A stretch of DNA of 64,000 nucleotides from the human T2T-CHM13v2.0 reference genome, Homo sapiens. The stretch's first letter is position 1; each line of letters starts with the position of its first letter. A program made the position numbers and the translations under genes. This document shows positions 1 through 64,000 of this stretch, in pieces. The notes below the pieces were generated by a model. It was not told where the DNA came from, did no database searches, and saw only the letters and a list, made by a program, of their open reading frames with translations. The stretch lies in the NCBI RefSeq assembly GCF_009914755.1, contig NC_060926.1. One strand, 5' to 3'.

Positions 1-422
1 CAATGAATAATTCACTAAATGAGGCCACTCACCCCAGCCTTCATTACTCAGAGCTGTCGCTGTGGATTCTTGGGCCTTGGGGGCAAGAATGCAATCCACT
101 AACCATTACTACTCCTTGTCTTTGGGAAGGGAGAGGAAATATTTCTAGATGAGCCATTGTCATCTAATGAAAAAGCCCTGTATTTCTTGGCATGTGTTGG
201 GTACTCCCAAGACACCTTCCTCTTTTCTCTCTCTCTCTGTTAATGTCCACCCCTCCTCCACTCTCCTAACCTGCCTCTTCCCACACTCTGATGTGTGCAC
301 ACAGATCCACACAATGTGCTCACACATGCGACACAGGTGCACATGCACACATACACAGGCATACTGTTCAGTCCTATTTCATGGACATTTACTGAGTTCA
401 TAGTGTGGGGCAAGTACTATGC

Positions 423-801
423 TGATATGGTTTGGCTCTGTGTCCCCACCCAAATCTCATCTTGAATTGTACTCCCATAATTCCCACATGTTGTGGGAGG
501 GATTTGGTGGGAGATAATTGAATCATGGGGGCAGTTTCCCCTATACTATTCTCGTGGTGTGAATTAGTCTCGTGAGATCTGATGGTTTTACCAGGGGTTT
601 CCACTTTTGCATCTTCCTCATTCTCTCTTTGCCTGCTGCCATCCATGTAAGATGGAACTTTCTCCTCCTTGCCTTCCATCATGATTATGAGGCTTCCCTA
701 GCCGTGTGGAACTGTGAGTCCAATTAAACCTCTTTCTTTTGTAAATTGCCCAGTCTCGGGCAATTATGTCTTTGTCAGCAGCGTGAAAACGGACTAATAC
801 A
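423..801 (+). mobile_element. THE1A/B-type MaLR solo LTR
   Basis: Starts TGATATGGTTTGGCTCTGTGTCCCCACCCAAATCTC, ends GGACTAATACA; perfect 5-bp TSD TATGC at 418-422 and 802-806. Confidence 0.95.
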
Positions 802-1001
802 TATGCCAACGTGGGAAACAGAGATGAATGAAAAAGGGTCTCTGTCCATGGCTCTGTACTTGAAGGAGGGCTCAGTCTCCTAAGGGGGAGGGAGTGGTTC
901 AAAAATCATGCCCACGATCTCATGGCCATAACTCCCTCTTGGTCTAATCCCAGACAACCCAACACTTTTTCAGAGTCCTTTTTGCAAAGGTGTCAACCTC
1001 C

Positions 1002-1233
1002 TTTGTTTTGTTGTTTGTTTGTTTCTTTTTGTGACAGGGTCTCACTCTGTTGCCCAGGCTGGAGTGCAGTGGTGTGATCTTGGTTTACTGGAACCTCTGC
1101 CTCTCAAGCTCAAGGGATCCTGCCACCTCAGCCTCCTGAGTAGCTGTGACTACAGGGGCCACCACCATGCCCGGCTAATTATTTTTTTGTATTCTTTTGT
1201 AGCGATGGGGTTTCGCCTTGTTGCCCAGGCTGG
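1002..1233 (-). mobile_element. AluJ-type, 5'-truncated
   Basis: T-rich tail, then GACAGGGTCTCACTCTGTTGCCCAGGCTGGAGTGCAGTGG. Confidence 0.9.
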
Positions 1234-1649
1234 AACCTCCCTTCTGATGTCACCTTCCCCAGTGCCTCAGAGCCACTCTTTGTCTTTCCCACCCTTACTT
1301 TAGACTTTTGTCTTCCTTCCCCATCCCCTCACCAAAAACAAAAGAAAACAAAACAAAACAAAACAAAATCCTGAACCGAACCCACAACTCATTTTCATGA
1401 GGCCAATTATTCTGACACACTCATCCTAGACTTACACATAAATAACTGAGAATAACTTTAGTAGCTTTTCTCCTCCCAGAGAGGCTATGAGCAACTATTT
1501 TATACTATTTAAGAGAACCAAGCCATTTGTGTGGACATTTCCTGATTGTGGAGCCGTGAATTCTTGTGCAGGGCAGGAAATGTAAATGAATGAAGTAAGC
1601 TACATGAGAACTGACCAACTAGACCAACAAGTTCCATCTAGAAGGGGTA

Positions 1650-1838
1650 GCACCACTCAGCGACAGCCCATGGCTGCCAATCAGTGCTCCCAGAGCACCC
1701 CAGCTTTCAAGGAAAATACAGCATCCTGATTTTTATTCAAAATATTCTAATTTTTTTAAGTTGGCTCAGTAAAAAATAAAATAAAATGCCATACAGGCTA
1801 AACAAATACAGTCCACAGCTGCCAGTTTGCAACCTCTG
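1650..1838. mobile_element. old hAT-Charlie MITE remnant (MER103-like)
   Basis: CCTGATTTTTAT...GCCAGTTTGCAACCTCTG end resembles the MER103C consensus as recalled. Confidence 0.45.
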
Positions 1839-1952
1839 CCCCACCATTACACAAGTGGCATTGACAGACCAGCAATGTGATGGCTTATAGAGCAGGAGTC
1901 TCCAGTGCCAAGGTCACGGCTCCCCATGGGAGGGATGCTCTGCACAGGCTTG

Positions 1953-2558
<606 letters not shown>

Positions 2559-2581
2559 CTGCACAGGCTTTCAAGAACGGC

Positions 2582-2876
2582 AGCCCATGCCTGTAGTCCT
2601 AGCACTTTGGGAGGCCAAGGCAGGTGGATCTCTTGAAGCCACGAGTTCAAGACCAGCCTGACCAACATGGTAAAACCCCATCTCTACTAAAAATACAAAA
2701 GTTAGCCGGGTATGGGGGCCACATGCCTGTAGTCCCAGCTACTCTGGAGGCTAAGGCATGAGATCACTTGAACCCAGGAGGCAGAGGTTGCTGCAGTGAG
2801 CCACGATCACACCACTGCACTCTAGGGGCAACAGAGCATGACTCTGTCTCAAAAAAAAATAAAAATTAAAAATAAA
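2582..2876 (+). mobile_element. Alu, head-to-head with the preceding Alu
   Basis: Alu body and A tail; TSD-like AAGAACGG/AAGAACAG. Confidence 0.92.
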
Positions 2877-4230
2877 GAACAGTGCTAAAATAAGCACACA
2901 GCAACACATGTGTAAGCATATATCATGTGCGTGCATGCACGTATTTGGGTGTGGAAAGGGGTAGGTTGGGGGAGTGGATGAAGGGTGGTCATTAACAGAG
3001 AGACAGAGAGAAGAGGCTGACATGTGCCTCTTGAGGTGAACCTAGAAGACCCTAGATGTTGCTGCTAATAACTTTCCTGTAAGCCACCCAAATCTCCAAA
3101 TATGTAATTCTTGATGGAAAGAAAAAAAGAAGCTCCTGGCTATGCATATGCAATATCCTCCAATTGGAATTAAAAATTACTTGACCTACATTTAGATCTT
3201 CTGACTCTGTTTTTGAGCACTGTGTTCTTGAAACAGCTGCTGCTGATTCAGAATTCTGACCCTACTTGTTATTTGCTTCTGCTGTGCCTCTGAGAGCATT
3301 CTGTAATCACAAATCCAGTTGTTTTAACAGAAAATATGAAGTTTTATGCAGAAGACAGGTTTTAAAATTTAGAAAGCTTTATGGGAAAGTGGCAGACTGT
3401 GATTTTCAAAGAGCGGGGAATCCCATAAATTTTCCACTTTAAATTCCGTCGTCTCCTGGCGAGTGGAAAACTTACCCTAAAAACTGGGGTAAAGAGATGG
3501 ATCAGCGGTTTTGGACCCAAAATGGAAAATCTCAACAGGTTTCCTGTATGTGCAAAGCCACTTGAAATTGAGTATGTGTCAACAGAGATTTAATTAACTC
3601 CCAGCCAGGACCTATTGGAAATGATCCCAGAAAGTTGGGACAAAGGAGAAGGTGTTAATTTCTCAGCAGGAGAGAAAGTGCCTTTTAACTGCATTGGATT
3701 ATGGCTTAGGGCCTGGTGATAGAGCCACGGTGCATTTTCAGATGATTCATTTCAAGTGGGCTGAAAACAAGTGGCAATAAAAATCAACAAGTCAGTCCCT
3801 GCCGGTAAGGCCAGAAGATGCAGGACGGGGTCCGGCAGTCAACCCCACTCACATTATTCACTTATTCCATGCACAGGTAGTCCCAGAATCTCTGATTCCA
3901 GGAAGGACAACAGGAAAGGGTCCTCAAGAATTTAAAATCCAGGTTACTCTGTAAGAGTTAAACCAGTTTTTAAAAATGAAAAATGACACACTTATATGAT
4001 TACCCTTTTGTAGGAGAAAGCCAAGAGACTGGGAAGTTTAGGAGCTTCAAACCCCAATTGATAATGGCAGCCCCTAAACCGCGATCCTCCCTCGCATCCT
4101 CAGAAAGCCATACAGATCCACAAGGACAGCAAGTAAACCACACATAAGCCAGGACTTCAGCATACTGGGATGAATACTGTGAATTTCAAATTACCTCTAA
4201 GTAATAGATATTGATTGATAAATGATAGAA

Positions 4231-4258
4231 TAGATAGATAGATAGATAGATAGATAGA
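4231..4258. repeat. (TAGA)n tetranucleotide STR
   Basis: tagatagatagatagatagatagataga. Confidence 0.95.
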
Positions 4259-5831
4259 CAGAAGCAAACATCAGTTGAACCGATTGAAGTAATCAGAGTA
4301 TAATCTTGGAGAAGCAGAACTGGATGTGATCATAATTGAGTAAGCAGACACAAAATCAATTATGTAGTACACTGTTAGGAGAAAGTCTGGAACATAGAAG
4401 GGAAACTCTAAGGAGTGGGAAGCTGACCCTGTTTAGTCATTGGTGTTCAAGGGGAGGAGGTGTTGAAGTCAGGGGATTGTGAACCTCCTACTCCCTGGAG
4501 AAATGGACTTTGTTGTTGAGTAGGAATGACTCACGAAGTCACATGGTAGGCAAGATTGAACCCTTTTCCTAAGAGTCCACTTATCCACACCAGAGTTCCA
4601 GGCTCACCAACCAATCTTCCCTAGACAAACCTGGCTTCCCAATCATGCAGGTACCCAGAAGGGGCTAGGCAGGAAGTATGAACATTTCAGTGATCAGAAA
4701 GCAGTTCCCCACTCTAAACAATAAGCTGACATCAGGCTGCTATGTATGCAGCAGTCTTCTGTGAGCTTGATTGATGTGGGTCGGCCTCCCCAAGTCCAAT
4801 CAGCTACAATGACATGGCAAAGGGCTAGACCCAAGACAACTGTACGTTTACCAACAAATTACCTTTTGTTAGGTAGTAACTCTGACCCAATCTATACCCC
4901 CTTTTGTACCTAAAATGCTTTCTGTGTGCCCAGAGCTGTTCTAGGAGCTTGAAGGCAATAAAATAAGATCCTGCCAGTCGACTCAGAAGAATAAAACTTG
5001 ACATGCAAAACCATTAGAGGACAATATACAGTAATAAGTAATTGAGTATTAGGTAGGGCTTATCAGACAGTATTTGCATGAAAGCTGAAAGAGAAGCACA
5101 TCCCTTGGGGACTAGAGCTGTGATACTAGTAATCATAATATGTTTAATTTTATCACACTTCATCATCAATAAAGCAATTACACATATCTGATCTAATTTA
5201 ATTCTCTCACTAACTAGTTGAAGCAAGTGCTATCATTCCCTCATTACAAAAAACCTGAAGACCAGAGAGCTTCAGTTACTTGGTCCAAGTCTTATAGCTA
5301 GCTAAAAGTCAAGCCACATCTCCTGATTCCAAAGTCAATGCTCCTACAATACCCAGCTGAGAACAGGAAAGTAAACGAGTGGATATTAAGGATCTTTAGT
5401 GAGCGGAGAAAGACATGATACCTGACATCAGGGGAGGCTTCCTGGAGGAAACAAGATTTGGGGGAGAGCCTGCAGGTGAGTGGGCGTTACAGAGAAGGAA
5501 GAGAACATATCCTGAGCAAGGTCAGACTCTCCCCCCGAGATGTCCTGAGGTGTCTCTGGGTCACACCCTTGCAAATCAAGACTAAAACATCAGTCTACGC
5601 CAGAGCTGGATCCAGAGCCTGGGGTTTGTAACATTGAAGAAAAAGAATACAAATCCCCTCAGGCTCCCTGGAATAGGTCTTACAAATCTTTAGCATCACA
5701 TAAACCCTTCTTTGGTCATCACTCTGATATTCATAAGCCCCCAGATCCTATTCAGAACCCATCTGCTGATCAGCTTCCAAAACCAGGAAAGGCTCCTGCC
5801 CTTCCCTGGGACCTGATTTATAGAAAGGATC

Positions 5832-6330
5832 TGTATTAGTTTGGATTAGACTCAGCTGCCAGTGACAACAATAACAGCAACACCAAAACAGTAGCATAGA
5901 TGAAAGAGAAGGTTATTTTTCCCAATATAAATGTAGACCGTTTAGGGTTTATATGGTAACTAGTGATCAAGATAAAAGAGACTCACCCTCCTTCTATCTT
6001 GTTGCTCCATTATTCTTAATACACAGCTTCTATCTCATGGTCCAACATGGCTGCTCAAGTCCAGCCATCATCTGTCTTCCAGCCAACATAAAAAAAGTAA
6101 TTTCTGGAATGCGTGCATACTTTTCTCTTTAAGGACACTTCCTTGGAGTTACACACACTTCTTATGCTTGCAACCTATTGGTTAGAATTTATGAGATGGC
6201 CACACCACACTGCAAGGGAGACTGAGAATAAATATGGTCTTTATTCTGGATAGCCATGTAACTAGCAAAACATCAAGGGTTCTATTACTAAGGAAGAGGA
6301 GGAAATGTATGGTAAGAAACTACTTACCAC
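5832..6330 (-). mobile_element. MLT1J-like MaLR LTR
   Basis: TGTATTAGT start; CATGGCTGCT..CCAGCCATCA and GGCCACACC..CTGCAAGGGAGACTGAG motifs. Confidence 0.7.
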
Positions 6331-6644
6331 AGAACTCAAGTTCCTTTGAGGAAGACTGTGGAACTCCCAGTGAAGTCACTAGAAATGGACATGGTAATGA
6401 TTTTACAACCTGGAGGCAAGATCACAACCAGGCAAGAAGCAGTCTATTTCATTCACCCTATTTCAAGGCCGAATGAAAACCACCAGGGAGGAATACTGAG
6501 CATGTGCAGCTCTCACAGCCATTGGTATACTCAGCGGCCTTTGGAGGACTTAGCTCGGGTTCCTTGGGCAAACTTGGGTTTAACTCCCAGCTCCACCAGT
6601 CACGAAATACATGACATCAAGCAAGTTACTGAACTGCTACATTA

Positions 6645-7130
6645 TCCAAAACTCTTCTGGTTGCAAGTGATAGAGGCCAATTCAAATTAGCTTACATTAA
6701 AAAGGGAATTTACTTGTCCCCCGACCCAGAAGTTTTAGAGGTTGTCCAGCTTTAGGCATGTCTGAATCCAACCACATGGCTCAGTCTCAGTCTTGGACTC
6801 TGCTTCTCTCTGGGACTGGCATCATTCCCAGGCAGGTTCTCTTTTCAAATGTTAGCAAGCCCACCAGCAGAGCTTATCATCTCCTTACTTAGCAACTCCA
6901 AAAGAAGGAGAGCCCCTTTCTAATTATCCCGACCAAAGACCCAAAGTCAACTCTGGTCCAGCAGAGGTGATTTATACATCTTTGAGCCAATCATGGTGTC
7001 TCTGACTGGCCTGGAGCTGGGTGGGGCAGGCCTACCTTAATCACAAGGGGGGACGAGAGTGGTTCTCCAAAGGAAACTGAGGATGCTATTAGAAGAACGG
7101 GGAGAGTTATGCTGGTTAGGCAGAAGGAAC
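6645..7130 (-). mobile_element. MLT1K/L-like MaLR LTR
   Basis: GGTTGCAAGTGATAGA..TTCAAATTAGCTTA..AAAAGGGAATTTA motif. Confidence 0.6.
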
Positions 7131-7131
7131 A

Positions 7132-7556
7132 TGTCTTTGTCCATTTTGTGTTACTATAACAATACATGAGGCTAGGTGATTCATAAAGAAAAGAGGTTTA
7201 TGTAGCTCATGGTTCTGCAGGCCGGGAAGTACAAGAAGCATAGCACCAGCATGGCTTGGCTTCTGGTGAGGGCTTTCATGCTGCACCACAATATGACAAA
7301 AGGTGGTGGGGGAAGTGGGCTCATGGGAAGAGGCAAAACCCGAGAGGTGCACTGGCTTTATAACAACCCACTCTCGTGGGAACATTCCCTCCAGAACTAG
7401 TCCAGCCTCCAAAGAGCGAGAACAGCTCCAAGCCATTCGTGAGGGATCCGTCCCCACAATCCAAACACCTCCCACTAGGCCCCACCTCCCAACACCACCA
7501 CCTCAGGGATCAAACGTCAACATGATTTTTGGTGGGGACAAACTCAAACCATAACA
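7132..7556 (-). mobile_element. MSTB-type MaLR solo LTR
   Basis: TGTCTTTGTCCATTTTGTGTTACTATAAC...CAAACCATAACA; TSD GAACA/CAACA. Confidence 0.85.
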
Positions 7557-8014
7557 CAACAGAAGCTTATTTTTTTCATCCCTTAGTATAGTACTTACTT
7601 CATCAGACAATTATGAGAATGGAATGAGATACCACGCATGAACACATTTAGCATAGTGCCAGGCACATCACAGGAGCCTTGCAGGTACATGTGACTGGTT
7701 ATAAGGGGCTATAACAGAGTGGGGAACCAGCACAAAAACTTCAGAGCAGAATGCCAGTAAAGTGTGTGGCCCAGAGCAGAGGCAGCGCGGAGAAGAGGGA
7801 CAAACTGAAGTGTGTGGCAGGACAGAGGAGAGAAGTTCCAGAACAAGCGTGTGGCAGAGTCCCTGGAACAGGCCAAGCAGCTATAGCAGGTCAGAGTGAG
7901 ACCTGGTGGGGAGACAGCCTAGGGGACAGGGGGTGAGGATGGCAATGTCAGGCAGGGACCTGGCAGGAATCACAACCCATGCAGAAGCATCTGACTGAAG
8001 AGTTTAGTGAACTA

Positions 8015-8048
8015 TTCGGTTGGCGCAATTACTTTTGCACCAACCTAA
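8015..8048. mobile_element. MADE1 (Hsmar1 MITE), internally collapsed
   Basis: TA-TTCGGTTGG/CGCAATTACTTTTGCACCAACCTAA-TA. Confidence 0.85.
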
Positions 8049-8059
8049 TACTTGCAGAT

Positions 8060-8438
8060 GACTTACAGAGGCATGGTCAAGGTTAAGTGAACTCCTGCAA
8101 GGTGTGTGGGTCCCAGAGACCAGCAAGAGGGGGCCACAGTTTTTTTCATCCCCCAGGCTGAGGGGGCCAGGGGAGAAATTGTATTGCTGGAAGCCAGTGA
8201 CATCTGGAGTCCCTGCATGAGGAGGGGCCGCCCAGCAGGAGCTAAAGTCACGGAAGGACATAGCCCCTGCCAGGCCCAGGCTCTTTCTCACCCATCTCAA
8301 CCTCCTGCTGGTGCCTCCTCTTGGCCAACCCAGAGCACGAAGGAGCTGCATGATGCACTCTGCAGAGGTTGGCCTCCCAGGGCACAGAGCAAGCAGAGAA
8401 GGCAGACAGAGATCTGGAGGGCAAGTGGAATACCCAGC
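8060..8438 (-). mobile_element. LTR33-like (ERVL) LTR
   Basis: Reverse complement begins GCTGGGTATTCCACTTGCCCTCCAGATCTCTGTCTGCCTTCTCTGCTTGCTCTGTGCCCTGGGAGGCC, like the LTR33 5' end. Confidence 0.7.
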
Positions 8439-8907
8439 CAACCCAGCATCGACGGCTCCTGGGGACCCTAACTTTCTGGAATCTTCTGCCCCTAATATGG
8501 AGCTGCAGAGAAAGACGTGGTGGTGATCTTTCCTCCTACTCAAAATCTCCCAGCAGTGGGAGAGAGGCATGGCTTCCAGAGGGTCAAGAAGGCAGGAACT
8601 CCAAGCAGACTGTAATTTCTCATTGGCAAATACACTCCAGAAAACTGTCCCTGCCTACCCCAGCATGGCCAGCTCACCTTACAATTGCCCTCTCCTCATG
8701 GGCTCTACCCTAAGCCCTGAGTCAATGAGACCACGGTGGGCAGCGGGGGTGGGAGTTGCAGGGCCCAGGGTAGTCATGTCGTGTTTCTGGAGAAAGCCTC
8801 TGAGGACCTGCATGCCTGCAGAGCTGTGCCCCCGACCCTCGTCTCCCATCTCCTACACCTAGTCCACAAGGTTGGGCTTCTGTTTCCACCCCTGGTTTGT
8901 TCTCTAG

Positions 8908-9303
<396 letters not shown>

Positions 9304-9304
9304 T

Positions 9305-9510
9305 AAAGAACAAACCCTGCAGCCAGTGGCTCCACCACTTACTGTGCACGCTTGGGTAAGTTAGTTGACCTCTCTTCTCCCTAGTTTCCTCATTCATAAA
9401 ATGGGAACAATAAAAGTACCTGTCTTAGAAATTGATTGTGGTGATTAAATTAATTAATAGCTGGAAAATGCTTAGAACATGCTTCACACATTGTTAGCAA
9501 CCAATAACTT
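9305..9510. mobile_element. MIR
   Basis: CTTGGGTAAGTTAGTTGACCTCTCT..AGTTTCCTCATTCATAAAATGGGAACAATAA core. Confidence 0.8.
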
Positions 9511-10123
9511 TTAACTAATGTTATTACATTTTCAATGAATGAAAGTTGAGTTAGTTGTGGCAGCAATGAGGACTGAATTCGGGAAGCTGGTCTTGAATTA
9601 TGAAGCTCCTCCTCCATGGGTGAAAAAAAATGACCAGTATGTCTTCTCAATTATATTCAACTTGGATTTGAGAGGATCTCTCTGGGAGGTTCGTCCTTTG
9701 ATGACCCAAAGCCATGCTCCGCGTGCTTTCGTGATTATGCTCATTAACAGGACCAGGAGCAAAGTTATTCTTAGTATGCCTGAAGACAAATCAGAAAGTC
9801 CATAAGAACTAAAATTAATCTTCCAAAAGTCTCCATTGGTGATCAGCGTGTATTTGCACAGACTTTTTGAGGGTGATGAAGGCTCAGTATGTGTCGCATG
9901 CTCTGCTGAAACCAGCTTTCTGAAGGCTGAGGAATGTCTACAGAACTTGGGGAATTAGTTATTTTAAACCAGTGACAATAAACAATGCCCTCCCTCTCCC
10001 TCCTTCCAGGCTCCACCTTGCTGACAGTCCCATGTAGATGTCTCAGTTTTAAGATCAGGGAAGCCAAAGATGGGAGAAATTGAGGCTCCCTCGCCATGTC
10101 TTAAAATGTAAAGCAAAGAATGA

Positions 10124-10461
<338 letters not shown>

Positions 10462-10493
10462 AATAATGATATTTAATTCACATAGACAGTTCA

Positions 10494-10861
<368 letters not shown>

Positions 10862-11649
10862 ATTTAAATAAATAAAGTTGTGGGTATGCTTTGCTGATTC
10901 CTCTCTGGTGTCCTCCTGTTCCTCATTTTCAGCCTCCATGCCATCAGCAGCAGTGTAGGGTGCTCCTGAAGAGCCACATCAGGCTCTGAGGGTCTCTCCC
11001 ACCATTTCCTTCTGTTCCTAGATCTCTAGCACCAGAGCTGATCCTAAAAGTCCCTGCTCATGTTCATCCATCCAACCAGAGGTAAAAGCTGAGTTCTAGA
11101 GGTGTTGGATCTGAAAGACACCTCAGATAGCATCTAGAACCATCACTTCAACTTACTGAAAAGGATGCTGCATCCAGAGAAGAGACAGAACTTAGACAAG
11201 ATTATAGAGCTAGTAACTCTGAGATCCAGAATGTAATTTAGACCTCAAGACTTTCAAGTATGCATGCATGCATTCATTCTTCAACTAGGGTATTTGACAA
11301 GCATTTTTGAGTATCTGTGATGTGCCTAGCACTAGATTAGCAAGACAGACAGGGCCTACCCTCCCAGGGGACATAAGGCAGCAAATGGACCATTTCCACA
11401 TAGATTTATAGCCCAGAGCTCTTTCCCTACACCTCACAGCTGGGATTTGAGCACAGAATCCGACCCTCCACATCTATAGAGGTACATCTGCAATTGAGAT
11501 GCATATCACTTATAAGAATGATAAGAATAGCATGAAACCACTCACTTTAATCCATGTGACCTGTGATGACAAAAACCAAAATGAAAATGTACACACCAAA
11601 GCACCACCCTTCCACAGAATGGTTGTGTGCATAAAGAAAGAGCATGAAC

Positions 11650-11870
11650 TTAGAAATCAGAAAGCCCTGGATTTGAAACTGATCTACTGTTAATAGTTAC
11701 TAGCCGTGTGATGCTGTGTAAGGGACTTTGCCTCACTGGGCCTGTTTCCTCACCTATAAAAAGGAAGTGATAGTGCCATTTCATAGGGTTATTGCAGGAT
11801 TAAATGAGGTAATGGACCAATGGATGCAATTCACACAACACAGTCCCTAACACATCACAATGCTCAAAAC
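11650..11870. mobile_element. MIR
   Basis: GCCTGTTTCCTCACCTATAAAAAGG..CATAGGGTTATTGCAGGATTAAATGAG. Confidence 0.75.
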
Positions 11871-11955
11871 ACATCAGCAACTTTTCTTCCTCTACCACCC
11901 CCTCTGCTATAGTTAGCACTGCAGTTCCATTGCTGGCCTCTTTGAGGAAATCATG

Positions 11956-12179
11956 GGCCAGGTGCAGTGGGAGGCAGAGGCAGGCAAATCTCTTGAGCCC
12001 AGGAGTTTGAAACCAGCCTGGGCAACCTGGCGAAACCTCATCTCTATCAAAAATACAAAATTAGCCAGGCATGGTGGGAAGATCGATTGAGCCCAGGAGG
12101 TCAAGGCTGCAGTGAACCATGATGACACCAGGCACTCCAGCTTGGGTGACAGAGTGATATCTGTTTGAAAAAAAAAAAA
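11956..12179 (+). mobile_element. AluJ with internal deletions
   Basis: GGCCAGGTGCAGTGG|GAGGCAGAGG...A tail. Confidence 0.9.
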
Positions 12180-12339
12180 GAGAGAGAGAGAGAAATCATT
12201 GCATTTGGAAGACTTAGTAAAATGATTCACTTGAAAGGGTGATATGATTACAAACAAAGCCCCCAACCAGTTTTCCTTTTATTTCCTGGAATTTTTTTTT
12301 AAAGCAAATTTCTTTGAACACTTATTAATAAGTGTTAGA

Positions 12340-12358
12340 GTCTGCCCCCTAGTGGTCA
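12340..12358 (-). promoter_or_regulatory. CTCF binding motif
   Basis: Minus strand TGACCACTAGGGGGCAGAC, a near-consensus CTCF core, outside recognisable repeats. Confidence 0.75.
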
Positions 12359-12534
12359 TGTCACACAGTGTGTGCTTACGCAGATGACAATTCAGCCCCC
12401 AAAACATTTCCCCCATCTGTGTTTGATTAACCTTCGACGGTGCCTCTTGGCCTAGTCACAACAGATTTTTATCTTAACAAAAAAAATTAAACAGGAACAA
12501 TTGTGACTAAAGTTAACAAGATTGATTGTTTAGC

Positions 12535-12564
12535 ATAGAGGTTAATCTTGGCTGCACATTAAAA

Positions 12565-12596
<32 letters not shown>

Positions 12597-12710
12597 CAAT
12601 GCCTGGGCTCCACCCTAAGCCAGTTGAATCTGAATGTCTAGGGGAAAGGTCCGAGCATGAAGAGTTTTTAAAGCTCTGCAGGTGATTCTGATGAGTAGCC
12701 GGGACTCAGA
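12535..12710. mobile_element. MER5A-type hAT MITE containing (CA)n at about 12566-12595
   Basis: CTTGGCTGCACATTAAAATCAC..GCCTGGGCTCCACCC..AAAGCTCTGCAGGTGATTCTGATG. Confidence 0.75.
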
Positions 12711-13784
12711 ATCGGAGATTTCAAAACTCTATCAGAACTTGACAAATGACAGCACAGGCCATCCCCTTGTAGGCAACTCTCCCAGAACCCTCTGTGCGCT
12801 CTGCAGAGATATTGCCCTTGATCAGAATGGTTTTGGTCCCCTCGGGGGAAGCTGCTTTCAGATCATGTAGCATATATTTTGGAGCATTCTCAATACTGGC
12901 AAATTTTTGTCTTTTGACAGTGGATTTGAGTTTGGATAAAAACCTTCAAATGATTCCAAAATCAAGCTCGCTGAATATGCTGGGCCATTTTGCAGGATAA
13001 ACTGGGTAAGACCATTTTTGGTCAAACACAACATATGGCCAAGGGGATGGATCTGTCTCATGCGCCTCATAATTGACACAAAAAGCAATTCCAAAAGAGG
13101 GCCACAAACATTTTTATTAGTAACAGCTGTATTGGAGCCCACATGCTGCTCCCCAAAGCACTGTCATTAAAAGACAATGTTGATCTGGATGTGTGAGGGC
13201 TGGCGGGACTATTAAAAATCTGCCTCATTATGTACGGGTCAAACCCGAATTTAGAATTGAAAGGGGGAACAGTGGTGGGAGGGGTCAGAACCGAACAGCC
13301 CCTGGGCTTTATGGTCCTCTCTGTTCGTCACCCTACACTGTCAGAATCCAATCTGCCACACCTAAGAGGGACCTCATTCCAGGCTGGCAGAGTGACAGCC
13401 AACCCCAGGAGCTGCTGAGGATCTCTGTTCAGGGACACCAGACTTTTCTTCTCAGGAAACTCTGCAACCAGGTGAGATGATTCAATATTGCGTTGTGATT
13501 TTTGTTAGTCCTCTAAACCCTCATAATGAAATTCCCTCACATTCTATCAGATAAATCCTAACTGGTGAGAGCACAACACACTGTGAAACGCAAATAGTCA
13601 ATCATAAATCAACCGGACTTTACTTCCAGCTCCAACATCTTGCAGTTATTTTCTTTCCCAGATGAGATTTTATTTTGCACTCATACCTCCCGAATCTGCT
13701 GTGGACATTAACCATTGCACCCTCCTGTCTGGAGTCTTCTGTCTGTAGGATGGAGTTTCCCAATGTGTATTTCAAGGAACACTG

Positions 13785-13857
13785 TTTGCTTGGTGCAAAA
13801 GTAATTACGGTTTTTGCCGTTACTTTTGTGACCACGGTCACTGTTGCTCCCGCCTAA
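13785..13857. mobile_element. MADE1 (Hsmar1 MITE)
   Basis: TTGGTGCAAAAGTAATTACGGTTTTTGCCGTTACTTTT...CCTAA-TA. Confidence 0.8.
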
Positions 13858-13928
13858 TAGTTTCATAGTATCCATTTGTTCATTCGTTTATCCAATAATG
13901 ATTTGTTGAGCACCTAGTGTGTCCCAGA

Positions 13929-14105
13929 CAGGGGTGGATCCAGGTTTTGTGAGGTCAGAAGCTTATAAAAATTCTGACAGTCCTTTTTAAGGAAAAGAAC
14001 ACAATTTGTGGATAAGAAATTAGGCACAGGGCCTTGGAAGGGGCCTGTGTAACTGAGGGGCCCCCAAAGCTTAAGTTCGATCACTTCATAGCACTTTCGC
14101 CTCTG
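13929..14105. mobile_element. MER53-type hAT MITE inserted in an L2 3' end (about 13870-14190)
   Basis: CAGGGGTGGATCCAGGTTTTGTGAGG..AAGCTTATA..GGGCCTTGGAAGGGGCC..CGCCTCTG; degenerate 8-bp TSD GTCCCAGA/GTTTCAGG. Confidence 0.75.
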
Positions 14106-14239
14106 GTTTCAGGCACTGTTCCGGGCTGTGGAGCTATAATTACAGATGAAACAGACAAAGACCTGCCCTTGTGAAGCTGACATTCTAAAGGGATAGAAAT
14201 GGGAGCTGGAGATCAATAGAACTTAGAAGGTCCATGGTC

Positions 14240-14450
14240 ATAGGTTTGGAAACTAAGGAGCTAAACAAAATTAAACAGGCTTCTTCATGTAAGGGCTTCT
14301 CAGAGCCATTCAAATGCTGATGCATTCCATGACTCTGTAAGAGGGGAACTGCAACACATCACTCCCCAAATTTATTTATCATAGAATTCTTCTTTTGTGA
14401 GGCATCCCCATGGACAGAATTCTGTGAGGGCCACTTGGGGAAATCCTGCT
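14240..14450. mobile_element. old hAT-Charlie MITE (MER112-like); related copies near 17370-17530 and 39390-39540
   Basis: CTTCTCAGAGCC..TGCT.ATG..CATT..CCCCAAA.TTATTT motif shared by the three loci. Confidence 0.45.
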
Positions 14451-15392
14451 TTGTCGTGTAGTGAATTGCTTGGCACGTGGACATCATCTGTATGTCATCA
14501 TCCATGAAACTGGGTCTCCTTCTTGTTTGGGGAAAAGCATTTGGTTTTTGTGCTAAAGAAATAATTTAAATCATTTTTCATTATTGTAGTTTTCTGACTC
14601 CTCTCCTACTGTTTTAGGCATTTTGAACACTTATCTCATCTCCTCTGCCTCTAACATTTCAGAATATAAGTCTCAAAATACATGTTTTAAAAGCCTTCCA
14701 ATCAGGCCCTGGATTTTACATAGCATGGGTTCCTCTGAAAGTAACAAGCATTCACCTTATGAGGGATTTCCAAATTTAGAAATGCAAAATACCACGATAC
14801 CTTGTGGCTTCAAAACCAGACGTTATTCTTAAGAATCACAGAAGAGTCAGCATTTGGGGTCCTCAATCTGCCTTCACACCTCCCTTTAACCCCTCCAACA
14901 GGGCGAGAAGCCTCTTGCGTGGGGCCTTGCTTTCCAGTGGTAAGAATTATATTTGTCTCAGTGCTGGTTTCAGAGACATCTGTCATGGCAGCCCATCCAG
15001 CTCTGTTCTCAGGGAGCTAACTTTAGCAGCAGATTCTGCATCTGCTGGCGGAGTTTGACACAGCATATGTTTGCCAAAGCAGCCCTTCCCAATGGCTGAC
15101 TCTCTCTCGTGTGAGGACATTTAATATATCCTGAGAACTAATCATCCCCCTACTTTCCTAACGTGTAAGCTATTTTTAATTTCATCCAAGTTAACAAGCA
15201 GTCCTATCTGGAGCCCATCTTCTGACTTCAAAATAAATAAAAAAGATTTTCTATAACTCAGATTTCTCCTCTGGGCAGGCCAGCAAATTTATCCTCACCT
15301 TTCTCCAAATAAAGTCTTTCTTTCATAGGCTCCCTGACTCTCCCATTAACCTTTTAACCACTTGAGGAGATTAAGTACAAGGGAATGACCAC

Positions 15393-16299
<907 letters not shown>

Positions 16300-19194
16300 A
16301 CCATCTTATGGGATCTCATAGGATGGTCCGACTGCACACCCTGCAGCACTTGTCTCATCCATCTGCAGCAGCTGGATTGGATAGGTCTGGAGTGCAATTA
16401 CTTGAGTAAAGAGAAGGGTGTCCATGGACTTCACCCTGTGGGTAAATTTCAATACTGTCATGAGAGGGGCCTGCTTTCAAGATTCCCAGGCCCCTGGTGG
16501 GACGGGAAGGTGGCACCCACAGCACTCCCAGTTTAATCCTGTCTCCTTCCTACACGCCAGGCAGCTGCCCCTGCACATCTTCAGGGGCCCTCTTCATGCC
16601 TCCCCAGGCCACCAGCTAAGCTGCTACCATTGCCCGCTGCTTGGCTACTGAGACTACTCCATGGGGCCCTGTCATTGTCACTGGATGCTGAGCTATCTGA
16701 CAACTGTCCTCTTGTCTGTTTGTATCTCTTAGAGGGGCCCCAGTGCAGTGTTAGGGCTCCATGAACTTTATAGACACAGCCTTCCTTTCTGTGGGGAGGC
16801 TGCCACCACGAGGTACCACATACAGGTAGCAGCCAGCATGCCAGAGAAGAACCATCACTCCCTTTTGACCTCCAGAGCCCTATTGCAGAATTTAGCTAGA
16901 CACACCTAACACTTTTGTTCTTCAGAGTAGATTCTCTCCCAGAGCCAGCAGCCTCCTTCTTCATTGCTTAGTAATCCCACCAGCAGCAGACACAAACAAG
17001 CCCACCAAGCATTCCTGTACAAATAAACGAATCCTAGTAATTTATCTTATTTATTTTCCTAAAAAGTTTCTTGGCCCCTATAACAATGAGATGACTCTTT
17101 CTCTGAGTGGGGAAGTTCTCAAGTTTTAATCTTAATAGCCCCATTTAAAATTTATTTCTAAGATAAGTATGTACATGTGTATATTGCACGGTGTTGCAGC
17201 TAAGCAGTGATTGGTCTCCAGATGGGCCCTTTTTGGAAGGAACTATGGCTATATTTATATATCACCAAAACCTCCAACTTTCAAAATCCTCACAAATGCA
17301 TTGTGCAGCACACCAGCTCTTCAGGATGCTGGGGTTCTGTGGTCATTGGGAGAAATGCCAGAGTCCAATGTTTCTCTACTATTGGACTTCTCCAGGCCTT
17401 TAATATGGAATGTTCATCATGTGGCACCAAAATAAGGGTTTAGATTAGATGTGTAATGTTTCCCAAACTCACTTCATCACAAAGAGCTCATAGAAATAGT
17501 ATTATATGGAGCATATTTTGTAAAATGCTGGGTGAGACCTGCCCCAATGAAAATGGAATGTAGCAAATTTGCTACCTGTCCCAGATCATTCAGCTTTGAT
17601 CTGCTTCCAACAAGTCTTAGGAATGTACAGGGGAAATAGTTCCTTAAAGACGTAGATCTGGAATTCAAAGAACCTTTAAACCAAAATAAGCTGGTTAGCC
17701 CATTTTCTCCCCAAGGACAGAAAGAATAAGAGTGCTCAGTGGATATCCGTGGGTAGGTACGTCAAATCTGATTTTGCTCTCAGTCATTAAGCTAAGACCA
17801 AATGTCCCACTTCAAGCCCCACATTGAAAGCCTGGGATGCCTAGACAGAGAATCATCAGAGCCGAGGCCCCTACCCCAGCCCGCCTTTTCAAAAAGTCCC
17901 CGTAAAGACTCTGAAATGAAGGAAGGTGAGAGATGAGGGAGGGGGAGAGAGGGGAAAAAAAAACTTTATTCTTTCAACATTGACCCATTTTGTTCAGGTC
18001 TAACAACTCAAAAGCAGCAGAGTCATTGAAACACGATTGTAAAACTATAACACTCCTCAATTACTTCTTGTTGGCCAGACAAGCAAACCTATTATTTGAC
18101 AATGCATCATGCTCCAAGATAGTAAACTTTATCATACAGAGGTCATGAGAAAAAGACCACAGGTACAGTTTGCTAACCTCCACTAGATAATTTTTCACAG
18201 TTATCATCCAAGCACTGTAAAAGCACAAAAGATATGTTATCTTCGGGCTCAGTTTATTATAACGTGTGGGTGAAACTCCCTATAAAACCACTTACTAGGT
18301 AACTGTTGCACGTTCTCCTGCACAGAAAGTCAAATCAGTAAAACATCTTTTTGACAGTGTCTTTTTAAGTGTCAGAAATAAAAGGACGTGCTCTTAAAGG
18401 AGAGGTAGCACATGATTTATCATCCCCCCTCACTTTCCCACACGTACACAAGAAGATCCCCATCGCCTCTCTGCATGCCAGAGACACTCAAAAGAATCCT
18501 TCTCAGTAGTCTCGTTTCTTTTACAGCTGAGTATTTCACGGCAGAATTGTTCCTGGATAAAGCTGCAAGTAACATTAACTCAAGATACTATAGGTGCCAG
18601 CCTCTCAAATACTAGTCATGGTATTTTTTTCCCTAGAGTCATAATATTGAATGAGACCCAGGAAATACAAATAAAAAGATGATGGACTTCCCCAGCAAAT
18701 GCTCTCAAGAGTCACGGATTTAATATTACAGCCTGAGAGAGGTGGTCTAACTATAGCTCAAACCTTGGATTTTTCTAAGATCCTACCTCTCTCCCACAGT
18801 AATGGCTTCATGGTCCCTAGGGACAATTCAGGGTGAGGGAGGAAGTCCTGGGTGGTTAAACCGTAGGATACATAATGACATCCCAAGAAGCTCAGGGTTC
18901 ACAATCCTATCCCCAAAAGGAAAGACAAGTTAAAGAATGTGAGATGGGGAATTCCTGCCAGAATGCAGTTCTCTTTAGAATTCACTTCTTCCAATAGTCC
19001 AACAAGTCTAGGAGCTTTTTATCCATTCAAAGCAAAGAAACAGCTTTCTAGACTGGAATACACAAAAGCAGTGATTTTTCAAAGGAAATCAACAATACTT
19101 TGGAGGGTTAGTTATGTCTCCCCACAAAAATCTGCTGAATAAATATTGAGGGGTTATTATGATTCCAATACAAAATAGAGGATTTGGAAGAATA

Positions 19195-19440
19195 AAGAGA
19201 AATGGGCATGCGATTGTACAGCATAGTGACTATAGTTAATAGCAATGTATTGTATTCTTGAAAATTGCTAAGACAGTAGATTTTAAGTGTTCTCACCACA
19301 AAAAAATGATAAGTATGTGAGGTAATGGATATGTTAATTAGCTCAATTAAGCTATTCCATGGTGTATACATACTTCAAAACAATATATTGTACACAATAA
19401 GTAGATAAAATTTTTATTTGTCAATATCTAAAAGTCAAAA
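19195..19440 (+). mobile_element. L1MA 3' end
   Basis: TGTACAGCATAGTGACTATAGTTAATA..GATTTTAAGTGTTCTCACCACAAAAAAATGATAAGTATGTGAGGTAATGG. Confidence 0.9.
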
Positions 19441-19646
19441 ATAAAAGCTCCCCAGCCAGGGATAAGAACTACTGGTATAGGTTTGATCTGAGGCAAAATG
19501 AATGGGGGGCAGACCCAAACTTAACAAAACAAAACACCTATTCCCAGAGTGGATCTCTTAAGGGTTTGCCAAATTGGTTTCCTACTATTCTTTAGAGCAG
19601 TGGTTTCCAAACTTCAGTGTGCATCAGAATCACACACACATACACA

Positions 19647-19882
19647 AGAAGGGAGGAAGGGAGGGAGGGAGGAAGGGAGAGTTGGAGGGAGGGAGGGAGG
19701 GAGGAAGGAAGGAAGGAAAGAAGGAAAGAAGGAAGGAAGGAAAAAAGGGAGGGAGAAAAGAAGCAGGGAAGGAAGGAAAAAAGGGAGGGAGGCAGAAAAG
19801 AAGGAAAGAAGGAAGAATGAAAGGAAGGAAGGGAGGGAGGCAGGGAGAAAAAAGGAAAGAATGGAATAGAAAAGAAAAAGAA
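19647..19882. repeat. GGAA/GGGA/GAAA purine-rich low-complexity tract
   Basis: About 235 bp, almost entirely G/A on the + strand. Confidence 0.95.
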
Positions 19883-20189
19883 ATAGCCTATGCACTCCCT
19901 ATGCTTGTAAAGTTTACAGTTTGGTTGACAAGATAATACTTTTACACAGGGGATAAAGAACAACTAGCAAAATGCTAAACTGGTTGTCTTATAGTTAAAA
20001 AGTTTCCTCATTACCGACGTATGCTTGGGGACCAATAAGAGGGTGTACAAATTTTCTTTACCTGGAGCTTAGCTCAGAAGTCAACTCAAGGAACCCAAAA
20101 TACAACCACAAACCTTTAACAGGTAAGCAAAGCCTCCTTTCCAAATCTTTTTCCCATATCTACCATGTTAAAGGCCTTTGAAATCTTTC

Positions 20190-21060
20190 TAGTGCATTCT
20201 TCATGTATTCAACCTTCAGTCTTTGAATAAACATTGGTGGGGCACTCTCTGTGGTCTAGGTACAAGGTCTTTATTTTATTAAAGACCCAGTCCATGCCTC
20301 CCAGGGCCACAGAGATAGCCCTGGGATCCATTCTAGGCCTAGCATCAATCATCCATTGGGATTTCTAAGACAGACCAAGTGTGTCACAGAAAACTTCCGA
20401 AAAGGAAATGGTACCTGAGTTGAAGCATAAAGATTAGTGAGAGTTAGCCATTGGAAATGGGTACAGGAAGAAAAGCCAGCATGCACGAGGGCCAGGAGGA
20501 TTGGGAAAGCATGGAGTGGCCACAGAGCTGCAAGTCACTTGATTTGCTTAGAGGAGAAGATATCAGAGATTTCAGAAAAAAGAATGGCTACATATCTGGG
20601 GAGGCTTTGTGAAGGAAGTGAGTTTTGGAGCTGAGCTTTGGCAAATGGGCAGGATTTCAGTTAAATGAAGTGAGAAGACAGGAAAGGGAGGCGGTGTTCT
20701 CCAGTTTCCTACATTGCCTGGCATGAACAGGTGCTCAAAAAACATTATTAAATGTTGAAAAGGTACCAAGGGAATATCAGAAAGCAGAAAATCCAGCTCA
20801 AGATATGTTCAGAACAGTGAATAACCTAGTTTGTTGGATGCATAGAATCTTTATGGAGAAGACATGGGAGATAATGTAGGCCAGAACCGAGGCCAGATTA
20901 AAGTCTTGACTGTCAGTTAAAGAACATGGGAAAAATCTTCTAAGCAATGGAGAGCCATCAATGAATTTTGAGCAGGACAGTGGCAGGACCAAAGTGTGCT
21001 AGAGAGATCTTTTGGTAGGATAGAGGAAGGGAGGAATCAAAGTCTAGGGGCCAGTTAACA
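20190..21060 (-). mobile_element. L2 fragments
   Basis: AAGCAATGGAGAGCCATCAATGAATTTTGAGCAGGACAGTGGCAGGACC and other L2 3' motifs. Confidence 0.65.
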
Positions 21061-21071
21061 TGCTAACAATA

Positions 21072-21354
21072 GGCCGGGCTCAGTGGCTCATGCCTGTAAT
21101 CCTAGCACTTTGGGAAGCCAAGGTGGGCAGATCACTTGAGCTCAGAAGTTTGAGACCAGCCTGAACAACATGGCAAAACCTCATCTCTACAAAAAATAGC
21201 CGGGCGTGGTGCCTCGCGCCTATAGTCCCAGCTCCTTGCGGTGTTGAGGCGAGAGGATCACTTGAGCCCAGGAAATCAAGGCTGCAGTGAGCAGAGATCA
21301 CGCCATTGTACTCCAGCATGGGCAACAGAGCAAAACACCATCTGAAAAACAAAA
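21072..21354 (+). mobile_element. AluJ, followed by an L1M fragment to about 21520
   Basis: GGCCGGGCTCAGTGGCTCATGCC...GAGCCCAGGAAATCAAGGCTGCAGTGAG. Confidence 0.9.
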
Positions 21355-21653
21355 CTGAAATTCAACTTTGTGCTACTTATAAGAGACATACTTAAGAAGA
21401 AATGACACAGAACAGTCAAAAATTAAATGAAAAAAAGCAATATCAGATGAACACTAATAAAATGGAAACTGATATGGCAAATTTAATAGCAGAAAGGAAA
21501 AAAAAGATGCTAATGATACAACCCAGAGTGACATAATTAGGTACCCAGCTAGGTGGGACCATAAGAAAGAAGGAGACTGTGGACTAACTAGTTACATGTA
21601 GAAAGAGGGGACTGCGGAGAGAGGAGTTACAATGCTCTGAAGGTTTTAGGCTC

Positions 21654-22190
21654 TGTATTCTAGGAATGTCTAAGGCTACATAAAACACCAATCACTAGTG
21701 GCTTACAACATCACTATTAGTGGCTTAAAACAACAATCACTATTTTGCTTATACATATGCAATGTGGTTAGGGCTCAGTAGGGAGGGCTCATCTGTGTTC
21801 CGTGCAGCACCAGCTGGGGCAACTGACTGAGGCGAGAGGGTCCACTTCCCAGATGGCTCAGTGGCTTGGCTGGCACCTTGGTGTTGGCTGTCTCTAGGAA
21901 CTAAACTAAGGCTAAAGGGAGGGGACCCTCAGTTTCTCTCCACATGGTCATGTCTGTGGGCCTGGGTTTCCTCGCAGCATGGTGGCTGCATCACAAGGGA
22001 AAGTGTGGCAAAAGAGGCAGGCAGAACCTGTGTGTCTTTTATGAGCTGGCCTCAGGAGTCACACAGCATCACTCCACCACACTCGGTTAGTCAAAGTGGT
22101 TGCCAAGGCCCACCCAGTTCAAGGAGAAGGGGCGTCGACTTCACTTGTTCATGGGAGAGCAGGAAGGTTCTGGAAGAGCCCATGGGATAG
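21654..22190 (-). mobile_element. MLT1H/G-type LTR
   Basis: TAGTGGCTTAAAACAACAATC..GGGCTCAG..GGGTCCACTTCCCAGATGGCTCA. Confidence 0.7.
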
Positions 22191-22208
22191 GAAAGACTAC
22201 GTATGTAA

Positions 22209-22254
22209 TGTAATGGGTTGAACGGACTCCAGACACCACACACACACACACACA

Positions 22255-22289
<35 letters not shown>

Positions 22290-22706
22290 TTCATGTTACT
22301 GGGGACCTCAGAACGTGACCTTATTTGAAAAATGGGTCTTGCAGATGTATTTCAGTTAAGATGAGGTCATACTGCATTAGGATATGCCCTAAATCCAATG
22401 ACTGGTGTCATAAAAAGAGGATTTGACATGCAGACACAGAGACACACACAGGGAAGAAGGCCATGTGAAGACTGAGGCAGAGACTGGAATGGTGCAGCCA
22501 CGTGCCAAGGAAAGCCAGAAGTCACCAGAAGCTGGAAGAGGCATGAAAGGCTCCTCCCATAGTGCCTTTGGAGGGAGCATCACCCCCCCCCCCAACACTT
22601 TGATTTCAGAGTTGGGGCCCCCAGAACAATAAGAAAATACATTTCTGTCATTCTAAGTCACCAAGTTTATGGCAATTTGTTTCAGCAGCCCTAGGAAATT
22701 AACACA
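22209..22706 (+). mobile_element. MLT1C/B-type LTR containing (CA)n at 22237-22289
   Basis: TGTAATGGGTTGAAC..GTGACCTTATTTGAAAAATGGGTCTTGCAGATGTA..GCAGCCCTAGGAAATTAACACA. Confidence 0.85.
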
Positions 22707-24808
22707 GCCCTTTTTGGAGAATGCCATCTGCCACGCTGGTTGACTTGAAGATTTGGGAGGATGGTCTTGAAATATAACAGCAGGAAGAGGAGCTGGCCTA
22801 GGCGGGCAGGTTCTAATGTCAAGATTAGCTCTGTGGAGTTCGTCGGGCGCCACAAACGCCAGGATCGTGCTGGTGTGAAATGTGAGACTGTTGCTTACAG
22901 GACTGGGCTGGGACTAAAGAGGCAGTTTTAAAATCCCGGCCATCGGCAAGAAGCTCCGCACAGAGTCAGACATCCTCTGTGTTGCCACCTCCCGTGGGGG
23001 CTGCATCAGGTGACCGCACATGTTTCTACGTTTTAATTATTTATGGTGTACAGTCTAAAGTGGCGTTCAACCAGCCTAATGACTTGGGGTGATTGAATCA
23101 AAGAGAAAGGAGAGTGGAGCTGTACATGGATAGTTTCTAATAGACTTCTCTAGAGTGCACAGCTGAAGGGAAGAGCCGCTCCCTCTGCTTCCTAATAGAC
23201 TAACAAACCTCTCTAAATCTTCTTCGGAGACCCCAAAGGTACCCGCCAGTTGCTCTTTCGTTCGAGAGCCAAAATGAGTACAATAAGTTTTGTGGCTGGC
23301 ACAGATGAAATTAGGAATTTGTTAGTGGAATGTTCTATACGCTGATTTTCCTGACAACCCTCTCATGGTCGTAGATAGCAGTCCCTGATCAACCGGAGGC
23401 CAATTAAAAGAGAGCAGCCGTTTCACTCATCCAAATATTTCCACTTCGCTCAAAATGGATTCCAAACAGTCCTGGGATTCTCAGGGATGCTTTCAATTCC
23501 TTTTCCTAGCTAGACCATCTTTTAGATTTTCTGCTTAAAACTCTCACCCTTCCTTGCAAAGCTTAAATGGAAATTAGACCTCAGTTTGGTTACCCACCGC
23601 CCCCCAACCCTCCTCCTCTCCACACCCCATGATAGGGTACTTATTAATTTAGATTTCCTGGGAACTCGGGTCCCTCCTGGCCAGGGCTAGTAAAGAAATC
23701 CTATTAAAGATAATGAATTTTTTTCCCTAAACTTTTTGGGCTGGTAGTTTTCCTGAAAGGTGTAGAGGGACAGAATTTTCTTTGCAAGGCACAAAGCTGC
23801 GACCACTGTGGATAAGTCCTTAGAGAACTCAACATGAGGAGAAGAAGATGAAGAAAGGAATCAGAAGGGAGTGTCCCTGAAGGATGGTGCAGGGGAGGCA
23901 AAAAAAAAAGGCAAAGAGGAGGGAGAGAAAGTGGTGAAGGAGAAAGAAAAACACAAAGATGCCTTGCTGCCACAAAACCACGGGCGGTTCCACAAGTGCT
24001 CCACAGGTTTTTGGGGTGGGCAACCAGAAAGCTGCACACAGAGCACCTGGGTGAGGTATTATTGGGAGTAGGAGAGGAGGGTCCATGGATTCCAGAAAGG
24101 CAGGGAGGGAGCAGACCATAAGCCAGCCCCAGAAAGGACCACTGCAGAGCCCAAAAGAGTTTCTGTCCTCACCTTCCTCCTCCCAAGGAAGGCAAATACC
24201 CTAGAAAACTTAGGGTATAGGGAAAGGAAAGGGTTCTCCACCTTTCTATACCAGTCTCTAAATCAAGGCCAATTTTTTATTTCTTGCTGGGGGAAGTGGT
24301 TTGCTGGCTAAACTTTGCCACAGCAATTTAAGCCCATAGTTTTTCTAAGTTATAGCAAATAATAAAATTCATAACACAGCTAACATTTAGTATTTAGTGT
24401 ATACCAAGAACTGCATTAAGCTTCTTTAATTCTCACAAGCTTTCTGTGAGGTTGGTGCTGTTATTGTCATGCCCACTTTTAGGGGACAGAACTAAGACAT
24501 AGACAGGTTGCAAAATTTGCCCAAAATCACTCAGAGCCAGGATTTGAACTAGGAAGTCCAACAGCAGAGCCAACCCTTTGAACACTTACTCTACTACACC
24601 ATTGTATGGCCTAGTGTAATAAATAATCAGAGGTGTAACATACTGAATAAAATGAGCTAATTATGAGACTCTTCAATGAGAATGTCCAGACCGGCACATT
24701 GTGGAACAGAAGTTACTGTCATTCTAAGCCACCAAGTTTATGGCAATTTGTTTCATTAATAATCCATTTTAAATGGATTATATAATAGCATTTAAAACTG
24801 AAAAGACA

Positions 24809-25076
<268 letters not shown>

Positions 25077-27369
25077 TCAATTGCCCCAGTTAGGGAAACT
25101 GAGGCAACAGGGAGGACTTGCCCAAGGTCACACAACTACTCTGGCAAAGCTGGGTTAGAATTAGAGCCTACTAACTCCTGGCTTGTTGCAGGGATGACTG
25201 ATGTGTTAATATCACTTGGCTCCTAGAATTGACCAATGACACCATCAGCCCAGAAGACATATATGGAAGCATTCAGGTGTGCCCCCGCAGAGGGAGAGGA
25301 GTCTACAAGAAAGGGCTGGTCACAGAGGCTTGCAGAGCTATACTGCAGAGACAGCATCTTTGTTTTACCCTCACCTTCTGTGAATGTAGACCCCAAATCC
25401 CAGATCCGTCATTGGGAACACAGAGGGAAAGAAGCTGCTGATGAGCTGACCCTCCAGGGGCTGGAAAGTTTATCTGCACAAACGGGAAAGGAATTGGAGC
25501 TGCAAAGAGAGCTGAGCTGCATGAGGGCTTCTTATTTGTGTTAACAAAATGATCAAACCTTTCCTTGGATCCCTTTATGGCAGATTAAGAAGGCTTTGGG
25601 GGATCCTGGCATACCTGTCACTGAGCATTTGCATTTCACACTGCAAAAACCCTTTAGATTAATGATCTCCCTATCTGCAAGATATTCTTGTCTTAATAGT
25701 CAAGTTATGTGTAATGCCAATCCCACTAAGATTAAAGAGGAAAGAATTTCTGGTACGAAATTTTCTAATGACTGACAAAGACATAAAATCTTGCTGCAAT
25801 AAATTAACACGTGTCTTTAATATGGACCTGCTGATTTACTCGAGGCAAAATTGCTCTGGAACCACACACCTGGGCATCATCGGGCCCCCCTTAGAAATGG
25901 TGGGTTTCATATTTATGCTCAGCTGCAGTGAACCCTGAGGACAACCATCTGGCGCTGCAAGTACCAATCGCCCTGAAGAGGAAAGTGGCATTTCTGTAAT
26001 GCCGCAATCAGTAATCCTGCCAGCAGGGTGTGGTGGAGAAAGAAAAGGACAACCCCTTAGACCCATCATTACCACGTAGATACCCCACACTCCCCTTTAC
26101 TGACCTCTAGGCACTAGACATTTTTACCCATTTTGCAGTTATTGCATGTCACGGAAAAGAGTGCCAAATTCTGTGCATGCTCTATTCCATAATGCCTCAC
26201 AGCACAGCAGGAGGCCCCTAAGCACAAGGACTCTGACCCTACCCTGACTTGGTTCAAATCCCACTTCTGCCACTTATTATTCATGTGGTCTCAAACAATT
26301 GACCTCTTTATGCCTTAGCTTCCCCACCTGTTAAAAAATAAAAATAAAAAAAAGCAGTAGCAGCGGGGTGGGTGGATAACCATACCTATATAAGTCACTT
26401 AGAATATAGTTCCTGGCAGATAGGAGGACATCAGAGGGCAGGCATAGAACTGGACTCCCTCTTGTTACTAATTTTTCAGCCCAGGCCTGCATGCAGAGAA
26501 AGCGATTGACCTCAGTGCTCGCCAATAAGGTAGCGCTGTACGTGAGTGACTTTGAATACTATGAGCTAAACAAGCTGTCCCTCTACTGAGCATTGATTTA
26601 AATACTGAACCTAGCAAGGACAATGTGAGGCATTGCTTCACATCACTAATGAGTGAGTCTAGCCACCCGCTTGGCATTAGGATGCCCACAAAACTCAGAG
26701 GCTGAATCCTCACCAGACTCCTCTACGCCTCACTGTTTTCTGAGTTCCCCAGTGCTTGGTGGTGTAAGTTCCTGCAGACTCCGGTGTTCCAGAGTTTTGT
26801 TGCTTTTTTGGTTCCACCAAGAACTTTCCCTGATACTGAAAGTTTTCAGTAGTTGCAAAAGGACTTCTCTCCATCAGCTTTGTGAATATGGGTTTAACCC
26901 GTTCAACTTATAGCGTAAGACAGTGGCCCCCAAAGGCTAGGGTTTCAGATGCTAGGACCTGAAATGCACCCAAAGCCCAAGTCTCCATGTCTGAATTTAC
27001 ACCACCAGTTACCATGACTACAAGTATTTCTGCTTCCTACCCTACCCATTTCCCCCTGCTAGAGTCTGGCTGAACAGGGCACCTCTTCAGGACCAAAGGG
27101 CCCTGACATCCCGCTGCCTTCCTCTCACTGTAAAAATGGTAAAAATGTGTGGAGGGAGCCCTTAGCAGCTTGAGATTCGCAAGGTAAAAACGTAGTCCCA
27201 TCTGTGTAAGATGATGACCAATGAGGCTTTCACCACAGTGCTTCACTGACCTGTCCACAGAACCTCTGGCGGGCAAGAAAGGATGGAGCACGTCTAGGAC
27301 CGAGCATCCCTTATCAGTTGCCTTCTTATACACAACATCCTGAATGTCTGTCCATTAACAGTGAGTTGG

Positions 27370-27580
27370 GGCCAGACACGGTGGCTCACACTTGTAATCT
27401 CAGCACTTTGGAAGGCCGAGGTAGGCAGATCACTTGAGATCAGGAGTTCGAGACCAGCCTGGCTGATATGGTGATACCCTGTCTCTACTAAAAAAAAAAA
27501 AAAAAAAGTGAGCTGAGATGGTGCCACTGCACTTCAGCTGGGTGACAGAGTAAGACTCCATCTCAAAAAAAAAAAAAAAA
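27370..27580 (+). mobile_element. AluS with most of the right arm deleted
   Basis: Left arm, A-run, then GTGAGCTGAGATGGTGCCACTG and A tail. Confidence 0.9.
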
Positions 27581-27614
27581 GAATAAAGAATAAATGTTTA
27601 AGTGTGGAAGGGAA

Positions 27615-27803
27615 TGCTGAGCTCCAGGTAAGAATCCAAGCCTGTTGACAACTGATTTCAACTTTGTGAGAGACCCTGAGCAGAGAACCCAGTACACTGT
27701 GCCCAGACCTCTAACCTACGGAAACTGTGAGATTACAACAGGGTGTTGTTTTCAGCCACAAAGTTCGTGGTAATTTGTTACATAGCCATAGAAAACTGAT
27801 ACA
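27615..27803 (+). mobile_element. MLT1D/E 3' fragment
   Basis: GAGACCCTGAGCAGAGAACCCAG..GAAACTGTGAGA..GTGGTAATTTGTTACATAGC..AACTGATACA. Confidence 0.75.
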
Positions 27804-28069
27804 CTCTCCTTGGCGCTTGCTCATATCACACCAGTTTTAAGGTAGGGCCGGCTATAGGTCTGTTTCTGTGTAGCTTGGTCATCTTTAGCCTTTTCCCTCA
27901 GATACTTCTCATATGTCTCTCCATTTTCAGCTTTGAATTGTCTTTCTACCAATATGCTCTCAGGTCTTGGCTCATTATCCTGCTTTGAAACAACCGTGAA
28001 ATCCTCAGTTCATCCAGTGCTCCTCAGCCTCCCATCTGCTGGGACCTGCTAAGTTCTCTGTTTAATAGC

Positions 28070-28429
28070 CAATATGTTTGGCGTGTCCCCACCCAAATCT
28101 CATCTTGAATTGTAGTTCCCATAATGCCCACCTGTTATGGGAGGGACCCAGTGGGAGATAATTGAATCATGGTGGCGGTTTTCCCCAGACTGTTCTCATC
28201 GTAGTGAATAAGTCTCACAAGATCTGATGGTTTTATAAGGAGAAACCCCTGTTGCTTGGTTTTCATTTTTTCACCTCTGCCACCAGGTAAGACATGCCTT
28301 TTGCCTTCCACTATGATTGTGAGGCCTCCCCAGCCACGTGGAGCTGTGAGTCCATTAAACCTCTTTTGCTTTATAAATTACCCAGTCTCAGGTATGTCTT
28401 TATTAGCAGCATGAGAACAGAGTAATACA
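28070..28429 (+). mobile_element. THE1B/C-type solo LTR
   Basis: THE1 body ending AGTAATACA; TSD ATAGC/CTAGC. Confidence 0.92.
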
Positions 28430-29169
28430 CTAGCCCAGCATCTGCATGCAGCTCAGCATAGCTTTGCTTTTCTCTGCTTGTCTTCATCTACACCATGCTC
28501 CCAAGAAGTGCTCTTATGGATTGCCCAAGTCTGGAGATTGCAAAGTTCTCTCAGCTATACCCCTTAAGGATATCAAGGGGCTAGCATGCCTTGGAGTTCC
28601 ACACAGGAGACGATCATTGGTAGAAATAGGAGCTGGGATTTCTCAATTAAAGTGAGATATGTGAATGACTGACGCCAATCATGAGGACAGTGAAAGTTCT
28701 TTAATGAACCAGTGGAATCTACATAATGAGGTTTTACTGTATTTGATTTAAATTGCAGAAACTTTCTCCATGACCCACACAAGTGTGTGATTAGTAGTTT
28801 CTAAATGAAAGAATGTGTGAATGAAGGAACCAAACACTTAATCAGCAATAGAATGATAGGCCAGTAAGAATGATACCTAATAAACATCAGCATCCATGGG
28901 TCTTTACTTCTTGATGAAATTCACCTATTTAAATACAATTGCCAAAGATATTAGTTGCTGTTTCTACCTAGTTATTTAAATAAAATGGCTTTTAAAAATA
29001 GCATTTAATTGAGAGGGAGGACACGCTAACTTCTCTCTGCGAATGCTCATAGAGAGAATAGCTAGCCAGTCCACAAGAGTGTAACTACGCCCCTAGAGGC
29101 ACAGACACAGACATGGAGGAGGGGAGGAGGGTAAAGCACCCTACAGAAAATAATTGGCCAGCTGAATAT

Positions 29170-29500
29170 TGTCCCTGCAAAATTCCAATCCACAAAGCAA
29201 TAACGAGCAACTTGAGATTTATTTATAAATATTTTATCATTCTGAAAAATTTGAAACAATCTAAATACTCATCAATACAGGATCCATTAGATAAACTCAG
29301 GTACATTTGAATGAAGTAGTACACGGTCATTAAAAATAAGGATCTGTATTTATTGACATGAAAGGATTTTGTGACATATTGTTAAGTAAAAGGAAAGCAA
29401 ATTAGAAAATGTTATTTACAGAATAAGCATAAGGAAAAAAAGAATAGATGGCTATGTAACAAAAATGCTAACTGTGGCCATCTCTGGAGAGTGGGACTTG
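29170..29500 (+). mobile_element. L1ME 3' fragment
   Basis: AAAAATTTGAAACAATCTAAATACTCATCAATA..TGACATATTGTTAAGTAAAA motifs. Confidence 0.6.
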
Positions 29501-29505
29501 TAGGT

Positions 29506-29611
29506 GGGGTGACCATACATCCTGGTCTGCCAGGTATAGTCTAATTTTAAGAACACTCTGGTTCATTCTGCAAAGTGTTCCTGTTTGTGTGATAAATTAT
29601 ATGGTCACCTT
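29506..29611. mobile_element. MER94-type hAT MITE
   Basis: TIRs GGGTGACCATA ... TATGGTCACCT. Confidence 0.75.
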
Positions 29612-29677
29612 AGCTATTGGTAGTTTTACTTTATTCTTGTATTTTTACATTTTAGCATGTTTTCTTTTTAAAATCAA

Positions 29678-29784
29678 TTAGGTAGGCATAAAAGTAATTG
29701 CGGTTTTCGCCATTACTTTTCATCTGCTGTCCAATGTTCTACCTCCGAGCTCTACCCCCTCCTTTTGCCATTACTTTTAATAGC
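29678..29784. mobile_element. MADE1 fragment with a 42-bp internal insertion
   Basis: TTAGGTAGGCATAAAAGTAATTGCGGTTTTCGCCATTACTTTT [insert] TTTTGCCATTACTTTTAATAGC. Confidence 0.75.
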
Positions 29785-30576
29785 TATTTTCATTTTTGAG
29801 GGGAGAGCACTTTATCATTTTCATTTCTCAGTCATTTAAATGGACTGTCTTCCAGGTTAATCCAAAGTATGTGTTTTGGCTAAATTCCATGGTGTCTTCT
29901 AAACACCAGGCACTGTGCTAGGTGCAGGGGATACAAGAATAAATTCAGCAGTCCCCGTTCTCCACAGCTGGAGGAGTAAGCACCATAGACCACCACGTGC
30001 CAGACTAATCACTACATGAATTATCTCATTTGACCCTCACGACAACTCTATGAGGTGAGCACTATCATTATTTCCTTTCTATAAGTAACTATTAAAGAGG
30101 TTACACTACTTGCTCAAGGTTGCATAGCCAGAATTTAAATCCAAGCTGTCCGCTCATGTCTTAATTTGAGCATGCTGCCAGGGGGTGTAGACAGTGGGGA
30201 GTAATAGGTAAATGCAATACCTATTGTATTGTATCACAGAAAGTCCTATGATAAAAGTAGGCAATGAGTGCTATGAGATCACCCAGGCTGGACAGGTCAC
30301 CCAGCCCAGGAAGGCAGAAGTTGGGGCTCTTGAAGGATGAGCAGAATGAGGATGTAGAGAGTGTGAGTTGGGGGAATGTGCCAGACGGAGGCAATAGAAC
30401 GATATTGTTGGAGTCTTCAGGGAGTGGCAGGTAATAGGCGTTGGCAACCTGTAAAGTGCAAAGGGGGAACAGGGATACCAGGCTGGCCCATGGAGGGTTT
30501 GATGTGCCCACTAGGGAGTCTCGCCTGTGCCCGGGAGACAATGGGCCACTGGCAAAGAATGCCAGAGAGGGTCCTT

Positions 30577-30731
30577 CTTTTTTTTTAATTTTCAATTTTT
30601 TTTTTAATTTGTCATTGAGACAGGGTCTTGCCATGTTGCCCAGGCTGGTCTTGAATTCCTGGGCCCAAGCAATCCTCCTGACTCAGCCTCCCCAAGTGCT
30701 AGGATTACAGGTGTGAGCCACCACATCCAAC
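30577..30731 (-). mobile_element. Alu monomer (FLAM-like)
   Basis: Single left-arm-type monomer with T tail. Confidence 0.85.
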
Positions 30732-30824
30732 CCTAAACAGGGCCCTTCTACAGCTGATGGTGGAGTCCATATGAAGGAACACTAGAGTGGCTGGACAGAT
30801 CAGGGAGCCCCTACCACATAATCA

Positions 30825-31000
30825 TAGGAGGATTTACTGTGACAATTCTGCAGCTGAAGTTTCAGGGACCACCACCAGTAGAGGCCCCTTCCAGGGTTTA
30901 TTTCTAATTTTGTATCCATAGTTCTGTAGCCTTTCTCTTATAAGCCCCCCTCCCAAAACTGGTTAAGCTTCAGGCCCCCCAAATCTAGATCTGCCCCCTG
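30825..31000. mobile_element. MER53-type hAT MITE (a degraded copy also lies near 5601-5710)
   Basis: GGATTTACTGTG..GGCCCCTTCCA..AAGCTTCAGGCCCC..GATCTGCCCCCTG. Confidence 0.65.
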
Positions 31001-33044
31001 TGAATAGTAATTGTTTTCTTGTGCCAGCTTCCAATTCCCAGCACTGTAGTAAAATTCATCTTCTTTAAATTCCTCTTTTGACTTTAGTTTCTCTTCCTCT
31101 TTTTTTTAAATAAATACCTTGTTTTTCTTAATATCCTAATCTATTCTTATCTTCTTGTTTTCATTTTGCCACCTAGTTACATTTGTTACTGTCAAACTTC
31201 TGCTGCTTTTCATACCATTTCTCTCTCTCTGCTGCACCTCATAATATTTTAAAGTGTAAATAACAACAGAGTCTGGTGAAATGGAAATAGAATAATGCTG
31301 TACAGACCCCATCCATCATGGAGCAGAGCCTTCTGCTGGCAAAGACTTCCCCTGCATGGCCCCCCTACCCCTATTGCTAAACCTCTGACCATCTTCTCCT
31401 CTCTCTGGGGTTCTCCCTTCCCCCTTACCTTCTGTCTCCAAATTTTCTGCTAATTTACCTTCCTTTTTTGCTAATTTACCTTACCACTCTTTTGTCTAGC
31501 CTCTGACAGGCCTGAGGTCACAGCCCCAGGTCTTTCCTTCAAAGTCAAGCTTTGTCTTCTCAATGTGATGCCCGCTAGGCACTAGCAAATAGGGTGATTA
31601 CAACAGGGTCCCCAAAACATGGGGCCTTTGGAGAGTACCATGCGATGGGTGTTGAAGAAGGAAGCAGAAGGGGGCAATCACTATGCGATATGCAGATGTG
31701 AGTCAATATGCAGATCTTGCCCCCGAAATCTGCTGCTCAAGCCGACCCTGTTGCTCATCCTCATTGTTGGAGGACACCAGTTCCGTTACTGTCTGTGTCC
31801 TTCCCACCCTCCCCAGACCCATACTTTCAGAGCCTTCTGGAAGCATCCTGACTTAAATATTTAACACCTATGACCATGCATCCAACTATGCAACCAATTA
31901 GGCATCCTCATCAGCAGATTAGTGAATGAGGTCACCTAACCCATATTTCAGAACATGAACCCCTTGAGGGCAGTAGCTGGTTAGTCCTCTTGGCTCTCTA
32001 GTACTGCCTCGCCTGGAACTCAGTAAGTATTTGTTGTATAAATGAAAATCCCCCAAGGAGATAACATGACCTCCAAATGTGCCTTTCACCTTCCTGGCTC
32101 ACACATGTTGCCCACTTCCTGGATGGTCCTTCCATCTCCCTCTCCCTCTCCATCTCAGCCTTGCACAATGTGCCTTCCTGCTTCCACTGCTCTCTGCTCT
32201 CACCAGCTGAAAAAGCAGGGCCAAGAGTGGGAGAGACATGCACAGCATCGCCTAAGTAACAAGTTCTAGGCCACTGAGTCTCCCAGCAGGGTCAAACACG
32301 CTTCCATTTCTGAGCGCATTTTTCACCCTCCCAAGTCAAAGCAGCCAAATAAATGGCCACAGGCCCATACTGAGAATGTCAGATCCGTCAATAGCAATTA
32401 AGGGTCTCGCTTAAAAACCGGAAGGTTGGTCCACAGAACTGGCAGGATTCTTGCACGGGCTACTGAAGATCAATGTCAGCACATGTATCATGATGCCACA
32501 TTGGTTGTAGTTAGAAAGATGTGTAAGCAGGGAGGTCTTGGGTCTCGCCCAGGAAAAGTCAGTGGCTAGGCTTTCAAGAGACCTCAGGGCTTGGATTGGC
32601 CTTGATGAATATATCACTGTCGAACATCAGATCTTCAACCTTGCAGTATCTGAAATGGACTTGCTCAACAAACCCAGAGATGATCAGACTTTCAATGGTA
32701 AACTCCAGCTAACTAAACTCACAAAAGACTGAAATATAAATCAGAATACCAGTTTGTTCTTTTTACATGGGTTATTTCTTTCCAGAAGCCAGAAAGTTTC
32801 AATTTCCCAACCCAAGCTCCACCCTTTTCCTGTGTCATGCTGAACTAATAATCTGAAGATTTCTTGGTGCAATAGAAGCAGAGCACAGGGAAATGGAAGG
32901 TCTTGAGCCTTATTTTGTCCTCAGCAGAAAATCCTTCTCAAGGGAAAAGAAGCCCCATCTTACTCTTCTCTACAGATACTAATTGACCAAGTTTTCTGGA
33001 TTCATTTTTTCAGTGATGACCTCCTCCACTACCTACACATTCCT

Positions 33045-33990
33045 TTTTCTTTTTTGTAACAGCTTGATGGAGCTGTAAGTCACATACCATATACTTCACC
33101 TATTTAAAGTATACAATTCAATACTTTTCAGTATATTTGCAGAGTTGTGCAGCTACCAGCACAATAAATTTTCAAACATTTTCATCACCTCAAAAAGAAA
33201 CCCTGTGCCCTTTAGCTATCACCCCCAACTTTTTCCATCCACCTCCTCCCCCACCCCTAACCAACCAGTGATCTACTTTCTGCCCCTATCTATTTGCCTA
33301 TTCAGGACATTTCATATAAATGCAGTCATATAATATGTGGTCTCTGTGCCTGGCTTCTTTCACTTAACACACTATTTTCAAGGTTCATCCATGTTGTAGC
33401 CTGAATCAGGATTTCATTCCTTTCTATAGCCGAATAATATTCCATTCTATATATATGCCGCATTTTGCTTATCCATTCATCAGTTGATAGAAATTTGGGT
33501 TGTTTCCACCTTTTACTTTTGGCTATTATGAATAATGCTGCTATACACATTCAGGTACAAGTTTTACATGGACATATGCTTTTATCTCTCAAGTATACTT
33601 CTAGGAGTAAAATTGCTGGGTCACATGGCAACTTTATGTTTAACTTTTTGAGGAACTGCCAAACTGTTTTCCAAAGTAGTTGCACCATTTTACATTCCTA
33701 CCAGCAATGTATGCGGTTCTGATTTCTCCACATCCTTGTCAACACTTGATATTATCTAACTCTCTGATTATAGCCATACTGGGTATAAAATGCTCTCTCA
33801 TGGTTTTGATTTTCATTTCCCTGATTTTGAGCATCTTTTCATGTGCTTATTGGCCATTTGTACATCTTTGAAGAAATGTCGATTCTGATCATTTTTTAAC
33901 TGGGTTATTTTCTTTTTATTATTGAGTTGTGATAGTTCTTTATATGCTCTAAATACAAGCCACTTATCAGATATATATTATTTTTCACAT
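33045..33990 (-). mobile_element. L1MB 3' region
   Basis: CACATACCATATACTTCACCTATTTAAAGTATACAATTCA..GGAACTGCCAAACTGTTTTCCAAAG; translation has L1 ORF2 C-terminal-like words ([14 protein letters not shown]). Confidence 0.9.
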
Positions 33991-34144
33991 GTGTTAATGG
34001 CACCGGATAACATATTAAGGCATTGTCTCCTCCCCCTTACCTGTATATTCTTGGTTTAAAACTCAAGTGTTTTTAGACTTTAATATTTCTGGCATTGAAC
34101 TAAGTTTGTAAACAGTGTGTATGTGTTTCCTGCTCCTCCATACC

Positions 34145-35075
<931 letters not shown>

Positions 35076-35816
35076 TTAATGCTTTTCTTTGGCAAGCACG
35101 AGGAAGCTCCTAACTTAGGTGGCCCACTACCAAGGGTTCACCAAAGAGATCAGTGGCCCTTATCGTCCTAACTGACCAGAAATCAAACCACACGGAGTTA
35201 GCAAGTGACTACAGGATATAGGCTTTTTTCAGCATCTTCTTCTGCACTGGAAGAAGACGGAGGGTGCTCTCTGTAAACTCAAGGACAGATCTGCCAGGCC
35301 ACATTAAAGAGCCATTTTTATAGCACAACTTGGACTTTTATCTTGTTAAGAGTCTTCTGGAAGTAGGTAATAAAACCCCCAGCCCCAACCTGGCTCAGAC
35401 AGAAAAGGATGGGATAGCTATAACCATACAGAGATGCTGCCGAAACACCTGACCACTAGCCCCTGTGAGGCCTCAGCAATCCTCAGGACAGGGTGACCAG
35501 TCTCTATCTTACACTCATAGCCAGGGAGATAGGTCTTCCCATGGGTCAGTAATCATAAGTAATGTTTATTATTTATGATTAAATAACTTGCCCAAGGTCA
35601 CATAGCTAGGAATTGATGGAGTCAGGACTCAAACCCAAGCATTTTGGCTTCAAAGCCCACACTCTTCACCACTGGCCTTTATTATACTTTGTTCCAGGGT
35701 TACAAACTAAGTGCATGAACTACACAACTGCCTAAAAATGCACATGAAGAGGGACTGAGTTGGAATTATAAATGAATTTATATTAGTCCTCATTTTAGAT
35801 TCTTAAATCTGAGCAG

Positions 35817-36227
<411 letters not shown>

Positions 36228-37029
36228 TCAGGGGCATCTGAGAGGTCAAAAGTTACTTCATAATAATACTAAGACATTATTTGGCTTTTTCACTCTGATG
36301 ACATTTTCACTAATGGTATGAAAACAATGGTGAACAAAATGGCTCATACTTTAGCATGAATCAAAGCAATGGCACCAAACCGTACCAGTGGTCATCATAC
36401 TCTTTATTACATAGGAGCAGTTAAGAAGAAAACAGCCAGTGTCCCTGAAGAATGTCCTTGATGAAGCAATAAAATTTTTTAATTGTATTAAATCTCAACC
36501 CTTGAGTTAACATTTAGTAGGACAAAATGGGGAGAATACATAGATCATCTGCCGTGTTCCAGGACAAAGATCCTGAGTGAAAGTACTTGTGCAGTTGTTG
36601 AGTTGAAAGCCGAACCAGCCATTTTTTTCAGGCAACTTTATTTTTATGTGAAAGAACAACTGACAGTCATTCTTCAGACTAGGGTATGAGGCAGAGATTT
36701 TCTCCAAAATAACTAAGTGGACCTGTTCCCTCAAGAAAACAATGGACAGTATTTGTTGCCAATGATAAAACTCAAGCTTTCAAATAAAATCTTGAAGTCT
36801 GGAAAAGTTGTCCTTGCCGTAATGAGCTTAACAGCTTCCCAATACTTAGCAACTTTCTGGAGAAGGTTTGTGGTGATAGTAACAAATGTGATTTTTAAAT
36901 ATTTTATATTTGGTATTGTATATATGCTATTGTATAATGGAATGTGTCCACAATTCCAATATTTGCATAACTCCATGAATTAATATTTTCCAAATGATGA
37001 ACACATAATATTATAAAATCATGAATGGG

Positions 37030-37644
<615 letters not shown>

Positions 37645-37832
37645 GTCATGAATGAGTGAAAGATCCATTCAAAGTGTAGGATAGGCTGATGGGTTTCATG
37701 GAACAGAGACTGAAAAGTTCATTGATAACATTTCATATTCCACATTCTATAACTTTATTAAATTTTGATGTAGTATCAAATAAGTGCACCCACAATTACA
37801 CAAAAAAACTATTTGAATTCTTCCTTTCCCAA

Positions 37833-38672
<840 letters not shown>

Positions 38673-38943
38673 ACATCGTGTTTTTTTAAAAATTAATTAA
38701 CATTTTTATGTATCCTTTATTGTGTCTAATATGATAAATAACAATGGAATAATTCACATAGATTAAAGCTTCTTTGAGTCTTCAATAATCTTTAAGAGTC
38801 CTGAGAACAAAAAGTTTGAGAACTCCTGATCTAGTTCAACATTTACCAAGAGTATTCTGGAAGTTAATGTTTTCTTTCCAAAAAAGGATTCTAAAGCCAA
38901 AATAAGTTTGAAAATTCCTTTGTTTAAAAAAATGTTATATATA

Positions 38944-39316
<373 letters not shown>

Positions 39317-39335
39317 TGAAGAAGAAGAAAAATGT

Positions 39336-39368
<33 letters not shown>

Positions 39369-39546
39369 TCTATATACACACACACGCAACTGCACTTATT
39401 TGCTTCAAGACTCTGAGCCTATTATGTGCTAATGGACATTGTGATGCCCTACTGCGAGATGATGGCATGTAGATTTCCCCAAATGTACCTGACCTTTAGT
39501 TCTTCATTCATGGAATACCTATTAACATTTTAAAGACTAGTTTTTC

Positions 39547-40604
<1,058 letters not shown>

Positions 40605-40889
40605 TTATTTTCACCATCCAGGGCTTCTAATCTGTTACCTTTGAGAGATAATCCTATAAAATGCGGCAGAATGTAGATTCCAAAACCTGCAGAGATTACA
40701 TTTTATGGGAGGGGAATTATCTCTGTGATCCAATTAACACAGCAAGCGACAGGGGAAAAACATAGGCTTTAGATTAGTGTTGGGGGGAGGAATCAGGACA
40801 TTCTGCAAGTTAATTCATATTAACAGGTTCAAAAACCTCTGAAGTACATTTATAATTTCCTAAATCCTAATCATTAATCTGCATTGTGA

Positions 40890-41370
<481 letters not shown>

Positions 41371-42884
41371 TGAATCAGGTTAAACACACATCCAGATAAT
41401 CAAATCAACATTTGGCAGGTGATTCCCAAATTCCTAGGTGTGGGAATTTATTTATGTCATATAGATTAGCTAAATAAACCTTCCCCTCTCAGTGGGTCAC
41501 TTTTGTCATCTGTTGAGCCAAAATGAAATGGTCACTATCAAATTCCCTTTACAATCTTCCCAGGTCTCCAGGCAACTTCCTGTCCAAGTTCATGGTCGTA
41601 GCTGCTGAGAATCAAGGTGTCCATCAGACGGTTACTCTGCCTTCCCTTTCAGTATCTCCTATGCTAATATGATCAATAATTATGCAGAGGGCAATAATAT
41701 TAAACTGCTTTTACCCCCTGAAGGAAATGCTTATGTGCTCAGGATTGCCTGCATTTTCTGAGTATATTCCAAAATCTCTGAAGATTTTATTCATGCAAGT
41801 TAAGTGTGACCTTCAACTAAACTCAAATCTATAATTTAAAGTGGCCTCTTTGACTCAAAATCCTCTCCATTTCAATGCCAAATGGATCATCAGCTGCTCT
41901 CCAAGTAATACTCGCTCCAGAGGAAGGTTCCAGCTACTGATCGACACACATTTTTGCATTTCTACTCACAGACTTAAGTTCTGCTCTCCAATATGTGACT
42001 GTAGCTTAATTGACGGAGGAATGCAAAAAGAGATTTGGAGGCGTCTGACTACTGTCGACTCACTGACTTCCCTCAGAGAATTCTTTCACTTGTCTTTTAA
42101 ATTTTCCTTTCTTGTCAAAATTGCAGGTGCAGATAAATGCTGGAATCTTATTTCAATCAGAAAGTGCCAAGAACAAGAAAAGATGGAGAATCTTGATTGT
42201 CGTTGAGGACAGAGCCTCAAACAGCTGGAGGCCTTCCATTCTCTTTTAGCTTCCATCCATCTAAGAAAAAAAATGCACCAAGGATTTCACTCAATTTGTG
42301 CAGAAATATGAGGAAATTCACACTGAAATGAAGAACTGCATTCCCAAAATAGCGTTAACCTAGAACAGCACAGCACTGATGGGGGAATAAGAGACCTTGG
42401 ATGTGGTGGGTCCAACCTTTGGTAAAAGGTCCAGGGGATGCCCCAGAAGGGATTCCTGTGTGACAGTTAGCTGATGATACATTGGCCTTTCCTTTCAGGG
42501 AAGCTTAGAGCCAGCTTAGGGATTCTCACCTCAGCCAGATTTTCTTTCTCCAGACAAATGTGTATTTCAGACAACTTCTAAGTAAATCTGGAAATGATTA
42601 TGAAAAAGGAAAAATAAAATCCAACAAAAGCCTCTGACTTAGTTATCATTCAGAGTCTGTCCTCCAGGGTGGGTCTAACGATTTGTCCCAGGGTCCACCA
42701 CAGAGCCTGCCCATGGACTTGCTGTGGTGGGTGTTTTAGGGATTTGAAAGGTTCTGTTTCCATGCTGTCTCCCAACTACTCTGGACCCAGGTCCTCAGCA
42801 TCAGGGACTGTGTTTGATGGCTTATATATCTCCAGCCTCTGGCCCAACTGCTGGCATATAGTAGATGCTCAATAATGAACTGAA

Positions 42885-43589
<705 letters not shown>

Positions 43590-43632
43590 CTAATTTCCCC
43601 TCTTTCCCAGCTTTAGATATACTCTTAGGCAT

Positions 43633-44405
<773 letters not shown>

Positions 44406-44869
44406 GGCTCAGACCTTACCTGGCTCCCATTCAGACCTGGCAGAGTCTACTGTGCCCCCCACTGACTTGACAAGCCTAGTGTCAGACCTGAGGTCCACAA
44501 ACAGCTCCAGAAAGCCCCAGAAGCAAGTAGCAGAAGGCCACTCCAATCTTGCCGCCAGGCCACACCGTGCTCACAGCAGGTCCCCATGCAGGACGTGCTT
44601 TGCTGCCCTCTGCTGGCCACGTCCCACTTCCCACAGTCCCCAGGCATTGGCCTCTCCTGCTGCACCCCAGGAGCTGTTCTCGCACTTTTCCTCTGCTTCC
44701 CTCTTCCCTCTTGATAGCAGTGTTTTTAAGAGAGAAGGTGGCAAGGAAAAGGGAGACTGCATCTTTTCAAAGGGAAAATGTGTTCTGGAAGAAGCAGTTT
44801 CTTTTTTAGATCATTATATATTTACTTCAAAAACGTAAAGGTATCCTGTAGTGTTCTTCACACTTCATT

Positions 44870-45220
44870 CATGACTTGTATCCTGTGGGGCATTCGTTAA
44901 ATATACAAATTACCAGGCTTCTCTGCTGCAAATTCTGGGTCAGTAGGTAACAGTTGCAAGCCCAGGAATCTGTGTGTAACAAGCTCCACATTCTTGTCTC
45001 CCCTCCCCGGAGGAAGTTTGAGAAATACAGCTAGGAAGCTGTGCATCTTGAATGTGGAGATGCTCAACTGGACACCTGGGACCTTGTTAAATCCTGATTC
45101 TGATCCAGTAGGTCCAAGTTGAGGCCTGATAGCCCACACCTGTAACAGGCTTCCAGCTACTGCTGCTGCTGGTGTTGCTGCTACTGCTGCCTAGGGCCAC
45201 CCTTTGAGTAGCAGGGTTGT
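44870..45220. mobile_element. two MER5A-type MITEs
   Basis: GATTCTGATCCAGTAGGTC..GGGCCACCCTTTGAGTAGCAGG. Confidence 0.65.
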
Positions 45221-45908
45221 AGTTATTCGGGGTCCACACCCTCAGCTGTAGCCTTAACTAAGCACACCCTTGCTATTTAGAATCACTAAGCACTCTTGCT
45301 GCCCACCACTCCCGCCAAGGCTGCTCTAAAGAGCAAATTCGAATGATTTCTTTTGTCTGGAAAAGCAAGGATGCCCCCTTTTGACAGCTCAAAATATTTT
45401 CTGTAAAATGCCTGGAGAGGAATAGTAGATGTATTTTCTCCCAAAACAATGTTTTTTAAATCATTATTGGTAAGAAAGAATTCATTTCTCTAATAAACTG
45501 TGTAGCCCTGTGTGTTGAAACCATGTAGAGACCCTGGCCATTTACATTACAAATATGATAGGGAGTGACTGAGTGCCACTATCTAAGAGGGTGACCTCTG
45601 AAGATCGTCCTGAAGATGAACCACGCAGGGAGAGCTGGGGCTTGGGAAGTGAGAAGTTGCCTTTGAGACCTGTCCGTGGTGTCCAATCTTTAAACTCAAG
45701 CTTCTGTCTTTAATTTCCTAACCCTTTCCTGCACTGGTTTCCAGCAAACATTTTTACCTGCTGTCAGATCGAACAGTCCTGCTGGCTCAGGTTGTCACTG
45801 CTCCTAGCTGTGCCCTGTGATTCTCTGGAAGTTTGTGGGTAGAGACAGTGGATGGGGAGGGACTCTATTCTATCAGCTTTGGTTAAACTCTGCATTTGAA
45901 ACTTTCTC

Positions 45909-46236
45909 TTTTTATTTTTTTATTTATTTTTATTTTATTTATTTATTTTTTTTTGAGGTGGAGCCTCGCTCTTTCACCCAGGCCGGACTGCAGTGGCGCG
46001 ATCTCGGCTCACTGCAAGCTCCGCCTCCCGGGTTCACGCCATTCTCCTGCCTCAACCCCCCCGAGTAACTGGGACTACAGGCGCCCGCTACCGCGCCCGG
46101 CTAATTTTTTTGTATTTTTAGTAGAGACGGGGTTTCACCATGTTAGCCAGGATGGTCTCGGTCTCCTGACCTCATGATCCGCCCGCCTCGGCCTCCCAAA
46201 GTGCTAGGATTACAGGCGTGAGCCACCACACCCGGC
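45909..46236 (-). mobile_element. AluY (CpG-rich, young)
   Basis: CACTGCAAGCTCCGCCTCCCGGGTTCACGCCATTCTCC diagnostic; TSD TTTCTCTTTTTA. Confidence 0.95.
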
Positions 46237-48264
46237 CTTTCTCTTTTTAAAGATGAACTTTGGATTTACCCAAGGTTATGCCTTAATTTCCCAAGACATC
46301 ATGAGACTGCACCATAAACTGTGCAATTTCCAGACACCGATGAAATTGCATTCATGAAACAGAGCCCTTTGGCAGGGGGAATCTTAAATGATCAAAATGT
46401 AACATACGTGCGCTAGTGGATAAAAATTATCTGACCATTCTGTTTCTGGCTTAATTTCCAAGAGCTCAGAATATGAGTCTAACTTCTATCTACACAGCTT
46501 ACATGATGGCAGATTGGTGCTGACGGAGTTGTTTGTTTTCTTTTGTCTTGTTTGAAGGCCAAGGATATAATACATTTTTACAGTTAATACCTTCCCATCC
46601 TCACCCCTGAATTTTCAAAATACTCCTTCGATAGTTAGCTATATAGCTGCCATTAAAGTCAAATTTCCTTAGATGAGGAAGTCACTGAATGCCTAATTAC
46701 ACATGCAATGCTGGAAAAAACATTAAGACTGCATTTACATTGCCAGCTTTCTTTTCCCATTACACAACAGAAGATTTATCCTTTCATCTTGTACATGAGC
46801 GTTGCTCTTGCAAGCTTGTGATTCCATGTAACATATATTAGTATATCATTCACTATTAGCACCAACCTTGACAATCTGGAAGTTATGCCTCTCTCAATGT
46901 TATATATAGTCTTTCTTCTGAGCTAGAAACAAACCAAACCAAAAATAATCACCAAATCCCACATCCTGGCTGTCACTTACCCAGACAGAGTGACATTGCA
47001 ACATCCCAGGGCCCCACAGATCTCTTGTGAGCTGTGTGGATTCTTGCCATGGGCTGCACCCACATAACTATCAAATGCAGTTCACTGGCAGAAAGCCCAT
47101 TTAAACCTTTATCCAGTGGTATGCTCGGGGTTTTTTCTGGACAGGTTTCTTCTGCCTGTGGAAATAAGTGAGTGCTCCGTGATCAGTCACTATGCAAGGA
47201 TCAATCTAGGTCCTGCTGAAAGTGACCCAGGAACACGTGTAATGAATGTGTATGTACATCTGACTATGTTAATTTTCAAACGCTTAGACTTTGAAACATC
47301 CATGCAGTTTGAACAGAAGCAAAGCCCAATACCTACATTCTCAAACTCCAAGGTCAGAAAGTAACTAAAGAAAAACTGCAACCTTGAATTGGGCTGCTGC
47401 CAAGGCCTCAGGTGTGTGGGTGTCACCTGGTTTTCCCAGATGTCAACAGAGAGACAGGATTTGATAGATAGATAACTTAGTCCGCAACTCTTGGGAACTG
47501 CTACTGCAGTGCTTGGACTGCCTACCAATTCACATTGCTAGCAGGTTCCCAATAAACGCAGCTGACAGACTGTTGAGCTGTGAGGCAGGTCTACTGGGGG
47601 AACAATTTGCTGAGTGGCCCAGCAAACGTCATCATGTCACACGGAGCCTCAACAACTCATTTGGGGAGTGATCCAACTTCCAACTCTGTGCCTCCCGCGA
47701 TTCTGCCAGGAGAAACCAAGTCATGACAATTCAGTGCCCTGAGCACTGGCATGAGAGGTCTGGGGCTGCAGACTGGGGCCTGAGAGTTCTCTGCTTCTCA
47801 TAGCTGCTGTCACACATGGCCCCAGCTTTCACTTCCCAGGCTCCTCATGCGAGTCCTATGATTGTAAGAGTGGGAGTAAGAGCTGAAACCCCAGGAGAGT
47901 CTTCCTGGGATTCAAAGAGTAGGATGAAACCTCCTGTTGGGTGGCACCAGCCAGCACTGTCTCCTTAGAGCCTGGGCATCAGCTCATAGCCCCATTACAA
48001 GGAGAGATGCCCCAGAGACAGATTCACTAAGTCTCTGGGGTTCTTCTCAGGCCTGGGGCTGTGCCTCCCTAGAGTGACATTCATGACCCCTGCCCAGAAA
48101 GCCAATTTGAGGACCGCTATGTCACAAGAGTGACAAAGGCAAAGAACATATCAATATTTTTGTGCAAATACAGTTGTTTCAACCTCCTGGACCTCCTGAA
48201 AAGGTCTTAGGAACTCCCAGAGGTCTGTGGACCACACTTGGACAATCCCTGACCTGTCTCATGA

Positions 48265-48564
<300 letters not shown>

Positions 48565-49654
48565 ATGATTCTGCTTTTATCACCTTGTCTCGTGTATTTG
48601 TTTGTCTACTTGGCATCCCCGCCACCTGGCTATAAGCCCTATAAAAGCAATCACTTGGCCTTTTTCTCCCTTGTAACCACAGTTTCAGGAGTGAAAAAGA
48701 ATGCTTGGAACATATATGTGCATAGTAAGTGTTTGTTACATGAATGAGTAAATGACTGGGGTAATGTAGCAAAATAGACCCTCCCAGGACCAGTGCCAGG
48801 ATTTCTGTGATCACACAGGTAGAACACATTACATAGCACCTGCAGGGTACATGGTCTGCACTCAATACGTGTACTCTCCATCTTGGCTGAGAAGTTGTTT
48901 GCTGATGGACTGAATCCTCCCCGTCCTGACAGCCTTCATTGGCCAGGTCATGGCTAGGGATCTGGGTTCTTGCAGCCCCTTCTCAAGGAAAGATCCCAGA
49001 GAAATCCTGGCTGCTCCTCAAGCACAAGTACACCCCCGATATAGGAGTGTGGCAGAAATTCCTCCTTCCCGCAGCTGGTGTCTCTCCAAACTCAACCAAT
49101 GTCCAAGTCCCCCAGTGCTGACTGCAGTTGGCTCGAGTCAACGGCTGCTTAATCTGAATCTCAGTGTGAAGCCAAGAAGAGAATTAGTAGAGCCAGAAGA
49201 TGAAGTCATTATGGTCTGGTCTTATACAAACTTTTTCAAAAGTCAGTTTTATGGGCTCTTTCCTGATTGGCATGTCCTTCCCAGTCTACACACATTTTCC
49301 CGACAGAATGTCCCTCTGCACTCCCTAAATCTACAATACAGGCAGGTCACCCTTCCTCTGTCTTACCCGCTCTGGCCAATTCACATCAGACAATGGTAAA
49401 AATAAAATAAAATACAGGGAGGACATGTACTCTGACCACAGAGCTCTCTTAGTCAGCAGGTGTGAGTTTCGCTTTATAAACTCAGGATACAAAAAAAATG
49501 CCACATTGATTTTCTAGGCACTCATCCTGTCTGGTGGGATATTCAGCACCAGGTGTCATGATGACACCTTTTCCTTGGCAATGGCCACGGTGGTCATTAC
49601 TTGGAGGAGCCTTCTCCAGGGGAATGAAGACCTCAAGGAAGCAGGGAGCTATCT

Positions 49655-49987
49655 TGTTTGTTTCTTTTCTTTTCTTTTCTTTTCTTTTCCTTTCTTTTCG
49701 TTTTTGAGACAGAGTCTCGCTCTGTCACCCAGGATGGAGCGCAGTGGTGCAATCTCAGCTCACTGCAACCTCCGCCTCCTGGGTTCAAGTGATTCTCCTG
49801 CCTCAGCCTCCCTAGTAGCTGGGATTACAGGCACCCGCCACCAAGCTTGGCTAATTTTTGTATTTTTAGTAGAGACGGGGTTTCACCATGTTGGCCAGGC
49901 TGATCTCGAACTCCTGACCTCAAGTGATCCAGCTGCTTCCGCCTCCCAAACTGCTGGGATTACAGGCGTGAGCCACTGCCCTCGGCC
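49655..49987 (-). mobile_element. AluS
   Basis: TSD GAAGCAGG(G/C)AGCTATCT. Confidence 0.95.
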
Positions 49988-50029
49988 AGAAGCAGGCAGC
50001 TATCTAAGGAGATGGAGACTGATGAGGAA

Positions 50030-52500
<2,471 letters not shown>

Positions 52501-52542
52501 TGGAGGACTGAACAGCTGCATTTCTTTCTTTCCTTCTTTTTT

Positions 52543-53150
52543 CCAGGAACACGTGCACTTTATTGAATGCCATTGTAGAAAAGTGTGTGAGAATAAAGGG
52601 CTGATACAGAACTCAGGCCCAGGGTGCAGGGCCCGCAATGGACAGCGAGTACCTGGGCGCTACTGCTGGCCTTGGAGATTCTTTATCATTTGAGAAATTG
52701 CTTGGAATATTATCATAGAACTACTGGTGAAAAGGATGATGAGTGTTGTGGTCACATGGATGCCCAGGATGAGGGTGCAAACGTTCAGGCACTTGGCAGT
52801 GGAGGCGTAGGCCTGGGCCCCAGTCAGGTCGCCAACCATCTTCCTGTCCCTAGACTTCACGGAGTAGGTGAATGCTATGAAGCCCAGATGGCACCAATTC
52901 ATGAAGAGAGTGTTGAACAGGGACCAGACGACATGGCTGGGCACAGTGGTCTCACTGTGGATGTGGATCACGGTGGATGTCGGGGGAACAGGGTTGTGGG
53001 GCACCCTCAGCACAGCCACCTCATGCTCCTCCTTGAGCATTTCATAGTTGAGGGGGTGGCTGGTGTTGGCGGGAGTGAAGACGGTTTGGACAGCGTGGTT
53101 CATCGTGTCCAGGGAAGATCAGTTGTGGTCGGGATGGTGGGATGGTTCTC
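52543..53150 (-). pseudogene. IFITM3P: processed IFITM3-like retrocopy: 47-nt 5'UTR, CDS, 3'UTR, decayed A tail
   Basis: No intron at the SVK/SRD junction; AATAAA at 52559-52564 (minus); A-rich tail; TSD CAGCTGCATTT(C/A)TTTCT at 52513-52529 and 53151-53167; 5'UTR GAGAACCATCCC..CTGGACACG-ATG resembles IFITM3. Confidence 0.95.
52660..53103 (-). CDS. intact 147-aa IFITM (CD225) ORF in the retrocopy; coding status unknown
   Basis: [66 protein letters not shown]; no stop or frameshift; 27 differences from recalled human IFITM3 over residues 1-124. Confidence 0.4.
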
Positions 53151-53306
53151 CAGCTGCATTTATTTCTGTTTCCCCTTGAATTCTCACTAAAATGACAACA
53201 AAAGGTTTAAAATGCATAAACCTATGGAACGGAGAAAACGAGAGCAGTGATAGGAGAATACGAGAGATGTCAATACAATTTTGGAATCTAGAAAGTAGAT
53301 GGATGA

Positions 53307-54636
<1,330 letters not shown>

Positions 54637-55638
54637 TTATTTGGGGAAAAAAAATAGAGTTAAAGAAAACCTGAAGAAACAGTTTAAAAATGGAAAGAAG
54701 TTGCTTTTGGGGGGAAGAAATTGGATACTCCTTTTTATTCTAAGCCTTGTAAAACTGTTCGATTTTAATTTTTTTACATATTTATAACTAGTTACATGAC
54801 GTTTTAAAACAATACATGTACAGCTTTGATAAAATAAATTTTAATGTTTAAAAAATAAAGAGAAAGTAAGAGATGAGAGAGAGAAGACAAGTAAAGATGC
54901 AACAGGTCTATTGAAAAGTCTGGACTTGGTATAGACAGCAAACAGCTTTAATTTTCTTCCATTGTTGCTTTCAATCACTTTCCAATTGAATTTCATTTTC
55001 CTGTTACTTAATGAAATATTGAGCTGATTTCCTAACTTTCTGGTGACTTTCGACTACTAACTCTATCCCATTTTAAGTGCTAATCTCAATAATTTTAATC
55101 TCGCTCCCACCCACTCCCACAAGGCAACTGGCTTTTGGAGTTGGAGTGTAGACCCGGAGGAGTCTGTTCTTTTCAACTCCTGCTGCCAGTTTCCTGAGGT
55201 GGGATACCTGACCTTGGCTCAGACCTCTTCCAACCCCTCAGCTTCCCCTCCCGCTTCTTCCCTGACAGTCCTGGTCAGTGAGCTCAAAACCTTTCCCTGG
55301 GTTTCCTTGAATCACAAAAACGTAACACTCCCAACAGGGAGGACAAGCTGCCTGCTGCAGCCTCCGCTCTGCCTGACCGCCCCCCAGCTCCCCTGTCCCC
55401 CTCTCAGATGGGCAGAGGGAGACAGATGCCCAGCTGGAGAAAGGACATCATCTCCTCCACTCGCAGTCACAGGTGGATCTCTGGGACCCCCCACTTGCTT
55501 TACAGGAGGAGAACGAAGGGCACAGCTCTCCCCACTAGGCTGACAGCCAGTGTGATCCCTCTATTTTTTTCTTTTTAATATAAACTAAGGAGTGATAGGA
55601 AAAGTGAAGTGACAGCTGGGGGAAACAGAGACAGTTAA

Positions 55639-55944
<306 letters not shown>

Positions 55945-56159
55945 AAACCATCTCTTAATACACTTCTTTGTCTCCAACTTTGGCCCTCATCATCAGTTCC
56001 AGGACCACAGAGAAAGTCCCACCCAATATGTCATTTCAGAATTTTTTGGAGTGTTGCTGTTGAGAGAAGCAGAGACATGGTTGCTGGAGAAGGATATGGG
56101 ATCAGAGAGGCATTTCCTTAGTTTATTCCTTTCTCTTTCTTTCTTTTTATTTCTTCCTT

Positions 56160-57220
<1,061 letters not shown>

Positions 57221-57867
57221 AATCATAAAAGACAAAAATTTTTAAAAAAACTTTAAAAATAAAATAAAATAAAAATAAAAAGAGACAAAAGGAGCCAGGC
57301 CAACAGCTAAGAGTGAGAAGGAGAGAGGTGATATTGAAAGGTTGATGACAGAGGAAAAAGCTATAAGGTAGTCATTTCAAAGGGGGAGAGCAACTTGACC
57401 ATGGCAATAAGCTGGACAACTGGACGAGGCTGTGGGCTCCTGACATTCACCATCCTATGTGGGCTTTTTTCCGCCACAGCTAGCTGCTCAGGTGCAGGCA
57501 GGGAATGGAGGGTGAGGGGTGCTAAGTTCATCAGAGTTGGGGTTTTGCCAGGGAAGTGTGGATGGAAAGAGAGGCAGGTGAATTGAATGTCATATCAAGG
57601 TGTGATGTCAGGGATGAACCACGGAATCCAAACTGATCAAGGTGGGAAGAAGGGAGACAAGGAGGTCATAGAAAAGCGAGTAATTGAGGGGAGGTCGGTG
57701 GACTGGGGTCCCAGTGGGAAGAATGCTGGAGCATGTCAAGAGACTGAACATTTGGGAGTTTTCCTGGGATTTCCTCCATATCATGAAACACTTGTTCCCA
57801 CTGTTCTTGCTGTAATTCCCTAGCATTGCCTCACTTACCATCTTTCTGTGGGTCCTCTTTATGTTAG

Positions 57868-58933
<1,066 letters not shown>

Positions 58934-59247
58934 TCATGTAGTCGGAGAGAGAGAGCATTGTCTGCGTGTATCTCCCATGGTAGTAGAATTCCCCAGGGCC
59001 TGGCTTGCTTGGCAAGGGGCTAATGCAGGGCAGTAGCCGACAATAGCTGGCTCTGGGTGTCCACTTAAAAGCCCCAAAACTCATAAGGAATCATGGGTTA
59101 TTAATATGGCAAGAGGACGAGAGAGATTTGTTTCTGCACACACCTGAGAGCCCCCTGGCTTCAAGTTTTCCAAATTTGCTTTAAAATAATTGTTCTGTTT
59201 CCTATAGTAGCAACAGTTTTATGGTAGCAAAGATGGTTCACTGGATC

Positions 59248-59983
59248 TGCTATGGTTAGACTGTGTCCCCTCCAAAATGCAGCTGTTGAAACTTAATGGT
59301 GGATATGGTTTGGCTCTGTGTCCCCATCCAAATCTCATGTCAAATTGTAATTCCCCATGTTGGGGAGGGACCTGGTGGAAGGTGATTGAATCATGGGGGA
59401 GGATTTTCCCCTTGCTTTTCTTATGATAGTAAGTGAGTTCTCATGAGCTCTGGTTGTTTAAAAGTGTGTTGCACATCCCCCCCTTACTCTCTCTCTCCTG
59501 TTGCCATCTAAAGACATGCTTGCTTCCCCTTTTCCCTTCCACCATGATTGTAAGTTCCCTGAAGCCTCCCCAGCCATGCTGCCTATACAGCCTGTGAAAC
59601 TGTGAGCCAATTAAACCTCTTTTCTTTATAAATTACCCAGGCTCAGGTAGTTCTTTATGGCAGTGTGAGAATGGACTAATACAATGGCCAATTGATAGTA
59701 TTAAGAGGTGGGGCCTTTAAGAGGTGAGTAGGCCATGGGGGCTTCTTCCTCATGAATAGGATTAAGGCCTTTGTAAAGGAAGCCTCACACAGCATTCCTC
59801 CCCTCCATAGCATACAGCAACAAGGTGCCATCTTGGAATCAAAAAGCAGCCTTCACCAACCAAACCTGCTGGTACCTTGATCTTCGACTTCCCAGCTGTG
59901 AAAACTGTGAGAAATAAGTTTGTGTTCTTTATAAATTACCCAGTCTCAGGTATTGTGTTATAGCAACACAAACAGCTAAGACA
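59248..59983 (+). mobile_element. MSTC/D-type LTR with a nested MSTA LTR (59301-59683)
   Basis: Outer TGCTATGGTT...CTAAGACA; inner GATATGGTTTGG...GGACTAATACA with TSD ATGGT/ATGGC. Confidence 0.85.
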
Positions 59984-59989
59984 ACATCT

Positions 59990-60386
59990 CAAAATTTATT
60001 CTCTTCTTTTTAAATAATAGCACCCCTAATTTTTAACTCGACACATGGGTATCCAAAATAAAAACCAGACTCATTTGTAGCTAGGTGTGGCCATAAATCT
60101 AAATCCTGAGCACAATGGGTTGTGATTTCTGGTCATACCCTTAAAAGTATCTGGTCATACCTTAAAAGTCATCCCTTCACCCTTTTTCTTGCCTCTACCC
60201 CTCTGCTTGGAATGGCAAAGAAACAGGGCAGAAGGAGCCAAGGTCTCTGCATGATCTTGTGGATCAGAGCCACTATACCTGCCCTGGGCCATCTTCACAA
60301 GACAGAAATAAGCTTCCATCTGGTTCAGCACACTGTTACTTTGGGGCTCTGTTACCTTCACCTGAGATTGTATCCTAACTAATACC
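59990..60386 (+). mobile_element. MLT1I/J-type LTR
   Basis: TTTGTAGCTAGGTGTGGCCAT..GAAATAAGCTTC..TCCTAACTAATAC. Confidence 0.6.
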
Positions 60387-60548
60387 TTCATCCCTCTCTT
60401 TCTTTAGCTATGTAGGTGACAGACGTACAAAATGCCTAATGCATGCTTTGCTCTTTCCATCCTTCATTCCATTCTTGAATCCATCATTGATAAGATTGTT
60501 ACTTTGGTGATTTTCTTCTTAATAATAGAGCATTTAAAATTTATATCA

Positions 60549-63295
<2,747 letters not shown>

Positions 63296-63669
63296 CAGAG
63301 GTCTGTGGCTCCCTAAATATCTGCTTTGCTTCTCCATCTTGAAGACATGGAGAACATAAGGGATTGGAGAGAAAGAGGAGGAAATATGTGCAACCTTCCA
63401 TTTTGTGCTGACCAAGGCAGGAGCACCCACAGGAGGCAGGAGATGCCTGTGGCAGATGATCAGGAAGGAGAGATATTCTTTCCAGAAGCTTAAGGTGTTC
63501 CTCCATTTGGAGGCTTCTTACCACAAGATTTAACCTGCCTAGTTGGGAATCACGTTGATGACACGCGGTGCTAACCAGGAGTAGAAGCAGCTTCTCCTCC
63601 CCACCCCACCCTACCCCCAACTCCTCTGGACTCTGGGCCCCTGCTTGACACAAGGTTTTTACTTGGTAA

Positions 63670-63930
63670 TAATAATTAACTAACATTTATGGAGTGCTTC
63701 CTTTGCCAGGCACTGCTATAAGCATTCAATACATATTACCTTATTTGAATCTTACAAGATTCTTATAAGGTAGATATTATTATTATTATTTCCATTTTAT
63801 AAATGAGGAAATGGGAGCAAAAAAGTTCATCTGTCCAAGGTTGCAGATTACAAGTGGCAGAGCCAGGATTCAAACCCAGACAGTCTGACCCCAGTTCCCT
63901 CTTACTTAAGCATTACTTTGTGCTGCTTCT
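63670..63930. mobile_element. MIR
   Basis: CCATTTTATAAATGAGGAAA..GTGGCAGAGCCAGGATTCAAACCCAG. Confidence 0.85.
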
Positions 63931-64000
63931 TATTATCTTACAGATAATTTTCTTCTCTGAGTAGTATCTCAGTTCCCAGCTGTGTTTTAACTTCAAAATA

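What the first reader, a model, noticed from the sequence alone, without database searches (positions are those of the whole stretch)
52660..53103. IFITM retrocopy looks like a fossil of an ancestral long-tailed IFITM3
Seen: the 147-aa ORF has an IFITM3-type N-terminus (MNHAVQT..NYEML), has W at position 70, and ends [27 protein letters not shown]. Known (recalled): human IFITM3 is 133 aa, has P70 and ends ..IPVLIFQAYG. IFITM1 has W at the equivalent site and a tail (..VFGSVTVYHIMLQIIQEKRGY) that aligns ungapped with this one. Pig-type IFITM3 ends ..TTGSLVIFQAVLQLIKDYRGY, closer still. The ending GGC CAG CAG TAG parallels the IFITM1 GGT TAC TAG TAG. Inference: the parent mRNA was an IFITM3-like gene with the ancestral mammalian tail, a form not represented by human IFITM1/2/3. 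The copy may date when the primate IFITM3 tail was shortened, or record an extinct paralogue.
Basis: partly seen in the sequence, partly recalled or inferred. Interest (0 to 1): 0.8.

Follow-up and report, generated by a model that had tools for sequence, protein, structure and literature searches.

The report
IFITM pseudogene preserving a lost long tail
This is a dead, intronless copy of an interferon-induced antiviral gene (IFITM3P9) that still carries the long C-terminal tail typical of non-primate mammals, so it records a long-tailed relative of IFITM3 that no longer exists as a gene in humans.

Summary
Window 52660-53103 (-) holds an intact 147-aa CD225/IFITM ORF inside a classic L1-type retrocopy, the curated pseudogene IFITM3P9.

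- **Tail type.** The tail is the ancestral placental long type. It has the same length as 145-147-aa IFITM3 of squirrel, pig, meerkat and armadillo. The last 23 residues match squirrel at 12/23 and human IFITM1 at only 5/23.
- **Relic in IFITM3.** The human IFITM3 stop TAG aligns in frame with Gln138 of the copy. The first 33 nt of the IFITM3 3'UTR are a decayed remnant of the long tail (20/33, permutation p=3e-5). IFITM3 also lacks 12 nt upstream.
- **Dating claim fails.** The copy does not date the shortening. Tarsier and four strepsirrhine proteins already have the short tail, while the front of this copy is anthropoid-type.
- **Mosaic.** Versus the short-tailed retrocopy consensus, identity is 90% in the front, 62% in the TM2-tail block and 97% in the distal 3'UTR.
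- **Best reading.** The parent was a long-tailed IFITM3-like paralogue or gene-conversion mosaic that co-existed with short-tailed IFITM3 and is now lost.
- **Age and constraint.** Old World monkey proteins share its derived states, so insertion predates the ape-monkey split. Evolution looks neutral (15/126 aa differences vs 17.1 expected).

It is a known pseudogene with a modest, apparently unpublished evolutionary lesson.

The parts
53151..53161 (-). 5' target-site duplication AAATGCAGCTG
   Evidence: identical 11-mer at 52513-52523
52543..53150 (-). Body of the processed pseudogene IFITM3P9 (5'UTR part, CDS, 3'UTR), intronless
   Evidence: It aligns end to end with 11 other dispersed IFITM copies and exon by exon with chr11 IFITM1/2/3.
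52660..53103 (-). Intact 147-codon ORF plus stop; CD225 domain at residues 55-119
52854..52855 (-). Exon 1/exon 2 junction without intron (GTGAAG|TCTAGG)
52894..52896 (-). Codon 70 TGG (Trp). This is the state of IFITM1 and many non-primate IFITM3. Old short-tailed copies have TCC and human IFITM3 has CCC.
52888..52890 (-). Codon 72 CAT (His) in place of the second cysteine of the CC pair. It is Tyr in Old World monkey and siamang orthologues.
52613..52790 (-). Long-tail-type block (TM2, tail, proximal 3'UTR). It is 62% identical to the short-tail consensus over KCLN..stop and 79-82% identical to long-tail copies L014/L015.
52726..52737 (-). Approximate place of the 12 nt (4 codons) that IFITM3, IFITM2 and all short-tailed retrocopies lack. 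The exact gap placement is ambiguous.
52690..52692 (-). Codon 138 CAA (Gln). It aligns in frame with the stop TAG of IFITM3/IFITM2 and with CAG of IFITM1 and of the four other long-tail copies.
52663..52665 (-). Codon 147 CAG, probably the former first stop (TAG in L014, L015 and IFITM1), followed by the second stop TAG at 52660-52662
52543..52612 (-). Distal 3'UTR of IFITM3 type (68/70 identical to the consensus of old short-tailed copies), including AATAAA at 52559-52564
52524..52542 (-). Decayed poly(A) remnant
52513..52523 (-). 3' target-site duplication AAATGCAGCTG

Best explanation
IFITM3P9 is a neutrally decaying, L1-mediated processed pseudogene.

**Timing (inferred).** It was inserted after the tarsier split and before the ape/Old World monkey split.

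**Template.** Its template mRNA came from an interferon-induced IFITM gene that no longer exists in the human genome.
- The 5'UTR, the N-terminal extension, the CD225 core and the distal 3'UTR were of the anthropoid IFITM3 type.
- The block from TM2 through the C-terminal tail into the proximal 3'UTR kept the ancestral placental long-tail architecture. It has 39 residues after KCLN, giving a 146-aa protein.

**State of IFITM3 at that time.** Short-tailed IFITM3 already existed then. That short tail differs from the long form by a 12-nt deletion and a CAG->TAG nonsense change, which turned the rest of the tail into 3'UTR.

**The parent (inferred).** The parent was therefore a co-existing long-tailed paralogue. 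Its front was kept IFITM3-like by gene conversion, or it was a conversion chimera of IFITM3 with such a paralogue.

**What is shown and what is inferred.**
- Shown: the retrocopy anatomy, the homology of the tail, the mosaic structure, the relic of the tail in the IFITM3 3'UTR, and the neutral-looking divergence.
- Inferred: the timing bracket and the identity of the parent.
For: **Retrocopy anatomy**
- TSD, poly(A) signal and tail, and the exact loss of the intron.

**The tail is the ancestral type**
- It has 40 residues after KCLN, against 39 in squirrel, meerkat, pig, armadillo and Tupaia proteins of 145-146 aa.
- The last 23 residues match squirrel 12/23, pig and meerkat 10/23, and IFITM1 5/23.

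**IFITM3 carries the relic**
- A six-frame search reads IFITM3 exon 2 through its stops (1 TAG, 1 TGA) onto residues 83-146 of the query, at E=2.2e-12.
- The 33 nt from the stop onward match the long-tail consensus 20/33 in a fixed register (permutation p=3e-5).

**The short tail is older than the copy**
- Two tarsier and four strepsirrhine proteins have 26-27 residues after KCLN. Tarsier ends ..VPVLIFVAFQ; IFITM3 ends ..IPVLIFQAYG.
- The front of the copy is closest to anthropoid IFITM3: marmoset 94/107 and baboon 90/107, against tarsier 74-75/106.

**Mosaic**
- Versus the consensus of seven old short-tailed copies: front 323/360, KCLN..stop 74/119, distal 3'UTR 68/70.
- Versus L014: 251/347, 107/131 and 51/66.
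- In the central-block tree the copy groups with L014 and L015 (82/75). That group lies 0.29 substitutions per site from the short-tail clade, a split supported 100/100.

**Same age as the short-tailed copies**
- End branch 0.085, against 0.067-0.097 for old short-tailed copies.
- Distance to their consensus 0.099, against 0.062-0.099 for five full-length old short-tailed copies.

**A side-branch marker**
- The copy, L014 and L015 share a deletion of about 14 nt just after the stop. IFITM1, IFITM3 and L019 do not have it.

**The mechanism is visible in today's locus**
- Human IFITM1 and IFITM3 are identical for the first 108 nt of exon 2. Identity then drops to 22/60.
- This boundary falls within about 40 nt of the place where the copy switches type.

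**Minimum age**
- Gelada (P0002) and red colobus (P0003) proteins share the copy's derived states: RVPHNP, NWCYLGF, FTYSVK, IHVTT and ...KNLQGQQ.
- Schelle et al. 2023 (PMC10415907, Table 4 read) list IFITM3P9 between PAPOLG and BCL11A in all six ape species studied.

**Neutrality**
- Human differs from gelada at 15/126 residues, against 17.1+-3.8 simulated.
- Three of 16 dispersed copies keep a full ORF.
- P(no new stop) = 0.41 at d=0.09.
Against: - **No primate DNA.** No non-human primate DNA was available, so orthology of the Old World monkey proteins and the absence of the copy from New World monkeys and tarsier rest on protein sequences and annotation only.
- **Weak upper age bound.** It rests on similarity of the front (an inference) and on branch lengths without a formal clock.
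- **Wide-ranging end branches.** The copy's end branch varies by region: 0.048 in the front, 0.098 in the rear and 0.16 in the central block.
- **Tarsier proteins may be retrogene products.** The tarsier 'IFITM3-like' proteins may themselves be encoded by retrogenes.
- **Strepsirrhine tails.** They are the same length as IFITM3's but only weakly similar in sequence, so parallel truncation there is not excluded. Colugo is truncated at a different codon, which shows that truncation recurs.
- **N/S ratio.** Changes of the copy against the consensus give N/S = 30/22. This is lower than the roughly 2.5-3:1 I expect for random change (recalled, not computed), so part of that branch was under constraint. 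That fits change in the parent gene but also fits a period as a functional retrogene.
- **No extant long-tail gene found.** No extant primate gene with this tail type was found. That search needs shared exact 5-residue words and annotated proteins.
Confidence: 0.72

Rival explanations
1. Direct-ancestor fossil. The parent was the single IFITM3 lineage itself before its tail was shortened, so the copy dates the shortening.
For: - The IFITM3 3'UTR retains the decayed long tail in register.
- In the whole-length tree the copy is sister to all short-tailed copies plus IFITM3/2 (86/92).
- The distal 3'UTR and the ~30-nt 3'UTR deletion are shared with IFITM3.
Against: - Tarsier and strepsirrhine proteins are already short-tailed, while the copy's front is anthropoid-type.
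- The copy is no older than the short-tailed copies by branch length.
- The central block is 0.29 substitutions per site from the short type, against about 0.1 in the front. That is too much for one lineage over a short interval.
- A ~14-nt deletion specific to the long-tail copies is absent from IFITM3 and IFITM1.
Confidence: 0.12
2. Secondary read-through. A short-tailed IFITM3 retrocopy lost its stop and now reads into former 3'UTR.
For: - The tail is colinear with the IFITM3 3'UTR.
- IFITM3P5 (L004) shows that such a TAG->CAG event does occur.
Against: - The copy has the 12 nt that all 12 short-tailed copies and IFITM3/2 lack.
- Its tail matches non-primate IFITM3 proteins up to 12/23, which 3'UTR read-through would not produce.
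- Four other dispersed copies carry the same tail type.
Confidence: 0.01
3. IFITM3/IFITM1 chimera. The parent was a recombinant with an IFITM3 front and an IFITM1-type rear, like those reported in gelada and squirrel monkey and seen in macaque.
For: - Such chimeras exist: Schelle 2023, section 2.6 passages; macaque P0009 and ENA P0006/P0007, all 146 aa.
- The copy is a mosaic with a boundary in TM2.
- It has W70, as IFITM1 does.
Against: - The tail is not IFITM1-type: 5/23 against IFITM1, and 5/23 against the macaque chimera.
- In the central-block tree the five long-tail retrocopies exclude IFITM1 (80/69).
- A chimera with a different, ancestral-type long-tailed paralogue remains possible. 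That version is included in the best explanation.
Confidence: 0.05
4. Functional retrogene. The 147-aa ORF is, or was, expressed and selected in apes.
For: - The ORF is intact in human and gorilla (P0001, 147 aa, 3 differences; the cluster has 11 members).
- N/S = 30/22 against the consensus.
- IFITM3P9 appears as up-regulated in a TCGA differential-expression table (PMC12519442, one table row seen).
Against: - The human-gelada protein difference is neutral-like: 15/126 against 17.1+-3.8.
- Cys72 is lost, and PPNY has become PLNY.
- Old World monkey models start at Met22, colobus has a 4-residue deletion, and the siamang model leaves the tail after LIILFT.
- Three of 16 copies keep ORFs by chance-level survival.
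- No promoter was carried along; the copy is 5'-truncated relative to other copies.
Confidence: 0.05

Closest known systems
Short-tailed human IFITM retro-pseudogenes (IFITM3P1-P8, IFITM4P, IFITM8P, IFITM9P and one chr16 copy)
   Same: They are L1-type intronless copies of IFITM3-type mRNA with TSDs and poly(A). The front and distal 3'UTR are about 90-97% identical to their consensus, and their branch lengths are similar.
   Different: All 12 have the IFITM3 short tail: the 12-nt deletion, with TAG at the stop position in 11 of 12 and CAG in IFITM3P5. This copy has the long tail.
Four other long-tail IFITM retrocopies in the same genome (L014 chr1:27.83 Mb, L015 chr3:33.73 Mb, L019 chr8:65.40 Mb, L053 chr13:75.72 Mb)
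   Same: They share the tail type. L014 and L015 read GGC CAG TAG and share the ~14-nt deletion after the stop. The central block is 79-82% identical.
   Different: All four are broken. L014, L015 and L053 have an IFITM1-like distal 3'UTR. L014 and L019 have an older-type N-terminus with Ser5. Only this copy combines the long tail with an anthropoid IFITM3-type front and an intact ORF.
Human IFITM1
   Same: It has a long tail of 39 residues after KCLN, tandem stops TAG TAG, and W at the site equivalent to 70.
   Different: It lacks the 21-residue N-terminus. Its tail sequence is strongly diverged (5/23), and its 3'UTR is different.
145-147-aa IFITM3 of non-primate placentals (pig, cow, squirrel, beaver, meerkat, dolphin, armadillo, sloth, Tupaia)
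   Same: The overall architecture and length are the same. The tail motif xxIFQA(I/V)SQxxKxxxGx and NW/FCCLGF are shared.
   Different: The front of this copy is anthropoid-type (72-82/107 to non-primates against 88-94/107 to anthropoids). The copy is also a pseudogene.
IFITM3/IFITM1 chimeric genes of monkeys (Schelle et al. 2023; macaque A0A5F7ZTR0 = P0009)
   Same: They combine an IFITM3 front with a long tail through recombination or gene conversion inside the cluster.
   Different: Their tails are of the modern IFITM1 type; this one is not.

Membership tests
CD225 / IFITM (Pfam PF04505) | Match to the CD225 profile above the gathering score | tested here: met
   88.9 bits against a cut-off of 27.1, E=2.3e-25, residues 55-119
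CD225 / IFITM (Pfam PF04505) | Functional residues of antiviral IFITM3 (this list is recalled, not from a call): Cys71/Cys72/Cys105, the PPxY and YEML motifs, and GxxxG at 91-95 | tested here: not met
   Cys72 is His and PPNY is PLNY. Cys71, Cys105, YEML and GDLTG are kept.
L1-mediated processed pseudogene | Intron lost exactly at the parental splice junction | tested here: met
   The query is colinear across GTGAAG|TCTAGG. The chr11 genes have 565-575-nt introns there.
L1-mediated processed pseudogene | Poly(A) signal, A-rich tail and flanking target-site duplication, at a site away from the parent locus | tested here: met
   AATAAA, an A-rich remnant and a perfect 11-nt TSD. The copy is on chr2, the parents on chr11.
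Functional retrogene | ORF conserved across the species that share the insertion, and dN/dS below 1 | tested here: inconclusive
   The ORF is intact in human and gorilla. Old World monkey models start at Met22 and the siamang model leaves the tail. Protein divergence is neutral-like. No orthologue DNA was available for dN/dS.
Functional retrogene | Own transcription and translation | not testable with these tools
   There are only list mentions in two papers.
Retrocopy of present-day IFITM3 (as the gene name implies) | Colinear and similar to IFITM3 mRNA over its whole length | tested here: not met
   The KCLN..stop block is 74/119 identical, with a 12-nt indel and no stop at the IFITM3 stop position.
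IFITM3/IFITM1 chimera | C-terminal part of IFITM1 type | tested here: not met
   5/23 identity to the IFITM1 tail against 12/23 to squirrel IFITM3. IFITM1 falls outside the long-tail retrocopy clade (80/69).

The most novel reading that the evidence does not exclude
Stem anthropoids carried a third kind of immunity-related IFITM: a 146-aa protein with the IFITM3 N-terminus and the ancestral long tail, kept IFITM3-like in its core by gene conversion. This gene was later lost from the catarrhine locus. IFITM3P9 is its best-preserved record and is complete enough to let the lost protein be expressed and tested. A bolder variant is that the intact 147-aa ORF is still translated in great apes.
Probability: 0.6. 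Interest if true: 0.4.

Novelty: already known. Interest (0 to 1): 0.33.

Why it matters
The C-terminal tail is one of the two features that set IFITM1 apart from IFITM2/3. From memory, it affects localisation and antiviral range. The analysis gives three results.
- The primate IFITM3 short tail is derived, by a nonsense change plus a 4-codon deletion. Its relic is still readable in the IFITM3 3'UTR.
- The shortening is older than anthropoids.
- A long-tailed IFITM3-like gene nevertheless persisted alongside it and left this copy.

This adds a lost member to the birth-and-death and gene-conversion picture of the primate IFITM cluster. It also offers a natural sequence for testing what the long tail does on an IFITM3 background.

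The element itself is a curated pseudogene with no sign of function, so the value is evolutionary and modest.

Tried and rejected
- **Secondary read-through of a short-tailed copy.** Rejected on the 12-nt indel and on the tail matching non-primate proteins.
- **Modern IFITM3/IFITM1 chimera.** Rejected on tail identity and the central-block tree.
- **Intact ORF as evidence of selection.** Rejected. Three of 16 copies are intact, 4 of 16 have no indel in the front, P(no stop)=0.41, and the human-gelada difference is neutral-like.
- **Strict autapomorphy counts as an age measure.** Too few sites, so distances to a consensus and ML branches were used instead. In one search the values for P7 and P8 are inflated because these copies are 5'-truncated and flank was aligned. 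I left them out of the quoted range.
- **Tail-only protein search.** It found only 4 proteins (gorilla, siamang, gelada, colobus). No New World monkey or other mammal shares an exact 5-residue word with the tail, which is a limit of the method.
- **Literature searches.**
  - 'IFITM3P9' occurs in 4 papers.
  - The search with the terms IFITM3, C-terminal, premature stop codon, evolution and primates returned 13 papers.
  - The search with the terms IFITM3, IFITM1, C-terminal tail and ancestral returned 2 papers.
  - Judging by the passages I read for the four IFITM3P9 papers and by titles and abstract openings for the rest, none describes the long tail of this copy or the tail relic in the IFITM3 3'UTR.
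  - The supplements of Schelle 2023 (alignments S6-S10, Table S2) were not opened and may bear on this.
- **Not used.** Structure prediction, complex prediction, the RNA tools and the representative-protein search, because they would not change the reading.

Full report
**What is there.**
On the minus strand, 52543-53150 is an intronless IFITM copy.
It matches Pfam CD225 at E=2.3e-25.
- The copy is bounded by a perfect 11-nt target-site duplication, AAATGCAGCTG, at 53151-53161 and 52513-52523.
- It has AATAAA at 52559-52564 and an A-rich remnant.
- It crosses the IFITM exon 1/2 junction (GTGAAG|TCTAGG) without the 565-575-nt intron of the chr11 genes.
- It is the curated pseudogene IFITM3P9.

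**Relatives in the same genome.**
A DNA search and a protein search of the window's own assembly were run.
- They found the chr11 genes, identified by translation as IFITM3 (133 aa), IFITM2 (132 aa) and IFITM1 (125 aa).
- They also found 16 other dispersed intronless copies.
- In alignment, 12 copies have the IFITM3-type short tail.
- Five have a long tail: this copy, L014 (chr1), L015 (chr3), L019 (chr8) and the 5'-truncated L053 (chr13).

**The tail is ancestral, and IFITM3 carries its relic.**
- The stop TAG of IFITM3/IFITM2 and of 11 of 12 short-tailed copies aligns in frame with CAA (Gln138) here. It aligns with CAG in IFITM1 and in the other four long-tail copies.
- The short type also lacks 12 nt upstream.
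- The 33 nt from that codon onward match between the long-tail consensus and the old short-tail consensus at 20/33 in a fixed register (p=3e-5 by permutation).
- The six-frame search reads IFITM3 exon 2 through one TAG and one TGA onto residues 83-146 of the query (E=2.2e-12).
- Proteins fetched from the protein database show that 145-147-aa IFITM3 is the general placental form.
- This copy has 40 residues after KCLN, against 39 in squirrel, meerkat, pig, armadillo and Tupaia.
- Its last 23 residues match squirrel 12/23, pig and meerkat 10/23, and human IFITM1 only 5/23.
- L014, L015 and IFITM1 read TAG where this copy reads CAG (codon 147), followed by a second stop in L014 and IFITM1. The parental protein therefore probably had 146 residues.

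Its meaning is reversed, however: IFITM3 is the truncated derivative. IFITM3P5 shows what a true secondary read-through looks like.

**Why it does not date the shortening.**
1. The two tarsier proteins and four strepsirrhine proteins that I fetched have 26-27 residues after KCLN. Tarsier ends VPVLIFVAFQ and is plainly the IFITM3 type. The front of this copy is anthropoid-type: 94/107 to a marmoset protein and 90/107 to baboon IFITM3, against 74-75/106 to tarsier.
2. The copy is no older than the short-tailed copies. Its end branch is 0.085 against 0.067-0.097. Its distance to the old short-tail consensus is 0.099 against 0.062-0.099 for five full-length old copies (the 5'-truncated P7 and P8 were left out).
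3. It is a mosaic. Identity to that consensus is 323/360 in the front, 74/119 from KCLN to the stop and 68/70 in the distal 3'UTR. To L014 the figures are 251/347, 107/131 and 51/66. In the central-block tree it groups with L014/L015 (82/75), 0.29 substitutions per site from the short-tail clade.
4. The copy, L014 and L015 share a ~14-nt deletion after the stop that IFITM3 and IFITM1 do not have.

The present-day locus shows the likely mechanism. Human IFITM1 and IFITM3 are identical for the first 108 nt of exon 2, then fall to 22/60. This is a gene-conversion boundary in TM2, close to where this copy switches type. Schelle et al. 2023 (sections 2.4, 2.6-2.8 and part 1 of the Discussion read) also argue for concerted evolution and report IFITM3/IFITM1 chimeras.

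**Age.**
- Schelle's Table 4 lists IFITM3P9 between PAPOLG and BCL11A in human, both Pan species, gorilla, orang-utan and gibbon.
- The tail-only protein search found gelada (126 aa) and red colobus (122 aa) proteins that share the copy's derived states, including NWCYLGF and the ending KNLQGQQ.
- I take these as orthologues, which places the insertion before the ape/Old World monkey split.
- The upper bound (after the tarsier split) is inferred from the front and from branch lengths. It could not be tested, because no primate genomes were available.

**Function.**
Nothing points to one.
- Human and gelada differ at 15 of 126 residues. A neutral simulation at 6.5% divergence (a recalled figure) gives 17.1+-3.8.
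- Cys72 and the PPxY motif are lost.
- The monkey models start at Met22, colobus has a 4-residue deletion, and the siamang model leaves the frame after LIILFT.
- An intact ORF is unremarkable here: 3 of 16 copies are intact, and P(no new stop)=0.41.

**Literature.**
- 'IFITM3P9' occurs in four papers.
  - One is a synteny table (Schelle 2023).
  - One is a gene-set list (PMC8866527, passage seen).
  - One is a GWAS region list (PMC11049512, passages seen).
  - One is a TCGA table row (PMC12519442).
- Two further searches found nothing on the tail.
- A 2026 preprint on macaque IFITM retrogenes (passages seen) concerns other copies.
- Benfield et al. (PMC6907390, listing and abstract start only) show that codon 70 is functionally polymorphic.

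**Verdict.**
The copy records a lost paralogue or mosaic, not the moment of tail shortening. The object itself is a known, neutral pseudogene.

Noticed in passing
L014 (G000:C1:27831799-27832382), L015 (C3:33727975-33728473), L019 (C8:65398671-65399106), L053 (C13:75720537-75720674 and flanks): Four further long-tail IFITM retrocopies, all broken. L014, L015 and L053 have an IFITM1-like distal 3'UTR. L014 and L019 have an older-type N-terminus (Ser5). Whether they are annotated was not checked.
   Followed up: partly
L018 (G000:C11:355750-356947): IFITM1 lies on the minus strand in this assembly, the same strand as IFITM3 and opposite to IFITM2. I recall the plus strand for IFITM1 in GRCh38, but this was not verified.
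   Followed up: no
L004 (G000:C12:111558260-111558872, IFITM3P5): This short-tailed copy has CAG where IFITM3 has its stop TAG, and CTA where IFITM3 has the next TGA. The frame therefore runs on (open frame 196 aa). It is a real example of secondary read-through.
   Followed up: partly
L017 (IFITM2 3'UTR): IFITM2 carries a tandem duplication of roughly 60 nt in its 3'UTR relative to IFITM3.
   Followed up: no
L018/L016 exon 2: Human IFITM1 and IFITM3 are identical over the first 108 nt of exon 2 and the last 33 nt of exon 1, then diverge abruptly. This is a sharp gene-conversion tract boundary inside TM2.
   Followed up: yes
window 53161-53174 (-): GGGGAAACAGAAAT lies directly upstream of the 5' TSD. 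It resembles an IRF/ISRE core (GAAANNGAAA, recalled), but the site is A-rich as L1 targets are. It is probably chance.
   Followed up: no
window 52756-53190 (+): A 144-aa antisense ORF overlaps the pseudogene. No evidence for it was sought; it is probably a by-product of the GC-rich sense frame.
   Followed up: no
P0103, P0128 (colugos): Colugo IFITM3-like proteins (138 and 127 aa) are truncated at codons different from the primate stop, so tail shortening has recurred in related lineages.
   Followed up: partly
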